From contig OZ240248.1 of assembly GCA_965198235.1 (NCBI GenBank), forward strand, positions 2,112,001 through 2,176,000: a stretch of 64,000 bases of DNA. Direction: 5' to 3'. The stretch is from Candidatus Poribacteria bacterium. Its GTDB lineage: Bacteria > Poribacteria > WGA-4E > WGA-3G. The translations under genes were made by a program, and so were the position numbers. How positions within the stretch are numbered: the stretch's first letter is position 1; every line of letters begins with the position of its first letter. The notes below the pieces were generated by a model that saw only the letters and a program-made list of their open reading frames with translations, had not been told where the DNA came from and did no database searches. This document shows, in pieces, positions 1 through 64,000 of the stretch.

Positions 1-1920
1 AACGGAAATGGAAAAATCAACCTCGTCAAACCGCACATTCTGCTGATTGGGTTGGTGCTCGTTGCTTTTAATAGTTACTGGTGCCTGATGGGGACAGAGG
101 TGTGGCACTCTACGCAGTTGACGATCGCTTCTCTGTTCTTCAATGCGGTTTTTACCCTCCTCATCTTCGTGCTTGTCAATCTACTGTTCCAACGGTTCCT
201 GCCTCGTCTGGCAATGTCGGAAGCGGATTTGCAAACCATCTACGTGATGGTGGTGATGCTGACGACTATCAGCGGACATACGATGATGGGCTATCTGATC
301 CCCGTCCTCGCACACGCCTTTCAGTTCGCAACACCAGAGAACGAATGGATTCCACTTTTTGGGCATCACGTCCCGACGTGGATCGCCATCAAAAGTCCAC
401 GCATCTTGGACGGGTTCTACGAGGGAGATTCCACACTCTACACCTCTGGCACTTTAGACGCATGGGTACCACCGGTGCTTGCTTGGTCGAGTTTCGTCAT
501 CGCGCTTTGGCTAACGTTATTGGCAGTGACGGTCTTTCTTCGGAAACAGTGGACCGAAAATGAACGCCTGAACTATCCGATCGTCCAACTCCCGTTGGCA
601 CTGACGAGCAACCCGAAACGATTCTTTACTTCCCCGTGGATGTGGCTCGGCTTCGCACTCGCAGGGAGTGCGGAATTGCTGAACGGCTTAAACTATCTGT
701 TTCCCGATATACCTGCCCTACCGATTAAAGGCAAAACGATCGGGCAATTCAGCTCAAAGCCGTGGAGTGCGATGGGACCGATTCACATCTCCTTCTACCC
801 GTTTAGTATCGGTTTGATGTTCTTTACGCCGTTAGACCTCTCATTTTCCTGTTGGTTTTTCTGGCTTTTCAGTCGCATTCAATTGATTGTAACGGACGCG
901 TTCGGGGCACGGAATATCTACCATCTCGAACAACAGACGGGTGCTTGGATAGCGTTCGGATGTATCCCACTGTGGATAGGACGGCGACACTACGGACGCA
1001 TTCTTCGGAAGGTCTTCGGTATTGCACAACGCCGTGGTGAGCCACCACCTGACGATTCTCGTGAACCGATGCGCTATCGGACTGCGGCGGGGCTGTTCAC
1101 CGTCGGGATACTGTTTCTCTTCTTCTTCTGTAATCAGATGGGTATGACCTTCTGGGCAATTGGGCTCTTTTTTCTCTTCTACTTCCCACTGGTTATCGGC
1201 ATCACGCGTATCCGTGCTGAAATTGGACCACCGTTGCATCAACTCATCTTTGTTGATCCGGGAAGGACGATGGTCCTGGCGTTAGGCACACGCCGACTCG
1301 GGGCAGCCAACCTGACGGGCTTGACGTTCCTCTATCCGTTTGTTCGCTGTTTCCGGGCACATCCGACACCGAGTGAATTGGAGGCGTTCCGCTTGGCAGA
1401 ACGGAGCCAAATCGGGTATCGGCAACTGCTTATCGGGATGATCTTGGCGATTGTGTTCGGTATCCTGATAACGTTCTGGGCGTACCTGCACGTCCTCTAC
1501 GATATGGGAGCAGGCAGCAAAGCACGTGGCTGGATTGTCTATATGGGGTGGGAAACGTTCAACCGCCTGCAGACGTGGCTTGTCAGTCCACGGGAGACGA
1601 GTGTGCCGGAACTCGGTGTTATCAGCGGTAGTTTCCTGTTTACGATATTCCTGATGATTATGAAGATCCGATTCCTGTGGTGGCCCCTGCATCCGGGCGG
1701 CTATGTCCTCGTGAGTGGCACGGGAATGGGCGGTTTGTGGTTTCCGATCTTCCTCAGCTGGTTGGCGAAAGCGACTGTGTTGAAGATTGGCGGCGTGAAA
1801 CTTTACCGACAGGCGGTGCCGTTCTTTTTAGGATTAATCTTGGGAGATTATACACTTGGGTGCGTGTGGAGCTTGATCGGATTGGTACTGGAGATGCCGA
1901 CCTACATTGTGTGGCATTGA
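1..1920 (+). CDS. Large polytopic membrane protein, DUF6785/DUF6784-like (putative transporter); 5'-truncated by window edge
   Basis: Frame is open from base 1; many TM segments; motifs 'W..E.L.YPI.QLPL' and 'WWPLHP.GY' are shared with the paralog at 23863-25791. Confidence 0.75.
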   Translation, partial: NGNGKINLVKPHILLIGLVLVAFNSYWCLMGTEVWHSTQLTIASLFFNAVFTLLIFVLVNLLFQRFLPRLAMSEADLQTIYVMVVMLTTISGHTMMGYLIPVLAHAFQFATPENEWIPLFGHHVPTWIAIKSPRILDGFYEGDSTLYTSGTLDAWVPPVLAWSSFVIALWLTLLAVTVFLRKQWTENERLNYPIVQLPLALTSNPKRFFTSPWMWLGFALAGSAELLNGLNYLFPDIPALPIKGKTIGQFSSKPWSAMGPIHISFYPFSIGLMFFTPLDLSFSCWFFWLFSRIQLIVTDAFGARNIYHLEQQTGAWIAFGCIPLWIGRRHYGRILRKVFGIAQRRGEPPPDDSREPMRYRTAAGLFTVGILFLFFFCNQMGMTFWAIGLFFLFYFPLVIGITRIRAEIGPPLHQLIFVDPGRTMVLALGTRRLGAANLTGLTFLYPFVRCFRAHPTPSELEAFRLAERSQIGYRQLLIGMILAIVFGILITFWAYLHVLYDMGAGSKARGWIVYMGWETFNRLQTWLVSPRETSVPELGVISGSFLFTIFLMIMKIRFLWWPLHPGGYVLVSGTGMGGLWFPIFLSWLAKATVLKIGGVKLYRQAVPFFLGLILGDYTLGCVWSLIGLVLEMPTYIVWH

Positions 1921-1932
1921 GGTAAAACCTGC

Positions 1933-1962
1933 TTGACACTCAGCACAAATTTATGCTAAAAT
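1933..1962 (+). promoter_or_regulatory. sigma70-like promoter
   Basis: TTGACA-18nt-TAAAAT with TG extension, upstream of AAGGAGG RBS and ATG 1989. Confidence 0.55.
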
Positions 1963-1988
1963 TCAGAAAACGAAGGAGGGAGTAAAAA

Positions 1989-2402
1989 ATGGAACATACA
2001 ACCCGAATTGAACTCGAAAATCTAAAAGATCTGTATTTGGCAGAAGCAGGCGTTATCAGCTCCGAGGATGGGCGGCGACTCACCATCAATGATGCCCTCG
2101 TTGATACCGGGGCAACGGAACTCTGTTTACCCAAATCATTCATTGAGCAACTCGGACTCGCTCCGCTCCGAAAAATCCGGGCGCAGACCGCGAATGGCAC
2201 CATAGAACGCACCGTTTACTCAGAGGTGAAATATACCGTCTTAGAACGAAGCCACTCTATTCAGGTAACAGACCTCCCTGAGGACGCTCCCGTCCTTGTT
2301 GGACACATGATCTTGGAAGCCCTTGATCTCTGTGTTGACATGAAAAAGGGATTGATTCATAATCCAGCACACGGTGGGGCATGGATGATAAAAATCCTCT
2401 AA
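1989..2402 (+). CDS. Clan AA (retropepsin-like) aspartic protease
   Basis: ALVDTGATELCLP catalytic motif, C-terminal 'LVGHMILE'; paralog at 43772-44185. Confidence 0.85.
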   Translation: MEHTTRIELENLKDLYLAEAGVISSEDGRRLTINDALVDTGATELCLPKSFIEQLGLAPLRKIRAQTANGTIERTVYSEVKYTVLERSHSIQVTDLPEDAPVLVGHMILEALDLCVDMKKGLIHNPAHGGAWMIKIL

Positions 2403-2447
2403 CGGCGTGCAAATACTGCGAGAAACTTTATTTAACCAATACCGCCT

Positions 2448-3590
2448 ATGAAGACTACCCATAATATTCTTTTCCAAGATGCACGAGATTTGAAAGAAAT
2501 TCCTTCAGAAAGCGTTGATCTGGTCGTTACCTCTCCGCCGTACCCTATGATTAGCATGTGGGATGAAATGTTTAGTCATCAGAATCCAGAAATTCAGGAT
2601 GCGTTAGCACGCGGTGATGGTAAACGGGCTTATGCGCTGATGCACGAGATTCTCGATTCTGTATGGAGTGAAGTATTCAGAGTTTTAAAGGATGGTAGAT
2701 TTGCTTGCATCAATATCGGTGATGCGACAAGGAAGGTCCGAGATGATTTTTGTTTGTATCCAAACCACGCGAGAATCTTGAATCACCTCTTAAGTATTGG
2801 GTTTTCAGCGCTACCCGATATCCTCTGGCGAAAACAGGCGAATACTCCGAATAAATTTATGGGGTCAGGCATGCTGCCTGCGGGTGCTTATGTGACGCTG
2901 GAACATGAATACATTCTGATAGTCAGGAAAGGCTCCAAAAGGGAATTTAGAACAGAGGACGAAAAAGAGAACAGACGCGAAAGTGCTCTGTTTTGGGAAG
3001 AGAGGAATATCTGGTATTCGGATGTTTGGACGAATATCAAGGGAACAGATCAGAGACTCCCGAAGGCGATGTCGCGATTGAGAAGTGCAGCATTTCCATT
3101 TGATTTGGCTTATCGACTGATTAATATGTATTCTGTGAAAGGTGATGTGATACTTGATCCGTTTTTGGGTACAGGAACCACGACCGCAGCTGCGATGACA
3201 TCAGGGCGCAACAGTATCGGGGTTGAAATTGACGAGAGTTTTCAACATGTTATATGTCCGGTTACACACCATATTGTCGATTTTTCAAACGATTATTTGT
3301 CCAACAGGTTGCTGAGACACGCTGAGTTTGTCAAGAACCGGATCCAAAACTCGGGAGCGTTAAAATATACAAATAAGTCTTACGGCTGTCCGGTGGTAAC
3401 GAGCCAAGAGCAGTTTATTTTGTTGAATGCCTTAAAATCGGTTCAAGCATGCGGAGATAATATCTTTGAGGTCATGTATTCAACGGAACCGCAAACTTGG
3501 GATGTGGAGCAACCCTCGGAATCCGTGGTCAGGAATAAAATGAAGGCTCACGCAAAACCTTTTCAACTCAGTATGTTGAAGGCACAGTGA
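2448..3590 (+). CDS. Site-specific DNA methyltransferase, beta class (N4-C/N6-A)
   Basis: VTSPPY (motif IV) precedes DPFLGTGTT (motif I). Confidence 0.9.
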   Translation: MKTTHNILFQDARDLKEIPSESVDLVVTSPPYPMISMWDEMFSHQNPEIQDALARGDGKRAYALMHEILDSVWSEVFRVLKDGRFACINIGDATRKVRDDFCLYPNHARILNHLLSIGFSALPDILWRKQANTPNKFMGSGMLPAGAYVTLEHEYILIVRKGSKREFRTEDEKENRRESALFWEERNIWYSDVWTNIKGTDQRLPKAMSRLRSAAFPFDLAYRLINMYSVKGDVILDPFLGTGTTTAAAMTSGRNSIGVEIDESFQHVICPVTHHIVDFSNDYLSNRLLRHAEFVKNRIQNSGALKYTNKSYGCPVVTSQEQFILLNALKSVQACGDNIFEVMYSTEPQTWDVEQPSESVVRNKMKAHAKPFQLSMLKAQ

Positions 3591-3615
3591 CTTCATATTG
3601 TACAAAGGGCTATGT

Positions 3616-4197
3616 ATGCAAATTAAATTAAAAAATGCTGAGATTCAGGAGTATGTGAACGCTCCTGCGTCTGACTTTCCCAAGTACACGACCCAATTAA
3701 TGAATATCGCAAATCAAAATTCTCAGGCTACGCGACCGAGGCACGTTGGACAATTAAGCGAACTGATTCAGGAATTTCCGGGACAAACTTTTGAAGAATG
3801 GGTTACATGGTATCAAGAACAATATCCCGATGCAATTGATGAGGCGACAGATCGAATAATCTCAATGATAGAAAACTTCAACAAAGCTATCGGCAAAATT
3901 GACCGAACCTTGGTTAAATCATGGGTAGAGGATCTTATTCTGGTCAAAACGTTCGCGGGACTTAAGTTTCAGGAGGCAATCCTGAAAAAGTTGGCGGAAA
4001 TAAGAGGCTGTGACTACCGTTTGGCAGAACCTCATGAAGAATCCCAAGGTATAGATGGGTTTGTAGGCGAAGAAGCGTATTCTATCAAGCCCAGCACCTA
4101 TGATTCAATGCCAACTTTAGCGGAATCTATAGAAGTGAAGATGATTGTTTACGAAAAAAAGGCGGATGGTGTAGTGTTTGAAATGCCGGAAGAGTAG
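3616..4197 (+). CDS. Type II restriction endonuclease, MjaI-like family
   Basis: 'KYTTQLMN.ANQNSQATRP..VGQLSELIQEF' and 'ESQGIDGF...SIKP' PD-(D/E)xK-like core; directly follows the MTase. Confidence 0.75.
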   Translation: MQIKLKNAEIQEYVNAPASDFPKYTTQLMNIANQNSQATRPRHVGQLSELIQEFPGQTFEEWVTWYQEQYPDAIDEATDRIISMIENFNKAIGKIDRTLVKSWVEDLILVKTFAGLKFQEAILKKLAEIRGCDYRLAEPHEESQGIDGFVGEEAYSIKPSTYDSMPTLAESIEVKMIVYEKKADGVVFEMPEE

Positions 4198-4447
4198 GGG
4201 CACATCCATCTGTGGATCTTGTCGATACAAGAGTCTGTAGATTAGGTTGGACAGAATGAAAAAGACAGCTCTAAAGGAGATGCAAGAATGGCTCACGTTT
4301 GGAGAAAAAAATATAAAAGCCGCAATAGAATCCTGGATAAATTCTACACGAAACAGGAAGTAGTCAAAAGGTGTTTAGATGAAGTGAATAAATTACCTTA
4401 CCTATATGATTGCGTGATAGAACCGTCTGCGGGGGATGCTGCTTTTT

Positions 4448-4770
4448 GTGATAGACCCCACCCTAAAGGGCGAGGCTTCCGCGATTTCTGCGGAAGCTTT
4501 CATGCGATCAACGACCGCTGCTTTCTCTGAAAGACTTATGCAGCCTACTGCAACAGACGCTACCCCGACTGCGACACAAAAGTGTCCTTACGAAAAGTTT
4601 GTAATGCGTCATGTCTCGCAACAATCGTGTTGGGCCTTGAGTCCGCTATCCACGAAAAACGCATGTCGAGCTGCGATTTATTGATAGATGACCGTTTTCA
4701 GAGCTTTACACTATAGGAACGCTATCAAGAGCTTCGCAACTACAGCCTCTATAGCAACCTTACACTCTGA
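4448..4770 (-). ncRNA. Putative ~320-nt structured RNA (omegaRNA-like)
   Basis: Lies downstream of a consensus promoter; series of hairpins ending at the IS right end. Confidence 0.6.
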
Positions 4771-4774
4771 AATT

Positions 4775-4803
4775 ATTATAGCAGATTCAACAACTTGTGT
4801 CAA
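4775..4803 (-). promoter_or_regulatory. Perfect-consensus sigma70 promoter inside the element
   Basis: TTGACA-caagttgttgaatctgc(17)-TATAAT with TGn extended -10. Confidence 0.85.
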
Positions 4804-5510
4804 GAAAAAACAGCGTCTACATCTCCAAGCTAAAGCATGGAGTTTTGACGCTGAAAAGGTTGATAAAAATATCGAACATGACACCAAAATAGGAATTGAT
4901 ATTGATCCGCGACATGATGAGATTATCAAAGATGACTGGTTCAATTACAATATTAGTGAAATGTATGAGCGCGTATTGGTTATAGGGAATCCGCCGTTTG
5001 GTCAATATCAGAAGCTATCTTCAAAATTTATATCCCATGCCCTCTCATTTCGTAATGTCCAAACAATTGCTTTTATTTTGCCAGATGTTTATAGGAAACA
5101 TACACGGCAAAAAATATTGCCATATCATTGGAGAATAGTCTCCATTACTGAATTAGGAAGGAATTGTTTTACATTAGAAGGGAGGGAATATCATGTGCCT
5201 GCAAGTTTCTTCATTTTTGATAAATCAGAAGGAAAAGATTTAAGAGTTAATCCTAATGCCTACACAGAAACGAATGATTTTAGATTCTCCAATAAAGATG
5301 ATTTTGACATATTTGTATTTGGTGCTTCTCCAAGAAGAATTACAAAAACTCCGACACCAAACAATCGAGGATACTTCCTTAAGTCAAAAATTCCAGTAGA
5401 AGAGTTAATGTCTAAAATCAAAGCAGTTGATTGGAATGGATATTCTTGTGCAAATGGCGGTGTATATTGGCTAACAAAATTTGAATTTTTGGAACAATAT
5501 ATAAAATGCC

Positions 5511-5744
5511 ATGAACCCAATAGAACTAACAGTCTCCGATGATGGGGCGACGACATTTGTTTTAACACATGCAGAAATGATGTTAGAAATGGATAAGCTT
5601 AAAGCCTCTCCCGCACATGGAACTCGAAAAGCTTTAGAAGATAATAAAACTATAGAATATATGATGACTGTAAAAAGGGGTTCCGCGGATTGGGATAGAT
5701 GGATTAGCAACTATCGCAAAGAGGATGATATTTTTCAATTGTGA
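5511..5744 (+). CDS. Small hypothetical protein, possibly a gene remnant of the RM patch
   Basis: 77-aa low-GC ORF overlapping the MTase 3' end. Confidence 0.35.
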   Translation: MNPIELTVSDDGATTFVLTHAEMMLEMDKLKASPAHGTRKALEDNKTIEYMMTVKRGSADWDRWISNYRKEDDIFQL

Positions 5745-5854
5745 AACAGAATGAAAGAAAAAGATCGAAGTATTATGAACATTTTGACCGCGTTTTTCTA
5801 TTCTCACTGCGAAGCAATGTCGCCCCGCTGGGGCTGCGGAAAGAGTCCCTGTCT

Positions 5855-7663
5855 CTACAAATCTCCTTTCTCCTGTCCCTTATACTGCAGTTGATACAAC
5901 CGATAATAGATACCGCCCTGTTGCAATAACTCGTTGTGTGTGCCGGTCTCCCGGATCTCGCCGCGATGCATCACGATAATCTTGTCCGCATTTCGGATCG
6001 TCGAAAGTCGGTGCGCAATGACAACGGAAGTCCGATTTTCCATCAAACGACTCAAAGCATCCTCAATCAGGAGTTCGGTCTCGGTGTCAACGCTTGAGGT
6101 CGCTTCGTCAAGGATGAGGATACTCGGATCGGAGGCTAACGCACGCGCAAAGGCGACCAACTGCTTCTGTCCAACAGATAACCCACCACCATCCTCTTTA
6201 ATCTCTGTGCTGTAAATGTCAGGCATCTTCTGAACGAATCGGTCTAAATGGACATCTTGCGCTGCGCGCTTCACGTGCTCCGACGAGACTGACGGATTGC
6301 CTAAACTAATGTTCCGTTCAATTGAATCGGAAAAGAGGAAGATGTTTTGTTGCACGATGCTGATCGCTTCCCGCAGCGCCTCGACGTTCATCTCTTGAAT
6401 ATCCACACCGTCAATCAAGATTTGTCCCTTATTAATCTCATAGAATCGGCAAAGCAGATTGATGATAGAAGTTTTCCCTGACCCAGTATGCCCCACGAGT
6501 GCAACCTTTTCACCCGGTTTCACCTTGAATGAGACATCCCGCAGAACATAGTCATCGTCGTTGTAGGCGAACCAGACGTTTCGGAATTCAATCTCGCCTT
6601 TCAGATGATCCACGCCGGTTTTAGGAGTGGTAGAAACGATAGTCGGTTGCGTATCAAGCAGTTGGAAAATACGCTCGGAAGATGCCATCGCGTTTTGGAA
6701 GATGGTATATTTTTCGCTGAGTTCGCGGATGGGCCAGAAGAGACGTTCGGCGTAACGGATGAATGCTAACAACACGCCGAAACTCAGCGCGTCTTGCACA
6801 ACCTGGCCACCACCGTGCCAGATAATCACGGCTATTGCAAGAGAAGCCGTCACTTCAATCAGCGGGTGAAAAATTGAGAAATAGAAGATGCTTCGGAGGT
6901 TAGCAGTGAGGTATCTCCGGTTGCGCTCGTTAAAGCGGAGATGGCTCCGCCGCTCTTGTGCGAAAAGCTTCATCGTCGTCATACCGACGATGTTCTCTTG
7001 CAAAAAAGCATTGATTCGCGCAAGCTGCTTACGTTGTTCCCGAAACGCACGGCGCGAATAAATCTGGTAGACAAGCGTCGCACCGAAGATGATTGGAGTC
7101 ACGGTGAACGTCACGAGTGCGAGCCTCCAGTTATAAAGTAGCATTGCCACCATGATCCCCAAAATCTGGAGCAGGTTCGCGAAGACAGTAATCACACCAG
7201 AGGCAAAGAGTTCGTTGAGGACCTGAACATCTCCCATAACGCGGGTCATCAGTCTGCCAACCGGATTTTTATCAAAAAATTGAACGTCCAAGCGTTGCAA
7301 ATGTGAAAAGAGCGTTTGTCGCAGATCGTGCATCACATGTTGCCCAATCATTTGCATACGATACTCTTCAAAGTAGCTAAATGCGAACTCACCAATCAAT
7401 GCCAATACGTAAAAAATCGCGATCGTAATTAATCCGTCTAATATGCCGGGAGTAATGTGTTCGTCAATACCACGCTGCAGTAGGTACGGTCCGACTAAGC
7501 GTGAGAGTGTATTCCCCACCATGAGAAATCCAATGATGAGCAGCTGGAGTTTGTAAGGTTTGAGATACGAAAGAAGTCGTCTCATCAATACCCTGTCATA
7601 GACTTTCCCGAGGTCTTGCTCCTCATCGCTATATTCGTATAGTTCGCCGCCCATGCCGAACAT
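5855..7663 (-). CDS. ABC exporter permease/ATP-binding subunit (MdlB/YheH-like)
   Basis: TM domain, GHTGSGKT, LSVGQKQ, ILDEAT. Confidence 0.92.
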   Translation of the reverse strand: MFGMGGELYEYSDEEQDLGKVYDRVLMRRLLSYLKPYKLQLLIIGFLMVGNTLSRLVGPYLLQRGIDEHITPGILDGLITIAIFYVLALIGEFAFSYFEEYRMQMIGQHVMHDLRQTLFSHLQRLDVQFFDKNPVGRLMTRVMGDVQVLNELFASGVITVFANLLQILGIMVAMLLYNWRLALVTFTVTPIIFGATLVYQIYSRRAFREQRKQLARINAFLQENIVGMTTMKLFAQERRSHLRFNERNRRYLTANLRSIFYFSIFHPLIEVTASLAIAVIIWHGGGQVVQDALSFGVLLAFIRYAERLFWPIRELSEKYTIFQNAMASSERIFQLLDTQPTIVSTTPKTGVDHLKGEIEFRNVWFAYNDDDYVLRDVSFKVKPGEKVALVGHTGSGKTSIINLLCRFYEINKGQILIDGVDIQEMNVEALREAISIVQQNIFLFSDSIERNISLGNPSVSSEHVKRAAQDVHLDRFVQKMPDIYSTEIKEDGGGLSVGQKQLVAFARALASDPSILILDEATSSVDTETELLIEDALSRLMENRTSVVIAHRLSTIRNADKIIVMHRGEIRETGTHNELLQQGGIYYRLYQLQYKGQEKGDL

Positions 7664-7788
7664 AGGTGGATTCCTCCTTTTTAAAATTCTTCACGTTAAA
7701 ATTCTTCACGCCTAAACTAAGGTAGGTGCGGTTTGCAACCGCACTGGACTTATAGTGGCTCAGCAATTATAAGTTGTATTAGACTGCC

Positions 7789-9552
7789 TTAAAGTTCCTC
7801 AAGTTCCTCTTGCAAGAGTTGTGTTTCGTAGATGCCGGCGTAAATCCCGTTGTGTTCAAGCAGTTGTTCGTGTGTGCCTGTTTCAACAATGCTACCGTCA
7901 TTGAGAACGATAATGTGGTCGGCGTTTTTGACGGTAGAGATCCGATGCGAAATGAGGATAGTCGTGCGATCCTTCATAATTTCGTCGAGTCGGGTGAGAA
8001 TGGTATCCTCGGTCTGGGTATCCACGTTCGCGAAGGCATCGTCGAGGATAAGAATTTTGGGTTTGATGATAATTGCGCGTGCGAGTGCGCTCCGTTGCCG
8101 CTGGCCACCTGAGATCGTTATGCCACGTTCACCGAGGAAGGTTTCCAGTCCGTTAGGGAATTCCTCAATCTGTGCGAGGATATCTGCGGTATGTGCTGCA
8201 TCTTTCACTTCTTCATCATCTGCCGTTTCAAGACCGTAGGTAATGTTATTCCGCAGATAGTCTGAGAAAAGAAACGGTTCTTGCTCCACGAATCCGATAT
8301 TGGAGCGGAGGACGTTTAGCGGTATGTCCTGAAGGTCTACCCCGTCGATAAAGATAGTGCCACGTTCTGCTTGACGAATACGCGGAATGAGGTTGACGAG
8401 CGTGGATTTCCCGGACCCCGTCCCGCCGACGATAGCGAGGGTCATGCCACGCTCAATTTTGAGGTTGACGTTTTTGAGCACAGGCGTTCCGTCCGGGTAA
8501 TCAAAATTCAGGTTTCTAAACTCAATCTCGCCATCAATGTTTCTAATCCCCCATTTCACCTGTTCGTCGTCGAAGATTTCTGGCTTTTCATTAAGGATTG
8601 CTTGAATCCGATCCATAGACGCTGCACCACGTTCAAAGGTGTTGACGATGAAACCGAGGGTGATCATCGGACGGACGAGCATCGCGAGATAGGCACTGAA
8701 CGCCACAAAATCACCGAGTGTAATCTTCTGTTCAATGACATGGAGCCCTCCCATCCAAAGCAGAACAACACCGCCAATACCCGGTAGAAAGCGGAAAAGC
8801 GGAAAGAAGAAAGTCATCAATCGGATTTGTCGGTGGTTGCGATTGACAAACTCTTGGTTCAACTCCTGGAAGTGCTCAATTTCATCCGCCTCAAGTGTGT
8901 ACGCTTTTACAACGCGGACACCAGACAAATTCTCCTGTACCTTGGTATTCAGCGTTGAGAATGCCTCTTGGATACCCTCGTAGTGGGCGTGTAACCGCTT
9001 TCCGAGGGAGCGAATTAAGACGGCAAGGATTGGATAGGGCAGTAAGGCAACAACCGTTAGGGTTGCATCAATGTGCAGCATGATGGCAAGCGCGAACCCG
9101 AAGAACACTATAGCATCCGCTGTATACATCACAGCACTGCTCAGTACCATTCTGATGGCGTTTAAGTCGCTGGTTGCGCGTGTCATCAGATCGCCGGTGC
9201 GGACGTTATCGTAATAGGCGGCGGAGAGTTTTTGGAGATGGAGAAAGAAGTCAGCGCGAAGGTGAAATTCCATCTGCCGAGCGACCCCTTGGATGGTGCG
9301 TCGTTGGATGAAGCGCAGGATACCTGCAAAGAGCGCGACCCCAAAAATGAGTAGCGAGAAAAAGAGGATCCGTCCCGGAGATACCGTAAAGTCTGGGTCT
9401 CTGAAAGCGCGTTCTAATTCATCAAAAACCGATTGGAGAATCTTTGGACTGATTAGAAGTATCCCATTCGTCACAACCACAAGGCAGAAGCTGAATATGA
9501 TGGCGTATCGATACCGAATGACATACTTCTTGAGACCTAATAAACTGCGAAT
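7789..9552 (-). CDS. ABC exporter permease/ATP-binding subunit (MdlA/YheI-like); probable ATT start at 9552
   Basis: GGTGSGKS, ISGGQRQR, ILDDAF (degenerate site); AAGGAG RBS 7 nt before an in-frame ATT. Confidence 0.88.
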   Translation of the reverse strand: MRSLLGLKKYVIRYRYAIIFSFCLVVVTNGILLISPKILQSVFDELERAFRDPDFTVSPGRILFFSLLIFGVALFAGILRFIQRRTIQGVARQMEFHLRADFFLHLQKLSAAYYDNVRTGDLMTRATSDLNAIRMVLSSAVMYTADAIVFFGFALAIMLHIDATLTVVALLPYPILAVLIRSLGKRLHAHYEGIQEAFSTLNTKVQENLSGVRVVKAYTLEADEIEHFQELNQEFVNRNHRQIRLMTFFFPLFRFLPGIGGVVLLWMGGLHVIEQKITLGDFVAFSAYLAMLVRPMITLGFIVNTFERGAASMDRIQAILNEKPEIFDDEQVKWGIRNIDGEIEFRNLNFDYPDGTPVLKNVNLKIERGMTLAIVGGTGSGKSTLVNLIPRIRQAERGTIFIDGVDLQDIPLNVLRSNIGFVEQEPFLFSDYLRNNITYGLETADDEEVKDAAHTADILAQIEEFPNGLETFLGERGITISGGQRQRSALARAIIIKPKILILDDAFANVDTQTEDTILTRLDEIMKDRTTILISHRISTVKNADHIIVLNDGSIVETGTHEQLLEHNGIYAGIYETQLLQEELEEL

Positions 9553-9680
9553 GGTGGAACTCCTTTGTGGCGAGTGAGTCTTGCCACGTGGTGTTATGTT
9601 AAGAGGGCTTTTATATTTTGACGTAAATCTTGGCTATCAGTATTAATCAAGTTTTCGGTAATACTAAGAATCCTCTTCCT

Positions 9681-9749
9681 GTAGGAGCGAGCTGCGCTCG
9701 CGACTGATTACGGAAGCCTTTTCCTGTAGGAGCGAGTTGTGCTCGCGAC
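9681..9749 (+). repeat. Two tandem GTAG-type REP palindromes
   Basis: GTAGGAGCGAG(C/T)TG(C/T)GCTCGCGAC x2; relatives at ~22730, ~45550, ~52914-52972 and ~58258. Confidence 0.75.
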
Positions 9750-9874
9750 GCCTCAGGAACACGTAAAAGTGCCTCCAAGGATGTGCATAAGTGAACCATT
9801 ATCTGCTTATAGTGTAGTAAAATCCACCTATGCAACCGTTATGGCGCACCCAGAACTATCATCAAGGAGTGAAT

Positions 9875-11926
9875 ATGAAACAAAATCGAAAACCTGCCCC
9901 CTTTCATGTCGTGCAGGGTGACACCGAAGGAACTACATGGTCACTACCTGATGGGGCAGTGGCTCGGCTGGGGAAAGGGGAACACAAAACTCCTGGAGGC
10001 GACGTGAAACTTTCTCTCGATGGCACGTATTTCGCGACTGCAACCAGCATTGGGCTCTGGTGGTATGATGTGTCCTCTATGTCTCCTATCGCATTGTGGG
10101 AAACAGAACGAGGCGGGATTAACGCTATTGATTTCTCACCCGATGGCAAGAACATTTCTATTGCTAATTGGGACGGTATCCTTAAAGTGATGGACGTTCA
10201 GAGCGGTGAGACTATCACTCAGATAGACAAGGAAGATAGATACGTACATATTGGCTTCTCACCCGACAGCAGCAAGTGGGTTGTCGCCGATATGAGCGGT
10301 ATCATTCAAGTTCTAGATACTAAAACCGGTCAGTGCATTGCGCAGATGGATCGAAGGGCACACGAATTTCAATCAAATGACGTTTCCCAACTTGAATTTT
10401 CACCTAACGGACAATACATCGCAGGGGCAGTAGAAAACGAACATTATCGTGAGGGTAAGGTTATGAATCCTGACACAGGAGGAAGGCAAACTTACATCTG
10501 GAGTACAGAGACGGGCGTGCCATTAATCAAATTCGCGGGCAGAAATTTCGCTTTTTCCGCAGATAGTCGACTGCTGGCGTGCGCCACACCTGACGAAACA
10601 GCGAATGATGCCAATAGCGTTCCTCACTTTATTTCAGTATATGATGTGACGAAGGGCGAGCGCATCGCTTACTTCACTGGACACAGTAGTTGGGTACACA
10701 CCGTCACTTTTTCACCATGCGGTCAGTTTCTCGCGTCATGTGACACAGATAAAATCCTATGCGTGTGGGATTTGTCAAAGCGAACGCTGAAAGAGACTTA
10801 CACGGACTGCGGCACTCCATTTTACACTCAGGATGGCGTGCTACTTACCGTCAGGTCTCATCCTGGAAGTATCGAAGTAAAAAATGTAGAACGCGGTGGA
10901 AAACTACAGACAATTGAGCGTCAATTCGGGAGTATTGGTCATAAATGGTTTTCAAAATGCCCGCAGTTGGCTATCGCTCACACACTTTCCGAAAAACGGA
11001 TGAAAGGAGAGCCACAAACATTCTCAACACTTCGTGAACCAACAACTTTCCCGGATCCGGTGCTGTTTCTACCGGATGGACAAACACTTGCGAGCAGAAG
11101 TGATGCCAGAGGTGTTGTGTTATGGGATGTTAAACGTAAGCAGGCACAGGAAACATTACTGAAGGATACGCGTATCACCTCTTTTACTGTTTTGCCGTGT
11201 GGAAACATTCTCGCTGCCTATATCCAAGACAACGTTCGTGTATGGGATGCTGAGAACCCTGAGAAACCCATTGCTGAATTCACCGAACAGGCACGATTAG
11301 TCTGGCATATAGCATTCGCACCAACAGACGATCGACTTGCGGTTGGAAGTAGAGAAGGCACAATCTATCTATACGATTTTAAACGTAATGAGAAGTTGAA
11401 ACCTCTCATAGGACACACAGATTTCATCTGGTCAGTGTCCTTCTCACCAGATGGCAAACGACTGGCAAGTGGTTCAAGCGACAAAACCGCTCGTCTGTGG
11501 GATGTGGCATCTGGCGAAGAGATCGCAACGTTCCCCTTGGATGAACCTCGTACACTTATGGAGATAGCATTTTCGCCGTGTGGCAGCGTGATTGCTGGTG
11601 GAATGTTCGGAGAGCTCCGGTTGTGGTGTGCCGAAACCCTGACAACGCTTTTTGCGATACCGCAGCCACAGACACAAAAGCCTTACGCTCTGGCATTTTC
11701 ACCGTGTGGACGTTATCTCGCATCGGGCACATGGTGGAAGATAGGCATGGAGAAAATGGCAATTAGATTATGGGAAGTAGCAAACGGTGAAAATATCGCT
11801 ACCTTCTGGGGCCATCCGACAGACATTCAGTCGCTTGCTTTTTCACCGGACGGTGAACTTCTGGCAAGTGGCGGTTTTGATCGTACTGTCCTCCTTTGGG
11901 ATGTGAAGCCTTTTTTAGGGTATTAA
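9875..11926 (+). CDS. WD40 repeat beta-propeller protein
   Basis: Multiple GH..V.S..FSPDG..LASGS.D....LWD repeats; N-terminal 'WSLPDGAVARLGKG'; AAGGAG RBS before ATG 9875. Confidence 0.9.
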   Translation: MKQNRKPAPFHVVQGDTEGTTWSLPDGAVARLGKGEHKTPGGDVKLSLDGTYFATATSIGLWWYDVSSMSPIALWETERGGINAIDFSPDGKNISIANWDGILKVMDVQSGETITQIDKEDRYVHIGFSPDSSKWVVADMSGIIQVLDTKTGQCIAQMDRRAHEFQSNDVSQLEFSPNGQYIAGAVENEHYREGKVMNPDTGGRQTYIWSTETGVPLIKFAGRNFAFSADSRLLACATPDETANDANSVPHFISVYDVTKGERIAYFTGHSSWVHTVTFSPCGQFLASCDTDKILCVWDLSKRTLKETYTDCGTPFYTQDGVLLTVRSHPGSIEVKNVERGGKLQTIERQFGSIGHKWFSKCPQLAIAHTLSEKRMKGEPQTFSTLREPTTFPDPVLFLPDGQTLASRSDARGVVLWDVKRKQAQETLLKDTRITSFTVLPCGNILAAYIQDNVRVWDAENPEKPIAEFTEQARLVWHIAFAPTDDRLAVGSREGTIYLYDFKRNEKLKPLIGHTDFIWSVSFSPDGKRLASGSSDKTARLWDVASGEEIATFPLDEPRTLMEIAFSPCGSVIAGGMFGELRLWCAETLTTLFAIPQPQTQKPYALAFSPCGRYLASGTWWKIGMEKMAIRLWEVANGENIATFWGHPTDIQSLAFSPDGELLASGGFDRTVLLWDVKPFLGY

Positions 11927-11965
11927 GGCTCATGTATCATGAATTCAAGGTAAGGGACTCGAAAC

Positions 11966-12207
11966 GTAGGTTGGGTTGAACGAAATAAGAAGAATGATGC
12001 CGACAGCAGAACACACCTCAAACGTCATACCTCGTCCTATGCCACCACGGCAGCAGTGAAACCCAACTTCATACCACGGGATTCTCGGAACCGTCATAGT
12101 GAAGCGTTGGGTTTCACTTGGTATCTCTACGATAAAGACTATATGGTTCACACATCGGTTGTCTCTACCTGTTAGTCTTTCGATCTTGTCCGTTCAACCC
12201 AACCTAC
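11966..12207. repeat. REPIN-like element with long variable loops (copy 1)
   Basis: GTAGGTTGGGTTGAACG-72nt-AGTGAAACCCAAC-38nt-GTTGGGTTTCACT-72nt-CGTTCAACCCAACCTAC. Confidence 0.85.
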
Positions 12208-12397
12208 GATGCTATGATGCAACTTTTTCTTAAATTGATACCTATGGTGCGTTTACAAACTGCATCTACTGGGTCTCGCTAACTACTGACCGTCGATTGC
12301 TAAGTACTGAGTGCCTCTGGGAAAAAATATATTGACAGTATTGTTTTCTGCAATGTATGATATGCAAAACGGACTCTATCATAGGAGGAAAACAAAT

Positions 12398-13861
12398 TTG
12401 GCGGCAGATATTGGACTCATCGGATTAGCAGTGATGGGTGAAAACCTCGCACTGAATATGGAGAGCAAAGGGTTTGAGGTAGCAGTCTTCAACCGTACCG
12501 TTTCACGGGTAGACGCTTTCATGACAGGTGTTGCAAATGGAAAAAACATCACTGGGGCGCATTCCGTTCCAGAACTCATTGGAAAACTAAACAGCCCCCG
12601 CAAAATTATCTTGATGGTGAAAGCGGGCGAACCCGTCGATGCGTTTATAGGGCAATTGGTCCCGCATCTTTCAAAGGGCGACCTCATTATTGACGGCGGA
12701 AACTCCAATTTCAACGACACTGTCCGTCGACATGCGGAGTTGGCTGAGCAGGACATTCTGTTTATCGGGACAGGTATCTCCGGTGGCGAAGAGGGCGCGC
12801 TCAAAGGACCGGCGATGATGCCGGGAGGTTCAGCCGAGGCTTATTCCCTCGTGGAGCCGATCTTTACGAAGATTGCGGCGCAGGTGGAAGGCACACCGTG
12901 CTGCTCCTACATCGGACCGGATGGCGCGGGGCATTATGTCAAAATGGTGCATAACGGCATCGAATACGGCGATATGCAGCTGATATGTGAAGCCTACTCT
13001 CTGATGAAAGGCATCTTGGGAATGGACGCCGACGAGATGCACGAGGTCTTCAGCGAATGGAATCGTGGTGAACTGAATTCTTACCTCATCGAAATTACGG
13101 CTGACATCTTCACACAACTCGATAAGAGTGGCACGCCTTTCGTTGATGTCGTACTGGACCAAGCAGGGCAGAAAGGCACCGGCAAATGGACGAGTATCTC
13201 GGCACTGGATCTCGGTATCTCTGCGCCGACGATCGCGGAGGCGGTTTTTGCGCGGTGCATCTCTGCCGTTAAAAGCGAACGTGTTGCAGCAGAACAGGTT
13301 ATCCAAGGACCCGCTGGCACCTATCAAGGCGACCGGGCCGAGGCACTAAAAGCGATTCATGATGCGCTTTACGCCGCGAAAATCTGCTCTTACGCCCAAG
13401 GCTTTGCCTTAATGCGAGAGGCAAGCGAAGAGTTCGGATGGGATTTGGATCTCGGCATGATTAGTTTAGGCTGGCGCGGCGGATGTATCATTCGGGCGAA
13501 ATTCCTGCATCGGATCGCAGAGGCGTTTGAGCGCAATCCTGCGCTACCGAACCTAATGCTTGATTCCTACTTCCGGGATGTGCTTGAAACCGCCCAACCG
13601 AATTGGCGAAGTGTTATCGGCACAGCCACGCAACTCGGTGTTCCTATCCCGGCATTCAGTTCCGCTTTAGCCTATTTCGATAGTTACCGCAGTGGCAGAC
13701 TTTCCGCGAATCTGATTCAGGCGATGCGCGACTATTTCGGTGCACACACCTACCATAAACTTGATGCAGATGGAAACACAGTTCTCGGAAAAGATGGGGA
13801 ACCGACGGTGTTCCATACGGAATGGATGCTGGAAGGTCGCCCGGAAGTCATTGTTGATTAG
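12398..13861 (+). CDS. gnd: NADP-dependent 6-phosphogluconate dehydrogenase
   Basis: IGLAVMGENLA, VKMVHNGIEYGDMQ, QAMRDYFGAH; GGAGG RBS and TTG start at 12398. Confidence 0.96.
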   Translation: MAADIGLIGLAVMGENLALNMESKGFEVAVFNRTVSRVDAFMTGVANGKNITGAHSVPELIGKLNSPRKIILMVKAGEPVDAFIGQLVPHLSKGDLIIDGGNSNFNDTVRRHAELAEQDILFIGTGISGGEEGALKGPAMMPGGSAEAYSLVEPIFTKIAAQVEGTPCCSYIGPDGAGHYVKMVHNGIEYGDMQLICEAYSLMKGILGMDADEMHEVFSEWNRGELNSYLIEITADIFTQLDKSGTPFVDVVLDQAGQKGTGKWTSISALDLGISAPTIAEAVFARCISAVKSERVAAEQVIQGPAGTYQGDRAEALKAIHDALYAAKICSYAQGFALMREASEEFGWDLDLGMISLGWRGGCIIRAKFLHRIAEAFERNPALPNLMLDSYFRDVLETAQPNWRSVIGTATQLGVPIPAFSSALAYFDSYRSGRLSANLIQAMRDYFGAHTYHKLDADGNTVLGKDGEPTVFHTEWMLEGRPEVIVD

Positions 13862-14100
13862 ATTTTAAAATATTGGGTTTCTGACCTGCGTTCCAAGTGT
13901 AAAGCAAAGACAAATTATGCCATTTAAGGAAACCTAATTTCATTACGCGCAGGTTTTCGGTTATTCTGTAGGGCTTTTTAAAATCGGACCCGTAGCCCGT
14001 AATGAAATGGAGGGGTTTTTGCTTGGGTATTTCTTCAGATTTAAGAATGGCACGTCAAAATCTTGACGCACGTCGTTCTTCCGCAAGGTAAAATTAAAAA
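13862..14100. repeat. Composite MITE-like intergenic repeats
   Basis: Contains AAATTATGCCATTTAAGGAAACCTAATTTC (reverse complement at 28080, 34810) and CCCGTAGCCC...CCGCAAGG.AAAATTAAAA (also 15003-15112, 30650-30858). Confidence 0.7.
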
Positions 14101-14997
14101 ATGGATCACGGATCACAACAGGTATTACACGATTTTGAACCGCAACACGAGTTTTTCGTTGGAATTGATTCGGACGGTTGTGTTTTCAATAGCATGGAGG
14201 TCAAACACAACGACTGTTTCAGTGTGAACCTCGTCAAACATTTCGGCTTAGCATCTATTTCACGACAGGTACATCAGGCATGGGATTTCGTCAACCTCTA
14301 CTCAAAAACGCGAGGCACAAACCGGTTTAAGGCGATCCTGTTGGTGTGCGATTTCTTACGCGAAATGCCACTCGTGCAAAAGATGGGAGTTGCGGTGCCA
14401 GAACTGGCTCACCTGCGAGAATGGTCGGAAACGGAGACGAAACTCGGTAATCCCGCGCTACAATCCGCAATCGACAATGCAACTGGAGAACGACTTGACG
14501 AATTGAGCCAAGTGATGGAGTGGAGTCTCGGTGTGAACGAAAGTGTCGCAGAGATTGTCTACAACCTCCCGCCGTTTCCTGGGGTGCGTGAGACACTGCA
14601 ACGGCTTCAGGGCAAATCGGATGTCATCGTTGTCTCCGCTACGCCGGATGAGGCACTCATACGGGAATGGGCTGAACACGAAATAGACACCTACGTCGCG
14701 CTGATTGCCGGACAGGAGATGGGGACAAAGACGGAACATCTCACGATAACGGCGAAAGACAGGTACCCCGAAAACCACGTCTTAATGCTCGGTGATTCAC
14801 CCGGCGACCTGAAAGCGGCAAGAGATGTGGGGGCACTGTTCTTCCCCGTCAATCCCGGTTCCGAGGACACATCGTGGCAGCTGTTCCTTGACGAGGCGAT
14901 GGGTAAATTCTTCGATGGACAATACGCAGGTGCTTATGAAGACGCGTTGATTGACAAATTTCAGGAATTGTTGCCAGAAACACCACCGTGGGGGTGA
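14101..14997 (+). CDS. HAD family hydrolase
   Basis: DSDGC motif I, VVSAT motif II, GDSPGD motif IV. Confidence 0.85.
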   Translation: MDHGSQQVLHDFEPQHEFFVGIDSDGCVFNSMEVKHNDCFSVNLVKHFGLASISRQVHQAWDFVNLYSKTRGTNRFKAILLVCDFLREMPLVQKMGVAVPELAHLREWSETETKLGNPALQSAIDNATGERLDELSQVMEWSLGVNESVAEIVYNLPPFPGVRETLQRLQGKSDVIVVSATPDEALIREWAEHEIDTYVALIAGQEMGTKTEHLTITAKDRYPENHVLMLGDSPGDLKAARDVGALFFPVNPGSEDTSWQLFLDEAMGKFFDGQYAGAYEDALIDKFQELLPETPPWG

Positions 14998-15002
14998 AGG
15001 TT

Positions 15003-15112
15003 TCTTAATTATTTACACACCCCGTAGCCCATAACGAAGTGGAGGGCGGATCTACGGGAAAGGACGTGAACTCTCCAACTTACTTGATCGAACCGCAAGG
15101 AAAAATTAAAAT
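15003..15112. repeat. MITE-like repeat filling the intergenic space
   Basis: Ends TAATTATTTACACAC and CCGCAAGGAAAAATTAAAA match the ends of 30650-30858 in reverse. Confidence 0.6.
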
Positions 15113-16063
15113 ATGAAAATTCTACTTCAAGGACGTGTTGAAGGTGAGCTACTCCAGAGATTGGAAAGCATCGTCGGCGACGAGCATACCTTTGTAACCC
15201 CAGGTTCACGCGAGGAGCTTATCGAAGAAGGCAAAAATGCTGAAGTCTTCTACGGCTACTGTAGCGAGGACCTTTTCCCGCACCTACCGAATATCAAATG
15301 GATTCAATCTTCCAGCGCAGGCATGGACCGACACATGTATCCTGCCATCCGTGAGAGCGATGTTATTTTGACGAACGCTGCGGGCTTATACGCGACGCAC
15401 GTCGCGGACCAAGCGTTTGCACTGTTGCTCGGTTTGGCACGCGGTATCCATGAATCCATTCGGAATCAGGACAAACACCAATGGGGCGGTAACAGGAAAA
15501 TGCCGATGATCGAAATTGATGGGTTCAAGATCGGTATCGTCGGCATGGGTGGTATCGGGATGCAGATGGCAAAGCGCGCAAAAGGCTTTGATATGTACGT
15601 TATGGCTGTCGATGCCTACCGCACCGATAAACCCGATAACGTTGATGAACTCATGCCGATGGATCAGCTTTCAAATATGATGAGTCAAGTGGATGTTGTG
15701 ATGATTGCGTGTCCGTTGACCGAGGAGACACGTGGACTCATCAATAAGGACAACCTATCCGTGATGCAACCGACAGCGTTCTTTATCAACGTCGCCCGTG
15801 GTCCGATTGTCAATGAGCCGGATCTGATTGAGATTCTACGCGCTGGTACAATTGCGGCGGTAGGTTTGGATGTCACCGAGATCGAACCGCTCCCTGCAGA
15901 CAGTCCGTTGTGGGATTTTGACAATATTATTATTTCGCCACATTCGGCGGGAGGTTCACAGCGCCGTATGCACCGTATTACTTCATTCTTCTTGGATAAC
16001 TTGGAACGGTATCTGAAGGGCGAAGAACTGAAGAATGTTGTGAACAAACAACTCGGTTTCTAA
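15113..16063 (+). CDS. D-2-hydroxyacid dehydrogenase
   Basis: GMGGIG, NVARG, LDV...EPLP, SPHSAG. Confidence 0.92.
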   Translation: MKILLQGRVEGELLQRLESIVGDEHTFVTPGSREELIEEGKNAEVFYGYCSEDLFPHLPNIKWIQSSSAGMDRHMYPAIRESDVILTNAAGLYATHVADQAFALLLGLARGIHESIRNQDKHQWGGNRKMPMIEIDGFKIGIVGMGGIGMQMAKRAKGFDMYVMAVDAYRTDKPDNVDELMPMDQLSNMMSQVDVVMIACPLTEETRGLINKDNLSVMQPTAFFINVARGPIVNEPDLIEILRAGTIAAVGLDVTEIEPLPADSPLWDFDNIIISPHSAGGSQRRMHRITSFFLDNLERYLKGEELKNVVNKQLGF

Positions 16064-16083
16064 CAAGGATATCTAATTTCTCC

Positions 16084-16118
16084 AATGCCTCGATCTCGCG
16101 ATCGGGGCATTATTTTTT
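16084..16118 (+). terminator. Intrinsic terminator
   Basis: AATGCCTCGATC-tcgc-GATCGGGGCATT followed by ATTTTTT. Confidence 0.7.
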
Positions 16119-16122
16119 AGCC

Positions 16123-16343
16123 ATGATTGAATACGAAGGTTATATCGGAGTCATTGATTTTGACCCGGAAATAGACCTGTTTCACGGAACAGTGATTAAT
16201 ACGCAGGACGTGATCACATTTACGGGGCATCTGTAACTGAACTTTGGGAGGAGATGCAAAAGTCGCTTGAGGTCTACTTTGAAGTTTGTGAGGAACAAGG
16301 AAAAGTGCCAGATAAACCTTTCTCAGACATATTTTCCTCTTGA
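16123..16343 (+). pseudogene. hicB: HicB-family antitoxin, frameshifted and truncated
   Basis: MIEYEGYIGVIDFDPEIDLFHGTVINTQDVITF / frameshift / GASVTELWEEMQKSLEVYFEVCEEQGKVPDKPFS. Confidence 0.75.
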
Positions 16344-16433
16344 TTCTTCTCTCCAAATGTCGTATTATTTTAAGAACGGGTTGTGAGGACGTTTATCGAT
16401 TTTTCCAATACATAAAGCAACGGAGAAGAATCA

Positions 16434-16619
16434 ATGGATATGTTAGCTGAAAGATTAGACGCTAAATTACGCGAATGGGAACCGAATATTGCGGTGACAG
16501 CCCGGGAACGAATTTCGGAAATCATTGATCTCGCAGACCAAGATGCGTTGGATATAATGCGATCGCGTGCTGTAGAATAGGAAGTTTTGGATCTACTTGA
16601 TGAACCCATATCCCGGTGA
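16434..16619 (+). pseudogene. Putative antitoxin with internal TAG at 16578
   Basis: MDMLAERLDAKLREWEP...RSRAVE*EVLDLLDEPISR; overlaps the start of the toxin fragment. Confidence 0.55.
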
Positions 16620-16703
16620 AATTTGGTTAGCGGACCTTGGTTTAGCTGCGAAAGCACGACTTATTCTCGTGGTATCTCGTTACGACCCAGATCCATCACG
16701 AGC
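16600..16703 (+). pseudogene. PemK/MazF toxin N-terminal fragment
   Basis: MNPYPGEIWLADLGLAAKARLILVVSR; similarity ends after about 35 codons. Confidence 0.7.
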
Positions 16704-16741
16704 TATGATGCTGAAACACAAACCATGCAGAAGGAACACAG

Positions 16742-18340
16742 ATGAGAAGGTTCAGTACGCAGGGCCCCGTGAACCCCGACCAACATTATGTTGTCCCCCG
16801 CACTGCGGAGCTCGCCGAGTTCATCAAGCGCGTTAAAGAGGGGCGCTATATCGTCATCTTCGCACCCCGGCAAACAGGCAAGACGACTTTTTTCTACGCC
16901 GCCATGGACATCCTTACCGCCGAGGAGCCGACTTACGTCCCTACCCACTTAGATTTTGAGGCATATAAAAACCTCACCCCTTCCGATTTTTACAGCAATC
17001 TCACCGAAGACATTCGCGAGGAAATCGAGAATCTTTACCAAAAACGTGGAGAAGTGCCCCCCGAGGCGTTAAGGCATTTTTTAGAGAACACAACCCTGAC
17101 CGACAATGTGTCAATGCTCAGAGGTTTCAGGGCATTGGCGCGGGTGTTGGAAAATCAGCGGGTTATCGTCTTTATTGATGAGTTTGATGGCATTCCCCCG
17201 GGGGTCGTGAGTGATTTTCTGTATGCACTCCGCCGCATCTACATATCCAGGACCTCCCCCCGATGTCCCTACAGCCTCGGCATTGTTGGTGTCAAGAGCA
17301 TCGCGCAACTCAACTACGATCAGTCTGTCTCTCCGTTCAACATCCACGACGATTTTGCTTTGCCCAATTTTACGCTTACCCAGGTGCAAGAACTCCTTGG
17401 TCAATACACTGTCGAGGTTGGGCAAACCTTCGCTCAGGAAGTCATTGAATCTATCCACAAACAGACGGGGGGACAACCCTTCCTCGTCAATCGATTCGCA
17501 CAGATTCTCACCGAGGAGATGGACATTCCGAAAACCGAAACGATTACGATGCCACACTTTTCAGAGGCACACATACAACTTTTGGACGAACGGAACACCA
17601 ACTTGACGCATCTCACAACCAATATCTGTCGAAACCCTCGTTTTGAAAATCTCCTAATGCGTATCATGTTTGGTGATGAAGGTATCCCTTTCAACCTACG
17701 CAATGAACTTATCAATGAACTCGCAACATATGGGGTAATCGCAAAAGATTCTGACAGGAAGTGTAAGATTGTCAACCCAATTTATCTGTACTGTATCCTA
17801 CAGACGTTCAAGCCGATAGTCAACGGATTGGAGCGCGACTACTTCCCCAAGGACACGGATGGATTTCAGTACCTCACATCCACTGGGCAAATTCAGATGG
17901 AACGGCTCATGGATAACTTCTGTGAGTTTATTGCCCGCGCTGGATTTAGGATCCTACAAGTCCCCGAAACACCGCAAGAATTCATCGGACAGCACCTGCT
18001 CTTTGCCTACCTTAGTCAGTTTGTCACCAGCGTGAACGGGGCAATGTACATGGAAGTCCCAACCGGGCGGGGCAGGATGGATCTGCTCCTCCTTCACAAC
18101 CAGCGAAAATACATCGTTGAAACAAAGATTTGGCGAAGCGAGCGGCTCTATACTGAAGGGAAACAGCAACTCGCCGCATATCTGTCAGCAGAAGGCGTAG
18201 CGGAGGGCTACTATATCGTGTTCGATCATCGCGAGGTGCCAGAACCGCGCACAGAGATGGAGACGATAGATGGATTAACAATTCGGAGCTACGTTATTCC
18301 TGTGGTGCAAGAACGTCCTTCAAGGAGCAGTTTTAGGTAG
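16742..18340 (+). CDS. AAA-like ATPase with C-terminal PD-(D/E)xK-like domain
   Basis: APRQTGKT, FIDEFD, 'GRGRMDL...YIVETK'; paralog at 54521. Confidence 0.85.
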   Translation: MRRFSTQGPVNPDQHYVVPRTAELAEFIKRVKEGRYIVIFAPRQTGKTTFFYAAMDILTAEEPTYVPTHLDFEAYKNLTPSDFYSNLTEDIREEIENLYQKRGEVPPEALRHFLENTTLTDNVSMLRGFRALARVLENQRVIVFIDEFDGIPPGVVSDFLYALRRIYISRTSPRCPYSLGIVGVKSIAQLNYDQSVSPFNIHDDFALPNFTLTQVQELLGQYTVEVGQTFAQEVIESIHKQTGGQPFLVNRFAQILTEEMDIPKTETITMPHFSEAHIQLLDERNTNLTHLTTNICRNPRFENLLMRIMFGDEGIPFNLRNELINELATYGVIAKDSDRKCKIVNPIYLYCILQTFKPIVNGLERDYFPKDTDGFQYLTSTGQIQMERLMDNFCEFIARAGFRILQVPETPQEFIGQHLLFAYLSQFVTSVNGAMYMEVPTGRGRMDLLLLHNQRKYIVETKIWRSERLYTEGKQQLAAYLSAEGVAEGYYIVFDHREVPEPRTEMETIDGLTIRSYVIPVVQERPSRSSFR

Positions 18341-18486
18341 GTGCCCCTCCCTGGCAGATCTCTAACTTTTTGCCTTAAATTTGGGAGTCGAGTTACCAAA
18401 ACCAACAAGTGAATTTTCGTCATTCTCCCCAGAAAAATGCCGATAATAATTGCCAATAGCAATTTTACCAAGAGGGGAATTAACCA

Positions 18487-19326
18487 ATGAAAATCTTCGC
18501 CTTAGTGATAATAGGCATTGTGTTTATTCCCGTTGTCGTCTATGCGCCAGTGGTTGTGCCCGAAGGTAAAGAGACTGTCCTTGAAGACATGGTGCTGATT
18601 CCCGGAGGCGAATTTGAGATGGGAAGCAGCAACACACCTTCCGAACAACCAGTCCATATCGTCCACGTAGACGCGTTCTATATGGATCAGCATGAGGTCA
18701 CCAATGCTGAATACAAGGCGTTCGTCCTTGCTAATCCTAAGTGGCAAAAAGAGCATATTGGTGCGAGGTTCCATGAAGGGACTTATTTAGAGGATTGGAT
18801 TGGTAATGACTTTCCGAACGGTAAAGGAGGCCATCCCGTTACATGGGTAAGTTGGCAGGCAGCAATGGCTTACGCAACGTGGGCAGGCAAACGGCTGCCG
18901 ACAGAGACAGAGTGGGAACGCGCAGCGCGCGGTGGATTGGCAAATCAAAGTTACCCATGGGGCGATTCAATTGATGCAAGTAAGGCAAACTACAACGGAA
19001 ATGTCGGAGATACCACTGCCATCGGTACCTATCCTGCTAACGATTACGGTCTCTACGATATGGCGGGCAACGTTTCGGAGTGGTGCCTTGATGCCTACCA
19101 GAGCGATTTTTATAGCTATTCCCCGTATCGGAATCCAATCGCAGGCGCAACCCGTATTCGAGACATGATAAGTGATTTCAGAGACGTTGAAACCTCGCGC
19201 GTATTACGTGGTGGCTCTCTGTTCACTGAGCGTCAAAGCGTGGCAGTTTCGACTCGCGCTGAATCTCCGCCGCGGTATGCAGACTTCGATCTCGGTTTCC
19301 GTTGTGTAAAGGACATTAAACCTTAA
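18487..19326 (+). CDS. FGE-sulfatase (SUMF1) domain protein, secreted
   Basis: FEMGS, HEVTN, RLPTETEWERAARGG, YDMAGNVSEW, LGFRC. Confidence 0.9.
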   Translation: MKIFALVIIGIVFIPVVVYAPVVVPEGKETVLEDMVLIPGGEFEMGSSNTPSEQPVHIVHVDAFYMDQHEVTNAEYKAFVLANPKWQKEHIGARFHEGTYLEDWIGNDFPNGKGGHPVTWVSWQAAMAYATWAGKRLPTETEWERAARGGLANQSYPWGDSIDASKANYNGNVGDTTAIGTYPANDYGLYDMAGNVSEWCLDAYQSDFYSYSPYRNPIAGATRIRDMISDFRDVETSRVLRGGSLFTERQSVAVSTRAESPPRYADFDLGFRCVKDIKP

Positions 19327-19402
19327 ATCCTCGATTGAATCGGAAAAAGATGGCGAAGTTTGGAAACCTCACCACGTAAAACGGAAAAGAGGACTGTCCA
19401 CA

Positions 19403-20215
19403 TCAAACGGTAGTTTGCCTCTGCCCATCATCAGGTTCAATCCGCACAGCACAGAACTTCAATTCCGGTTGCTTAGAGACAGTATCAAACGCAGGATTTG
19501 TCACATAATTGGCATTGGTCTCGGCGTGGAAGAGGTCGCCCCAATGGAACGGCGTGAAGAGTAAACCTTGCCGAATCGTCTCTGTGACACGCGCACGTGC
19601 ATAGCACCGTCCTCGTCGTCCGACGAGATACACCCATTCACCGTCTTGAACATCGTTCTCTACCGCATCATCAGGATGGATTTCCACGAAAGGTTCCGGG
19701 TCTTTGCGGACAAGCTGCGGCACCTTGCCCGTCCGGGTACGGGTATGCCACTGGCTCTCAATCCGTCCTGTCGTTAAACCGAGCGGGAATTCTTCATCTG
19801 TATCTTCATCAGGTGGTTTATAGACGGGCGTATGGAATTGTGCCTTCTCGGACTCAGTGAAAAACTTCTTGCGCGTGTACCGACGGGGTGTCCCAGGGTG
19901 CCGCGGGTAAGGACAGGGCCAGCGAAGTGAGGTCTTCGCGAGCCGTTCATTCGTCATTCCCATCTGATCACACGGTGTCCCTGCTGCCAGAAGCCGATAT
20001 TCATCCCATACCTCTTCAGGTGTATGGAAATCAAAATTCCGCTTGAATCCCATCGCTCTCGCAACCTGCGTGAATATCCACCAATCCGGCATCGCTTCAC
20101 CGGGGGGTGTGAGGAACTGATCACTTCGGACGACAAGCCGTTCGCTGTTCGTCATTGTGCCTTGCTTTTCACCCCACTGCGCGGCAGGAAGTATCACATC
20201 CGCGTATTCCGACGT
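19403..20215 (-). pseudogene. nasA: C-terminal remnant of assimilatory nitrate reductase (molybdopterin oxidoreductase)
   Basis: YADVILPAAQWGEKQGTMTNSER, LTTGR...WHTRTRT, SKQPELKFCAV; no own start. Confidence 0.85.
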
Positions 20216-20822
20216 TAAACTTCCGCGGAATATCGGTAAATTCCTTATTGCCGACAAAGAGTTTTGTGAATTCCCTGCCGACGTGCGAAGCATCAAAGAG
20301 CTCATTGGGTGTTAATCCCGCAACGGGGCACCCGATCACACCACGAATGTTGTCGAAGCCTGTTTGGAGTGAACCTAAACCGACCTCTTCGAGTCGATTC
20401 CAGATATGTTGGACATTCTCAATTGCGAAACCTCGAAGTTGAATCTGCTGACGCGTCGTGAGATCGACGAACCCTGGTCCGTGTGATTCACTGATTTCAG
20501 CAATGGCGCGGAACTGCTCTGAATTGCTAAAACCACTTGACATACGGAGACGCATCATAAATGCACCGGGGGTTTGCTTTCGGAAGAAAACACCTACCCA
20601 CTTAAGCCGATCACGTTCGTTCGGAGGAATAGATTCCCAACCGTCCCGAATATAGTTTGGAATGTCATTGATGACCTCAAGCCCGTTTTTCTCTTGCTTT
20701 AAGGCTTCCGCAGCGTTTATCTTGGACTTTGATTTTTTGGAGGTCTCCTTTGCGCTTTTCAAACTCGGTGCTGAACGCACACCTCGGCTTGCGGGAATAG
20801 TTTTCTTTTTTGATTGGTTCAC
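20169..20822 (-). pseudogene. nirA: N-terminal remnant of ferredoxin-nitrite reductase
   Basis: LKWVG, FMMRLR, DLTTRQQIQLR, DNIRG..GCPVAG, PRKFNVGI; stops after the junction. Confidence 0.85.
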
Positions 20823-20883
20823 CTTTGGATCTCCTTCAGAAACAGGTGGTTTTCAAACTGGCGCATCTTTCGATACATAGACA

Positions 20884-20973
20884 CAAAAAAAGGCATCCAT
20901 CAGCGAGCATAGGGCTCAGCCGAATGGACACCTGTGTCCAGACCCAAATTGCGCCATCAAGGCACAATTTGTC
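20884..20973 (-). promoter_or_regulatory. Leader attenuator, ANTAR (NasT/NasR)-type
   Basis: GAC-ACAGGT-GTC hexaloop overlaps terminator GGTGTCCAT...ATGGATGCC-TTTTTTT. Confidence 0.6.
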
Positions 20974-21089
20974 TTGCTTTACATTCCACCTTTGGTTAGG
21001 TTTTATCGTTATTCATCACAGTAGTGCGGAACATATCAATTGTATTCTGAGAAAATAGAGATTTCCGATGTGCACATCTCGTTCACCTT

Positions 21090-21105
21090 AGCAAAAACCT
21101 TGCCA
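21090..21105 (-). promoter_or_regulatory. sigma54 -24/-12 promoter
   Basis: TGGCAAGGTTTTTGCT (GG-N10-GC). Confidence 0.75.
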
Positions 21106-21190
21106 AAAGTATAAATTGCTGATTTCTTTAGGGTTCATAAGGCTTCTACAAAACAGAAACCCCACGAAAAGTCCGTGGGGTGTGAATTTT

Positions 21191-21239
21191 TGCTTATTTT
21201 TTTAGCAGAATGCCAGCGTTTTTTCCTGTTTTTTGGGCA
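21191..21239. promoter_or_regulatory. Two NtrC-like enhancer boxes
   Basis: TGCTTATTTTTTTAGCA and TTCCTGTTTTTTGGGCA, 32 bp apart, about 100 bp upstream of the sigma54 site. Confidence 0.55.
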
Positions 21240-21300
21240 ACACAGGTTTCTATTCTGAATGGGTTCATTTCATAATATAAGTCTGTTCCAATACTTAAGG

Positions 21301-21966
21301 CTATGCAGCACGCTGCACGGCGTAAATACAAACTTGAAAGGTTTGTCCATCCAATGCGACAGGGTAGGTGATCTTTTGATAGACGAAGCCGGTGTCAATG
21401 AGTAGTTTGAAAAAACCGGTCGCGTTGCTACGATTCGGTTCGGAAAAGAGGGCAACACCGTTGTGGGTGAGATGCTCCTGAAGTAAAGTCGCAATCGGTG
21501 TCCAATGGGGCTCTTCGTAAATGACATCGGCGGCGAGGATATATGGAAATTTGCGATTGAAGCAGGGAGTGTTCCAATCCATCTGGACGAAATCCGCACG
21601 TTGGCTCACACCGTTTTGCTCCGCGTTGTGGTGTGCGAAGCGGAGTGCCTCTTGTTCTGCGTCCGTGAAAACCACGCGCCCACCCATCTGACAGGCGACA
21701 ATTCCTGTCAGTCCGAATCCACATCCGATTTCTAAGATGTGCGCATCTTTTAGGCGCGCGCCCATTTTCTCTATATGTCGGGCGAGACCGATCGAAGACT
21801 CCCAGAGATAAGTCCAGTATGGGAGATAAAGCTTACCCTCACTGTCCTCTCGGCTGAGTTGTTCAAGAAACCAATCGGGTTCTTCTACGATTGTGAGTTG
21901 GACCCGACCGGTTTTCAATTTGATGATGGTACTCGTTAGCGGATAGTCTCGCAATTGGATTTTCAC
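21301..21966 (-). CDS. Class I SAM-dependent methyltransferase (Methyltransf_16-like)
   Basis: PYWTYLWES, LEIGCGFG, ILAADVIY. Confidence 0.85.
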   Translation of the reverse strand: MKIQLRDYPLTSTIIKLKTGRVQLTIVEEPDWFLEQLSREDSEGKLYLPYWTYLWESSIGLARHIEKMGARLKDAHILEIGCGFGLTGIVACQMGGRVVFTDAEQEALRFAHHNAEQNGVSQRADFVQMDWNTPCFNRKFPYILAADVIYEEPHWTPIATLLQEHLTHNGVALFSEPNRSNATGFFKLLIDTGFVYQKITYPVALDGQTFQVCIYAVQRAA

Positions 21967-22069
21967 ACGCTGAAATTACGGTTCGAGGAGGTATTTGAGG
22001 GAAATTTGTTCTTGTGGTTTATGCTTTGTTCTGTTTCTCATTCGTGTAACCAGTTGATTCTCCGAAGTC

Positions 22070-22660
22070 CTAATCAGGAAATGTGACGCGTTCGTAGATT
22101 TCCTGCAAAGGCAATTCGCATTGGATGGAAGTGAGTGGCAGACTTTCCTCAAGTTCTTGGAATTCGGTGAAAATCCAATGTTTTTCTTGGCGGCGATAGT
22201 GCTCCACACAAACCTCGTCTTGGGCGACGAGGAGGTATTCCTGCAATGATGGGAGTTGTCGATAGTGCGCGAATTTTTCGCCTCGGTCATAAGTTTTGGT
22301 TGAGGGTGAGAGAACTTCTACCACAAGGATGGGGTTAAGGAGTGTATCGAAGACATCATCTTCAAAGCGGGGTTCTTCACAAACGACAACGACATCTGGA
22401 TAGAAGTAGGATGTTGTAGTAGGCGTGCTCACGCGCATCTCGTTCGCGTAGGTTTCGCATCTGCTTCCTCTTAACAGGTTGCGGAACTCACCAGATATAT
22501 TACCTGTAATGAGATTATCCGCTCGGCTCGCGCCAGACATCGCTATCAACTCACCGTTTAAGTATTCATGCCTGATTATTTCTGAGTCTGGAGGTGCTTT
22601 GCGCTCAAAAGCGATGTATTCCTCGGGTGTGAGACGTGTTTGTGCTGCAGAAGCTGCCAT
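22070..22660 (-). CDS. Uma2-family endonuclease
   Basis: TPEEY, YPDVVVVC, VEVLSPST..YDRGEKF..Y, EYLLV. Confidence 0.9.
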   Translation of the reverse strand: MAASAAQTRLTPEEYIAFERKAPPDSEIIRHEYLNGELIAMSGASRADNLITGNISGEFRNLLRGSRCETYANEMRVSTPTTTSYFYPDVVVVCEEPRFEDDVFDTLLNPILVVEVLSPSTKTYDRGEKFAHYRQLPSLQEYLLVAQDEVCVEHYRRQEKHWIFTEFQELEESLPLTSIQCELPLQEIYERVTFPD

Positions 22661-22816
22661 GATTCCCTCCGGTAAGTTGCTGATTATTCGTATTATAGCG
22701 TAACTCCAAGAGGATGTCAAGGAGGTGAGTGTCGCGATCGGGAGTTCGCTCCTATAGCGATAGGACCTTGAACGAAAGCCTCTTTCCAGTAACGAGTGCT
22801 GACACGCGTGTGGAGC

Positions 22817-23851
22817 TTAAGAGATACTGCCACTAAAAAGTTTGGCGATTTCGTCCGTCTCAAAAACAGGTAGCGGTTGTTGTGTGCCGGTGGTATCTTC
22901 CAACCATAATCCGTGATCGGGTGGCAAAAACTTTCCGATAATGTCGGCGTTGATACCAGCCGTGCCGAGTGCTCGGCGGATTGTTTCGCCTTTTTCGGGC
23001 TCCGATGCGATTAACATGGCACCAGATGAAATGATACCGAGCGGATTGAGCCCAAACATATCACACAACGTCCGTGTTATGTCTCCATACAATACGGGTG
23101 AGCCTAAAAGTTTATCCGAATAGACGGTCACCCCTAACTCGGCGGCGGTTGCCAACTCATAGACGGCAGTTGTGACACCGCCTTCTGTGACATCGTGCAT
23201 AGCATGGACACCACCTGTAGCGGTTGCAATTTGCGCGTCCTGTAGTACAGAAATTCCGGGATGCGTGAGATAGTTCTTCGCCTGCTCCAAGAATTGGGCA
23301 TCGCACTTTTCACGCAATTGCTCTTCACACTCGCGCGCGATGATTGCTGTTGCTTCAATACCGAGTCCTTTTGTGAGAATTAGGACATCCCCTACACGGG
23401 CATCCGCTGAAGTGAACAGGGCATTTTTATGGGTGACCCCCATCATCTGTCCTATGACGACGGGTTGTGTCACAGCAGGTGTAACTTCGGTATGTCCACC
23501 ACAGAGCGTGATGTCGAACGCCGTACATGCCTGTGTGATTTGTGCCATGATGTCGCGAACCATTGCAGAGGTCGTTGCGTCTTCGGGTAGCAATAGGGTA
23601 ACGAGCAACCATTTCGGCACAGCCCCCATCGCGGCGATGTCATTGCTATTGACGCATACCACGTACCACCCAATATCTTCAGTCGCAAAGGTAATCGGGT
23701 CGCTGGTTGCAACGAGGTAGTTGTCCCCTAACTTGATGACTGCGGCATCTTCACCGAGTTGTGGACCGACAATCACGCTTGTATTTCTATCGCGTGTGGG
23801 TAGAAGTTCTTTTAAAAAATCGTGTTTTAGTTTCCCGATAGGCAGGTTCAT
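22817..23851 (-). CDS. AIR-synthase/HypE-like family protein
   Basis: GEDAAV, NDIAAMG, GGHTE, MHDVTEGG. Confidence 0.85.
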   Translation of the reverse strand: MNLPIGKLKHDFLKELLPTRDRNTSVIVGPQLGEDAAVIKLGDNYLVATSDPITFATEDIGWYVVCVNSNDIAAMGAVPKWLLVTLLLPEDATTSAMVRDIMAQITQACTAFDITLCGGHTEVTPAVTQPVVIGQMMGVTHKNALFTSADARVGDVLILTKGLGIEATAIIARECEEQLREKCDAQFLEQAKNYLTHPGISVLQDAQIATATGGVHAMHDVTEGGVTTAVYELATAAELGVTVYSDKLLGSPVLYGDITRTLCDMFGLNPLGIISSGAMLIASEPEKGETIRRALGTAGINADIIGKFLPPDHGLWLEDTTGTQQPLPVFETDEIAKLFSGSIS

Positions 23852-23862
23852 GTGTTTCGCTC

Positions 23863-25791
23863 TCAGATAAAAATTTTGTAGGTGCGCAAACCGAATGAGG
23901 GTCCAATAATTGCCCAGATGCTACCGATGACATAATCGCCTAAGATTAGCCCTAAAAAGAGCGGTGCGACCTGACGATGCAACCGTAACCCGCCGTGCCG
24001 TAAAATCATCAACTTTAGGAACCACGCCACGAAGAAGGCGAACCAGAAGTAATCCATCGCAAAGCTGATCGCGAGTGCGTAGCCCGCCGGATGAAAGGGC
24101 CACCATAAGAAATGCATTCGCATATACATCATCACGAACGTCAGGAGCGCGCCGATACCCATGAAACCGATGCCGGTCACATTCGGTTCGGTTGGATTAT
24201 GTAACCACCGCTGGAGCCGACTGAACGATTCTCTGCCGACCCATCCCTTGAAACCGCCTGCTTTCGCAACCGCACCGTTCCGGAAGGTGATGTCAAGATT
24301 TGCCCAAAATGTTACCAGAATGCCGACGATAATCGCGATCAGCATCGCCACCCATAAACGTCGGTTACCCATTCCCGTTGATTCTGCGAGTTTAAACGCC
24401 TCAATCTGATTCGGCATGGGGTGGTTGCGGTAACCGCGATTGAACCAGTAGAAAAGCGACATGATGGTGAGACTGCTTGTGTCAAACTGGCGAGTGCCGC
24501 CGACTGTCGCCAACATGTCGTGCGGATTGACGTAGTAAATCTCATGAGGTGTACCGAGTTCCGCTCGGACACGGGTGATTGCAAAGGAGAGCAGGAAATA
24601 GACACCAAAGAAAATACCCGCAACCCATAAGGACATCCCTGCTATAGAGGAAAATATGCCGAGCGCGACAAGCGATCCGAGTATCCCCAGGAAAGCGGCA
24701 CGGTACGGCATCGGTTCGTCCGAATCATCGAGGTGCGATTTGAATCCAAGCACCTTTTTCAGGACCTCAGTCAAGTGACGCCGCGTGACCCAGATGGCAA
24801 GTAGGAAGAGTGCAATCCACGCGCCATACGCCTGTTCGTTAAGGGCGGGAAAATAGCGCGTGCCGAGTGCCGCCCCGATGACGAATTCCGCTAAGCGAAC
24901 GACAAAGAAAAACCAGCACGAAAACGAGAGATCCAGCGGGAGAAAAAACGCCAATCCCACTGCGAAAGGATAAACGGAGATACGGGTGCCACGTATAACG
25001 TTCCAGGGACGGTCGGTGAAGATGTTTTGGAAGACAGCTGTCCGTTTAATGTAGGGGATTTCTGGAAACTGTGGGAAGAGGTAGTGAACCCCGTTAATCA
25101 CACCGATGAAGACGGCGATGCTGAATCCAATCCACATCATCCGATTTTTGAGGAGACTGATGCCACCATCTTCCGAGAGCCGCAGCGGGAGTTGGATAAT
25201 CGGATACGCCAACTTTTCCTGCTCTGCCCACCGTTTCCGGACGAGCGTGTTGATGCAGAGCATCATAAACATCATAATGAGGAAAAAGAGCCCCCAGAAC
25301 AGCAACGGCTTTGTCCAAACTGTATAGTTATGGCTTGTATAGAAGGTGGCTTCTCCCTCGTAAAACCCCTGTAAACTTTGCGCGTCAGAGATAGTGAGCC
25401 ACGCCGGTAGATACCGAAAAAAGAGCGTCTGCCACTCGTTCTCTTCAGTCGCAAATCGGAACGGGTGGGCGATACTGCCGAACATATTTTGCATCGTGTC
25501 GTGTCCCGCGAACGTGCAGGAGATCGCGACCATAATATAGATCGCGAGCAGTTCCCCCTGCTGTAGCATCTGTCGCGGGGCGATACGTTTCAACACGCAG
25601 TTGGCAACAACACAGACGAACATGATGAAAACAGGTTGGATAAATAACGGGAGACACGAACCGTCGAGGGAATAATACTTCACCTCGACAAGCGTCATCC
25701 AATAGACATTGACTGGGATGAGTAGAACACCTAAGAGAAGCGAGCGTCCTGTAATGCGTGATGATGGGATTGAAGTTTCACGATCTTTCAT
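23863..25791 (-). CDS. DUF6785/DUF6784-like polytopic membrane protein
   Basis: Colinear paralog of 1-1920. Confidence 0.75.
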   Translation of the reverse strand: MKDRETSIPSSRITGRSLLLGVLLIPVNVYWMTLVEVKYYSLDGSCLPLFIQPVFIMFVCVVANCVLKRIAPRQMLQQGELLAIYIMVAISCTFAGHDTMQNMFGSIAHPFRFATEENEWQTLFFRYLPAWLTISDAQSLQGFYEGEATFYTSHNYTVWTKPLLFWGLFFLIMMFMMLCINTLVRKRWAEQEKLAYPIIQLPLRLSEDGGISLLKNRMMWIGFSIAVFIGVINGVHYLFPQFPEIPYIKRTAVFQNIFTDRPWNVIRGTRISVYPFAVGLAFFLPLDLSFSCWFFFVVRLAEFVIGAALGTRYFPALNEQAYGAWIALFLLAIWVTRRHLTEVLKKVLGFKSHLDDSDEPMPYRAAFLGILGSLVALGIFSSIAGMSLWVAGIFFGVYFLLSFAITRVRAELGTPHEIYYVNPHDMLATVGGTRQFDTSSLTIMSLFYWFNRGYRNHPMPNQIEAFKLAESTGMGNRRLWVAMLIAIIVGILVTFWANLDITFRNGAVAKAGGFKGWVGRESFSRLQRWLHNPTEPNVTGIGFMGIGALLTFVMMYMRMHFLWWPFHPAGYALAISFAMDYFWFAFFVAWFLKLMILRHGGLRLHRQVAPLFLGLILGDYVIGSIWAIIGPSFGLRTYKIFI

Positions 25792-25792
25792 A

Positions 25793-26062
25793 GTTTTAAC
25801 TATGGGCTCCTGGGCATCGTTTTTTAACTATTAACTCTGGGCATCGTTCCACTTTGTTTCACGAGGGTGTCTGGTGAAGTCAGAAACCTTTGAGCACCTG
25901 GAGCGGGTTGGAATTGACCGAAAACCACTGCGAAACGAAATTATGCCTTAAATGGCATAATTTTGCTTCGCTTTACATTTGGAGCAGTTTAACCATCAAC
26001 TCGACTCCGTTATAAATGTTAAAGCACGAGTTGATGGTTAACAGATTCCCATAGTTTAAAAA
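25793..26062. repeat. MITE-like element(s) filling the intergenic space
   Basis: Inverted ends TTTTAACTATGGG / CCCATAGTTTAAAA; internal TAAATGGCATAATTTTGCTTCGC...TTTACATTTGGA core. Confidence 0.7.
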
Positions 26063-27927
26063 AAGCGGTAGGCTTTAACGATTTCTGAGATGACACTGGC
26101 TCTGTTCTTCCAATTCATGCGAGCAGGAGGGATCAGGTAAATACCGTCGATTGCGGATTCATCTTGATTACGGATTTCCTGAACCAATTCTAAGCTCAGT
26201 CGCATACCGAGTTCATGTCCGGCGGTGTCTCCAAGGTCACGGAATTTGTCAACAATAAACTGCGGGATGTAAAGCCCCAAATTGTCGCGTAGATAGGATG
26301 CGCTTCGGAAACTTGTAAGTGGTAGGATACCGTAGAGAATCTTTATATCGAGATGTTCCGTTGCCTGCTGAGCACGTACGATATCCTCATAGGTCCAGAC
26401 CGGTTGTGTGTAAGCAAACTTCGCGCCCTGTGCCACTTTATTTCTGAGATGTTTGACGTGCGGCTGCAAATTCTCTGCAATCGTGAAGCCGCCGCCGTAA
26501 TAGAAGCCGCAGGGTTCACCGATCGACGAGCCATCAGCGAGTTCCCCTTGATTGAGTCGGTTGATGAGTTCCATCAATTGAACCGCACCACGAACGTCCG
26601 GCACGAGACTGGCGGTCTCATAAGGTCCAGCTTTCGGATGGTCGCCGGATAAGGCGACAATGCCTCGGATCCCCAATGCCTCCGCCTCCAGCAAATGTGA
26701 TTGCATACTGATGAGATTACGGGATCGGGTTGTCCAATGGATAAGCGTCGGAATCTGGGTCGCCTGCTGGAGCTGATATGCTGTGGCGATAGCCCCGATG
26801 TTCACTGCGGCACCAGAATTGTCGGTTACATCAAATAGGTCTGCACCGATTGCAGCGAGGTTTTTTGCTTCTTTCAACATTGCTCGCAATTGCGGAAAAG
26901 TATTGGCGCGCATCTCTACACTTACAATGCGCTCACGCGTTTCAAATACTTGCTGGACAGGATTATCGGTTGGTGTTTTGGACGTTGACGTAATCTTTGG
27001 AAGAACGAAGATACGTTGCTCCCGTTGGACAGGTTCACGTTCTGCGATGGCCTGCCGAATTTTTGCCGTATATGTGGGTGTTGTGCCGCAACAGCCGCCA
27101 ATCATGTTCGCGCCGAGTTCGACTAACTTTCCAACGTAGTCGCTAAATACCTCAGCCTCGACTGTGTAGGAGACAGCAATTTCACCCTGTTCTACTCTCG
27201 GATTACCAGCATTCGGTTGCACCACAATAGGGGCTTTGATGACAGGAGCAAGCAACTCCATCGCCTCAACGAGATCATGTGGTCCTCTGCAATTGATGCC
27301 GACTGCATGCGCGCCGAGTTGTTCTAACGCTTGGGCAAAGACGCGCACATCTAATCCAGAGCCTACAGTTCCGCCTGATACGCCACTGATTTCAACGACG
27401 ACAGGTATACCGTAGGTGAGTGCTTGCTTTGTAGAGATTTCTGCCTGTTTGGGAGAGACAAAGGTTTCGAGTACAAGAAGGTCAACCCCTTCATCGACGA
27501 GTGCGTCCATCTGCTCTTTGAAAAGCCGTCGGATTGTCTTGGTGGACGGAATAGGGGTATCTAAGGTTTGGAACGGGATTTGACCGACGGAGCCAGCAAC
27601 ATAGCATGTTTCCTGTGCCGCCGCTCGTGCCAGGGACACGCCTGTTCTGTTAATTTCTTCAACCTGTTCAGCCAAGCCGTGGACCGCCAATGCTTCTCTG
27701 TTTGCTTGGTAGGTATTCGTTTGAATAACATCGGCACCCGCGTCGATGTAGGCGCGATGAATCGCTGCAACTTTCTCGGCATGCTCTGTAGAAATATTGC
27801 AGGCATCGACACACTGTAAATATGAGGGAATCCGTTTGCGGAGTTCGGTTCCGATAGCACCGTCGCACACCAAGATCTGATGTGCGAGAGCTTCCATGAA
27901 GTTGTCTTTTCTTGAATGAGTTGCCAT
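26056..27927 (-). CDS. yitJ: Bifunctional homocysteine S-methyltransferase / methylenetetrahydrofolate reductase
   Basis: CDGAIGT, GINC, IGGCCGT zinc ligands, then MTHFR domain (VTDN, SRNLISMQSHLL, LSGD). Confidence 0.88.
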   Translation of the reverse strand: MATHSRKDNFMEALAHQILVCDGAIGTELRKRIPSYLQCVDACNISTEHAEKVAAIHRAYIDAGADVIQTNTYQANREALAVHGLAEQVEEINRTGVSLARAAAQETCYVAGSVGQIPFQTLDTPIPSTKTIRRLFKEQMDALVDEGVDLLVLETFVSPKQAEISTKQALTYGIPVVVEISGVSGGTVGSGLDVRVFAQALEQLGAHAVGINCRGPHDLVEAMELLAPVIKAPIVVQPNAGNPRVEQGEIAVSYTVEAEVFSDYVGKLVELGANMIGGCCGTTPTYTAKIRQAIAEREPVQREQRIFVLPKITSTSKTPTDNPVQQVFETRERIVSVEMRANTFPQLRAMLKEAKNLAAIGADLFDVTDNSGAAVNIGAIATAYQLQQATQIPTLIHWTTRSRNLISMQSHLLEAEALGIRGIVALSGDHPKAGPYETASLVPDVRGAVQLMELINRLNQGELADGSSIGEPCGFYYGGGFTIAENLQPHVKHLRNKVAQGAKFAYTQPVWTYEDIVRAQQATEHLDIKILYGILPLTSFRSASYLRDNLGLYIPQFIVDKFRDLGDTAGHELGMRLSLELVQEIRNQDESAIDGIYLIPPARMNWKNRASVISEIVKAYRFF

Positions 27928-28259
27928 TTTTCTAACTATTAAATCTGGTCTGCCCTCCACTTCGTTTCGGGTAGGTTTCTGGTTAAGTCCTAGCGGTTCT
28001 GGGTTATGAAAGGTTTTTAAATTATTAAATCTGAGTGAACCCAACCCAGTGTGAACTGCACCAAAAACCATCGTGAAACGAAATTAGGTTTCCTTAAATG
28101 GCATAATTTTGCTTCGCAGTGTCCCGCAGGTTTCCTATAGGAAACCTGCGCAGAATGCTTTACATTTGGAACGATGCCCAGATGCTAATAGTTAAAAAAG
28201 CGAAGTAGAGGGGTTTTTGCTTGGGTGTTTCTTTGCTCAGAGGCCCATAGTTAGAAAAC
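27928..28259. repeat. MITE-like element
   Basis: Ends TTTTCTAACTAT / ATAGTTAGAAAA; core shared with 34810-34895. Confidence 0.7.
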
Positions 28260-28279
28260 CGATGTTGATGAGATAGGTT

Positions 28280-29896
28280 CTACTTAATTATTTCTCCCGC
28301 ACTTTCAGTTGGGATATAATAATAACCGAAGATGATGCACATCTCATCTTCAGACGTGAGTCCGAAAATGAGGGGTTCATTCGTGTCGTAGTTGTTATGG
28401 GTACACTGGAACTTGATTGTATCGTCTGCATCTAAGCGGAGGATTGGATTAAAGAGGTCAATGGGTGCGTCGTCATAAGCAATACTCCGGTGCAGCAAAT
28501 CGCTTGTGGATCCCTGAAAAATTTCAAACAATTCTCCGTGCCGATGCATGTGGGATGTCAGCAAAAAGACGTTCAACGCTGTTCCCGAATCGTGCCCTCG
28601 GCGATCCAACTCATCTTCAACGTACCACGTCATTTTGGCGACGCGCGTTGCTCCGGGCGGGACGTTAATAGATCTGTTAGAAACGAAAATTTCAACAGCC
28701 TCGTACTGAACTTCCTCCTCCGGAATCGTATAGATATTGACGTAAGTTTCACCGATTAACGTTTCGTCACCAAGCAGATTGATGTAGTGGGAATTCAGGT
28801 CGTAAATGGTATCACCGGGGAGTCGTAACCCTACACCCTCCGGGAACTGGAAGAGGGTATCATCGGTTTGTGTTCCGACGACGAAAAGTCTGTCACCCCC
28901 GAAAACACCGAATACCGGATCTGGGTCATCTGTGTCAAGTTCGCGGAAAGTCTCTTCAGGATTAACGGCAATATCAGGTACAATCCCGTTATTCAAAAGC
29001 CCTTTTGACAAACCTGCTTCGGTAAATCGATATAGGATGAAGTGATGGCTACCAGCAGGATAGAAAATCTCTACTCTGTTAATAAAGATGTCTCCCTCTA
29101 CTGGATTGTTATTTTCATCGAGGATTGGGGTGGCATAATAAACTTCGCGTTCAGTGCCGGGTTCGATTTTGAACGGCGGCAAATGGAGTTGATAGCCTTC
29201 ACCGATGGGTGGTCGGGGAGGCGGTTCAAACTTTTCATCGGGGTCGCGTAAGACACCGAGGTCCCCGATACCTGCTATTTTGCCGGTCCGTGGCGCGCCT
29301 GCGGCGATCCATATCCGAATGGCATCTATTTTGCCGTTGTGGAGTACACCACCACCGAACGGCATCCGCGCGCCCTGTTCCGCTGCTGTCGGTCCCATCA
29401 GTTTCGTCAAAAGGAAACTATTCTCCGGGTTTCCCGGATCAACAAGCTTCATCCCTGCTGCTGCCGCCGCAGGGTTCTGTGGCTCACGTCCGACCAAATT
29501 TTCGTAAGAGAGTCCATAGGTGAGATTCAAATTGCGAGCATTTGCGGGAGTAGCATGGCAGACGCTGTTCGCACAACTTTTATCAAAGATGTACTCCTGA
29601 ATGTCGTGATACGCTGTGTTTTCATCCGGGGCAGTTTGTCCAAAACTGTTGCTCACGCGAACGAGGTCTAAGACATTGACGATCCCGTCGCGATTGACAT
29701 CAGGATCCCGTTCCGCATTGCGATCCCTGGGTTGACCGAAGGAAGCAGCGACAAGCACCAAGTCTTGGATGTTCACTACACCATCTTTATTAACGTCTTC
29801 CAATAGGGTAGGGAGATTGCTGTGTCCAAACACTAAGAAGGACACGCCGCCTACCAGTAAGGCAATGAGTATGGAATAAACCATTCTTTTTAACAT
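28280..29896 (-). CDS. Secreted dockerin + CxxxxCH domain + copper type II (PHM/DBH-like) monooxygenase
   Basis: Signal peptide; DVNKDGVVNIQDL and DVNRDGIVNVLDL; CANSVCH; SHH, NSHY, HMH and DEMC copper ligands. Confidence 0.75.
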   Translation of the reverse strand: MLKRMVYSILIALLVGGVSFLVFGHSNLPTLLEDVNKDGVVNIQDLVLVAASFGQPRDRNAERDPDVNRDGIVNVLDLVRVSNSFGQTAPDENTAYHDIQEYIFDKSCANSVCHATPANARNLNLTYGLSYENLVGREPQNPAAAAAGMKLVDPGNPENSFLLTKLMGPTAAEQGARMPFGGGVLHNGKIDAIRIWIAAGAPRTGKIAGIGDLGVLRDPDEKFEPPPRPPIGEGYQLHLPPFKIEPGTEREVYYATPILDENNNPVEGDIFINRVEIFYPAGSHHFILYRFTEAGLSKGLLNNGIVPDIAVNPEETFRELDTDDPDPVFGVFGGDRLFVVGTQTDDTLFQFPEGVGLRLPGDTIYDLNSHYINLLGDETLIGETYVNIYTIPEEEVQYEAVEIFVSNRSINVPPGATRVAKMTWYVEDELDRRGHDSGTALNVFLLTSHMHRHGELFEIFQGSTSDLLHRSIAYDDAPIDLFNPILRLDADDTIKFQCTHNNYDTNEPLIFGLTSEDEMCIIFGYYYIPTESAGEIIK

Positions 29897-29926
29897 AATT
29901 AAAATTTAACCTCCAGACATTAGATG

Positions 29927-30649
29927 TTAACGCAGTTCATTCTGCGTCGCATTTTTAAAAAGTTCGGTTTCTGAAATAAAACGATATTTTAAGAGTGTCC
30001 ATGCGGCAAAAAATCCATCCGACCAGAATCGGAGTTTCTTGCCCTCCTTTTTCGTGCGCGGGAAATAGGAGACCGGGACCTCATAGATGCGATAACCCGC
30101 ACGCAAAATCTTTGCTGTGACCTCCGGGCAGAATTCAAATCCCTCACACGTTAAATCTAAACGTGCTATCAGTTCTGTTGAGAAGGCTTTGTAGCCTGTC
30201 GATTCATCGGTAATTCGGCATCCGTAAAGGAGGTTTGTGTAGGTAGCGAGAATGCGATTCGCTATGAAGTTATGAAGACTGGCGTTCCCGCGTCCACGGA
30301 GAAACCTGGACCCGTAGACAACTTGAACGTTCTCCTTTTCAAGCGGTTTCACAAGTTCAGTGAGATCCGCTGGATCCAATTCCATGTCTGCATCTTGAAT
30401 AACGACCACCTCTCCCTTCACATGTGGAAGTCCGCTCCGAATTGCGAAACCCTTGCCTCTGTTCTCTTGGCAATGCACGACAGTCAATTCATAAGTCGCA
30501 CGCAACTCCTCAAGCACCTTGTGGGTTCCATCGGTGGAGCCGTCGTTGACAACAATGATCTGTTTCTCAATTGGTAGGGCACGTAGTGCCTCCAGCACCT
30601 GTCCGATTGTCTGCTCTTCGTTAAAGGCAGGAATGATTACAGATACCAA
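29927..30649 (-). CDS. GT2 glycosyltransferase (DPM1-like)
   Basis: VIIPAFNEE, VNDGSTD, QDADME. Confidence 0.9.
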   Translation of the reverse strand: MVSVIIPAFNEEQTIGQVLEALRALPIEKQIIVVNDGSTDGTHKVLEELRATYELTVVHCQENRGKGFAIRSGLPHVKGEVVVIQDADMELDPADLTELVKPLEKENVQVVYGSRFLRGRGNASLHNFIANRILATYTNLLYGCRITDESTGYKAFSTELIARLDLTCEGFEFCPEVTAKILRAGYRIYEVPVSYFPRTKKEGKKLRFWSDGFFAAWTLLKYRFISETELFKNATQNELR

Positions 30650-30858
30650 TTTTTAAATTTTCCTTGCGGTTCGGTGAGATGGGTGTTTTTGCTTGGGTGT
30701 TTCCTCAAGAGGTTTCAAGTGCCTCTCCATATACCCGCAGTCAACGTTGTTGCCTGCTGCGTTTTTTGTCCGAAAATTGTAGCACGCAACAAAGGCGCGT
30801 GCGGAACCGACAAGAAAACCTTTTTACGAGATGCCTCGACCGTGTGCAAACTAAATTA
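30650..30858. repeat. MITE-like repeat
   Basis: TTTTAAATTTTCCTTGCGG...GTGTGCAAACTAAATTA; includes the GTTTTTGCTTGGGTGTTTC module. Confidence 0.6.
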
Positions 30859-31647
30859 GAGAAGTGACTTCACTAGGCCGCCGTCTACCTGAATTGTAGT
30901 CCCGGTGATGTAACTTGCGCGTTCCGATGCGAGAAATACGACTAAAGTCGCAAATTCATCGGGGTCGCCGATTCTACCGAGCGGGATATCCGCAGTCATA
31001 TTTGCGAGTGCCTCATCAAACGTGATGCCACCCTCTCCTGCGCGGACGGTCGCGAGCTGCTGGATGCGATCAGTAAAAATAATACCGGGGCAGACGTTGT
31101 TGACGAGGATTTTGTCTGGTGCTAACTCCGTCGCGAGGGTCTTCGCGAATCCAATCACGCCTGTCCGTGCCATATTGGATAGCATAAGTCCATCGACAGG
31201 CTGTTTGACAGAGACAGAAGTAAGGTTGATGATCCGTCCGCCGCCGCGTGCCCGCATCGTTGGGACAACAGCGCGGCAGAGGTTTATCGTGCTCATCAGG
31301 TTCAATTGGACAGCGTCTTGATAGTCCTGTGCTGCCAAGTCATCAAACCGTCCGGCTCTGGGTCCACCGGCGTTGCTAACCAAAATATCGATACCACCGA
31401 AGTGTCCAATTGCTGTCCTAATGAGATTTTCAACCTGTTCCGGTTGACTGACATTGGTCGGTACCGCTAAAACTTCAGTGCCGGTCTGGTTGCGAATGTC
31501 GTCTGCTGTTGCTTCCAGAATCTCTCTATCTCTTGCGCAGATCGTGACCTTCGCTCCCTCGTGTGCTAAACCGAGGGCAATAGCGCGCCCAAGCCCTTTG
31601 CTTGAGGCACCTACAACTGCAATTTTATCCGTGAGTCCGAGATTCAT
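30856..31647 (-). CDS. SDR family oxidoreductase
   Basis: GASSKGLG, SNAGGP, SNMAR, VDGG. Confidence 0.9.
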   Translation of the reverse strand: MNLGLTDKIAVVGASSKGLGRAIALGLAHEGAKVTICARDREILEATADDIRNQTGTEVLAVPTNVSQPEQVENLIRTAIGHFGGIDILVSNAGGPRAGRFDDLAAQDYQDAVQLNLMSTINLCRAVVPTMRARGGGRIINLTSVSVKQPVDGLMLSNMARTGVIGFAKTLATELAPDKILVNNVCPGIIFTDRIQQLATVRAGEGGITFDEALANMTADIPLGRIGDPDEFATLVVFLASERASYITGTTIQVDGGLVKSLL

Positions 31648-31933
31648 TTTTTTAACTATGGGCTCCTGGGCATCGGTGTCTGGTGAATCGCGAGGCAACT
31701 GAGGATATGTGCGGTCTTAATGTTTTTCTCTCTGCTTCGCCTTTGACTCATTTCCATAATTTTACGAGTCACCGCCCACAACGCCCTACGTCCTTTCAAA
31801 AAACGGGATTGACTTTACGAGGTTAAGTATAACACTCTGACAATGCAATGTCAAGCGCAATTTCTGTCGTCCCGAAAACGGTAGGTGCGGTTTCATGAAG
31901 ATTAAGGATTTAATCGGGGAATGTTGTGAGCCT

Positions 31934-32013
31934 GTAGGTTGGGTTGAACGGAGACAGAAAACGGACGTTCCCTGTATTGGTCTTTTGCCGGATAATTTGG
32001 TGTGAAACCCAAC
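31934..32013 (+). repeat. Half copy of the long-loop REP
   Basis: GTAGGTTGGGTTGAACG-~50nt-GTGAAACCCAAC. Confidence 0.7.
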
Positions 32014-32153
32014 TTATAGTAAAGCTGACAATTACGTAGACCCCTACCCTTTAACAAACAGCCGTTCGTAGTCGTGCGATTCATCGCACGTCGTGCCAAA
32101 AAGTGCCAAATATTTTCAGACTTCACTATATGTACCGAAAGCGTTCCCAGACT

Positions 32154-34691
32154 CTACTTCTTTATCAACATCTTCCGCGTTGCTGTAAAATCTCCTGCCG
32201 ACAGTGTATAGAAATAAATGCCACTCGCCACGTGTTCTTCCTGTTCATTCCGGCCATCCCAATACGCCGCACGGCTTTTGTTATGATACACTCCCGCAGA
32301 CTGGTGTCCCAACGCCAACGTTCGCACCAATGTCCCATCCACAGCATAGATGTACAACGTCACTTTCGCAGGTTTCACTAACTGATAGGGTATCCACGTC
32401 TCTGGGTTAAACGGGTTCGGATAGTTTGCTAAGAGACGGGTTTCTGTTGGAATTGCTAAGGTTGCGAGGAGTTGTTCAAGGACGACAACACCTCTTTTCA
32501 GAACTTCAGCATGAAAGTGTGAAGAATCAGCATGGAGATCATAGTTTTTGGCTTGGCGAATCCACTTCTGTAAGTCTGTAGTTGTGAGTGCGTGTATTTC
32601 TTGAGTGTGTAGCGTGGGTGCTGCCGGTACGTCACGTAACAAGCTTGCAACCAACAGGAGATCGATAACATTGACAATCCCGTCTCTGTTAACATCCGGA
32701 TTTCGCTTAACCGTGCCTTTAATAGTTTTGCCGAAATTTGAAGCAACCAATACAAGGTCGGTTATATTGACTGTTCCATCTCTGTTGACATCCGCGTTGT
32801 TTCCGGTAAGTAGGGAGCTCTCTGCTTTGAGCGTGTAGTTCTGCCGTCTAATATTTCCGTATACATCAATCACTTGGAGTGCTATGTTGTTAACTTGGCG
32901 GGTCGTTAAGATTGAGGTGCTGAATTCAAGAGTACTGCTTTGCGTGTTTAAATTCTTACAGCTGTGCAACTTAATGCCGGGTGCTGGGTCCGCCGCGGTT
33001 GCTGGGACCAGCAACTGGGCTTGATGGATGCCATCTGCATCCGTTACTTCAAATTGGAGCGTGAAGTTTCTCGCATTTGGCAGGTAAGCCGACGGTGTAA
33101 GCATCTGAATCGTTGTCGACTCATCAAAGGCGGTTTGGTCGGTGTTAAAAAAACGATTTGCGTCCAACCATCTGGCGGCACACTTAGACAGTCGGTCTGG
33201 TGATGTGCCGTAGGACATGATGTATGCGGCATCGCGAAAGTCGTGCTCTAAGCCAAAAGCGTGCCCGAGTTCATGCGCCGCCACAACGACACCATACGTA
33301 CCCTCGAAACACGTGCCGGAGGCAGGAATAACGGCGCGTCCACCTTGCGTCCTTACCAAAAGACCATTTTCATACCAACTGCCACCACCGACACCGCATT
33401 TATCTTCTGCTCCAATGAACTCACTACTGACCTCTGCAACGATAAGATAGATGTGCTTCCCCGTGTCAAACAGAGAGGCAACTTCCGTGTAGACCTTGTC
33501 CGCTGTATCTGTGTGGTAATATTGGTCTCTGAACTGCCCCTCAACGCGGTAAGCGCGCATACTTCCATTTTCATGGGTTTCATACGTGAAAGTTTTCCTA
33601 CCGAATCCGTTAATTTCCATCTGATCTGCATAAAAGCGTTGTACATCCCTGATGAGCGTTTCCAGTTTTTGCCAGATACCCGCTTGTGCGATGCGGTCTC
33701 GGGGAGTGAAATAGACAATTCGGACCATATCTTGATTCAGGGTGCTATAGGGTGTTACGTCCCAAATTCGAACCGTTCCGTCAGCACCACTGCTGATGAG
33801 CGCGCTTCCATCCGGAGAGAAGGCGGTAGTTCTGACCCAGTCTGTATGTCCCGTGAGGGTAACAATATTCTCGCCGATACCAACTGCCCAAAGGTGTACA
33901 GATTTGTAACTGGTTGCGGCAAGTGTACTGCTATCAGGCGAAAAACTAATATCAGAGATTGTGCTATTCGAGGTTAGCGTGCCATGCGGTATCCAATTCG
34001 GTACTGTCCATAACTTGACCTTCCCTTCGTATCCGGCACCCGCAAGGATTTGATCATCTGGCGAAAACTGAACAGTATACACGGAATTGGAATCCGCATG
34101 GAGTTGCGTAACAGCCTGTTGGCTTTGAATGTCCCAGACGTTGACCTGTCCACTGTTATCTCCCGTGGCGAGCAGTTTGCCATCGGTGGAAAAGGCAACT
34201 GCCCAGACCCAGTCATGGTGCTTGAAGGTAACTATTTGGTTGCGAGTGTAGACATCCCAGAGTTTCGCATGTCTACCGCCAGTTGCTATCATTTTGCCAT
34301 CTGGAGAGAAGATAACCGCTTTGACTTGTGAACGGGTACGGTCGGTAATATGCTCACGGGTTGCGATATGATGTTTGTGATTAACATTCCACAATTTGAG
34401 GACGTAGTCGTCGCCACCGCTGGCGAGAAACTTGCCGTCTGGGGAGAAGGCGACTGAATTAACGGTATCAGCGTGGCGACCCAACGTTGCCACGGTCCCG
34501 TTCCGCAGGTGCCACAACTTAATTTCGCCATTATCCCCCGCACTGGCAGCGAGGGAAGGATTCACGGGAGAATATGCAACCGTTTGGACGCTACTGCCAT
34601 GCCTAAATAAGGTGTGTTCTTCTTGGGCAGTGGCGGTGGATGGAAGCGTTAGTAAAGCGGTTATTGTGAGAAACAGATGCTTGAATTGCAT
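32154..34691 (-). CDS. Secreted WD40 + zinc metallopeptidase + dockerin + FlgD-Ig/sorting-domain protein
   Basis: Signal peptide, WD40 repeats, HELGHAFGLEH with Met-turn, DVNRDG x2, NYPNPFNPETWIPYQL...TRKMLIKK. Confidence 0.85.
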   Translation of the reverse strand: MQFKHLFLTITALLTLPSTATAQEEHTLFRHGSSVQTVAYSPVNPSLAASAGDNGEIKLWHLRNGTVATLGRHADTVNSVAFSPDGKFLASGGDDYVLKLWNVNHKHHIATREHITDRTRSQVKAVIFSPDGKMIATGGRHAKLWDVYTRNQIVTFKHHDWVWAVAFSTDGKLLATGDNSGQVNVWDIQSQQAVTQLHADSNSVYTVQFSPDDQILAGAGYEGKVKLWTVPNWIPHGTLTSNSTISDISFSPDSSTLAATSYKSVHLWAVGIGENIVTLTGHTDWVRTTAFSPDGSALISSGADGTVRIWDVTPYSTLNQDMVRIVYFTPRDRIAQAGIWQKLETLIRDVQRFYADQMEINGFGRKTFTYETHENGSMRAYRVEGQFRDQYYHTDTADKVYTEVASLFDTGKHIYLIVAEVSSEFIGAEDKCGVGGGSWYENGLLVRTQGGRAVIPASGTCFEGTYGVVVAAHELGHAFGLEHDFRDAAYIMSYGTSPDRLSKCAARWLDANRFFNTDQTAFDESTTIQMLTPSAYLPNARNFTLQFEVTDADGIHQAQLLVPATAADPAPGIKLHSCKNLNTQSSTLEFSTSILTTRQVNNIALQVIDVYGNIRRQNYTLKAESSLLTGNNADVNRDGTVNITDLVLVASNFGKTIKGTVKRNPDVNRDGIVNVIDLLLVASLLRDVPAAPTLHTQEIHALTTTDLQKWIRQAKNYDLHADSSHFHAEVLKRGVVVLEQLLATLAIPTETRLLANYPNPFNPETWIPYQLVKPAKVTLYIYAVDGTLVRTLALGHQSAGVYHNKSRAAYWDGRNEQEEHVASGIYFYTLSAGDFTATRKMLIKK

Positions 34692-34692
34692 A

Positions 34693-34923
34693 TTTCTAAC
34701 GATTGGCTTCTGGGCACCGCTCCATTACATTACGCGGTGGTTTTCGTTAAAGTTGAACTCCCGCTTGATGTTGAAAGGGGTTAGAATTCACTGAGAACCG
34801 TTGTGGAATGAAATTAGGTTTCCTTAAATGGCATAATTTTGCTTCGCATTGTCCCGCAAGCCTCTATAGGCTTGCGCAGAATGCTTTACATTTGGAGCAA
34901 CGTCCAGGCGCCAATAAATTAAA
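34693..34923. repeat. MITE-like element
   Basis: TTTCTAACGATTGGCTTCTGG / CCAGGCGCCAATAAATTAAA ends; core near-identical to 28080-28172. Confidence 0.7.
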
Positions 34924-34955
34924 GAGCGATAACATGCTGCACTTACAAGACGAGA

Positions 34956-35993
34956 TCACAGGGTTTGTGCCATAGGAACATCCCATTTTTCGGCACACTC
35001 GCGAAGTTGCTGATAGATGGTATCGGGTATATCAATGCCATTTGCGAGGCGGTGTGCTCGGGTATTCGCTTCAAAATCACCGGAGACTAACACTTCATCG
35101 AAACCGGCAGCAGGCGGTGTCGCCTTGATCGCGTCTAAAAACGCTCGCACCCCTTTTTGATATTCTGCAAGCGGTGTAAACGCATTGACATCAATCACCT
35201 GCATATAAAGACCGCCCATCTGTCCAGCCTCAACATTAAATGCGCCTCCCAATCCACCGAGCAGTGCAACAAAGAGAGAAAGCGCGTAGCCTTTGTGCCT
35301 TCCAAAAGCGAGAAGGTGCCCACCATCACGGTATTCAGCAGTTTTGACAGTAGGGCTTCCGTGTTTGTCAACGACACATCCCTCCGGCAAATCTCGATTT
35401 TCGCTGTCAGCGACGTAAGTTTTACCGTTTGCGATCATGCTCGTTGCGAAGTCGATCAAGAACGGCGTGTCATCACCGGTGGGAACGCCGATAGCGATCG
35501 GGTTCGTGCCAAGCGCACCGACCGCACCACCAAACGGGAGAATACCTCCGCCCCCTTTTGAACCGCCACCAACGGTGATGATTCCGATATATCCCGATTC
35601 AGCGGCTTCTTGTGCGTATTCCCCGACTCTGCCGATATGCCCCGTCCGAGCGAGCGTCGCGAAGCAGGTGCGCGCGGTTTTCGCTTTTTCAATCGCACGT
35701 CGGACGGCATAGCGGGCGGTGTAGTGTCCAAAACCGTTGCCACCATCAATATGGAGCGTATTGTCGGTTTCCCGTAGCACATCCGGCTCGGCATCGGGAC
35801 GGATACCGCCGCCTTCAATTCCCGCAAGGTAGGAGGGAATCCGAAGCACGCCATGCGAATCGTGTCCCGCGAGGTTCGCTTTTACCAAAATCTCGGCAAC
35901 GTTGTCCGCGATGTGCTGCGGTGTGCCTGCCGCTACAAATAGGTTGTTTGTAAATGCCTGAAGGTGTGCGGCTTCAAATAGGTGCCTTTTCAC
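34956..35993 (-). CDS. Ldh_2 family (malate/lactate/sulfolactate-type) oxidoreductase
   Basis: GHDSHG, HIGR.G.Y, GTNPIA, HKGYAL. Confidence 0.9.
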   Translation of the reverse strand: MKRHLFEAAHLQAFTNNLFVAAGTPQHIADNVAEILVKANLAGHDSHGVLRIPSYLAGIEGGGIRPDAEPDVLRETDNTLHIDGGNGFGHYTARYAVRRAIEKAKTARTCFATLARTGHIGRVGEYAQEAAESGYIGIITVGGGSKGGGGILPFGGAVGALGTNPIAIGVPTGDDTPFLIDFATSMIANGKTYVADSENRDLPEGCVVDKHGSPTVKTAEYRDGGHLLAFGRHKGYALSLFVALLGGLGGAFNVEAGQMGGLYMQVIDVNAFTPLAEYQKGVRAFLDAIKATPPAAGFDEVLVSGDFEANTRAHRLANGIDIPDTIYQQLRECAEKWDVPMAQTL

Positions 35994-36029
35994 GATATGT
36001 TCCCTCCTATCCTATTCTCGTAAACGCGG

Positions 36030-37109
36030 TTACGAAAGCAGACCGTAGTGTGCCTTGTCATCTTCTTCAACAGTGTCCTCGCCGATAGAAATGTCCAATT
36101 TATCTGCACACTCTTGAAGTTGATCGTAGATGGTATCCGGTATCTCAATTCCGTCCACCAACCGCTGTGTGCGGAATCGGTGTTCAAAATCACCGGGGAC
36201 GAGTACTTCGTCGAAGCCGGATGCTGGCGGTGTAGATTTAATGCCGTCTAAGAAGGCGCGCACGCCTTTTTGGTAGTCCTCGACCGGTGTAAAAGCACTG
36301 ACATCAATGGCTTGCATAAAAATGCCGCCCATCCTGCCGCTTTCTGTGTCATAAGTTCCTGCCAATCCGCCGAGGAGGCAGGTAAACATAGCGAGTGCGT
36401 AGCCTTTATGTTTCCCAAACGCGAGGAGCGAACCACCATCGTAGAAATCGGCGGGTTTGACGCTCGGCATCCCGTTTTTATCAAGGATGCACCCCTCCGG
36501 TAAATCGATGCCTTTGCTCCGCGCGACCTGTATCTTTCCTTCAGCAACCATACTCGTTGCGTAGTCAACGATAAAAGGACTATCGTCGCCGGTTGGCACG
36601 CCTAAGGCGATTGGGTTTGTGCTGAAAGTGCCTTGCGAACCGCCATAAGGTACTGTTGGTCCGCCGCCTTTGCCGCCTGAGCCAACGCTAATCAGTCCGA
36701 TACATCCGGCTTTCGCTGCCGCTTCTGCATATTCGCCGAGGCGTCCGATATGTCCAGTGTTGCTGATACTGATAGAGCAGGAGACAGCGGTTTTTGCCTT
36801 CTCAATGGCTTTACTCATTGACCAGCGCGAGACGTAGTGTCCGAAGCCGCGTTGTCCATCAACGCGTAACGTATTAGGGGTCTCAGCGAGAACTTCGGGT
36901 TCCGCAGTGGGGTCCAGGTGTCCGGCATCGAACCCGCGTAAATAGGCAGGGACACGTAGAACACCATGAGAATCGTGACCCGCGAGGTTGGCATTGACCA
37001 AAATTTCGGCGACATCCTCTGCAATGTGCCGCGACGCACCGGCAGCGACAAAGATATTGCGTGCAATTGCGTGAAGGTGAGGTGCGTGAAGTAGATGCGT
37101 TTTCTCCAT
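36030..37109 (-). CDS. Ldh_2 family oxidoreductase (tandem paralog)
   Basis: Same motifs; highly similar to its neighbour. Confidence 0.9.
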   Translation of the reverse strand: MEKTHLLHAPHLHAIARNIFVAAGASRHIAEDVAEILVNANLAGHDSHGVLRVPAYLRGFDAGHLDPTAEPEVLAETPNTLRVDGQRGFGHYVSRWSMSKAIEKAKTAVSCSISISNTGHIGRLGEYAEAAAKAGCIGLISVGSGGKGGGPTVPYGGSQGTFSTNPIALGVPTGDDSPFIVDYATSMVAEGKIQVARSKGIDLPEGCILDKNGMPSVKPADFYDGGSLLAFGKHKGYALAMFTCLLGGLAGTYDTESGRMGGIFMQAIDVSAFTPVEDYQKGVRAFLDGIKSTPPASGFDEVLVPGDFEHRFRTQRLVDGIEIPDTIYDQLQECADKLDISIGEDTVEEDDKAHYGLLS

Positions 37110-37279
37110 GTATTACATCCTTTGATGTGCATTCAGTTAGTCGTGTAATCTATTCCAAAACCGTGCACCCTATTTTACGCAATCTGCTTTTTTTGTCAAT
37201 AGCAAAAAGGTAGAGCGGCAAGGTCATTCAGTTTTCGGTTACTTGTCGGAATCAGGGTTTTCAGGATTATAGTCGGAGC

Positions 37280-37578
37280 GTAGATTGGGTTGAACCTTAA
37301 CCCCGAAAAGCTATCCTTCCAAAAAGACATGTGTTTGCCTCGGATACCCGCCTTCCTACCAGAAATCAATAGTGAAACCCAACTGCCGTATCAACGGGCG
37401 CAGGGGTATTAACGTGTTGGATTTCGCTGGGATTTGGGTGTATTCAAGCGTCTGAGAAGTGTAGCGTTTTCGGTAGGGTAGGGGTCCGATTTTCTGTGTT
37501 TCGCTCAACCTGCGGATTTCTTAAGCAAAAACACCTCGCCTCGCAATGTCTAATAAGTTTCCGTTCAACCCAACCTAC
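37280..37578. repeat. Long-loop REPIN-like element (copy 3)
   Basis: Arms as at 11966; loops 74/32/73 nt; degenerate then perfect distal arm. Confidence 0.75.
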
Positions 37579-37739
37579 GAACTGTTTTAGTAGGGGGAGT
37601 CGTCATAAGTGCGGTTGGATGAAGTTTCAATAAATATTTCGGTAATTCTATGAAAGATAATCTTCAAACAAGAAGCGTCCATAATCCTGTAAAGATCGAA
37701 GAAGCCCATGAATCCCGGTTCAGACAATTACCATCCCAC

Positions 37740-37832
37740 ATTACCGAATCAAATTCTGAATCTTCATGTAACCGCACCGGACCTCATTAGGAAATTACCG
37801 AATCAAATTCTGAATCTTCATGTAACCGCACC
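37740..37832. repeat. Direct repeat of 39 bp, period 54
   Basis: ATTACCGAATCAAATTCTGAATCTTCATGTAACCGCACC x2; related reverse copy near 31880. Confidence 0.8.
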
Positions 37833-37859
37833 TACCTCGGTTAGGTGGAGACAGGAAAC

Positions 37860-39020
37860 CTATCCTCTATACAGGGTGCGCATTTGTTGGATGACTTTCG
37901 GCAATTTAGCAATGACCTCATCGATCTCAGCTTCGGTCGTATTTCTACCGAGAGAAAAACGCACAGTCCCTTGTGCCAAACGCGGTGGTAAGCCGAGCGC
38001 GGCGAGGACGTGCGACGGTTCCATAGAGCCGGAGGTACACGCAGAACCCGTCGAGACACAAATCCCTTCCATGTCCAAACGTAAGATGAGGCTTTCACCC
38101 TCCACCGCTTCAAACGAGACGTTGAGAGTACCGGGTGCACAGTGATCGGGATGTCCATTATAGTGCAGGCGATCAATGTGTGCATCCAAGCCTATGCGGA
38201 GTCTTTGGGTTAAAGCGTCGAGATGCTGCGCGTAGGTGTTCTGCTCCTGTTTCGCAAGGTCGGCGGCAGTACCTAAGCCGACAATGGCAGGGACGTTTTC
38301 AGATCCGGCGCGTCGGTTGCGTTCATGCGAACCACCGTGGACGAGGTTTGCCAGTCGAGTGCCGCGGCGGATGTAGAGGATACCAATGCCTTTGGGTGCG
38401 TAAATCTTGTGTCCGGAAAACGCGAGAAGGTTCACACCGAGTTCTTGAACGTTCATATCCAATTTGCCGACCGATTGCACGGCATCGGTGTGGAGAGGGA
38501 CCTCGTGTTCCTGTGCGATCTCGCATATCTCTTCAAGGGGTTGGACAGTGCCGTTCTCGTTGTTGACGTGCATGATGGAGATCAGGACTGTCGTATCGCG
38601 GACTGCCTCACAAAGTTGTTCAAGACTCATCCGTCCGTATCTATCTACAGGGAGATAGGTTACCTCGAAACCGCGTTGCTCCAAATATTGGCAGGTATAC
38701 AGGACAGCGTGATGCTCCACAGAGGAAGTGATGATATGGTTGCCCTTGCCCCGACTCTTTTGTAGTTCGGTCAACCCTTTAATGGCGTGGTTATCTGCTT
38801 CAGTGCCGCTTCCGGTGAAAATAATCTCACTCGGACTTTTGGCACCGATAAGATCAGCGACCTGCTCACGGGCGGTGTCGATCGCGGTGCGTGCCTCGCG
38901 TCCGTATGCGTGAATGCTGGAACCGTTACCGAATGCCTCGGTGAGATACGGCATCATCGCGTCCCGGACTTCGGGACGGAGCGGCGTTGTGGCGTTGTAG
39001 TCTAAATAGATTCGTTCCAT
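37860..39020 (-). CDS. iscS: Cysteine desulfurase (IscS/NifS group I)
   Basis: YLDYNATT, SGHKIYAPKG, STGSACTS. Confidence 0.92.
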   Translation of the reverse strand: MERIYLDYNATTPLRPEVRDAMMPYLTEAFGNGSSIHAYGREARTAIDTAREQVADLIGAKSPSEIIFTGSGTEADNHAIKGLTELQKSRGKGNHIITSSVEHHAVLYTCQYLEQRGFEVTYLPVDRYGRMSLEQLCEAVRDTTVLISIMHVNNENGTVQPLEEICEIAQEHEVPLHTDAVQSVGKLDMNVQELGVNLLAFSGHKIYAPKGIGILYIRRGTRLANLVHGGSHERNRRAGSENVPAIVGLGTAADLAKQEQNTYAQHLDALTQRLRIGLDAHIDRLHYNGHPDHCAPGTLNVSFEAVEGESLILRLDMEGICVSTGSACTSGSMEPSHVLAALGLPPRLAQGTVRFSLGRNTTEAEIDEVIAKLPKVIQQMRTLYRG

Positions 39021-39050
39021 GTTTTTAGTCCATCTTGCTATCTGGAGTGC

Positions 39051-40385
39051 TCATTCGTATGTTCGGTGATTCCAAAAAGTTATCCGATTCGGATAAATCT
39101 TAATATCTGGTACAGAATCGCGTCCGCGGATTCGTCCGTTCTCACCTAAGAAGGAGAGATTGAGTGTATGGGTGCCTGCGGGCAGTGGCATCCGCACCAT
39201 AAAAATCTGGTTCGGAAGCGTTTGCCAAGAACGCGTATCCGCCTGTTCCGTCACAACACCAGCAAGGTTTACAAGCAGCCCTAAGGCTTCATTTTCCTTG
39301 TTTGCCTTTCGGTAGAGCAAGTATTTCCCTACAGCACGGAGTAACGTTCGGAGGAGGATAATAGGACGTTGTGAATTGAATGTCTCAATCGCGATGTTTT
39401 CCACATCTTCTACAAGTACACCATTCGTTTTTACCTCCCCGACAGCAACCTCGATCCCTGAGAGGAGGGGGCGATAGGAGTCAATTGTCGGAATCGCAAC
39501 GCGTAGAAGATATTCCAATTCGATATCCTCATAGACCATTCCCTGACGTCCTATAAGCGTCGGCACAAACTTTTCATCGTCCACATCGTCTTTTTTGAGG
39601 ATCGGAAACATCAAAGTCTCCTCACCTTTAGGGGGTACATAGCCGCTTTCATAAAAAAGAATCAGTTCGCCGGTGTTTGCAGGGCGCGGGGAAAACTCGC
39701 CGTACTGTTCCTCATAACGCTCCATCTCGTCAACGAAACCGAGTTTGCGTGCCAGCCGGACCAGCGAATGACCGATGTCCTCCGGCATCTCTACACCGGT
39801 TTTCTCCGAGGCGTTTTGGTAGTATTCCGCAGCCTGCTTGTAAGAGATGTAAGCGTCATTCCATTCACCCGTGGCTTCAAAGAGGACAGCAGAGAGGTGC
39901 GCGAGAAACGCTGCTCCGAAGAAATCGTACTTTTCGTCTTCACCCTTGAAGTAGTTGATGAGTGCCGTTGCACGGCGGCATTCTACCAGTGCACCGTCTA
40001 ACTGATTCAGGTAGACATAGTTGATCGTCCGGTAGTAGTGACTCAAAAGCCGTTCGTAACGAGTACCCGGATATGGACGCATCTGATCAGAAGTGACGAG
40101 CGAAATAGCCTCTTTTGAAACACTTTTGGTATAACGGTCCTCAGCGATATCCCCTGCTTGATCGAAAGCAGCGTTGCTTTCTTGGAAGTGGTTGGCATAG
40201 TGGGCAACCAATCCTAATTCAAACAGAAACGGAATGTCAGACTTTTTCGGTGCATTTTTCTGAAGATTCGTATAGGCTTTTTCTGGTTGTCCTGCCTCCA
40301 ATGCGATTTGGAGGTCTTGCATCTTATAGCCGCTACATCCTATTAGCAGACAAGTAATGAACAGAAAGGGGAGTATTTTAATCAT
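39051..40385 (-). CDS. COG3014-like TPR lipoprotein
   Basis: Lipobox LIGC; 'ADTRSWQTLP' motif; adjacent to lpoB. Confidence 0.75.
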   Translation of the reverse strand: MIKILPFLFITCLLIGCSGYKMQDLQIALEAGQPEKAYTNLQKNAPKKSDIPFLFELGLVAHYANHFQESNAAFDQAGDIAEDRYTKSVSKEAISLVTSDQMRPYPGTRYERLLSHYYRTINYVYLNQLDGALVECRRATALINYFKGEDEKYDFFGAAFLAHLSAVLFEATGEWNDAYISYKQAAEYYQNASEKTGVEMPEDIGHSLVRLARKLGFVDEMERYEEQYGEFSPRPANTGELILFYESGYVPPKGEETLMFPILKKDDVDDEKFVPTLIGRQGMVYEDIELEYLLRVAIPTIDSYRPLLSGIEVAVGEVKTNGVLVEDVENIAIETFNSQRPIILLRTLLRAVGKYLLYRKANKENEALGLLVNLAGVVTEQADTRSWQTLPNQIFMVRMPLPAGTHTLNLSFLGENGRIRGRDSVPDIKIYPNRITFWNHRTYE

Positions 40386-40472
40386 CGGTTTCTTGGGTAT
40401 GAGACGATAGTTGTGGGCAGATATGGAGGCCTGCCCACGCAAATTCAACCGGACGGCACGCGAAGACCTCGT

Positions 40473-41105
40473 TTACATTTTAAACTTGTCACGTCCGACA
40501 AACTTTTTGATTTTCTTGTTACCGATCCAAATCTTCTCGTTTGTCTCGATGTCCGTCAACGTCAGATCTGTCTGATAGAAGATGACTTGGTCTCCCCCTT
40601 CACGGTCTTCGATGGTGTTGATTTCGCCTGTCATCATGTAATCAGCACCGAGTTCGCGTCCCATCCGTTTAACGGTTTCGATTGCGGCGAATTCGCCTTG
40701 GTCGGCACGCTCTTCGCGAATTTCGCTGCGCTCACTTGAGCTTGAGACAGTCCTCACTTTTCCAGAATTGATGAAAGCACGCTCGATATCAGTTATAAAT
40801 GTAGCGACAGGGATATGTTCCATGCTCTTGTTGCGGATACCGCCAACGATCACAATCGGTTTCGCACCGGTGTTCATACCGTGATCATTGATCCAAGGGT
40901 GTGTTAAGCAGTCCTGAATAATGTCATCGGCGACCATGCGGGAGTCGGTATCGTTCCAGCGTCCAGACAGATCGATTGTGGTATCGGCATCAACGCGGGT
41001 GACCTGTTTAGAGGAGCTGCAACTGCTGAAAATTGTGATACCAACGAGAAGGGTGCAGATTGTAAGGCTATATCTGAAAGGCTTGACTGTCAAAATTTTG
41101 TACAT
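40473..41105 (-). CDS. lpoB: Penicillin-binding protein activator LpoB-like lipoprotein
   Basis: Lipobox FSSC; DLSGRWNDTD, GADYM..G.I, IKK. Confidence 0.8.
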   Translation of the reverse strand: MYKILTVKPFRYSLTICTLLVGITIFSSCSSSKQVTRVDADTTIDLSGRWNDTDSRMVADDIIQDCLTHPWINDHGMNTGAKPIVIVGGIRNKSMEHIPVATFITDIERAFINSGKVRTVSSSSERSEIREERADQGEFAAIETVKRMGRELGADYMMTGEINTIEDREGGDQVIFYQTDLTLTDIETNEKIWIGNKKIKKFVGRDKFKM

Positions 41106-41131
41106 ACGGTGTGCTCCTTTTTTTAATAGGT

Positions 41132-41230
41132 GTCAGTTGTCGGTTGTCAGTTGGTTATCGGTTAAAGAGGAAACTCTTGTAGCCGATAACCGATAACTGA
41201 AAGCCTGCGCAGCAGGCGAACCGACAACCA
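41132..41230. repeat. Inverted arrays of heptamer repeats
   Basis: TCAGTTG/TCGGTTG/TTATCGG versus CCGATAA/CCGATAA/CTGAAAG. Confidence 0.55.
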
Positions 41231-41231
41231 T

Positions 41232-43019
41232 TTAAAAATCTAAGTCGGCTTCTTGAACAATTTTGTCGACGAAAGTATCAAGTGCCATTGCACCGATGTC
41301 GCCTTCATCTCGACTGCGGACGCTGACCGTGCGGCTTTCCTGTTCACGTCCACCGATGATTAACATGTACGGCACACGTTGCAAGCGGGCTTGACGGATC
41401 TTCGCTCCAATCTTATCATCGCTATTGTCTAATGTGACACGACATCCTTTTTGCAACAGCAGTTGTTCGACCTCTCTGCCGTAATCAACGAAGCGTTGAC
41501 TGATCGTCATCACAACGCACTGGACAGGGGAAAGCCATGTCGGAAATGCCCCGGCGTAATGCTCAATCAGCATCGCGATAAAGCGTTCAAAACTCCCGCA
41601 AATTGCACGATGAATAACCACAGGACGCTTTTCAGATCCATCTGGTGCGACATAGATGAGTTCAAATCGTTCAGGCAGCTGGAAATCGAGTTGCACGGTG
41701 GCACACTGAACATCTCGGTTGAGTGAATCCCGAACTTGAAAATCGAGTTTAGGACCGTAGAACGCGGCTTCCCCAGGATCGACGCTGTACTCGACCTGGT
41801 TGTTTTTCAATACATCCTCAAGTATGATTTCGGCGCGGTTCCAGACTTCCACATCCCCCATGAACTTCTCAGGGTTGCGTGTACTCAAATCGCATCGGAA
41901 CGGCAAATCAAACGTGCCATAGATGCGTTGGAAGAGTCCAAGGATACGCTCATATTCGTCGGCGATCTGGTCCTCCGTGACAAAGTTATGCGCGTCATCT
42001 TGGCACATCTGGCGCACACGCGACAAGCCGCTCAACGTTCCAGTTGCTTCGTTGCGATGCAACACCCCTTGGTCATGTAGGCGGTACGGGAGATCCCGGT
42101 AACTGTGGCGTACGCTTTTATAGATTAACATATGCGCTGGACAGTTCATCGGCTTGAGCGCGCTGATTGACCCACCATCCTCACTTTCAACGAGGAACAT
42201 ATCATCTTTAAAATGTTCCCAATGACCGGAGGTCTTCCAGAGACTGCTATCGTAGATGAGCGGTGTCCGCACTTCTTGATAGCCTTCACTGAGATAGAGT
42301 TTCCGCACCTTTTCCGAGAGGAGGTTATAGATGAGTGTGCCTTTGGGAAGCCAAAACGCACTGCCGGGGGATTCGGGATGCATCTGAAAAAGTTCCAATT
42401 CGCGTCCGAGTTTACGATGGTCGCGTTTGGCGGCTTCTTCGCGTTGTGTCAAAAATGCCTGAAGGTCGGCTTTGGTCTCCCATGCGGTGCCATAGATTCG
42501 TTGCAACTGCTCACGGTTGCTATCACCGCGCCAATAGGCTCCTGAAACACGGAGCAGTTTGAAATGTCGGCATTCGCCTGTTCTTTCAACATGTGGACCC
42601 TTGCAGAGGTCCGTGAAATCACCGTTATGGTAGATAGAAACGCCTTCGTCAGCAACACCCTCATCGCTCGCGCTGACTTCCCGATCGGAGATTCCATCGA
42701 TTAATTCGAGTTTGAATTTCTGGTCGCGTTCGCCGAACCATGTGCGAGCATCGTCATAGGACCAGGTCTCTTGCTGGAAAGGCACATTGGTTTTGATCAT
42801 CACCTTCATGTGCTTTTCGATTTCGGGGAAATCGTCCGGTGTAATGGGGCGTGGCACCTCCATATCGTAGTAGAACTCGTTCTCAATCGGCGGTCCGATC
42901 GCGAGTTTAACGGTACGTTCGCCATCTGGGAATAGTTGTTGTACGGCATACGCCATGATGTGCGCGGTCGAATGGCGTAGGCGTTGTAAGTAATCTTCAG
43001 ATTGATTGGGTTCACGCAT
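41232..43019 (-). CDS. thrS: Threonine--tRNA ligase (lacks N-terminal TGS domain)
   Basis: RHSTAH, DLCKGPH, RDHRKLG, KPMNCP, HRA..GSFERF. Confidence 0.97.
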   Translation of the reverse strand: MREPNQSEDYLQRLRHSTAHIMAYAVQQLFPDGERTVKLAIGPPIENEFYYDMEVPRPITPDDFPEIEKHMKVMIKTNVPFQQETWSYDDARTWFGERDQKFKLELIDGISDREVSASDEGVADEGVSIYHNGDFTDLCKGPHVERTGECRHFKLLRVSGAYWRGDSNREQLQRIYGTAWETKADLQAFLTQREEAAKRDHRKLGRELELFQMHPESPGSAFWLPKGTLIYNLLSEKVRKLYLSEGYQEVRTPLIYDSSLWKTSGHWEHFKDDMFLVESEDGGSISALKPMNCPAHMLIYKSVRHSYRDLPYRLHDQGVLHRNEATGTLSGLSRVRQMCQDDAHNFVTEDQIADEYERILGLFQRIYGTFDLPFRCDLSTRNPEKFMGDVEVWNRAEIILEDVLKNNQVEYSVDPGEAAFYGPKLDFQVRDSLNRDVQCATVQLDFQLPERFELIYVAPDGSEKRPVVIHRAICGSFERFIAMLIEHYAGAFPTWLSPVQCVVMTISQRFVDYGREVEQLLLQKGCRVTLDNSDDKIGAKIRQARLQRVPYMLIIGGREQESRTVSVRSRDEGDIGAMALDTFVDKIVQEADLDF

Positions 43020-43345
43020 TGTGGTTCACTCTCATTTATCCATTCGTGTAGGTTTCAAAATTGTTCTTAATAGACTTAACGTCTTTTTTCGTACGCTGTT
43101 TACGAAATAATTTTACACGATTTAGAGCGGAAATGCCAATAAAAAATGTGTGGGGAGTGTTTGGTTTTTGGAGGGTATCGTCCAATAATGGGTTTCACCT
43201 TAGAAAAACCCCTAAATCTCCTTATCAGGGAGACTTGCGACATATCCACCTGACAGGGGGACCTAAGGGGTTAGAGACCGATAAACTGTGAATCTCTATA
43301 GCGTGGTTTCCCAATCATTGAGTTGGAGTAAAAATTTTGGAAGGA

Positions 43346-43419
43346 TGGGCGGTACAGGACTTGAACCTGTGACCTCTTGCATGTCAAGCAAACGCTCTAG
43401 CCACCTGAGCTAACCGCCC
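43346..43419 (-). tRNA. tRNA-Val(GAC), CCA not encoded
   Basis: GGGCGGTTAGCTCAG...TTGACAT...GGTTCAAGTCC...CCGCCCA. Confidence 0.95.
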
Positions 43420-43435
43420 ATCTAAAGAAAAAGAA

Positions 43436-43510
43436 TGGAGGTGGCGGTCGGAATCGAACCGACGAATAAGAGTTTTGCAGACTCTGGCCTTACCACTTGG
43501 CTACGCCACC
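43436..43510 (-). tRNA. tRNA-Cys(GCA)
   Basis: GGTGGCGTAGCCAAGTGGT...CTGCAAA...GGTTCGATTCC...CCA. Confidence 0.95.
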
Positions 43511-43518
43511 ATAGAAGA

Positions 43519-43593
43519 TGGAGCGGGAGACGAGATTTGAACTCGCGACCTCCACCTTGGCAAGGTGGAGCTCTACCACTGAGCTACTCCCGC
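43519..43593 (-). tRNA. tRNA-Gly(GCC)
   Basis: GCGGGAGTAGCTCAGTGGT...TTGCCAA...GTTCAAATC...CCA. Confidence 0.95.
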
Positions 43594-43644
43594 ATAATTT
43601 TGACAATTCGCGCAGAAGAGATTGCGCTTTTCAAAAGCATATAT

Positions 43645-43673
43645 AGTTTAATATATTTGCCTTTGAATGTCAA
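43645..43673 (-). promoter_or_regulatory. sigma70 promoter of the tRNA operon
   Basis: TTGACA-17-TAAACT with AT-rich upstream region. Confidence 0.7.
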
Positions 43674-43771
43674 GTTAATTTTCGATTAAAATAGCAAAAA
43701 TTTGAATTTTTGTCAAAAAATTTTGTAGGGCTATTCAGTTCTTCTGTTGAGTTTCGCACTGTTCAACCTGT

Positions 43772-44185
43772 TTAGAGTTGCTCTTCGATCCAATCATCAC
43801 CGTGTGCGGGATTGTAGATCAACCCCCTTTTCATGTCAACACAGAGATCAAGTTCTTCCAAGACCATGTGCCCAATGAGTATCGGTGAACCTTCAGGCAG
43901 ATTGGTTACTCGGATGGTGCTGCTTCGTTCCAAGAGGATATATTCAACCTCGGAATAGAGGGTGCGCTCCACGATGCCAGTGGCAGTTCGCGCAGTCCTT
44001 TTGCTGACAGGTGTGAGACCGAGGTGCTCAATGAGCGATGTCGGCAAACAAAGACGAGTTGCGCCGGTATCAACAAGCGCGGCCTCAACGGTGAGTCGCC
44101 GCACATCTTCCGGTTTCCTCACACCTAATCTTACGGCATGCAAGTCTTCCAGATTTGCGAGTTTGATTTCAGTTGTATGCCGCAC
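43772..44185 (-). CDS. Clan AA aspartic protease
   Basis: ALVDTGATRLCLP; paralog of 1989-2402. Confidence 0.85.
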   Translation of the reverse strand: MRHTTEIKLANLEDLHAVRLGVRKPEDVRRLTVEAALVDTGATRLCLPTSLIEHLGLTPVSKRTARTATGIVERTLYSEVEYILLERSSTIRVTNLPEGSPILIGHMVLEELDLCVDMKRGLIYNPAHGDDWIEEQL

Positions 44186-44212
44186 TGTTTTTGTTCTCCT
44201 TCCTATAAACCG

Positions 44213-45418
44213 CTATGTACGATAGTCGGCGTTGATTCGGATATAGTCGTAAGAATAATCGCAGGTCCACATCGTTATCTCTGTGTCACCCGCACGGAGG
44301 TCAATTATGATACGCACCGGATCTTGTGCAAACAGAGCGGTGGCTTTGTCTTCATCATAACCAGCGTCCATTCCGTTTTTGACGAGTCGATAATCGGCGA
44401 GCCAGACATCCACCTGATATGGGTCAAATTCCGCACCCGATTTACCGATCGCCATCATAATCCGTCCCCAATTGGCATCGTTGGCGAAAACAGCGGTTTT
44501 AACGAGCGGTGATTCCGCAACGGCACGCGCCGCTTTTTCAGCATCGTCCCGATTTTTGGCGTGCTTGACTATCACCTCAACGAGTTTTGTCGCACCTTCA
44601 CCGTCGCGGGCGAGCATCTTCACCAATTCGGTGCAGACGAACTGGAGCCCTTCACAGAACGCTTCGTAATCTTCCCCGTCTGCTGTAATAATCTCGGCGT
44701 TGTCGGCATGTCCGGTAGCGAGAATCAGCACCGTGTCATTTGTACTGCGGTCGGTGTCAACGGTTAAGAGATTATAGGTGTCATCTGCGACACGGTTTAG
44801 GGCGGCTTGGAGCGTTTCGGCGTTGATTCGTGCATCTGTTGTCAGATAGGAGAGCATCGTCGCCATATTGGGTGCTATCATCCCAGAGCCTTTCGCAATC
44901 CCACCAATTCTTACGGGTGTATTGCCAATTTCGATCTCTACGGCGACAGATTTCGGGTGTGTATCCGTTGTCATAATCGCTTCAGCGGCATCAGCACCAC
45001 CTTCGCTGCTAAGCGCACTTGCGGTGGCTTGAATCCCATTTTCGATTTTGTCCATCGGCAATTGCTGTCCGATAACACCCGTAGAGGAGACGAGAACGAG
45101 GTTTGCCTTTATACCGAGCTGTTCGGCTGTTGCGGCAGCCATCCGTCGTGCATTTGCCATACCGACTTCGCCTGTGCAAGCGTTGGCGTTCCCGCTATTA
45201 ACAATAACGGCTTGCGCCTGTCCGTCGCTGAGGTGATCGCGGCATACCAAGACAGGCGCGGCAGTAACGCTGTTTTTTGTGAAGACGCCAGCAGCAGTCG
45301 CTGGGGCATCGGTAACAATGAGTGTTACATCCTTCGCGTTCGCCGCTTTAATGCCCGCATGAACACCTGCTGCGCGGATACCCGGGACCGCGGTAATTCC
45401 GCCATCTATCTGTTTCAT
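44213..45418 (-). CDS. argJ: Ornithine acetyltransferase/N-acetylglutamate synthase
   Basis: NSGNANACTG, KGSGMIAPNMATML, RDGEGATK, INADYRT. Confidence 0.97.
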   Translation of the reverse strand: MKQIDGGITAVPGIRAAGVHAGIKAANAKDVTLIVTDAPATAAGVFTKNSVTAAPVLVCRDHLSDGQAQAVIVNSGNANACTGEVGMANARRMAAATAEQLGIKANLVLVSSTGVIGQQLPMDKIENGIQATASALSSEGGADAAEAIMTTDTHPKSVAVEIEIGNTPVRIGGIAKGSGMIAPNMATMLSYLTTDARINAETLQAALNRVADDTYNLLTVDTDRSTNDTVLILATGHADNAEIITADGEDYEAFCEGLQFVCTELVKMLARDGEGATKLVEVIVKHAKNRDDAEKAARAVAESPLVKTAVFANDANWGRIMMAIGKSGAEFDPYQVDVWLADYRLVKNGMDAGYDEDKATALFAQDPVRIIIDLRAGDTEITMWTCDYSYDYIRINADYRT

Positions 45419-45674
45419 GAAGCACTCCTTGAGGAATGATGTAGGGGAAACATTATACTATATGTTGGAGAGATTGTCAAGGCGGAAATAGGGCAGAAAA
45501 GGAAAGGCGAGGTTTTGAAACCTCGCCTGTGAATAAAAGTGAGAGTGCGTCGGAATTCGGAGATCCCTCCTATAGGAGAGTTGAACGGCGCGGCGTTATC
45601 GAAAATTCGTTTCACAAATAAAATGGAAATATGATATAATTATTCGCAAACACCGAAAAAAGCGAGGGGAAAAG

Positions 45675-47027
45675 ATGCACACCATTTTGGAGCGCTACCA
45701 AAAAACTTTTGCGAAAGATCGAGAAATGTCAAACGCTGCGAATCATCTGTTTCCAGATGGCGTAACCCACGACGGACGTTATATGTCTCCCTTTCCTGTT
45801 TATATCACTCGTGCCGATGGGTCAAAGAAATGGGGGCTTGAAGATAAGCAATTTATCGATTATTGGGCGGGACACGGTGCGCTACTTCTCGGACATAATC
45901 CGCCAGAGGTAGTAGAAGCGGTGACAGCACAGATGCATCGAGGAACGCACTACGGCGCGTGCCACCCGTTAGAGATGGAATGGGGTTCACTCGTGACGCA
46001 GTTAATTCCGTCAGCAGAACGCGTCAGATTCGTCAGTTCCGGGACAGAGGCGACGCTGATGGCGATCCGTCTGGCACGCACCTATACAGGTAAAAATAAG
46101 GTGCTGAAATTTGCCGGGCATTTTCACGGTTGGCATGACAGCGTCATCTTAGGCGCATACCCGCCTTTTGATATGAGTGTTCCCGGTATTCCACAAGAGG
46201 TGCGGAATACAACGCTGTTATGTCCACCGAACGATATTGATGCCGTTGAAACGTTGTTAAAAACGGACAAAGACATCGCCTGTATCATCCTCGAACCAAC
46301 AGGGGCATCCTTCGGTATTGTCCCTACAGACGGCACTTTTTTGAAGCAACTCCGTGAGTTGACAGAGGCGCACGATGTCCTACTAATTTTCGACGAGGTT
46401 ATCACGGGGTTTCGGGTTGCACCCGGCGGCGCGCAAGCGCATTACAATGTCACACCCGATATGACGACGCTCGCAAAAATTTTGGCGGGCGGACTTCCCG
46501 GTGGTGCGCTTGTTGGCAAGACGGAGGTTCTTGAACTGATTTCCATGAAATCGGAACGCGATGGCTTGAAAATGCCGCATCCCGGCACCTTTAATGCAAA
46601 TCCACTCTCTGCCTCCGCGGGCATTGCAATGCTGAACTTAGTCAAGACAGGCGAACCGCATAAACGGGCGAATCACACCGCAGCGCGCCTTCGCACCGAG
46701 TTGAATAGCGTCATTGATGACTATGAACTGGACTGGGTGGTTTACGGCGAATTTTCGGGAATGAAACTGCTCGTCGGACACGGTGAAAAGGGGATGCGGA
46801 CTTCAGATTTCGATCCGTATACGTGGGATTACCGGAAGCTGAAAGGGAGTAGCGACGCGGACATGCTGATGCGTCTCCGGTGCGGTCTACTGCTCAACGG
46901 GATTGATCTCGCCAGTAATGGTGGAATGACGACCGCGGCGCACACGGAGAAAGACGTTACAGAGACAGTCTCAGCGTTTGCGCAGACGCTTGAGTGGCTG
47001 AAGGTGGAAAGTGAAAAAAGTCGTTGA
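45675..47027 (+). CDS. Class III aminotransferase (GSA aminomutase-like)
   Basis: SSGTEAT, FDEVITGFR, LAKILAGGLP, HPGTFNANP. Confidence 0.88.
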   Translation: MHTILERYQKTFAKDREMSNAANHLFPDGVTHDGRYMSPFPVYITRADGSKKWGLEDKQFIDYWAGHGALLLGHNPPEVVEAVTAQMHRGTHYGACHPLEMEWGSLVTQLIPSAERVRFVSSGTEATLMAIRLARTYTGKNKVLKFAGHFHGWHDSVILGAYPPFDMSVPGIPQEVRNTTLLCPPNDIDAVETLLKTDKDIACIILEPTGASFGIVPTDGTFLKQLRELTEAHDVLLIFDEVITGFRVAPGGAQAHYNVTPDMTTLAKILAGGLPGGALVGKTEVLELISMKSERDGLKMPHPGTFNANPLSASAGIAMLNLVKTGEPHKRANHTAARLRTELNSVIDDYELDWVVYGEFSGMKLLVGHGEKGMRTSDFDPYTWDYRKLKGSSDADMLMRLRCGLLLNGIDLASNGGMTTAAHTEKDVTETVSAFAQTLEWLKVESEKSR

Positions 47028-47154
47028 CAAACCGCCAAAAAAAAGTATCATATTGTTTGGTAGTTTTGAGACCCCTCTTATCCACGTCATATCTTGACAC
47101 GGGTTCACCTTTCGTGACAAGGATGATGTAGCAATTCACGAAGGAATACGAAAA

Positions 47155-47430
47155 ATGAAGGAAAATACAGAAATGACGATTCAAGAGTTATATGAGTTGC
47201 TGTCTAGGCGTTTGGATGAGATGGACGCGCGGCACGCACAGCGGTTAAATGAGATGGACGCGCGGCACACGCAGCGGTTGGATCACATTGATGAACGGCT
47301 CTGGGGCGTTGAGACAGGCATCGCTGAATTGCGAGGACGTAAAGCGGGATTCTCCGTTCTGAAAGATTGGATTGTAGCGATCTGTGCAGTTGCTGCACTA
47401 ATTGCCTCAATTATCGCCTTAACCCATTAA
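47155..47430 (+). CDS. Small coiled-coil protein with C-terminal TM helix
   Basis: AAGGA RBS; 11-aa tandem repeat; hydrophobic C-terminus. Confidence 0.65.
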   Translation: MKENTEMTIQELYELLSRRLDEMDARHAQRLNEMDARHTQRLDHIDERLWGVETGIAELRGRKAGFSVLKDWIVAICAVAALIASIIALTH

Positions 47431-47542
47431 ATTTTTTCCCTACTAATCCTAAAGCTTGGACAGTTGGTGGCATGTTCACCCCCAAAATTATCCAAACTTT
47501 AGTCTTTACAAAACACACCGCTAAAACGGAGAAGGAGAGTAG

Positions 47543-48526
47543 ATGAAAACAATTACGTATCGCGACGCGCTCAAGGAAGCGTTGGTAGAGGAGATGGAAC
47601 GCGATGATGCTGTCTTTCTGATGGGTGAGGATATCGCTGAATACGGCGGTGCCTACAAAGTGACGGACGGGCTGTTCCAAGAATTCGGGAAAGACCGAAT
47701 CCGAAACACGCCGATCTCAGAAGCCGCTATCATCGGGACTGCCCTCGGCGCGGCAGTTACAGGGATGCGTCCGGTCGCAGAGTTAATGTACATCGACTTC
47801 ACAGCGGTAGGCATGGACCAGATCGTAAACCAAGTTGCCAAGATCCGTTATATGGTGGGTGGGCAGCTGGATGTGCCGCTCGTAATTCGGACGCAGGGAG
47901 GTGCGGGGCGATCCTCCGCGGCGCAGCATGCACAGAGTCTTGAAGCGTGGTTTGTGCATATTCCAGGGCTACTCGTCGTGATGCCCTCTACACCCTACGA
48001 TGCAAAAGGATTACTGAAAACCGCTATCCGAGACGACAACCCCATCATGTTTATTGAGCACAAACTCCTCTACACAGAGGAGGGAGAGATTCCTGACGAA
48101 GAATATACGATTCCGTTGGGTGTAGCGGATGTCAAACGTGAGGGTGAAGACATTACGATTCTTGCAACGTCACGGATGGTCTTGCAAACGCTCATCGCTG
48201 CAGACACACTTGCTGATGAAGGTATCTCTGCTGAAGTCATCGATCCGAGAACATTAATGCCGCTTGACAAAGACAGCATCCTCGACTCCGTCAAGAAAAC
48301 AAATCGCTTGCTCATTGCACACGAGGCAGTCGGTAGGGCGGGGTTCGGTGCAGAGATTGCCGCGCTTGTCGTACGGGAGGCGTTTGACTATCTCGATGCA
48401 CCAATTGAACGGGTCGCGGCGATGCCGGTACCTGTCCCCTTCGCACCGGTAATGGAAAGTTTTGTTATCCCAGATGCAGAACAGATCGTTGAGGCAGCAC
48501 GGAAACTTGTGCGTTATGAAATTTAA
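47543..48526 (+). CDS. 2-oxoacid/acetoin dehydrogenase E1 beta subunit
   Basis: GEDI..YGG, TPISEA, AAQHAQ, FDYLDAPI.RV. Confidence 0.92.
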   Translation: MKTITYRDALKEALVEEMERDDAVFLMGEDIAEYGGAYKVTDGLFQEFGKDRIRNTPISEAAIIGTALGAAVTGMRPVAELMYIDFTAVGMDQIVNQVAKIRYMVGGQLDVPLVIRTQGGAGRSSAAQHAQSLEAWFVHIPGLLVVMPSTPYDAKGLLKTAIRDDNPIMFIEHKLLYTEEGEIPDEEYTIPLGVADVKREGEDITILATSRMVLQTLIAADTLADEGISAEVIDPRTLMPLDKDSILDSVKKTNRLLIAHEAVGRAGFGAEIAALVVREAFDYLDAPIERVAAMPVPVPFAPVMESFVIPDAEQIVEAARKLVRYEI

Positions 48527-48559
48527 ATAATGACGGATCGCACCCAGTAGGACTTCATC

Positions 48560-48814
48560 GTAGGTTGGGTTGAACGGATACCATCAAAACCCTAAAAAGT
48601 CAAAGAAATTAACTGTTCGTCCATACCACTCCATTGCAGAGATAACGAGTGAAACCCAACGCTTTCCCTCTAAGGGTTTTGCTTTGTGGACTTCGCACTA
48701 CGAGTTGGATTTCACTCCATCTTGTATATAATCTTGTATATAAGAGTATATTGGATTTGACGCGTATTTAGAACACCAGCATCGGACTTATCAGTCCCGT
48801 TCAACCCAACCTAC
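48560..48814. repeat. Long-loop REPIN-like element (copy 2)
   Basis: Same arms; loops 71/43/81 nt (last includes a 12-bp duplication). Confidence 0.85.
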
Positions 48815-48847
48815 AGTAAACTAATACCTACGGAATTTGTGTGAGAT

Positions 48848-50080
48848 TTAGGTGTCCTCTGTCTTCTCCAACTTCTGGTACATCCGCGCCAGACCGAAAG
48901 CGATCGGTGCCCACAACACCGCCACCACCATAGCCGTAATGGCGTATGCAGCACCCGCAATCGTTCCTACACCCAACCTCACCAGTTCAATCACACCTGC
49001 ACTTCCACCCTTCGAGAAGCGGTATCCAAAAGCATCGATAACCTGCTTCGCTCGGTAGCGTGAATCGTAAGAGAGCGGCATATAGAACAATTCTTTCCCC
49101 GCCCGAAAAAGCGAGTAATCTAAGGCTTTAAAAGTCACATACGCCGCCGTTCCAGTCCGAAGTGACGGAGATACCATCAACACAAGACTGCTGACGAAGT
49201 GAACTATCGGAATACTGAGATGAATATAACGGAGCGCGATAAATCTAAGTGCGAGTGGCACAGCCACCAGTTGCAAAATACCCGCCGCCAATCCAAGGTT
49301 TCCATAGACCGAGCCGAAAAATGCAGTCCGCATATCCGTATCGGGTCTTTCCAGTTCCGCCAACATATTGAACCGAAGATCCAATACAGTGGACACTATC
49401 TGCGTGCTGATGATCAACACCGCGATAAAAATCAGGTATCTGGAACGAAAAAGCGTTTTTACGCCGATGTGTCCAAGCTTCCCGCCAGTTTCTTCTGCAC
49501 TGGGTTTGGGTTCACCGCCAAACTTGTAAGCAAGGATGCCGAGAATTGCTGTCGGTACGAGGGATGCCGCCGTGAACAGCAATAACGCTTCGGTACCTAA
49601 CACGGTTGCCCATCTGCTCACGAGCGTGCCACCAAGGAACGAACCGACAGATGCAACGGCGCAGAAAGGACCATTAATTCGTTTTGCCTGTTCGGTCGTT
49701 AGCACGCTGTTGACAAACGACCAGAACTGTTCGATGACTATCACGATATACGCTTCACGAAATACATAGATGATCGCCGAGGCGAAATTCATACCGCGGG
49801 AAAGCGCAGCGTAGCATCCGAGGATTAAAATGGCAGAAAAAAGCGAAGTTATTGCCAAAGCACGTGTCGCGCCCTGCCACGAAAGCAAGCGACCGTAGCA
49901 GTACAGCATCACGATCATACTCGGTGGGACCGCCACCATACCGCGCGTGAGATTCTCCGCACCATACGCCTCAATGAACAGGGAGGAGGACACAGAACGG
50001 ATAAATTCATAACCAAATAGCACAAAACAGGCAGCACTACTAATTGAAATTGCGGCGAAAATAAGTCGTCGTGGAAACAT
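48848..50080 (-). CDS. Npt/TLC-like nucleotide transporter (MFS)
   Basis: 'EQFWSF.N.V....QAKR', 'DYSL....KE..Y.PL....RY.AK..ID..GYR' motifs. Confidence 0.7.
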   Translation of the reverse strand: MFPRRLIFAAISISSAACFVLFGYEFIRSVSSSLFIEAYGAENLTRGMVAVPPSMIVMLYCYGRLLSWQGATRALAITSLFSAILILGCYAALSRGMNFASAIIYVFREAYIVIVIEQFWSFVNSVLTTEQAKRINGPFCAVASVGSFLGGTLVSRWATVLGTEALLLFTAASLVPTAILGILAYKFGGEPKPSAEETGGKLGHIGVKTLFRSRYLIFIAVLIISTQIVSTVLDLRFNMLAELERPDTDMRTAFFGSVYGNLGLAAGILQLVAVPLALRFIALRYIHLSIPIVHFVSSLVLMVSPSLRTGTAAYVTFKALDYSLFRAGKELFYMPLSYDSRYRAKQVIDAFGYRFSKGGSAGVIELVRLGVGTIAGAAYAITAMVVAVLWAPIAFGLARMYQKLEKTEDT

Positions 50081-50167
50081 AGGTAGAGTTCAACCTTCTT
50101 GGACTGTTCCGACTGGGCGAGGTTTCTTAAGTAAAAACACCTCGCCAACAGGTGAGTGGAAGCGGTT

Positions 50168-51022
50168 TCAACGGTGTGTCGGGATTTTATCTTCGGTTGG
50201 ACGGGGATTGTGCACCCAATGCCCACTCGGATCGATGCCTCTGGCGACAATCGCGCGTTGGTTCCAGTCGTTAGAGGCGCGGACCTCAGACGGCACGAAC
50301 CGCATCGTCAACCCACAACGCCGTCGGTCTGAGGTGTTCGGTTCGGAACCGTGCAATAGCAGGTCCGAATGCAGCGACATCTGCCCGGCCTTCATCTCAA
50401 ATGGGAATGGTGCGTCTCCGTATCGTGTAGCATTATGCACTGTCTGACCCAGCACATTCTTTTCCTCAGCGGTGCTCGGTTCAAATACGATTTGTCCGTG
50501 TAGATGTGACTTTGGAATGACGGTCATTGCACCGTTTTCGACAGCGGCATCGTCAATTGCGAGCCATACGGTGACAGTCTTACTCGGCGAGAGGGGCCAA
50601 TAGGAAGCATCCTGATGCCAACTCACCTGCTTTATATCACCCGGCATCTTGCAGAAGTAGTGCGTTCCCCAACAGATGAGCGTTTCACCCAGTAGATCTT
50701 GCACGTAATCCAAAATTCTGTCTTCAGTAATCAGATCGTGGAGTCCTGTACAAGTGGTGTGCCATCCGTTGATGGAGTAACTATTCATCCCCGCTGCTAA
50801 TGCCTTTTCCATGAGCTGATCGAAATAGGTGCGATGTGCTGCGATCTCCGCTTCAGAAAAGACATCTAATGGTGAGATAAAACCTTTCTCATTGAAGTGC
50901 TCAATTTGGGCATGCGTTAGGGTTGATGAATTCTCGTTTTCAACGGGAAAAAATTGAAGGGTTCGATTGAGTTCCGGCATTGCATCCGTAATTGGCATTG
51001 GAGCGTCCTCTTTTCTCCACAT
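50168..51022 (-). CDS. Phytanoyl-CoA dioxygenase (PhyH) family
   Basis: WHQD, LHGS..N.S..RR. Confidence 0.9.
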   Translation of the reverse strand: MWRKEDAPMPITDAMPELNRTLQFFPVENENSSTLTHAQIEHFNEKGFISPLDVFSEAEIAAHRTYFDQLMEKALAAGMNSYSINGWHTTCTGLHDLITEDRILDYVQDLLGETLICWGTHYFCKMPGDIKQVSWHQDASYWPLSPSKTVTVWLAIDDAAVENGAMTVIPKSHLHGQIVFEPSTAEEKNVLGQTVHNATRYGDAPFPFEMKAGQMSLHSDLLLHGSEPNTSDRRRCGLTMRFVPSEVRASNDWNQRAIVARGIDPSGHWVHNPRPTEDKIPTHR

Positions 51023-51149
51023 AGATTAGAAGTTTGTATTGTGTGCTATGTCAAATTGAAGTCAAAGAAAGTAATACTTCGACCGTTTCGCTTCTGACAT
51101 ACGATCCGGGCGCGTTCGATACCAGCGGATCTGCTACTGAATCCGAACA

Positions 51150-51301
51150 TCTGTTTTCAGCTGTCCCCAGCGGGTGGCAAGTTTGCCATTCGCCACTGAC
51201 ATTGTTCCAGCCATCGGGAAGTCCATTATCGAAATTTTCCTGCCATACCCCTGCCGAAGCCATAGAAGTTAATAGGGTGACCATGAATATGAATAGCGCA
51301 T
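51150..51301 (-). pseudogene. Frameshifted 5' fragment of a secreted protein gene
   Basis: GGAGG-ATG at 51301 is out of frame with 'LFIFMVTLLTSMASAGVWQENFDNG..W...SGEW'; truncated. Confidence 0.45.
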
Positions 51302-51464
51302 CGGTTCCTCCAGTCTATCAATCATAATCCTGACTCAGACAACTAAACGCAACCACCAATAATTATATTTATATTAACTGATAAGTCAAGTTAAACCTGT
51401 CAAGGCACCCAAACCTAAAGGATTGGGCTTGTGCTTCATAGCAGTCTGCCTTCCGAGGAAGGGC

Positions 51465-52667
51465 TTACGTCTGCTCCACAGAGGGATCCAAGGCAGCCCT
51501 CAAGATGTTTATCGCAGCGTTGACATCCCGATCGTGGTGTGAACCACACTCAGGACACGTCCATTGCCTATCATTTAGAGAAAGTTTATCGTTGTGATGC
51601 CCACAATCCGAACACGGTTTCGTGGTAGGAGTCCACTGCCCGACTTGAAGGAACTCACGATTATGTTTGAAACATTTGAACTTCAATATCTCCACAAACT
51701 GATAAAAGGCGAGGTCAGAGACTTTCCGTCCCCAAAGGCGTTTCATTGCCTCAAGGTTGAGTGTCTCAGTGACGAGGGTATCAAACCGCCGACACAGGTC
51801 AGTCGCCAGTTTGTAGTGCCAGTCCTTGCGTTGATTGGAAATCTTGGTGTAAAGCCGTGCCAATTCTCTTACCGCACGCCACCAGTTACCAGAACCTTTT
51901 TGCTTACGGCTTACAGATTTGCTGAGTTTGCGGAGTTGGGTCAAGGACGCTTTCAAGGGTTGCGGGTGTTGGATTTTCTCACCGGTGTTCAGCGTCAGAT
52001 AGGTCTCCATGCCGAAGTCCACCCCTACGCTTTTACCTGTAGCGGGCAGAACTTCTTTGGAGGTGTTATCTGTCACGACATACAGCCAATACTCACCGGC
52101 AGCATCGCGTCCGATTTGGATATACCGGACGTTTCCCTTCCAATCGAGATGGTGGTGATACAAGATATTCCTGCGGACAAAGACCAACTTCTGTTTCACT
52201 GTATCCCATTCTTTGAAAGAAAGGCGAAGCGTGCCTCTCGGAATCGGAGAAGTTTCTCCCTCCGGGGGTTTCACCCAAACCTTGTAGCCTGTTTGGAACT
52301 TCGCAGAACGGAGTTTGCCGCGGCGTTTGAACTGCGGAGGACCCACACGTCTGCCACGTCTACCGTTTTCAATCCAATCAAAGAATCGTTCGTAGCCGAT
52401 ATGGATACGGATAATCACTGCGTCAAGCGTATCTCGCGGTATCCATGTCCAGTGTGGCTTGGTGCGTTCGAGCAACTTCGTCAGATGCGGTTGCAGACGA
52501 TACCTACCGGCGTATTTACCATAGATGCGGTAATATCGCCGTTCCAATGCCAAGAAGTGGTTGTGGACATCTTCAAGGTCATCGAACATATTCCCCAAGC
52601 GCATATTCTGCCGGTGATTGCGGATCTTTTTTTTATACGTTCTGCGAGCCTGTTTTCGTTTTTTCAT
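51465..52667 (-). CDS. tnpB: RNA-guided endonuclease TnpB
   Basis: RuvC-I GVDFG, RuvC-II ETLN, CSDC/CPEC zinc finger, RuvC-III DRDVNAAINI. Confidence 0.95.
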   Translation of the reverse strand: MKKRKQARRTYKKKIRNHRQNMRLGNMFDDLEDVHNHFLALERRYYRIYGKYAGRYRLQPHLTKLLERTKPHWTWIPRDTLDAVIIRIHIGYERFFDWIENGRRGRRVGPPQFKRRGKLRSAKFQTGYKVWVKPPEGETSPIPRGTLRLSFKEWDTVKQKLVFVRRNILYHHHLDWKGNVRYIQIGRDAAGEYWLYVVTDNTSKEVLPATGKSVGVDFGMETYLTLNTGEKIQHPQPLKASLTQLRKLSKSVSRKQKGSGNWWRAVRELARLYTKISNQRKDWHYKLATDLCRRFDTLVTETLNLEAMKRLWGRKVSDLAFYQFVEILKFKCFKHNREFLQVGQWTPTTKPCSDCGHHNDKLSLNDRQWTCPECGSHHDRDVNAAINILRAALDPSVEQT

Positions 52668-52764
52668 GGGTTTTCACGGATCACGTCCTTAACCCCTACA
52701 GAGTGGGTAGGCAGACACGCAACCTTGCGATTGCGCTCTGTATGTCTGCCAACGTGATACATCT

Positions 52765-52793
52765 ATTAAACCACAATTTACTTAGAATGTCAA
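52765..52793 (-). promoter_or_regulatory. sigma70 promoter for tnpB
   Basis: TTGACA-17-TTTAAT with TG extension. Confidence 0.65.
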
Positions 52794-52913
52794 GTGTTTT
52801 TTCAAAAAAAAACGCCTTGGCCTAACATATAAGGGCGGTTTTTCCTCCCAAGTCTAAAGACTTGGGTTTCCAAACCGAAACGTAGATGAAAAATGGAGTC
52901 ATTCAATTCTCCT

Positions 52914-52972
52914 GTAGGAGGGATCTCCGAATTCCAACTTCTTCCTGTAGGAGGGATCTTCCGATCGCGACC
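52914..52972 (+). repeat. Tandem GTAG REP palindromes
   Basis: GTAGGAGGGATCTCCGAATTCC and GTAGGAGGGATCTTCCGATCGCGAC. Confidence 0.7.
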
Positions 52973-53143
52973 CTGACAACTGAAAACCAAAGGTCCCTTG
53001 CACGAAAATTCCATTTGACATTTAGGGTGAATAAGTGTATATTAATCGAATAATGTGTTAACATAATGCGTTGTCCATCTCCTTTCGACAAAAGAAAAAT
53101 AGACATGCCTGCAGCGACCTACCTATTGGAAAAACAATAAAAA

Positions 53144-54151
53144 ATGGACGAAAAACGAGCGAGTGGACGCTACTATACGCGTGGGAATCCGTTTCAGTTA
53201 GAACCGTTCCAGACGTGGGTTAAAGCGTCCAATTTAGAACAACAGGTAGTTTTAGAACCGTTTGCGGGTGCGAAGGACATTCCACGTTTGATTGACGCAG
53301 CGCATCTGCAGTACCGAGATTGGGCATTTTTCGACATTGCACCAGGGACAAAAGGAATTGTGCAACGCGACACATTCGCTAACTTTCCCAAAGGGTTCAA
53401 TGTCTGCATTACCAATCCACCGTGGTTGGCACGCAACTCGGCAACTCGGCGCGGCTTACCTTTCCCAGAAGCAACGCGTTACGATGACCTCTACAAATAC
53501 GCGCTTGAGCAATGCCTGATGCATTGTGAGTGGGTCGCGGCAATTATCCCAGAGGCGTTCATTCGGAGCGGACTGTTCCTGAAAAGGTTACACGATTTCA
53601 TCTCTTTAGTCCCACAAAAGCAAGATAAGACAAATTACCCCCCTGATAAGGGGGGCAGGGGGGTTTCGGTTATGTTTGAGGACACAGAACACCCTGTCGG
53701 TCTCGCTCTATTTACGCCGGATGCAACATCGGGCGTTAGGATCTGGCGCAACAATCAATTTCTTGGCACCATGAGTGAACTACGCGAACACCTACCGCAA
53801 CCTTCTTCCAATCGTAGTATTGTGTTCAACGACCCACAGGGAAATCTCGGACTCATCGCTATAGACAATACCGTTTCCGCCTCTATCCGTTTCTGTCCAC
53901 CAGAGGAACTAAAAGACTATCCTATCCGCGTTCATTGCCGTTCAATTACAAAGATTGGTGTGCCGTGGCGTGTGGATATAGATATGCTCAACACTCGCCT
54001 GACAACAATCCGTGAGAAAACCCACGATGTTTTTTTGACAGCATTCAAGGGCTTACGTCGCGATGGACACTACCGACGACGGTTAGATTGGGCTTTGACA
54101 CGGGCAATTGTGAACGCACAGCATCTACAACTTGCAATGAACATGGAGTAG
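53144..54151 (+). CDS. Putative orphan adenine DNA methyltransferase
   Basis: GRYYT, EPFAG (motif I), TNPPW (motif IV). Confidence 0.75.
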   Translation: MDEKRASGRYYTRGNPFQLEPFQTWVKASNLEQQVVLEPFAGAKDIPRLIDAAHLQYRDWAFFDIAPGTKGIVQRDTFANFPKGFNVCITNPPWLARNSATRRGLPFPEATRYDDLYKYALEQCLMHCEWVAAIIPEAFIRSGLFLKRLHDFISLVPQKQDKTNYPPDKGGRGVSVMFEDTEHPVGLALFTPDATSGVRIWRNNQFLGTMSELREHLPQPSSNRSIVFNDPQGNLGLIAIDNTVSASIRFCPPEELKDYPIRVHCRSITKIGVPWRVDIDMLNTRLTTIREKTHDVFLTAFKGLRRDGHYRRRLDWALTRAIVNAQHLQLAMNME

Positions 54152-54155
54152 AGCA

Positions 54156-54476
54156 ATGAATATCCAAAACTTAGTCTGTCTACTTGTATTGATAGCACTC
54201 ATCACGTTTGCGGGGTGCATACCCGGCGATGGCAAACACACCGTCGAGAAACCCGCAGGATTTTTCTGGGGAATTTGGCACGGGTGGATTGCGCCGATCT
54301 CGCTCGTCTGGGGATTGTTATTTAACCCGGATATCCGCCTCTATGAACCCAACAACAGTGGATGGGCTTATGATTTCGGATTTTATATTGCTATTATCAG
54401 TGGTTTCGGCGGTATCTCCTTCTCGCGAAGTAGGCGGAATAAGACTGTAGTGCAGACGAGTAGTAATTCTGAATAA
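54156..54476 (+). CDS. Small membrane lipoprotein
   Basis: Lipobox FAGC; 'AGFFWGIWHGWIAP...YE..N.GW.YDFGF'. Confidence 0.75.
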   Translation: MNIQNLVCLLVLIALITFAGCIPGDGKHTVEKPAGFFWGIWHGWIAPISLVWGLLFNPDIRLYEPNNSGWAYDFGFYIAIISGFGGISFSRSRRNKTVVQTSSNSE

Positions 54477-54520
54477 CAACCGCTATAATTTAAGAACGCT
54501 ATAGCCAAGGAGAAAACGGC

Positions 54521-56119
54521 ATGAAAACTTTTGAGACGCGAGGCCCCGTGTCTCCTGATCGCAACTATGTCGTCCGGCGTACCGCGGAGCTCAAGGATTT
54601 CATTCAACGCGTCAAACAGGGACGATACATCGTCATTTTCGCGCCGCGACAAACAGGCAAAACCACCTTTTTTCGCTGGGCACTGGATGCCCTCGCAGAT
54701 GAAGGCATAGCTTACTTCCCTATTCAATTGGATTTTGAGGAATATAAAAACCTCACTCCTGCCGCTTTTTACGGTGAACTCTGCGAAGATATTCGTGAGG
54801 AAATTGAAAAGGTTTTCCAAAAACGTGGACAGTTGCCTTCGGAAGCACTCAGCCAATTCTTGGAAAATGCCCAGATAACCGATCATCTTTCAATGCGACG
54901 GTTCCTTACAAAACTCGCAAACGCGCTAAAACATCAGCGGATTGTTGTTATCATTGACGAATTTGATGGTATCCCGAAGTCTGTCGTCAGTGATTTTCTG
55001 TATTCGCTCCGCCGTATCTATCTCTCCGGAGCAGAAGGCAGATGTCCTTTCAGTTTAGGAATTGTCGGTGTCAAGAGTATAACGCAGCTCAACTATGATC
55101 GTTCTATCTCACCCTTTAATATCCAAGACGAATTTGCCTTGCCGAACTTTACGTGTGAACAGGTTCAAGAACTCCTCACACAATATACGGACACAGTAGG
55201 GCAGCCCTTCGCCCCCGAAGTCATCAAAGCACTCCACAAACAGACAGCTGGTCAGCCCTTCCTTGTGAACCGATTCGCGCAGATCCTGACGGAGGAATTG
55301 AACATCCCAAAAACCGAGTGCATCGGCATAACACATTTTTCAGAAGCACACACACGGCTGCTGCGCGAACAGAACGTTAACATTCAACATCTCATTACCA
55401 ATATCCGAAAGGATCCACGCTTTGAAACCCTTCTGATGGGAATTGTTTCCCGCGATAGAGGTGTGGATTTTAATCTGGATAACGAATTTATTTCGGATCT
55501 CGCTACTTATGGTATCCTCGCGGAAGGTACCGACGGAATGTGTGAGGTTGTCAACCCGATTTATCAGTATCGCATCATGAAAGCGTTCCAACCCTTGATA
55601 AACGGACTGGAGTGTGAATACTTCCCTGAGGACGCGGAAACCGATTTCTTAGATTATCTCACACCCGACGGGCAGATTCGCCTGCAACCGCTCCTTGATA
55701 ACTTTCAGGATTTTATCGCCCGGGCGGGATATCGGATTCTACAGGTCCCGGAGACTCCAAAAGAGTTCGTTGGGCAATACCTCCTTTTTGCCTATCTTGA
55801 GCAGTTTGTGCGATTGGTGCAGGGACGAATGTACCTTGAAGTGCAAACAGGACGTGGTAGAATGGATCTGCTTATTCTGCACAATTCGCGAAAGTATATC
55901 GTCGAAACCAAAATTTGGGAGGGTGTCCGTCCCTATACAGCAGGCAAGCAGCAACTCGCAGCTTATGTGAAGTTGGAGGGTGCAACCGAGGGGTACTATA
56001 TCGTGTTCGATCATCGTAAGAATCCAGTGCCCCGGACAAAGACAGAGATTGTCGAAGGCTTCATCATCCGGAGCTACGTCATCCCTGTCATGCAAGCGCC
56101 TCCCTCACAGGTAACATAG
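54521..56119 (+). CDS. AAA-like ATPase with PD-(D/E)xK-like C-terminus
   Basis: Colinear paralog of 16742-18340, also 532 aa. Confidence 0.85.
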   Translation: MKTFETRGPVSPDRNYVVRRTAELKDFIQRVKQGRYIVIFAPRQTGKTTFFRWALDALADEGIAYFPIQLDFEEYKNLTPAAFYGELCEDIREEIEKVFQKRGQLPSEALSQFLENAQITDHLSMRRFLTKLANALKHQRIVVIIDEFDGIPKSVVSDFLYSLRRIYLSGAEGRCPFSLGIVGVKSITQLNYDRSISPFNIQDEFALPNFTCEQVQELLTQYTDTVGQPFAPEVIKALHKQTAGQPFLVNRFAQILTEELNIPKTECIGITHFSEAHTRLLREQNVNIQHLITNIRKDPRFETLLMGIVSRDRGVDFNLDNEFISDLATYGILAEGTDGMCEVVNPIYQYRIMKAFQPLINGLECEYFPEDAETDFLDYLTPDGQIRLQPLLDNFQDFIARAGYRILQVPETPKEFVGQYLLFAYLEQFVRLVQGRMYLEVQTGRGRMDLLILHNSRKYIVETKIWEGVRPYTAGKQQLAAYVKLEGATEGYYIVFDHRKNPVPRTKTEIVEGFIIRSYVIPVMQAPPSQVT

Positions 56120-56184
56120 CGAAATTTTCAGTTGAACCGTAGAGATATCAATGTCCCGCGCTACCAACAAAGGAAAACACCTGA

Positions 56185-56421
56185 ATGTCCAGAATAACAC
56201 GAGAAGATATTCAACGCATCGGCGATGAGGCAACACTAACGCACTTTCTGCAAGAAAAATTGAACTTGTCCATCTCGGAAGGGGCGACACTTGAGCAGAT
56301 TGCCCTTCCTTATAGTCTTGAAGTCTTTGATATTGAACAGGAAATAGACGAGTTGGTATACGATCTGTACGAATTGACAGAAGCGGAGATTGAGTTAATA
56401 GAGGAGGAATCTAACCAATGA
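56185..56421 (+). pseudogene. Internally deleted remnant of a large (type IIG-like) RM gene
   Basis: C-terminus 'IEQEIDELVYDLYELTEAEIELIE' is typical of Eco57I-like enzymes; joined to a short N-terminus. Confidence 0.55.
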
Positions 56422-57410
56422 AAGTCTTAGTCATCGGTGGCACAGGCAATATCAGTCGTGGGATTGTCGCCGCGTTGCAAAACCGAAACCACGAAGTCGT
56501 CCTGTTCAATCGTGGACAACACGCCGATCCACCGCCTCCAGATGTCCGTGTGATTCACGGCGACCGAAAAAATCGCGAGGATTTTGAAGCAAAAGTCAGC
56601 GCGGAGGAATGGGATGCCGTGATTGATATGATTAGCTTCAACGCCGAGGATGCCGCCTCCGCACTTCGCGCATGTCAGGGACGTGTCGGACATTTCGTTC
56701 ACTGTTCGACGGTGATGACCTACGGACCGCCGTTCAGTGGGGTTAATCTCACGGAGACAGCACCGTTGCAAGGCACATCCGGCTATGGGCTTGGCAAAAT
56801 CGAAGCGGATGACCTCCTCTTAGAGGCTCACGCACGCGATGGGTTCCCTGTAACCATTTTCAAACCATCCTATACACATGGACCCGGCATGAACCTACAT
56901 CGGCAAGTAGGAGGGGATGGCAGTTGGATCGATCGGTTGCGAAAGGGGAAACCGATCCTCTCTGCAGGCGATGGACTGAACTATTTTCAATTCCTGTCAT
57001 CTCGCGACGCTGGAATTGCGTTTACAGAAGTACTCGGTAGATCCTATTGCTTCGGTGAAATATACAATATCGTCCATCCACAAGCGCGAACATGGGACGA
57101 GTGGCACCGTGCAGCGGCGGAAGCACTCGGCGTTGACATAGAGATCGTACATGTATCCCAAGAGACACTCATCGCGATGGCACCTGAACGGTTCAGTGGG
57201 TTGCGGGGCAACTTCGGGCACACTCAAATCTTCAGCCACGAGAAACTGGCGGCAGTATTACCTGAATTTAGTCCACAAGTTCCGGTTACAGAGAGTGTGG
57301 CAGAAAACATCGCGTGGATGGACAAACACAATCTGGTTCCAGATAGCGACGCGGACGATCTGGAGGATCAGATTATCGAGACAGTTCGCAATCTACCGCG
57401 TATCCGGTAG
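56418..57410 (+). CDS. NAD-dependent epimerase/dehydratase family
   Basis: VIGGTGNIS, YGLGK. Confidence 0.88.
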   Translation: MKVLVIGGTGNISRGIVAALQNRNHEVVLFNRGQHADPPPPDVRVIHGDRKNREDFEAKVSAEEWDAVIDMISFNAEDAASALRACQGRVGHFVHCSTVMTYGPPFSGVNLTETAPLQGTSGYGLGKIEADDLLLEAHARDGFPVTIFKPSYTHGPGMNLHRQVGGDGSWIDRLRKGKPILSAGDGLNYFQFLSSRDAGIAFTEVLGRSYCFGEIYNIVHPQARTWDEWHRAAAEALGVDIEIVHVSQETLIAMAPERFSGLRGNFGHTQIFSHEKLAAVLPEFSPQVPVTESVAENIAWMDKHNLVPDSDADDLEDQIIETVRNLPRIR

Positions 57411-57424
57411 TACAGAGGTGAAAC

Positions 57425-58237
57425 ATGGTACAAATTAAATCAGCGTTAGATTCAGAAAGGCTTGATCTTGTCGAACAGGACCTCCGCGAAGTCGGTTTCC
57501 ATATCATTGAGAATGTGATTACCGACAAAGAGGCAGACGAAGCGCGCGAGGCAGTCTGGAAAATGGTGGAGGAGGATGTCACTAACGGACACGATCACAG
57601 TTATGGAGATGGTAAAATCCGTCGTGTCTGGGCAATCGTCGGGAAATCACCTATCTTCCGCTATTTCGTCCAGCACCCGACCGTGGTGGCGGTGTGGAAA
57701 CGGATGCTCGGTGAAGATGTGATCGCCTCCACGTTTACGGCAAACATCGTTGGACCTGGCGCACCGTCAGGCGGTTGGCATATCGACTACCCGTATTGGG
57801 CGATGCAATCTCCATTCCCGTCCGGTTCGTTGACAGGCCAGACGGTCTGGATGTTAGACGATTTCACGGAAAAGAATGGGGCAACGGCGTGTATTCCAGA
57901 GTCACACAAAACGCTTCGGCGTCCCGAATTGGGAGAAGCGGAAGGGCTTGAGATGGGCATCGCTGTCGCACCGAAAGGCTCTATCATGTTCACCAATGGT
58001 GCGATCTGGCATCAATCTCGGGCAAACCTAACGGACACACCGCGCGTCGGGTTGCTCGGTATGTATAATAGGTCAGTCATCTATCCACAAGAAGATATGC
58101 CTCGTCAGTTGACCGATGCCGAATTGGCGGGTGAAAGCGATGTGCTAAAACAGTTGTTGGGCAGAAATATACCGTTCCGCGACCCCAACCACGGACAAAA
58201 TTGGCATCGCACAGACGCAGGGTTTCGCCAAGCATAG
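57425..58237 (+). CDS. PhyH family dioxygenase
   Basis: WHIDY, DFT..NGAT, WHQS..N....R. Confidence 0.88.
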   Translation: MVQIKSALDSERLDLVEQDLREVGFHIIENVITDKEADEAREAVWKMVEEDVTNGHDHSYGDGKIRRVWAIVGKSPIFRYFVQHPTVVAVWKRMLGEDVIASTFTANIVGPGAPSGGWHIDYPYWAMQSPFPSGSLTGQTVWMLDDFTEKNGATACIPESHKTLRRPELGEAEGLEMGIAVAPKGSIMFTNGAIWHQSRANLTDTPRVGLLGMYNRSVIYPQEDMPRQLTDAELAGESDVLKQLLGRNIPFRDPNHGQNWHRTDAGFRQA

Positions 58238-58455
58238 GAACAAGCGTTCAGTTCCCTGTAGGAGGGATCTCCGAATCCTGGGGAAACACCCAAGCAAAAA
58301 CACCCTTCTTCTGTGGCGGGATTTCCTGATCGCGACCCCAGTTTCCTAAAATCGGAAACCAAAGACCGAAAACTGAATCGCTCTAACAATATAGATAGGT
58401 TTTACTGAACACTTTGCTGTAATGCATTATAGTTTCAAATTCAAGGAGGGCGTTT

Positions 58456-59499
58456 ATGCCAGTTGTATCTCATGATATTTTGAGAAAGTTTGTATATGAC
58501 ATCTATCGCGGTGCTGGAGGGACAGAGGAGGACGCACGCATCGTCAGTGACCACGTTGTCGATTCTAACCTCGTCGGACACGATTCACACGGTGTCATCA
58601 ACGCACCAAACTACGCCGGCGGCATGGCAGGCGGTCCCGCCGCAGATAAGATGGAGATTGTCAGGGAAAGCGGTGCAGCCACCGTCATCAACGCCAATGG
58701 TGCACTCGGTATGGTTGCCGCACGTAAGGCGATGGAGATGGCTGTTGAGAAAGCAGAGAGTTGCACCATCGGTGCGGTCGGCTTGCATCGGTGTGGACAC
58801 GCAGGACGGATGGGTGAATATCCGCCGATTGCGGCACGTGCTGGCATGATCGGGATTGTCCTGCTCAATGGTGGGGGGCGATTTATGCATCCGCACGGCG
58901 GGACCTCTCGAAGACTGCCCCCGAATCCGATTGCGATCTCGGTGCCGCGTCAGGGTGGTGAACCGCTTCTCCTCGATATGACACTCAGCGTCGTCGCAGG
59001 CGGGAAACTGCTCGTCCAGACTGCGCGCGGTGAACCTATACCGGAGGGATGGATGATAGATACCGAAGGTAAACCGCTCACAGACCCGAATGCGTTTCGT
59101 GAACGCCCACAGGACACAGCCGTTATGCCGCTCGGTGGTTTCCAGTTCGGACACAAAGGGTTTGGGCTCGGTGTGATGATAGATGCCATTGCTGGTGGGC
59201 TTTCTTGGGCGGGATGTAGCCGTGAACAGCCGACCCGCGGCGCAAGTGGCATTGTGATGTTCGCGATTAAAATTGAGGATTTCATCGATTTAGCGGATTA
59301 TGAACAGGAGATTGCGTATCTTGTAGAGTGGGTGAAGTCATCCGCTCGGTTGCCCGGTGTTGACGAAATCTATGTACCCGGAGAATTCGAGGAACGGAGC
59401 CGCGAGAAACGCCTGCGCGAGGGAATACCGATTGAGGAGCCAACTTGGAATCGCCTTGTTGAAGCCGCAGAACGTTTCGATGTTGCGGTTCCCATATAG
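58456..59499 (+). CDS. Ldh_2 family oxidoreductase
   Basis: GHDSHG, HAGRMG.Y, NPIA, GHKGFGL. Confidence 0.9.
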   Translation: MPVVSHDILRKFVYDIYRGAGGTEEDARIVSDHVVDSNLVGHDSHGVINAPNYAGGMAGGPAADKMEIVRESGAATVINANGALGMVAARKAMEMAVEKAESCTIGAVGLHRCGHAGRMGEYPPIAARAGMIGIVLLNGGGRFMHPHGGTSRRLPPNPIAISVPRQGGEPLLLDMTLSVVAGGKLLVQTARGEPIPEGWMIDTEGKPLTDPNAFRERPQDTAVMPLGGFQFGHKGFGLGVMIDAIAGGLSWAGCSREQPTRGASGIVMFAIKIEDFIDLADYEQEIAYLVEWVKSSARLPGVDEIYVPGEFEERSREKRLREGIPIEEPTWNRLVEAAERFDVAVPI

Positions 59500-59545
59500 C
59501 AGTAGGCACACACCGTGTGCCGTAAACATGCAACAGGAGAAAAAA

Positions 59546-60145
59546 ATGAGAATCTACGGTTTGTTTGTTTTGCTTATCGGCATTACGGGGTGTGCTGCAC
59601 TGAATCAGCCCATTGGTGAGATGACAGCGTCACGCCTCACCTGTGAGTCTAACCCGGAGTTTGTAGATGGTAATCTGGAGACAGAGAGCACATTCGCAGT
59701 GAGGGGGTTTGTCCGAAAAGCGTATCAACTTCACGAGGGTCAGGGGCGGGGGCTCGCCTATGCACAACGGCGTTATGTAACGCAGATTGAAGGGCAACGC
59801 CGCACGGAAGCAATTATCAAACTGGACGCACCCACCTATATTTCCTATGTGGAAGTCTATCCGGCATCGCGACTGATTCCGAATTTCGCGATGATGACAA
59901 CAACCGATGATCCACCACGCTTTGATGTCGCCTTTGAACGAGTGTCCGACAAGCAGCATCAGGACATAGAGGGCCTGAATCCAGTGCGTTATCGCATCGG
60001 GCGGGAAGTGCTTTATCTACGAATGGGTGCAGACGGAATAGAGGACAGACAGAATTCCACCCGAACTGCGAACTCAGGCGTTGAGATTCCACTGAAAGGA
60101 GCTTCCATTCGCGAAGTCAAATTTTACATCCATCAGACACCGTAA
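59546..60145 (+). CDS. Lipoprotein of unknown function, paralog 1
   Basis: GGAG RBS, lipobox ITGC; family motifs. Confidence 0.75.
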   Translation: MRIYGLFVLLIGITGCAALNQPIGEMTASRLTCESNPEFVDGNLETESTFAVRGFVRKAYQLHEGQGRGLAYAQRRYVTQIEGQRRTEAIIKLDAPTYISYVEVYPASRLIPNFAMMTTTDDPPRFDVAFERVSDKQHQDIEGLNPVRYRIGREVLYLRMGADGIEDRQNSTRTANSGVEIPLKGASIREVKFYIHQTP

Positions 60146-60163
60146 CGGAAAAGGAGGAAAAAA

Positions 60164-60829
60164 ATGAATAGATGGGCGTTTAGCATTTTATTATTTCTGC
60201 CGTTCAGCATCGCTGGCTGTGTAGGACTTCAAGGGAAATCGGGAGCGGAAATTCTGCCATCGCGTTTATCTTGGCTTCAGGACACACCTATTGAGGAAAT
60301 CGCATCTTCACGGCTGACCTGCGACACCCATCCCGAAATAGTGGATGGTAACTTGGAAACAGTCGCGACTTTTGAAGTGCATGGGGATGTGGAAAAGAGG
60401 CATGAGATTGTGGGAGGCGGGGGGCACTCCTTTGGCAGGAGCCAGTATGTAACGGCACTTGATGGAACAATCCGATGCGAGATTTTGATTAAGCTGGAAA
60501 AACCCATATACGTGAGTACTGTTGAAATTTATCCTGCGTCGCGCATCCCCAATTTGGCACTGAGCACAGCCTTGGATGAATCGGAACGTCACTTCGGTCA
60601 ATCGGGTACAGGTTTCAAGCCTGTGCATGACAAACAGTATGAAGATGTAGAAGGCACAAAACCGGTTATTAAATTCCAAGTGGAAAGGGAAGTGCTGTAC
60701 CTGCGCGTGACAGCAGATGCAATAGAGGACCGACAGAATGCCACGGAGGTTTATGACGAAGTAATTGACATTCCTTTGAAAGGTGCTTCCATCCGCGAGA
60801 TCAAACTCTACGGGCGGCAGCCGTTATAA
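60164..60829 (+). CDS. Lipoprotein of unknown function, paralog 2
   Basis: Lipobox IAGC; family motifs. Confidence 0.78.
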   Translation: MNRWAFSILLFLPFSIAGCVGLQGKSGAEILPSRLSWLQDTPIEEIASSRLTCDTHPEIVDGNLETVATFEVHGDVEKRHEIVGGGGHSFGRSQYVTALDGTIRCEILIKLEKPIYVSTVEIYPASRIPNLALSTALDESERHFGQSGTGFKPVHDKQYEDVEGTKPVIKFQVEREVLYLRVTADAIEDRQNATEVYDEVIDIPLKGASIREIKLYGRQPL

Positions 60830-60864
60830 GAAGAACTTCCCATCTGATGAAAAGGTGCGGAAAA

Positions 60865-61461
60865 ATGAAAATGCGAGGGTTCGGCGTTCTATTGTTTCTG
60901 TTGTTCGGTGTTATAGGGTGTGCGCTGCTGCAAGAGACACCATCCGTCGAAATACCGGCTTCGCGCCTTTCCTGTGCACAAAATCCTGAGATGGTGGATG
61001 GCGACCTGTCAACTGTAGGCACCTTTGCGCCAAAAGGGTCCATCAAAAAAGAGTTTGTGGTAAACCTAAGATACGCGCCTCGGCGGTACCAGCGTCGAGT
61101 GATAGGTAGCCTAAAAACGGAAACGTTGATCAAACTGGACGCGCCAACCTATATTAAGTATATTGAAGTCTACCCCGCATCAACCATCCCCAATTTCGCT
61201 TTGGATGCCACTGCTGAAGAGAAATCACCGAAGTGGAAGCTTTCGTTTACGGCTGTGGAAGATAAACGCGCCCAAAGAGTGGAAGGCACACTACCAGTCA
61301 GATTTCAGATTGAGAGAGAAATACTCTATTTGCGATTGACAGCTAACGCATTGGAAGATTCAGACAATGTATCCCACGGCAACGAGGTAGGCGAACTGCT
61401 GATTCCGCTCAAAGGTGCTTCGATTCGGGAAGTTAAATTCTTCGAGCGACAGTCCCTTTAA
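60865..61461 (+). CDS. Lipoprotein of unknown function, paralog 3
   Basis: Lipobox VIGC; family motifs. Confidence 0.78.
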   Translation: MKMRGFGVLLFLLFGVIGCALLQETPSVEIPASRLSCAQNPEMVDGDLSTVGTFAPKGSIKKEFVVNLRYAPRRYQRRVIGSLKTETLIKLDAPTYIKYIEVYPASTIPNFALDATAEEKSPKWKLSFTAVEDKRAQRVEGTLPVRFQIEREILYLRLTANALEDSDNVSHGNEVGELLIPLKGASIREVKFFERQSL

Positions 61462-61699
61462 ACGGTAGTAAAAATCCGCTTGACTTTTGTTTTAGGATTT
61501 TGTAAAATAAAAATAATTCAACAAGATTTATTCACAACAATTTCTGCTGATGCTGGTTGAAATTTCATCAGTCGAGAAAGCAGTTGTGTATAACTCCCGA
61601 AATTTGACATTTTTTAGCAATTGTGTTAAGGTTTAGACAGAACACACAAGGTGAAACCTGTAGGTTTCCCGTTTAAAAAGCCGGAGGATTAGAATCCGA

Positions 61700-62716
61700 T
61701 TGCAAAAACAAGAATCGAAGGGTGTCCCCATACAGAGCAACACTGAAGTGCAAGCCCTTTTCGGGCAAAGTGATGCCTTCTTGAAAATTATTGAAGATGG
61801 ATTTGATGTTCGCGTTGTTTTGAAAAGTGACAGTGTTGCTGTCATTGGTGAAGATATTACAGAAGTTAACCGGGTGACAACGGTTCTCGAATCCCTACTT
61901 CACCGCATCCGGAAAGGAGAACGCATTCAGGCAACCGATGTCAACTATGTAATTCGAGTGTCGGGTGCTGGTGAACGAGATACTTTAGGTGAAACTGGAG
62001 CCGAGTCTATTCCAGTATTCTCGAAACGGGGTGTGATTCGTCCCAAAACCGCTGGGCAGAAAAGGTATGTTGAGGCAATTAAGCACAACGACTTGGTATT
62101 TGGCATCGGACCGGCGGGAACAGGAAAGACGTATCTCGCTATGGCGATGGCGGTTTCCGCACTCAAAAGCGGACAGGTGAGTCGTATTATCTTGACACGC
62201 CCGGCTGTTGAAGCCGGTGAACATCTCGGTTTCTTACCCGGCGACATCGCAGACAAGGTCCATCCATACCTGCGTCCATTATACGATGCACTCTATGATA
62301 TGATGCCCGTGGAGGCACTCGACAAATATATTGAGCGAAATGTTATTGAAGTCGCGCCTATCGCTTTCATGCGAGGCAGGACACTCAATAACTCGTTTGT
62401 CGTCCTTGATGAAGCACAAAACGCCACTATTGAGCAGATGAAGATGTTTTTGACCCGACTCGGTTTCGATTCAAAAGCTGTCGTTACGGGCGATATTACG
62501 CAGACGGATCTTCCGAACCATAAGGTCTCAGGACTCGCAGACGCACAAGAAGTGCTTTCGGGCATCAAGGGAATCCAATTCGTCTATTTTTCTAAGGTTG
62601 ATGTCGTACGGCATGAACTCGTTCAACGCATTGTTGAGGCTTATGAGCAGGCATCACCCCACAATACGGGACGGAACGGCGTAAATCCATCGGGTGTCTC
62701 CAGTGGAGAAGGATAA
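61700..62716 (+). CDS. phoH: PhoH-like ATPase
   Basis: GPAGTGKT, RPAVEAGE.LGFLPG, MRGRTL, DEAQN; TTG start with GGAGG. Confidence 0.95.
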   Translation: MQKQESKGVPIQSNTEVQALFGQSDAFLKIIEDGFDVRVVLKSDSVAVIGEDITEVNRVTTVLESLLHRIRKGERIQATDVNYVIRVSGAGERDTLGETGAESIPVFSKRGVIRPKTAGQKRYVEAIKHNDLVFGIGPAGTGKTYLAMAMAVSALKSGQVSRIILTRPAVEAGEHLGFLPGDIADKVHPYLRPLYDALYDMMPVEALDKYIERNVIEVAPIAFMRGRTLNNSFVVLDEAQNATIEQMKMFLTRLGFDSKAVVTGDITQTDLPNHKVSGLADAQEVLSGIKGIQFVYFSKVDVVRHELVQRIVEAYEQASPHNTGRNGVNPSGVSSGEG

Positions 62717-62721
62717 CCGTT

Positions 62722-63174
62722 TTGATTCGGGTTACCAATACGAGTCGCAGGACCACTTTTGACGTAGAAGTGGTTTACAGCGCGGTGCGTGCAACGTTAA
62801 AGGCGCATGACGCAGAATCGTGTGAAGTCAGCGTCCTCTTGACAGATGATAGTGACATTAGACAACTCAACCGCGACTATCGTGGCATTGATGCACCGAC
62901 AGATGTGTTAGCGTTTTCGATGCGCGAAGGTGAGGATGGTAATGTAAACCCAGGTTTGCTCGGAGATCTCGTTGTATCCCTTGAAACCGCAGCGCGACAA
63001 GTATCGACAAGGGACGGACTCAGTGGAGCTTGCGGTAACCTTGAAACCGAGACCGCATTGCTCACAGTACACGGCATGCTACACCTGCTGGGTTACGACC
63101 ATCAAACGCGAGAAGAAGCCGGGATTATGTTTGAAAAGCAGGAAAGTATCTTCCGTCTACTGCGGGAACCGTAG
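62722..63174 (+). CDS. ybeY: rRNA maturation endoribonuclease YbeY
   Basis: LNRDYRG.D.PTDVLAF, HGMLHLLGYDH. Confidence 0.95.
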   Translation: MIRVTNTSRRTTFDVEVVYSAVRATLKAHDAESCEVSVLLTDDSDIRQLNRDYRGIDAPTDVLAFSMREGEDGNVNPGLLGDLVVSLETAARQVSTRDGLSGACGNLETETALLTVHGMLHLLGYDHQTREEAGIMFEKQESIFRLLREP

Positions 63175-63238
63175 TGCGTTGTCTGTTATCTTCTGGATAC
63201 CGCGAAATTGGTCCGTTAATAGGAGTGTGATTTTACGT

Positions 63239-64000
63239 TTGGACGACCTAGACTTAGTCATCAAACTCGTTAGCTTAGGCATACTTTTAATTCTCAATGC
63301 GCTGTTTTCAGCTGCCGAAGCGTTACTTGCTCGGTTAACGCGGGATGATATTCTCAAGTTTGCCGAAGAAGGTGGCAAACGCTACGAACTACTGACATCC
63401 CTATTGCGCAACCCACGCCGCTACTCGTTGACCATTATCACTGCCAAAACTATTCTGATAGTGGTGAGCGTTATGGTGTTTATGACGTTTTGGAAATACC
63501 CCGTGGTAAATGCGGCACTCGCAGTCGCCTGTTTCGTCGTCTTTACTGAGTTGTTTCCAAAAAATTATGTGCAGGGTAGCACGGGTGAAGCAACGATTCG
63601 AGCACTCAGTGTGCTCCGTGCGGTCTATTGGGGTGGGTTTTTAGTTTTAATCCCATTGAATTTCCTCGCCAACCTTATCGTCCGCGTCTTCGGAGGTAAG
63701 GTTACCTCCGCACAAGACAGCCTCGTATCCCCAGAGGTTTTGGAGACGCTCGACAACGTCGCCGACAGCCAAGACATCTTAGAACCAGATGACCGAGAAA
63801 TGATCTCTCGGATTTTAGACTTATCAGACAAAGTCGTTCGCGAAATCATGGTCGCGCGGACCGATATGGTCTGTCTTGAAGTCACCACCCCCGGTGACGA
63901 GGTTTTACAGACAACCATCGCCTGCCGACATACCCGTATTCCGATCTACGAGGAAACCATCGACCGGATCGTCGGAATTTTGCACGTTAAAGATATGTTG
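63239..64000 (+). CDS. Hemolysin/CNNM (DUF21)-CBS domain protein, runs off the window
   Basis: NALFSAAE, 'ELFPK', 'VREIMVARTDM', 'HTRIPIYEETIDRIVGILHVKD'; conserved phoH-ybeY context. Confidence 0.88.
   Translation, partial: MDDLDLVIKLVSLGILLILNALFSAAEALLARLTRDDILKFAEEGGKRYELLTSLLRNPRRYSLTIITAKTILIVVSVMVFMTFWKYPVVNAALAVACFVVFTELFPKNYVQGSTGEATIRALSVLRAVYWGGFLVLIPLNFLANLIVRVFGGKVTSAQDSLVSPEVLETLDNVADSQDILEPDDREMISRILDLSDKVVREIMVARTDMVCLEVTTPGDEVLQTTIACRHTRIPIYEETIDRIVGILHVKDML

What the first reader, a model, noticed from the sequence alone, without database searches (positions are those of the whole stretch)
4448..4862. Protein-free IS605-type element that appears built to express a ~320-nt structured guide-like RNA
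Seen: both IS200/IS605 end hairpins, no credible ORF or tnpB remnant, and a perfect TTGACA-17-TATAAT promoter just inside the left end firing toward the right end. The transcript is densely paired: TTTCAGAG/CTCTGAAA and CTATAG/CTATAG in a long 5' stem, then GACAC-tttt-GTGTC, CTTTC-aga-GAAAG, GCGGTC-gtt-GATCGC, GCTTCCGC/GCGGAAGC and the RE hairpin. Known: TnpB omegaRNAs end at the right end and take a 3' guide from flanking DNA. Inference: this is a stand-alone, unusually long omegaRNA served in trans by a TnpB-like protein and TnpA. The predicted guide AAAAAGCAGCATCCCCCGCA with TAM TTTAT matches the empty (restored) methyltransferase allele, so it could act as an RNA-only homing parasite.
Basis: partly seen in the sequence, partly recalled or inferred. 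Interest (0 to 1): 0.85.

Follow-up and report, generated by a model that had tools for sequence, protein, structure and literature searches.

The report
Protein-free transposon carrying a guide RNA
A 415-base mobile element with no genes has landed in a gene of a sponge-symbiont bacterium and carries its own promoter and a folded RNA resembling the guide RNA of a transposon nuclease (TnpB) encoded elsewhere in the genome; this kind of element has already been described.

Summary
Window 4448-4862 (minus strand) is a precise 415-nt insertion 3' of TTAT. Relatives carry the empty site in DNA. I examined 34 copies in 14 genomes of the genus: all start TTATC, all have different flanks, and none has a conserved ORF.

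The element is a non-autonomous IS200/IS605 element (PATE/MITE). Its left end, promoter and last ~130 nt derive from a ~1.47-kb TnpB-only insertion sequence. The host genome holds 14 copies of that IS, 11 of them with full-length TnpB.

A covariance model built only from TnpB-linked 3' ends matches 4448-4579 end to end (65.8 bits, E 7e-17). The TTGACA-17-TATAAT promoter is the inherited tnpB promoter and is kept in 28 of 33 copies. The RNA fold is supported by covariation (30 of 66 pairs, against 7-10 in slid controls).

Contigs from four metatranscriptome runs of one study cover the predicted transcript and run 39-51 nt past the right end.

The ~190-nt 5' part has no counterpart in the parent IS. 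Its role is unknown.

Stand-alone ωRNAs and PATEs that rely on TnpB in trans are already in print, so this is a new member of a known kind. TnpB binding and homing are inferred, not shown.

The parts
4863..4866 (-). TTAT target / transposon-adjacent motif. It stays at the empty site and is not part of the insert.
   Evidence: 34 of 34 copies begin TTATC. 49 of 49 parent IS copies do the same. Empty sites in G014 and G118 keep ATAA on the + strand.
4448..4862 (-). The 415-nt non-autonomous IS200/IS605 element (PATE/MITE).
   Evidence: Precise empty site in DNA of relatives and in RNA contigs. Three copies in the genome, two of them 99.8% identical. 34 copies in 14 genomes, all with unrelated flanks.
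4811..4862 (-). Left end: hairpin CTCCA-loop-TGGAG (4823-4842) inside an outer inverted repeat CAGCGTC/GACGCTG.
   Evidence: Read from the sequence. Hairpin pairs covary: helix 1, 96.7% paired, 2 pairs changed on both sides. The TnpB-only parent and the TnpA-bearing IS605 copies have the same architecture.
4775..4803 (-). Sigma-70-type promoter TTGACA-17-TATAAT with TG before the -10. Predicted start is near 4766-4768.
   Evidence: 12/12 match. A strict pattern is met in 28 of 33 copies, 4 more are near-matches and 1 has none. The homologous promoter sits upstream of tnpB in the parent IS.
4696..4772 (-). 5' stem domain S1: outer TTTCAGAG/CTCTGAAA and inner CTATAG/CTATAG, flanked by invariant GGTTG and GTAAA.
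   Evidence: Inner stem is 100% paired in 18 copies, with 5 of 6 pairs changed on both sides (helix 3). It comes in two sequence types. Its first ~20-25 nt align with the leader of the parent tnpB mRNA.
4604..4674 (-). Middle module: the 5' strand of the long-range helix P2 (4669-4674, pairs with 4540-4545) and the P3 domain (4604-4664, stem ATGCGT/ACGCAT).
   Evidence: P2 is 90.7% paired, with 3 of 6 pairs changed on both sides; it is broken in the recombinant copies (helix 4). Seven complementary sequence variants of the P3 closing stem appear across copies (read). The 75 parent loci hold no counterpart of HMM positions ~120-280.
4448..4579 (-). ωRNA-core homolog: P5 (4553-4572), P6 (4521-4533), P7 (4504-4518), P8 (4475-4497), RE hairpin P9 (4457-4474) and terminal UCUAUCAC.
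   Evidence: Covariance model R1, built from 30 TnpB-linked 3' ends, matches end to end at 65.8 bits, E 7e-17. nhmmer in the reverse direction gives E ~1e-11. Weak Rfam sot0042 match, 16.8 bits against a gathering score of 88.
4573..4586 (-). Hairpin P4 (GACAC-TTTT-GTGTC). It is an insertion relative to the parent sequence TTCTTAAGG|AAGGGG.
   Evidence: 97.7% paired, 4 of 5 pairs changed on both sides (helix 6). Absent from the parent alignment.
4397..4447 (-). 3' flank transcribed with the element. The first 20 nt (4428-4447, AAAAAGCAGCATCCCCCGCA on the minus strand) are the predicted guide.
   Evidence: RNA-library contigs 4397-4556 (depth 334) and 4409-4577 (depth 106) bridge the RE into this single-copy flank. 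Contigs further into the gene have depth 3-9. Contigs do not show strand.
4288..4447 (+). 5' part of the disrupted host gene (ends ...EPSAGDAAF).
   Evidence: ORF list. Intact 290-320-aa orthologs occur in 30 of 64 genomes of the genus and align across the insertion site.
4863..5542 (+). 3' part of the disrupted host gene (YKNIEHD...GNPPFG...).
   Evidence: The intact ortholog has no Pfam, NCBIfam or PDB match. It lies beside an N6_N4 methylase and an MjaI-type endonuclease.

Best explanation
Window 4448-4862 (minus strand) is a non-autonomous IS200/IS605 element (a PATE/MITE). It is related to a ~1.47-kb TnpB-only (IS1341-type) insertion sequence that is abundant in this Candidatus Poribacteria genome. 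It shares that IS's left end, its tnpB promoter, the start of its mRNA leader, and the last ~130-150 nt, which are the ωRNA core and right end.

Proposed mechanism:
1. The promoter drives a ~320-nt structured RNA that reads through the right end into flanking DNA.
2. TnpB made by the full-length copies binds the 3' core in trans.
3. TnpB uses the flank-derived 3' tail as a guide to cut TTAT-adjacent empty sites, so the element is restored by recombination after excision.
4. A Y1 TnpA encoded by IS605 copies with the same end architecture excises and inserts the element 3' of TTAT.

Shown by computation: boundaries, target, mobility, homology of the ends and of the ωRNA core, promoter and fold conservation, and presence in RNA libraries.

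Inferred: TnpB binding, guide use, homing, mobilisation by TnpA, and any role of the ~190-nt 5' module.
For: Mobility and boundaries:
- Precise 415-nt insertion with an empty site in relatives and in RNA contigs.
- 34 of 34 copies in 14 genomes start TTATC and have unrelated flanks.
- Two copies in this genome are 99.8% identical.

Partner TnpB elements:
- 14 elements in the genome end in GGTCTATCAC. Eleven carry 403-404-aa ORFs that match all three RuvC motif patterns.
- In 75 Poribacteria loci of this IS, 49 of 49 start TTATC and 66 of 68 end GGTCTATCAC.
- The TnpB is homologous to ISDra2 TnpB (PDB 8bf8, E 8.7e-46).

ωRNA core:
- Covariance model R1, built from 30 parent 3' ends only, matches 4448-4579 over model positions 1-175 at 65.8 bits, E 7e-17.
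- It matches 22 of 34 MITE copies at E <= 7e-13.

Promoter and fold:
- The promoter is 12/12 here and is kept in 28 of 33 copies.
- 34 of 53 RNAalifold pairs show compensatory change.
- For the hand-drawn 66-pair structure, 87.9% of cells pair against 38-45% when partners are slid. 30 pairs change on both sides against 7-10. No shuffle in 500 reaches the observed value for four of the five measures; for further pair types 24 of 500 do.
- Invariant or frequent G-U pairs fit this strand only.

RNA:
- Contigs from four metatranscriptome runs of one study cover 4397-4759, at contig depths of 40-1011 for the long records against 3-9 in the adjacent gene.
- TnpA-bearing IS605 copies share the TTAT target and the LE architecture.
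Against: - No binding or cleavage data exist.
- The RNA evidence is contigs from one study. They give no strand, cannot rank expression reliably, and do not exclude DNA carry-over. One contig (X4, 4567-4796) runs ~30 nt upstream of the predicted start.
- The MITE core differs from the parent's. It has an added hairpin P4, the apical 18 nt of one parent hairpin are replaced by 2, and a second parent hairpin of ~25 nt is reduced to 5. Compatibility with the resident TnpB is therefore not guaranteed.
- 12 of 34 copies, from two subfamilies with other right ends, are missed or only weakly hit by R1.
- Helices P3 (39% paired in alignment A1, probably misaligned), S1-outer (71%) and P7 (77%) are not well supported.
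- Recombinant copies (G022, G007) break helix P2 yet persist in several copies.
- Rfam gives only a sub-threshold match.
Confidence: 0.7

Rival explanations
1. It is an inert deletion derivative. The element is mobilised by TnpA, and its RNA is made only because the tnpB promoter was retained. The RNA does nothing for the element.
For: LE, promoter and RE are all inherited from the parent IS. Recombinant copies with a broken P2 helix still exist in several copies. Nothing here shows that TnpB is engaged.
Against: The promoter is kept in 28 of 33 copies that are only 63-84% identical. Interior stems absent from the parent (S1-inner, P2, P4) change on both sides in many copies, and the P3 closing stem keeps pairing through seven sequence variants. 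That points to selection on the RNA fold rather than drift. Transposition of this family is known to need only the end hairpins (established knowledge of IS608/ISDra2, recalled).
Confidence: 0.12
2. The RNA works against TnpB rather than with it, or acts as an ordinary regulatory sRNA. It could be a decoy that titrates TnpB from the full-length elements. Alternatively its read-through tail could act as antisense on neighbouring genes.
For: The core is altered relative to the parent (P4 added, two hairpins shortened). A conserved 5' module of unknown role is attached. At this locus the read-through RNA is antisense to the 5' part of the disrupted gene.
Against: The guide-proximal part (P8, P9, terminal GGTCTATCAC) and the TAM are the same as in the parent. 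That is what a working guide RNA needs. Stand-alone ωRNAs have been reported to work in trans with compatible effectors (PMC10691335, passage read).
Confidence: 0.1
3. It is a portable outward-reading promoter that the host retains because it drives neighbouring genes.
For: No terminator-like site lies in 4200-5100, and RNA contigs run past the RE. A truncated copy (promoter plus 5' module, no ends) sits just upstream of a PF04018 gene. I read it there in three genomes; matching fragments occur in three more.
Against: In 14 copies with long flanks, the largest downstream open frame is co-oriented in 7 and opposed in 7 (crude stop-to-stop ORFs). Copy A lies inside a gene and is antisense to it. 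The truncated copy has acquired a mismatch in the S1 stem (read).
Confidence: 0.05

Closest known systems
Stand-alone ωRNAs of OMEGA systems (Altae-Tran et al. 2021, as summarised in PMC10691335; I read that passage only; the 2021 paper itself was not read)
   Same: Mobilised ωRNA loci that lack an effector and a transposase, found in genomes that also hold effector-containing loci. They are reported to work in trans with compatible effectors.
   Different: Here the RNA sits under the parent's consensus sigma-70 tnpB promoter. It carries a ~190-nt conserved 5' module that is absent from the effector-linked ωRNA region. No trans activity has been tested for this family.
PATE-like minimal IS200/IS605 elements of Geobacillus stearothermophilus (Meers et al. 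2023, PMC10055086; passages read; Extended Data and supplements not seen)
   Same: Protein-free elements with IS200/IS605 ends. [quoted passage not shown]
   Different: Different host phylum, TAM (TTAT) and sequence family. I could not compare architectures because the figures and supplements were not available.
ISDra2 TnpB-ωRNA complex (PDB 8bf8, 8exa, 8h1j)
   Same: The partner TnpB aligns over residues 25-372 at E 8.7e-46. The ωRNA ends at the right end and the guide is taken from the flank.
   Different: The TAM is TTAT rather than ISDra2's TTGAT (the latter recalled). In ISDra2 the RNA is encoded with tnpB in cis; here the RNA stands alone. The RNAs were not compared at sequence level.
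Rfam RF02656 sot0042 (sense-overlapping transcript)
   Same: Weak match driven by the terminal hairpin CCCGCCCUUxAGGGCGGGG. It appears in both the MITE (16.8 bits, E 0.1) and the parent IS (17.6 bits, E 0.07).
   Different: Far below the gathering score of 88 bits, so it is not a member. That sot RNAs overlap IS1341-type tnpB 3' ends is recalled, not tested.

Membership tests
Non-autonomous IS200/IS605 element (PATE/MITE) | Subterminal hairpins at both ends and no terminal inverted repeats | tested here: met
   LE and RE hairpins are present and covary. The parent IS and the TnpA-bearing IS605 copies have the same architecture.
Non-autonomous IS200/IS605 element (PATE/MITE) | Insertion 3' of a conserved tetranucleotide, no target duplication, precise empty site | tested here: met
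   34 of 34 copies follow TTAT. Empty sites in G014 and G118 join 4447 to 4863 exactly. RNA contigs show the same joint.
Non-autonomous IS200/IS605 element (PATE/MITE) | No transposase or other conserved coding sequence | tested here: met
   ORF list. tblastn with the parent TnpB gave only E 7.2 in 1 of 21 copies. No conserved sense-strand ORF in 26 copies.
Non-autonomous IS200/IS605 element (PATE/MITE) | A Y1 transposase in the same genome whose elements have matching ends | tested here: met
   Six Y1_Tnp matches in the genome. IS605 copies at 4382025 and 120375 share the TTAT target and the LE architecture. The RE of one matches the GTATGTCAA MITE subfamily.
Non-autonomous IS200/IS605 element (PATE/MITE) | Excision and integration by TnpA | not testable with these tools
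   Only indirect evidence: two 99.8%-identical copies at different sites.
TnpB ωRNA, stand-alone form | Scaffold homologous in sequence and structure to the 3' end of a TnpB-encoding element | tested here: met
   Model R1, built from 30 TnpB-linked ends, matches 4448-4579 over positions 1-175 at 65.8 bits, E 7e-17. 22 of 34 copies match strongly, 1 weakly and 11 do not. nhmmer gives E ~1e-11.
TnpB ωRNA, stand-alone form | A compatible, apparently active TnpB in the same genome with the same TAM and the same RE terminus | tested here: met
   14 parent copies, 11 of 403-404 aa with the three RuvC motif patterns, all ending GGTCTATCAC. TTAT in 49 of 49 parent loci. The motif patterns are recalled ones.
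TnpB ωRNA, stand-alone form | Transcribed on the element's sense strand through the RE, so that the flank supplies a 3' guide | tested here: inconclusive
   RNA-library contigs bridge the RE into 39-51 nt of single-copy flank, at depth 106-334 against 3-9 further out. Two contigs stop at 4756-4759, near the predicted start. But contigs show no strand, all runs come from one study, and DNA carry-over is not excluded.
TnpB ωRNA, stand-alone form | Binds TnpB and directs TAM-dependent DNA cleavage | not testable with these tools
   No tool here models protein-RNA complexes or activity.
Rfam families (sot0042, HEARO, IS605-orfB motifs and all others) | Score at or above the family's gathering threshold | tested here: not met
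   cmscan of 4000-5300 at E <= 10 lists two matches. Within the element only sot0042 matches, at 16.8 bits against 88; the other (DUF805b, 14.5 bits) lies outside it.

The most novel reading that the evidence does not exclude
The ~190-nt 5' module (S1, P2, P3; window ~4604-4772) has no counterpart in 75 TnpB-linked parent elements, yet it is held together by compensatory changes. It may be an adaptation of an RNA-only hyperparasite. The module could stabilise the RNA or help it out-compete the parent's own ωRNA for TnpB. The gene-free element would then take both the homing nuclease and the transposase from autonomous elements while paying for neither.
Probability: 0.25. Interest if true: 0.6.

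Novelty: new member of a known kind. Interest (0 to 1): 0.4.

Why it matters
The passage I read in PMC10691335 states that the biological role of stand-alone ωRNAs is 'unknown'. This family offers a well-populated natural case for studying it:
- dozens of diverged copies with clear covariation;
- a defined promoter;
- a defined partner TnpB and TAM;
- filled and empty alleles of the same site in related genomes;
- RNA evidence from the natural habitat, a sponge microbiome.

It could be used to test whether gene-free elements really exploit TnpB homing, and what an extra 5' RNA domain contributes. It does not change the current picture of TnpB biology.

Tried and rejected
- **Decayed tnpB interior:** rejected at the sensitivity used. 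tblastn of the parent TnpB against 21 copies gave one hit, at E 7.2. The MITE HMM's positions ~120-280 found nothing in 75 parent loci. Pairwise alignment suggests homology only from TTCGTAAGG onward.
- **Small peptide:** no conserved ORF in 26 copies.
- **Known RNA family:** within the element, the Rfam scan at E <= 10 gave only sub-threshold sot0042.
- **Mobile-promoter bias:** 7 of 14 downstream frames are co-oriented, so no bias.
- **Function of the disrupted gene:** the two halves have no Pfam match. The intact ortholog has no Pfam, NCBIfam or PDB-sequence match. 'Methyltransferase' stays a motif-level guess (EPSAGxGxF and NPPF, recalled).
- **RNA coverage gaps:** low or zero depth in some bins (for example X1 at 4727-4757) is not interpreted, because contigs break at repeats.
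- **Literature on this element in Poribacteria:** none of the 12 papers listed holds the word Poribacteria. Searches also listed none on this family. These searches do not cover subscription journals or supplements.
- **Not attempted:** Complex prediction and structure prediction, because the question concerns an RNA-protein pair that those tools do not take.

Full report
**What is there**

The window is G000:C1:2112001-2176000. The sequence at 4448-4866, read on the minus strand, runs in this order:
- TTAT;
- a left-end hairpin inside an outer inverted repeat;
- TTGACA-17-TATAAT;
- about 320 nt rich in stems;
- a right-end hairpin;
- the terminal bases GGTCTATCAC.

The promoter is a 12/12 match with TG before the -10. 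It is the only such site in 4200-5100. No terminator-like site was found there.

The flanking frames (4288-4447 and 4863-5542, plus strand) belong to one gene. Intact orthologs of 290-320 aa occur in 30 of 64 genomes of the genus. In G014 and G118 the sequence up to 4447 abuts the sequence from 4863 with nothing lost or duplicated.

**It is a mobile family**

The genome holds three full copies. Two are 99.8% identical and one is 78% identical. nhmmer found three more diverged or partial copies.

Across relatives I collected 34 copies from 14 genomes, 63-84% identical to this one.
- All 34 start TTATC after unrelated flanks. The base before TTAT is T 18, A 9, G 4, C 3, so the motif is TTAT rather than TTTAT.
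- 28 copies end in TCTATCAC. Six end in GTATGTCAA, a different right end.
- No ORF is conserved.
- tblastn with the parent TnpB finds nothing.

The element-specific interior was found in 21 of 64 genomes of the genus and in 1 of 47 genomes of the family's other five genera, at BLAST E <= 1e-5.

**Where it comes from**

The genome has 35 matches to the TnpB zinc-ribbon domain and 6 to the Y1 transposase.

An HMM of 18 copies matched two regions in the host genome:
- the ~125-160 nt directly after the zinc ribbon of 14 TnpB genes (E about 1e-11);
- the left end and promoter of some of the same elements.

Those elements are ~1.47-kb TnpB-only insertion sequences. An example runs from genome coordinate 597560 to 596090. 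Eleven of the 14 have 403-404-aa ORFs matching all three RuvC motif patterns, and all 14 end in GGTCTATCAC. The TnpB has the OrfB_IS605 and Cas12f1-like_TNB domains. It aligns to ISDra2 TnpB at E 8.7e-46.

A scan of one genome per species returned 75 loci of this IS, all titled Candidatus or uncultured Poribacteria.
- 49 of 49 start TTATC.
- 66 of 68 end in GGTCTATCAC.
- 65 of 68 right-end matches start at HMM position 280-289.
- Left-end matches mostly stop at HMM position 90-119.
- Nothing matched positions ~120-280.

So the element shares with this IS the left end, the tnpB promoter, about 20-25 nt of the mRNA leader, and the last ~130-150 nt.

TnpA-bearing IS605 copies in the genome have the same TTAT target and left-end architecture. 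The right end of one matches the GTATGTCAA subfamily.

**The ωRNA core**

I built a covariance model (R1) from 30 diverse 3' ends of the TnpB-encoding IS only.
- It matches window 4448-4579 (minus strand) over all 175 model positions, at 65.8 bits and E 7e-17.
- It matches 22 of the 34 copies at E <= 7e-13.
- One copy is weak and 11 are missed. These belong to the two subfamilies with other right-end regions.

Compared with the parent, the element keeps the GGGGUAGC-loop hairpin, the UAGG...UAAG junction, and the two 3' hairpins. It shortens two internal hairpins and adds a small hairpin, P4.

Rfam gives only a sub-threshold sot0042 match, for both the element and the parent IS.

**The fold is under selection**

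RNAalifold on 26 copies predicts 53 pairs, of which 34 show compensatory change.

I then scored a hand-drawn structure of 66 pairs in 11 helices on 18 copies.

| Measure | Structure | Partners slid 1-3 columns |
|---|---|---|
| Cells paired | 87.9% | 38-45% |
| Pairs changed on both sides | 30 | 7-10 |
| Covariation score | 0.319 | at most 0.101 |

No shuffle in 500 reached the observed value for four of the five measures.

- Well supported: LE hairpin, S1-inner, long-range P2, P4, P5, P6, P8, RE hairpin.
- Weak in that alignment: P3 (39% paired), S1-outer (71%), P7 (77%).

For P3 the alignment is at fault. Single-sequence folds show a closing stem in seven mutually complementary versions.

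Several pairs are invariant or frequent G-U. This fits the promoter-sense strand only.

The promoter itself meets a strict pattern in 28 of 33 copies.

**RNA evidence**

Four metatranscriptome runs from one sponge-microbiome study hold the stretch. When laid on 4200-5100:
- Contigs 4397-4556 (depth 334, one mismatch) and 4409-4577 (depth 106, none) bridge the right end into 51 and 39 nt of single-copy flank.
- Contigs over the rest of the gene have depth 3-9.
- Contigs 4549-4759 and 4548-4756 stop about 10 nt from the predicted start.
- One contig (4567-4796) runs further upstream.
- Two runs also carry the empty-site joint from a ~93%-identical strain.

These are contigs. They give no strand, their depths are coarse, and DNA carry-over is not excluded. 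I treat this as suggestive support for an abundant transcript that reads through the right end.

**What stays open**

The ~190-nt 5' part (S1, P2, P3) has no counterpart in the parent beyond its first ~25 nt.
- Its stems covary.
- It exists in two sequence types that recombine with different 3' halves.
- Recombinants that break P2 persist.

Its function is unknown. The parent's own leader is also a conserved structured RNA of ~100 nt with a loosely similar layout.

**Comparison with what is known**

[quoted passage not shown] It adds that their biological role is unknown.

Meers et al. (PMC10055086, passages read) describe PATE-like elements that 'often encode ωRNAs' needing TnpB in trans.

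This is a new, well-documented member of that kind, in Poribacteria. Its particular layout is promoter, then leader, then an extra module, then the ωRNA core. I could not find that layout described, but figures and supplements were not available to me.

**Verdict**

| Question | Verdict |
|---|---|
| Observation | Confirmed |
| Novelty | New member of a known kind |
| Interest | 0.4 |

Noticed in passing
L017 1491-1655; L021 ~1502-1666 (minus); L020 ~1501-1656 (minus); also L019, L023: A truncated copy of the element's promoter-like region and 5' module (element positions ~87-241, 81-84% identical, no end hairpins). It sits ~45 nt upstream of the start codon of a PF04018 (undecaprenyl-phosphate translocase-like) gene. 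I read it there in G009, G008 and G025. Matching fragments occur in G015, G026 and G111. In G000 the ortholog's upstream region lacks it. It is probably an old remnant, possibly now serving as promoter or leader.
   Followed up: partly
window 51399-52667 (minus): A second, different TnpB element lies in the window: a 400-aa ORF at 51465-52667 with a zinc-ribbon match at 51504-51707. A weak R1 match (17.2 bits, E 0.0045) at 51399-51512 marks its likely ωRNA and right end.
   Followed up: no
window 2448-5542: The insertion lies in the third gene of a restriction-modification-like cluster. The cluster is an N6_N4 DNA methylase (2448-3590), an MjaI-type endonuclease (3598-4197), then the disrupted gene. 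The disrupted gene's intact orthologs (30 of 64 genomes of the genus) match no Pfam, NCBIfam or PDB entry, although they carry EPSAGxGxF and NPPF motifs.
   Followed up: partly
L059-L133, about 100 nt upstream of position 601; G000:C1 597440-597340 (minus): The tnpB mRNA of the parent IS has a conserved, highly structured ~100-nt 5' leader. Its nested stems vary in a compensatory way among 24 sequences. Its function is unknown.
   Followed up: partly
G000:C1 2520607-2520977, 400851-401227, 1567508-1567677: Further diverged or partial relatives of the element in the same genome. Two lack the P8 hairpin and one consists of the 3' half only.
   Followed up: no
window 4815-4850: Short RNA contigs (36-38 nt, 2 mismatches, depth 22-65) cover only the left-end hairpin and continue into other sequence on both sides; summed depth in that bin is 100-200. 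Other elements sharing this hairpin are therefore also represented in the RNA libraries.
   Followed up: no
L015, L043, L044 (G022); L016 (G007): Mosaic copies combine the 5' stem type of one subfamily with the 3' half of another, which breaks the long-range P2 helix. This is evidence of recombination between element lineages.
   Followed up: partly

What the first reader, a model, noticed from the sequence alone, without database searches (positions are those of the whole stretch)
52680..52758. Compact pseudoknotted RNA in the tnpB 5' leader
Seen on the minus strand between promoter and ATG: ATCACGT/ACGTGAT closing stem; GGCAGACA/TGTCTGCC stem; CGCAATC-GCAA-GGTTGCG hairpin with GNRA loop; and a bulged TACAGAG complementary to CTCTGTA in the loop of a downstream ACCC/GGGT hairpin. 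The probable RBS (AAGGA) abuts the closing stem. TnpB RNAs are normally described at the 3' end. Inference: a cis-regulatory switch, a small ribozyme, or a separate tracr-like part of the guide scaffold (only ~66 nt lie between the tnpB stop and the right end).
Basis: partly seen in the sequence, partly recalled or inferred. Interest (0 to 1): 0.7.

Follow-up and report, generated by a model that had tools for sequence, protein, structure and literature searches.

The report
Pseudoknotted 5' leader RNA of tnpB
A compact, pseudoknotted RNA fold sits at the very start of the messenger for a transposon-borne RNA-guided nuclease (TnpB), is copied with hundreds of related elements in sponge-symbiont bacteria, matches no catalogued RNA family, and most likely sets how much nuclease is made.

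Summary
On the minus strand, 52760-52678 folds into P1, P2, P3 and P4, plus a 7-bp pseudoknot between a bulge and the P4 loop. In 97 distinct copies 97.4% of cells pair and 28 of 35 pairs change on both sides.

It lies 4-5 nt after a conserved promoter and just before tnpB in TnpB-only IS200/IS605 elements. The relatives' records are titled Candidatus Poribacteria. Rfam 15 has no match.

Both registers covary with the 5' strand. The second ends about 5 nt before a start codon with no canonical Shine-Dalgarno.

Best reading (inferred, about 0.5): a cis-acting 5'-terminal leader that controls tnpB translation and possibly mRNA stability, through a two-register closing helix.

- The tracr-like idea found no support.
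- No known ribozyme family matches, but self-cleavage was not tested.

I rate it a new RNA family and a new variant of transposon leader control. Its function is untested.

The parts
51399..52884 (-). Whole TnpB-only IS200/IS605-family element, about 1486 bp. Both ends are inferred.
   Evidence: Similarity among own-genome copies starts about 113-128 nt before the leader and stops about 1350-1367 nt after it.
52885..52889 (-). Left-flank pentamer TCATC, the putative target/TAM (inferred).
   Evidence: In the left-end alignment the flanks end in TTATC, TCATC or TTTAC just before the conserved left end. Not tested.
52847..52866 (-). Left-end subterminal hairpin CCCAAGTCTTTAGACTTGGG.
   Evidence: Read. 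Conserved in the left-end alignment. Similar to the right-end hairpin.
52765..52793 (-). Promoter: -35 TTGACA (52793-52788), 17-nt spacer, TG (52773-52772), -10 TTTAAT (52770-52765).
   Evidence: Read. Across 68 copies: 55 have at least 5 of 6 matches to the -35, 46 have the TG, 40 have TATAAT, and in 66 the -10 ends 4-5 nt before P1. The consensus scanner did not list the window's own site, because its -10 has T at position 2.
52752..52760 (-). P1 5' strand GTATCACGT, at or within 1-3 nt of the expected RNA 5' end.
   Evidence: The transcription start is inferred from promoter geometry.
52743..52750 (-). P2 5' strand GGCAGACA.
   Evidence: Pairs with 52717-52710. Compensatory variants seen: GGCAAGCA/TGCTTGCC, GGACCGACA/TGTCGGTCC, GGTAGAGA/TCTCTACC.
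52736..52742 (-). Pseudoknot 5' strand TACAGAG, a 7-nt bulge between P2 and P3.
   Evidence: Pairs with 52703-52697. 6 of 7 pairs show double changes. 42 distinct 7-mers occur in 97 copies, and all 7 pairs are standard in 86 of 97.
52718..52735 (-). P3 hairpin CGCAATC-GCAA-GGTTGCG.
   Evidence: 6 of 7 pairs show double changes and 99.7% of cells pair. U-G pairs occur 23 and 30 times at two positions, which marks this strand as the folded one. The loop varies, and one copy carries a 28-nt insertion.
52710..52717 (-). P2 3' strand TGTCTGCC.
52692..52708 (-). P4 hairpin: ACCC (52708-52705) with GGGT (52695-52692). Its loop carries the pseudoknot 3' strand CTCTGTA (52703-52697).
   Evidence: The P4 stem is nearly invariant.
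52678..52686 (-). Unit 1, ACGTGATCC: the 3' strand of P1 in register a.
   Evidence: Helix 93.4% paired, 8 of 9 pairs with double changes.
52673..52678 (-). Unit 2, CGTGAA: a tandem second copy of the P1 3' strand (register b). It gives 5 bp in this copy and 8-9 bp in many others, and ends 5 nt before the ATG.
   Evidence: Helix 90.5% paired, 7 of 8 pairs with double changes. Unit spacing is 7 nt in 36 of 36 copies, and the gap to the start is 5 nt in 29 of 36. RNAalifold on the MAFFT alignment chose this register.
51465..52667 (-). tnpB ORF, 400 aa, start ATG 52667-52665.
   Evidence: Pfam OrfB_IS605 (9.7e-24) and Cas12f1-like TNB (4e-21). phmmer E-values are 1.2e-40 to solved TnpB chains (8BF8/8EXA) and 3.3e-44 to a designed TnpB-like nuclease (9YYG). 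In the printed 9YYG alignment GVDFG, ETLNL and HDRDVNAA align with GVDLG, VEDLN and HDRDENAA. Reading these as the RuvC D-E-D residues is recalled knowledge.
51399..51427 (-). Right-end hairpin CCCAATCCTTTAGGTTTGGG (51427-51408) and terminal GCCTTGAC. This is the presumed end of the guide-RNA scaffold.
   Evidence: That the guide RNA ends here is inferred from what is known of TnpB systems. No RNA data.

Best explanation
This is a structured RNA domain of about 83 nt that forms the extreme 5' end of the tnpB mRNA. It belongs to non-autonomous (TnpB-only) IS200/IS605 elements that have multiplied in Poribacteria.

Architecture (shown):
- A closing helix P1 carries two arms: P2-P3 and the short hairpin P4.
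- A 7-nt bulge between P2 and P3 pairs with the whole P4 loop. This is a bulge-to-loop pseudoknot.
- The element's own promoter ends 4-5 nt before P1, so the transcript should begin at or inside the first pairs of P1.
- The 3' strand of P1 occurs twice in tandem, 7 nt apart. The 5' strand can pair with unit 1 (register a), which leaves about 12 nt free before the AUG. Or it can pair with unit 2 (register b), which ends about 5 nt before the AUG.
- Main-type copies have no canonical Shine-Dalgarno. Unit 2 sits where diverged single-unit variants carry AAGGA or GGAG.

Mechanism (inferred): the domain acts in cis on tnpB expression.
- The base-paired 5' end and compact fold protect the mRNA.
- The choice between registers a and b opens or occludes the ribosome landing site. 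This keeps production of the nuclease low or conditional.
- What shifts the register is unknown. Candidates are folding kinetics, Mg2+ or temperature, a protein such as TnpB, or a small molecule.
For: Structure:
- Searches give z -4.13, 97.4% pairing, 28 of 35 pairs with double changes, and slid controls of 33-48%.
- Strand and RNA level: U-G pairs are frequent in P3 and P1 (23, 30 and 23 of 97). On the other strand they would be mismatches.

Position:
- The -10 ends 4-5 nt before P1 in 66 of 68 copies. The -35 is kept in 55 of 68 and the extended -10 TG in 46 of 68.

Exclusive link to tnpB:
- 25 of 25 own-genome covariance-model hits precede a tnpB-like ORF, and 22 of these ORFs are at least 284 aa.
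- All 38 scanned TnpB-relative loci carry the leader, ending within about 40 nt of the TnpB match start.
- 37 of 39 leader loci from other genomes are followed by a TnpB ORF. One is too short to tell and one is a degraded tnpB.
- The one tnpB that directly follows tnpA has no leader.

Two registers:
- P1a is 93.4% paired with 8 of 9 covarying pairs. P1b is 90.5% paired with 7 of 8.
- At the most variable column the same three pair types occur in both registers (CG 42, AU 41, GC 8 against CG 40, AU 40, GC 8).
- By my reading of the rows listed, only unit 2 gives a full 6-bp match in 9 of 68 copies.
- RNAalifold chose register b unprompted.

No canonical SD:
- Duplex energy to the genome's own 16S tail is -4.6 kcal/mol for leaders, -5.8 for host starts and -3.8 for random 18-mers.
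- Host genes do use SD: 49% against 15% background.

Strong constraint:
- The leader is 70.7-94% identical in DNA in front of TnpBs that are only 28-89% identical in protein to the window's TnpB, or 100% for its own copy.
Against: - No experiment and no mapped RNA 5' end exist. The only RNA data are contigs from one study.
- Nested-energy models favour register a in 80 of 96 copies, by 3.9 kcal/mol on average. The window's own register b is only 5 bp. Register b may therefore be rarely populated unless something stabilises it.
- Diverged variants (L108, L105) have one unit and an exposed canonical SD. The pseudoknot domain therefore has a role that does not need RBS occlusion.
- The tandem units could in principle be kept alike by conversion between them, rather than by pairing.
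- Copies within one genome are related, so the shuffle statistics overstate independence.
Confidence: 0.5

Rival explanations
1. Static 5'-terminal stabiliser or translation enhancer. The fold only caps the mRNA 5' end and presents the start region. There is no switching, and unit 2 is simply the ribosome landing sequence.
For: - Register a is the more stable in 80 of 96 copies.
- Single-unit variants expose a canonical SD directly after P1.
- The promoter places the RNA start at P1.
- Recalled knowledge: base-paired 5' ends slow 5'-end-dependent decay in bacteria.
Against: - A plain hairpin would do this job. It does not explain the pseudoknot.
- It does not explain why unit 2 tracks every change in the 5' strand.
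- It does not explain why, by my reading of the rows listed, unit 2 is the better partner in 9 of 68 copies.
Confidence: 0.2
2. Ligand- or protein-sensing switch. The pseudoknotted three-way junction is an aptamer for a metabolite, an ion, TnpB itself or a host protein. Binding decides between the two P1 registers.
For: - Two mutually exclusive, covarying helices next to a start codon are the classic expression-platform signature.
- P2, P4 and the junction strands are strongly conserved in sequence in the main type.
Against: - The junction and loop nucleotides are not kept in the diverged variants L108 and L105, which keep only the architecture.
- One leader serves TnpBs of 28-100% identity and three different 3' scaffolds. 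That argues against recognition by TnpB.
- The motif is found only in a mobile element, never before a host gene.
Confidence: 0.12
3. Single-stranded DNA structure used in transposition. The fold forms in the top DNA strand and helps or regulates the Y1 transposase.
For: - The folded strand is the tnpB sense strand. By recalled knowledge this is the active top strand in this family.
- The genome encodes 6 Y1 transposases.
- The P1 5' strand, GTATCAC, resembles the right-end terminus CTATCAC.
Against: - The fold lies about 125 nt inside the left end, beyond the subterminal hairpin that this transposase family recognises (recalled).
- It is registered to the promoter and the start codon, not to the element ends.
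- The right-end terminus does not covary with P1. The window has GCCTTGAC with GTATCAC.
Confidence: 0.05
4. Self-cleaving ribozyme that processes the 5' end or releases a small RNA.
For: - A compact pseudoknotted fold in a mobile element.
- The duplicated P1 3' strand could re-pair after a cut (speculation).
Against: - No Rfam ribozyme family matches at E <= 10 or E <= 0.01.
- No invariant unpaired core survives in the diverged variants.
- Exact RNA-library contigs run from inside the leader into the ORF: 52282-52748, 52390-52761 and 52358-52731, each with 0 differences.
Confidence: 0.04
5. Separate tracr-like piece of the TnpB guide RNA, pairing with the 3' scaffold.
For: Only the short distance (66 nt) between the stop codon and the right end.
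Against: - Leader against its own element's last 200 nt gives -46.9 kcal/mol. Shuffled 3' ends give -48.4 and other elements' 3' ends give -46.6 (20 elements).
- Three unrelated scaffold types share the leader.
- The 3' regions contain several hairpins of their own, by my reading of the alignment.
Confidence: 0.03
6. Fold-back inhibition. In read-through transcripts from outside the element, the RNA copy of the -10 region pairs with the pre-AUG segment and silences tnpB. Transcripts from the element's own promoter escape.
For: - GGTATA in the extended -10 is complementary to TATACC before the ATG in many copies. The window has GGTTT and AAACC.
- The start region is less accessible in modelled read-through RNA: 0.34 against 0.54, lower in 62 of 68 copies.
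Against: - Shuffled upstream sequence gives almost the same drop: 0.385, with own below shuffled in 43 of 68.
- The own -10/pre-AUG duplex is -5.5 kcal/mol, against -4.8 for cross pairs and -5.1 within a class. Own is better in only 39 of 68.
Confidence: 0.05

Closest known systems
IS200 tnpA 5'UTR (translational repression by mRNA secondary structure, with art200 and Hfq). PMC4513863, abstract read.
   Same: A leader RNA structure in the same IS superfamily that limits translation of the element's own gene.
   Different: - It regulates the transposase tnpA, not tnpB.
- By recalled knowledge it is a simple stem-loop that hides the RBS, plus an antisense RNA.
- It has no pseudoknot and no duplicated strand.
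- There is no sequence relation: no Rfam family matched at E <= 10.
TnpB guide RNA (omega/reRNA) at the 3' end of tnpB. PMC8612924 and PMC10278001, seen in search listings only.
   Same: A structured RNA, pseudoknotted by recalled knowledge, encoded by the same kind of element and read from the same strand.
   Different: - The guide RNA overlaps the 3' end of the ORF and the right end, and continues into the flank as the guide.
- The leader is at the 5' end, is bounded by the promoter and the ATG, has no flank-derived segment, and shows no complementarity to the 3' scaffold.
IStron group I introns in IS605/IS607 elements. Abstracts seen in the listing.
   Same: A second functional RNA carried by tnpB-bearing transposons, besides the guide RNA.
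   Different: - Group I introns are several hundred nucleotides long, catalytic, and match Rfam models.
- This fold is about 83 nt, matches nothing, and sits downstream of an internal promoter.
Three-way-junction riboswitch aptamers with a long-range loop contact (purine; THF-I, with its loop-to-internal-bulge pseudoknot). Recalled, not tested.
   Same: - A closing P1 whose formation is coupled to an expression platform.
- Two arms held side by side by a loop contact or pseudoknot.
   Different: - No Rfam match.
- The junction strands are very short (1-2, 1 and 5-6 nt) and are not conserved in diverged variants.
- No ligand is known, and the motif is confined to a mobile element.
5'-proximal pseudoknot operators of translation (phage T4 gene 32; ribosomal protein S15 mRNA). 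Recalled.
   Same: A pseudoknot just upstream of a weakly structured ribosome binding region, used for autogenous control.
   Different: - Those are bound by the encoded protein.
- Here one leader serves very different TnpBs, and no binding data exist.
Arc repressor acting on IS605 tnpB promoters. bioRxiv 10.64898/2026.09.24.754181, passages read.
   Same: A dedicated brake on tnpB expression built into the element.
   Different: - It is a protein acting on DNA at the transcriptional level.
- That text never uses 'UTR', 'leader' or 'secondary structure', and has a single 'translation' hit that lies in its reference list.

Membership tests
Any Rfam 15 family (4227 models, including known riboswitches, ribozymes, IS-associated and RAGATH motifs) | Covariance-model match to the family | tested here: not met
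   - Window 50800-53400 at E <= 10: only three chance-level matches (two snoRNAs and PhotoRC-I, E 4.7-7.8), none in the leader.
- Whole window at gathering scores: 3 tRNAs.
- 14 other element loci at E <= 0.01: only tmRNA and tRNAs.
TnpB guide RNA (omega/reRNA) | Lies at the 3' end of tnpB and the right end, and runs into the flank, which supplies the guide | tested here: not met
   The leader lies between an internal promoter and the ATG, about 125 nt inside the left end.
TnpB guide RNA (omega/reRNA) | Binds TnpB as part of the scaffold, or pairs with it | tested here: inconclusive
   There is no excess complementarity to the element's own 3' 200 nt. Protein binding is not testable here.
Riboswitch | Mutually exclusive alternative pairing that involves the aptamer's closing helix and the expression signal | tested here: met
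   P1a and P1b both covary. P1b ends 5 nt before the start codon in 29 of 36 copies.
Riboswitch | Specific ligand binding by a conserved pocket | not testable with these tools
   The junction nucleotides are not kept in variants L108 and L105. That argues against a conserved pocket but does not exclude one.
Small self-cleaving ribozymes (hammerhead, twister, twister-sister, pistol, hatchet, HDV-like) | Conserved catalytic core that matches the family model | tested here: not met
   no match.
Small self-cleaving ribozymes (hammerhead, twister, twister-sister, pistol, hatchet, HDV-like) | Site-specific self-cleavage | not testable with these tools
   Contigs from an RNA library span the leader and the ORF start. 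This does not exclude partial cleavage.
IS200/IS605-family TnpB-only element (the carrier) | TnpB with the RuvC D-E-D residues and a zinc-finger domain | tested here: met
   - Pfam OrfB_IS605 and Cas12f1-like TNB.
- E 1.2e-40 to solved TnpB chains (8BF8/8EXA).
- GVDFG, ETLNL and HDRDVNAA align with the matching motifs of the designed nuclease 9YYG.
- CSDCGH and CPECGS are read directly in the query.
- Calling these the RuvC and zinc-finger residues is recalled knowledge.
IS200/IS605-family TnpB-only element (the carrier) | Subterminal hairpins at both ends, no terminal inverted repeats, insertion next to a short conserved target | tested here: met
   Similar hairpins occur at 52866-52847 and 51427-51408. 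The left flanks end in TTATC, TCATC or TTTAC. The target motif is inferred only.
Pseudoknotted RNA (bulge to hairpin loop) | Crossing helix supported by compensatory changes | tested here: met
   6 of 7 pairs show double changes, in a MAFFT alignment and in 97 copies. The helix was not part of the search model.

The most novel reading that the evidence does not exclude
The leader is a new class of RNA sensor that gates an RNA-guided nuclease.
- A pseudoknotted aptamer-like domain flips a 'slipping' closing helix between two 7-nt-offset registers, to turn an SD-less start on or off.
- The input could be a cellular signal or the TnpB ribonucleoprotein itself.
- The fast-changing pseudoknot could act as a lineage-specific barcode. 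For example, sibling transcripts could kiss in trans and so sense copy number.
- Its variable pairs already differ in 3 of 5 positions at 6-7% third-codon divergence.
- It moves as a cassette between copies.
Probability: 0.12. Interest if true: 0.85.

Novelty: new variant of a known kind. Interest (0 to 1): 0.62.

Why it matters
TnpB is among the most abundant prokaryotic genes. It is the ancestor of Cas12 and a compact genome editor.

What I saw in print on control of its expression:
- processing of its own mRNA (search listing only);
- a protein repressor on the promoter (passages read).

A 2026 review of these systems contains none of the words UTR, leader, translation or riboswitch.

A strongly covarying, uncatalogued RNA domain is dedicated to tnpB. 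It is present in more than a thousand covariance-model matches across the 151 genomes searched. This would add a post-transcriptional layer to how such nucleases are kept in check.

It would also give RNA biologists a clean natural example of a bulge-to-loop pseudoknot coupled to a two-register helix. It is small enough for direct structural and reporter work.

Tried and rejected
- RNA evidence. Only assembled contigs of four RNA-library runs from one study were available. Exact contigs stop at 52748, 52761 and 52731, and the bin over the promoter (52756-52811) has almost no depth. This fits a start at P1, but contigs cannot show RNA ends and DNA may be present, so I do not use it as evidence.
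- Cyanobacterial origin. I first guessed this from GCGATCGC-like motifs. I dropped it when the relatives' records named Candidatus Poribacteria.
- Fold-back inhibition by read-through transcripts. The effect is close to that of shuffled upstream sequence.
- Non-canonical SD. UGAU of unit 2 could pair with AUCA of the 16S tail, and the P1 5' strand could mimic the tail. That is only 3-5 bp, and duplex energy lies between random and host genes. I keep it as an idea only.
- Leader against 3' scaffold pairing: no signal.
- Link between the right-end terminus CTATCAC and the P1 strand GTATCAC: no covariation.
- Motif outside these genomes. Two exact-pattern scans of metagenome contigs and one of viral contigs found 0. 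blastn against plasmids and phages found nothing. The patterns were exact and of the main type only, and genomes of other phyla could not be searched with the model. So this shows 'not found in what was searched', not absence.
- 'Poribacteria-1' motif. I recall this name from the Weinberg 2017 motif set. The term occurs in 0 papers and not in that paper's main text. The supplements are closed, so I could not compare. If that motif is in Rfam it does not match this element.
- Loci left out of the 100-source model searches: L003, L008 and L039 (copies of loci already included), L023 (a 25-nt chance-like hit), and L101, L102 and L107 (truncated or interrupted TnpB matches).
Full report
**What is at the coordinates**

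On the minus strand the window reads, from 52793: TTGACA, 17 nt, TG-n-TTTAAT, four bases, then the fold, then ATG at 52667. The ORF 51465-52667 is a TnpB.
- Pfam gives OrfB_IS605 (9.7e-24) and Cas12f1-like TNB (4e-21).
- phmmer gives E 1.2e-40 to solved TnpB chains (8BF8/8EXA) and 3.3e-44 to a designed TnpB-like nuclease (9YYG).
- In the printed 9YYG alignment the motifs I take to be the RuvC D, E and D (GVDFG, ETLNL, HDRDVNAA) are aligned. Two CxxC pairs are read directly in the query. Naming these motifs is recalled knowledge.

- P1: 52760-52752 with 52686-52678
- P2: 52750-52743 with 52717-52710
- P3: 52735-52718
- P4: 52708-52705 with 52695-52692
- Crossing helix: 52742-52736 with 52703-52697

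The nested part is the minimum-free-energy fold. It is -37.0 kcal/mol, z -4.13, and 0 of 200 shuffles fold as well.

**It is a repeated, conserved module**

- The own genome holds 25 copies at 70.7-94% DNA identity by blastn, and 25 by a covariance model built from them.
- All 25 are followed by a tnpB-like ORF. 22 of these ORFs are at least 284 aa, and three are truncated.
- The downstream proteins are only 28-89% identical to the window's TnpB. The leader is therefore far better conserved than the gene it precedes.
- The model finds the leader in 38 of 61 related genomes: every one of 36 genomes of the same genus, plus the window's own genome and one genome of another family.
- It finds it in 79 of 151 genomes drawn from the phylum: 56 of 56 in the genus, 14 of 38, 1 of 2, 1 of 1 and 6 of 20 in four other genera, and none in 17 further genera. 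These searches use strict filters, and kin are not independent.
- A TnpB-based scan of one genome per species returned 41 loci. 39 are in records titled Candidatus or uncultured Poribacteria, and 2 are in a MAG titled 'uncultured bacterium'.
- All 38 loci that I passed to the model have the leader, ending within about 40 nt of the TnpB match start. Three truncated loci were left out.
- Of 39 leader loci from other genomes, 37 are followed by a TnpB ORF. One is too short to tell and one is a degraded tnpB.

**The carrier element**

- Similarity among copies begins about 113-128 nt before the leader and ends about 1350-1367 nt after it.
- The ends carry similar hairpins: CCCAAGTCTTTAGACTTGGG on the left and CCCAATCCTTTAGGTTTGGG on the right.
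- The left flanks end in TTATC, TCATC or TTTAC. The right end stops at (G)CTATCAC, or GCCTTGAC in the window.
- This is the anatomy of a TnpB-only IS200/IS605 element. In the window it spans about 52884-51399.
- The genome has six Y1 transposase genes that could mobilise such elements in trans.
- The one tnpB that directly follows a tnpA has no leader.
- Three unrelated 3'-end (guide-scaffold) types share the same leader.

**Covariation**

- MAFFT alignment of the 23 distinct own-genome copies, not fitted to any structure:
  - 97.4% of cells form standard pairs, against 84.4% in shuffles and 28-42% with partners slid.
  - 16 of 35 pairs change on both sides.
  - The pseudoknot is 98.8% paired, with 6 of 7 pairs covarying.
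- 97 distinct copies aligned to the model:
  - 97.4% paired and 28 of 35 pairs with double changes.
  - Covariation score 0.418 against 0.138. None of 500 shuffles reaches it.
  - The pseudoknot was not in the model.
- U-G pairs are common in P3 and at the base of P1 (23, 30 and 23 of 97). The tnpB sense strand is therefore the one that folds.
- P2 shows whole-helix replacements: GGCAAGCA/TGCTTGCC, GGACCGACA/TGTCGGTCC, GGAGACCAGCA/TGCTGGTTTCC.
- The P3 loop is free to vary, and one copy carries a 28-nt insertion in it.
- A diverged copy in the own genome (L108:1496-1590) keeps the architecture with different sequences: P2 GGTAGAGA/TCTCTACC and pseudoknot ATGTTAC/GTAACAT. It is found only with filters off, at 43.6 bits. 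The family is therefore wider than the filtered searches show.

First, the promoter is part of the module (68 copies).
- 55 keep at least 5 of 6 matches to TTGACA.
- 46 keep the extended -10 TG.
- 40 have TATAAT.
- In 66 the -10 ends 4-5 nt before the first P1 nucleotide.
- The RNA should therefore begin at or just inside P1, with no single-stranded 5' tail. This is an inference, since no 5' ends are mapped.

Second, the 3' strand of P1 is duplicated in tandem. Examples are CTTGATA-CTTGATA, CGTGATA-CGTGAAA, CCTGATA-CCTGATA, TGTGATG-TGTGATA and CTGGTGA-CTGGTAA.
- Every variant matches its own 5' strand.
- Counted formally, the helix with unit 1 is 93.4% paired with 8 of 9 covarying pairs.
- The alternative helix with unit 2 is 90.5% paired with 7 of 8.
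- Of 68 copies, both units give a full 6-bp match in 36, one unit in 27, and neither in 5.
- By my reading of the listed rows, in 9 of those 27 the matching unit is unit 2.
- The units are 7 nt apart in 36 of 36 copies. Unit 2 ends 5 nt before the start codon in 29 of 36.
- RNAalifold, run on the MAFFT alignment without guidance, chose the unit-2 register.
- Single-sequence folding of the window chose unit 1.
- Nested-energy models favour unit 1 in 80 of 96 copies, by 3.9 kcal/mol on average, and unit 2 in 15.

**The ribosome binding site**

It is not conserved and lies about 19 nt from the ATG.
- Main-type copies have no GGAG- or AGGA-like motif before the start.
- Their duplex energy with the genome's own 16S tail (GGATCACCTCCTTTCT) averages -4.6 kcal/mol. 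Host gene starts average -5.8 and random 18-mers -3.8.
- The genome itself uses Shine-Dalgarno sequences: 49% of 2070 long ORFs, against 15% background.
- In the two diverged single-unit variants, a canonical AAGGA or GGAG follows P1 directly, where unit 2 sits in the main type.

**How it most likely works**

Shown:
- a real, strand-specific, pseudoknotted fold;
- its fixed place between the element's own promoter and the tnpB start;
- its exclusive link with tnpB;
- two mutually exclusive closing-helix registers, both under selection.

Inferred:
- The domain acts in cis on tnpB expression.
- The paired 5' end and compact fold protect the mRNA.
- Register a leaves about 12 nt free for the ribosome. 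Register b buries all but about 5 nt before the AUG.
- The trigger is unknown.

I put about 0.5 on this reading. About 0.2 goes to a purely static stabiliser or enhancer, and about 0.12 to a true ligand- or protein-sensing switch. Small shares go to a DNA-level role, a ribozyme, a tracr-like RNA and fold-back inhibition.
- The tracr-like idea fails a direct test: leader against own 3' 200 nt gives -46.9 kcal/mol, against -48.4 shuffled and -46.6 cross.
- The fold-back idea is barely better than shuffled controls.

**An unexplained feature**

- The five variable pseudoknot pairs turn over much faster than the gene.
- Among element pairs whose ORFs differ at only 6-7% of third codon positions, 3 of 4 already differ in 3 of 5 pseudoknot pairs. 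The fourth pair differs in none.
- 42 distinct pseudoknot 7-mers occur among 97 copies, yet all 7 pairs are standard in 86 of 97.
- Aligning L081 with L079 and L080 shows why, at least in part. The promoter, P1, the junction, both units and the ORF start are almost identical, with at most three changes in about 100 nt after the ATG. The P2-pseudoknot-P3 block and the matching loop strand are replaced together.
- This looks like cassette exchange, that is gene conversion, between copies. What maintains such a diverse pool is unknown.

**Comparison with what is known**

- Rfam 15 has nothing like it.
- No paper in the library holds both Poribacteria and TnpB.
- A 2026 review of these systems contains none of the words UTR, leader, translation or riboswitch.
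- A 2026 preprint describes a protein (Arc) repressing tnpB promoters.
- The nearest functional analogue is the IS200 tnpA leader, where mRNA structure, an antisense RNA and Hfq limit translation (abstract).
- Architecturally it recalls three-way-junction aptamers with a long-range loop contact. That is a recalled resemblance, not a membership.
- I recall a 'Poribacteria-1' motif from the Weinberg 2017 set. I could not find it in print, and the supplements are closed.

**Limits**

- There is no experimental RNA data beyond contigs from one study.
- Copies are related, so the statistics overstate independence.
- The large alignment is model-fitted.
- Genomes outside this phylum could not be searched with the model. 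Exact-pattern scans of metagenome and viral contigs, and blastn of plasmids and phages, found nothing.

**Verdict**

This is an uncatalogued RNA family and a new variant of transposon leader control. Its mechanism remains to be tested.

Noticed in passing
window 52910-52961 (minus strand), just outside the left end: Two near-identical 20-nt direct repeats (CGGA(A)GATCCCTCCTACAGGA) lie 12 nt apart. The 16-nt core occurs 13 times in the genome (4 on one strand, 9 on the other). It is a small dispersed repeat of unknown nature.
   Followed up: partly
window 51362-51389 (minus strand), just outside the right end: A promoter-like site, TTGACT-16-TATAAT (11 of 12 matches), starts about 10 nt after the element's right end and reads away from it.
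   Followed up: no
L108:1496-1590 (minus strand) = G000:C1 about 240995-241089; also L105:414-506: These are diverged versions of the leader. The architecture is the same, P2, the pseudoknot and the junction sequences differ, there is only one P1 3' strand, and a canonical AAGGA or GGAG follows it directly.
   Followed up: partly
L081:230-560 against L079 and L080:224-560: Mosaic leaders. The surroundings are almost identical, but the P2-pseudoknot-P3 block and the matching loop strand are replaced together, as if exchanged as a cassette between copies. L081 also has an unrelated sequence in place of the left end.
   Followed up: partly
L082:373-497 and L082:2033-2140: A 28-nt GC-rich insertion extends the P3 loop in two leaders of one locus. 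A second leader begins about 400 nt after the end of the first TnpB match, which suggests tandem elements.
   Followed up: no
own genome copies at C1:2575478, 2106906, 5120916, 79488: Palindromic insertions of about 45-95 nt (MITE-like) sit between the left-end hairpin region and the -35 box in four copies.
   Followed up: no
right ends of own-genome copies against the P1 5' strand: The terminal heptamer of most right ends, CTATCAC, closely resembles the P1 5' strand GTATCAC. The left-flank motif TTATC shares TATC with it. No covariation between them was seen, and the meaning, if any, is unknown.
   Followed up: partly
L022:2837-3127, L014:16-89 and 2005-2078; window 43346-43593: A tmRNA gene and tRNA genes lie within 1.5 kb of two other element copies. 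The window has a cluster of three tRNAs.
   Followed up: no
window 53144-54151 (+) and 50168-51022 (-): The element's neighbours are an ORF with a weak Eco57I-type methylase match (E 4.4e-4, below the Pfam cut-off) and a PhyH-family dioxygenase (E 1.4e-29).
   Followed up: no
G000:C1:118729-120191 (L109): This is the only tnpB found directly abutting a Y1 tnpA. The tnpB start lies at the end of tnpA, with no intervening promoter or leader.
   Followed up: partly
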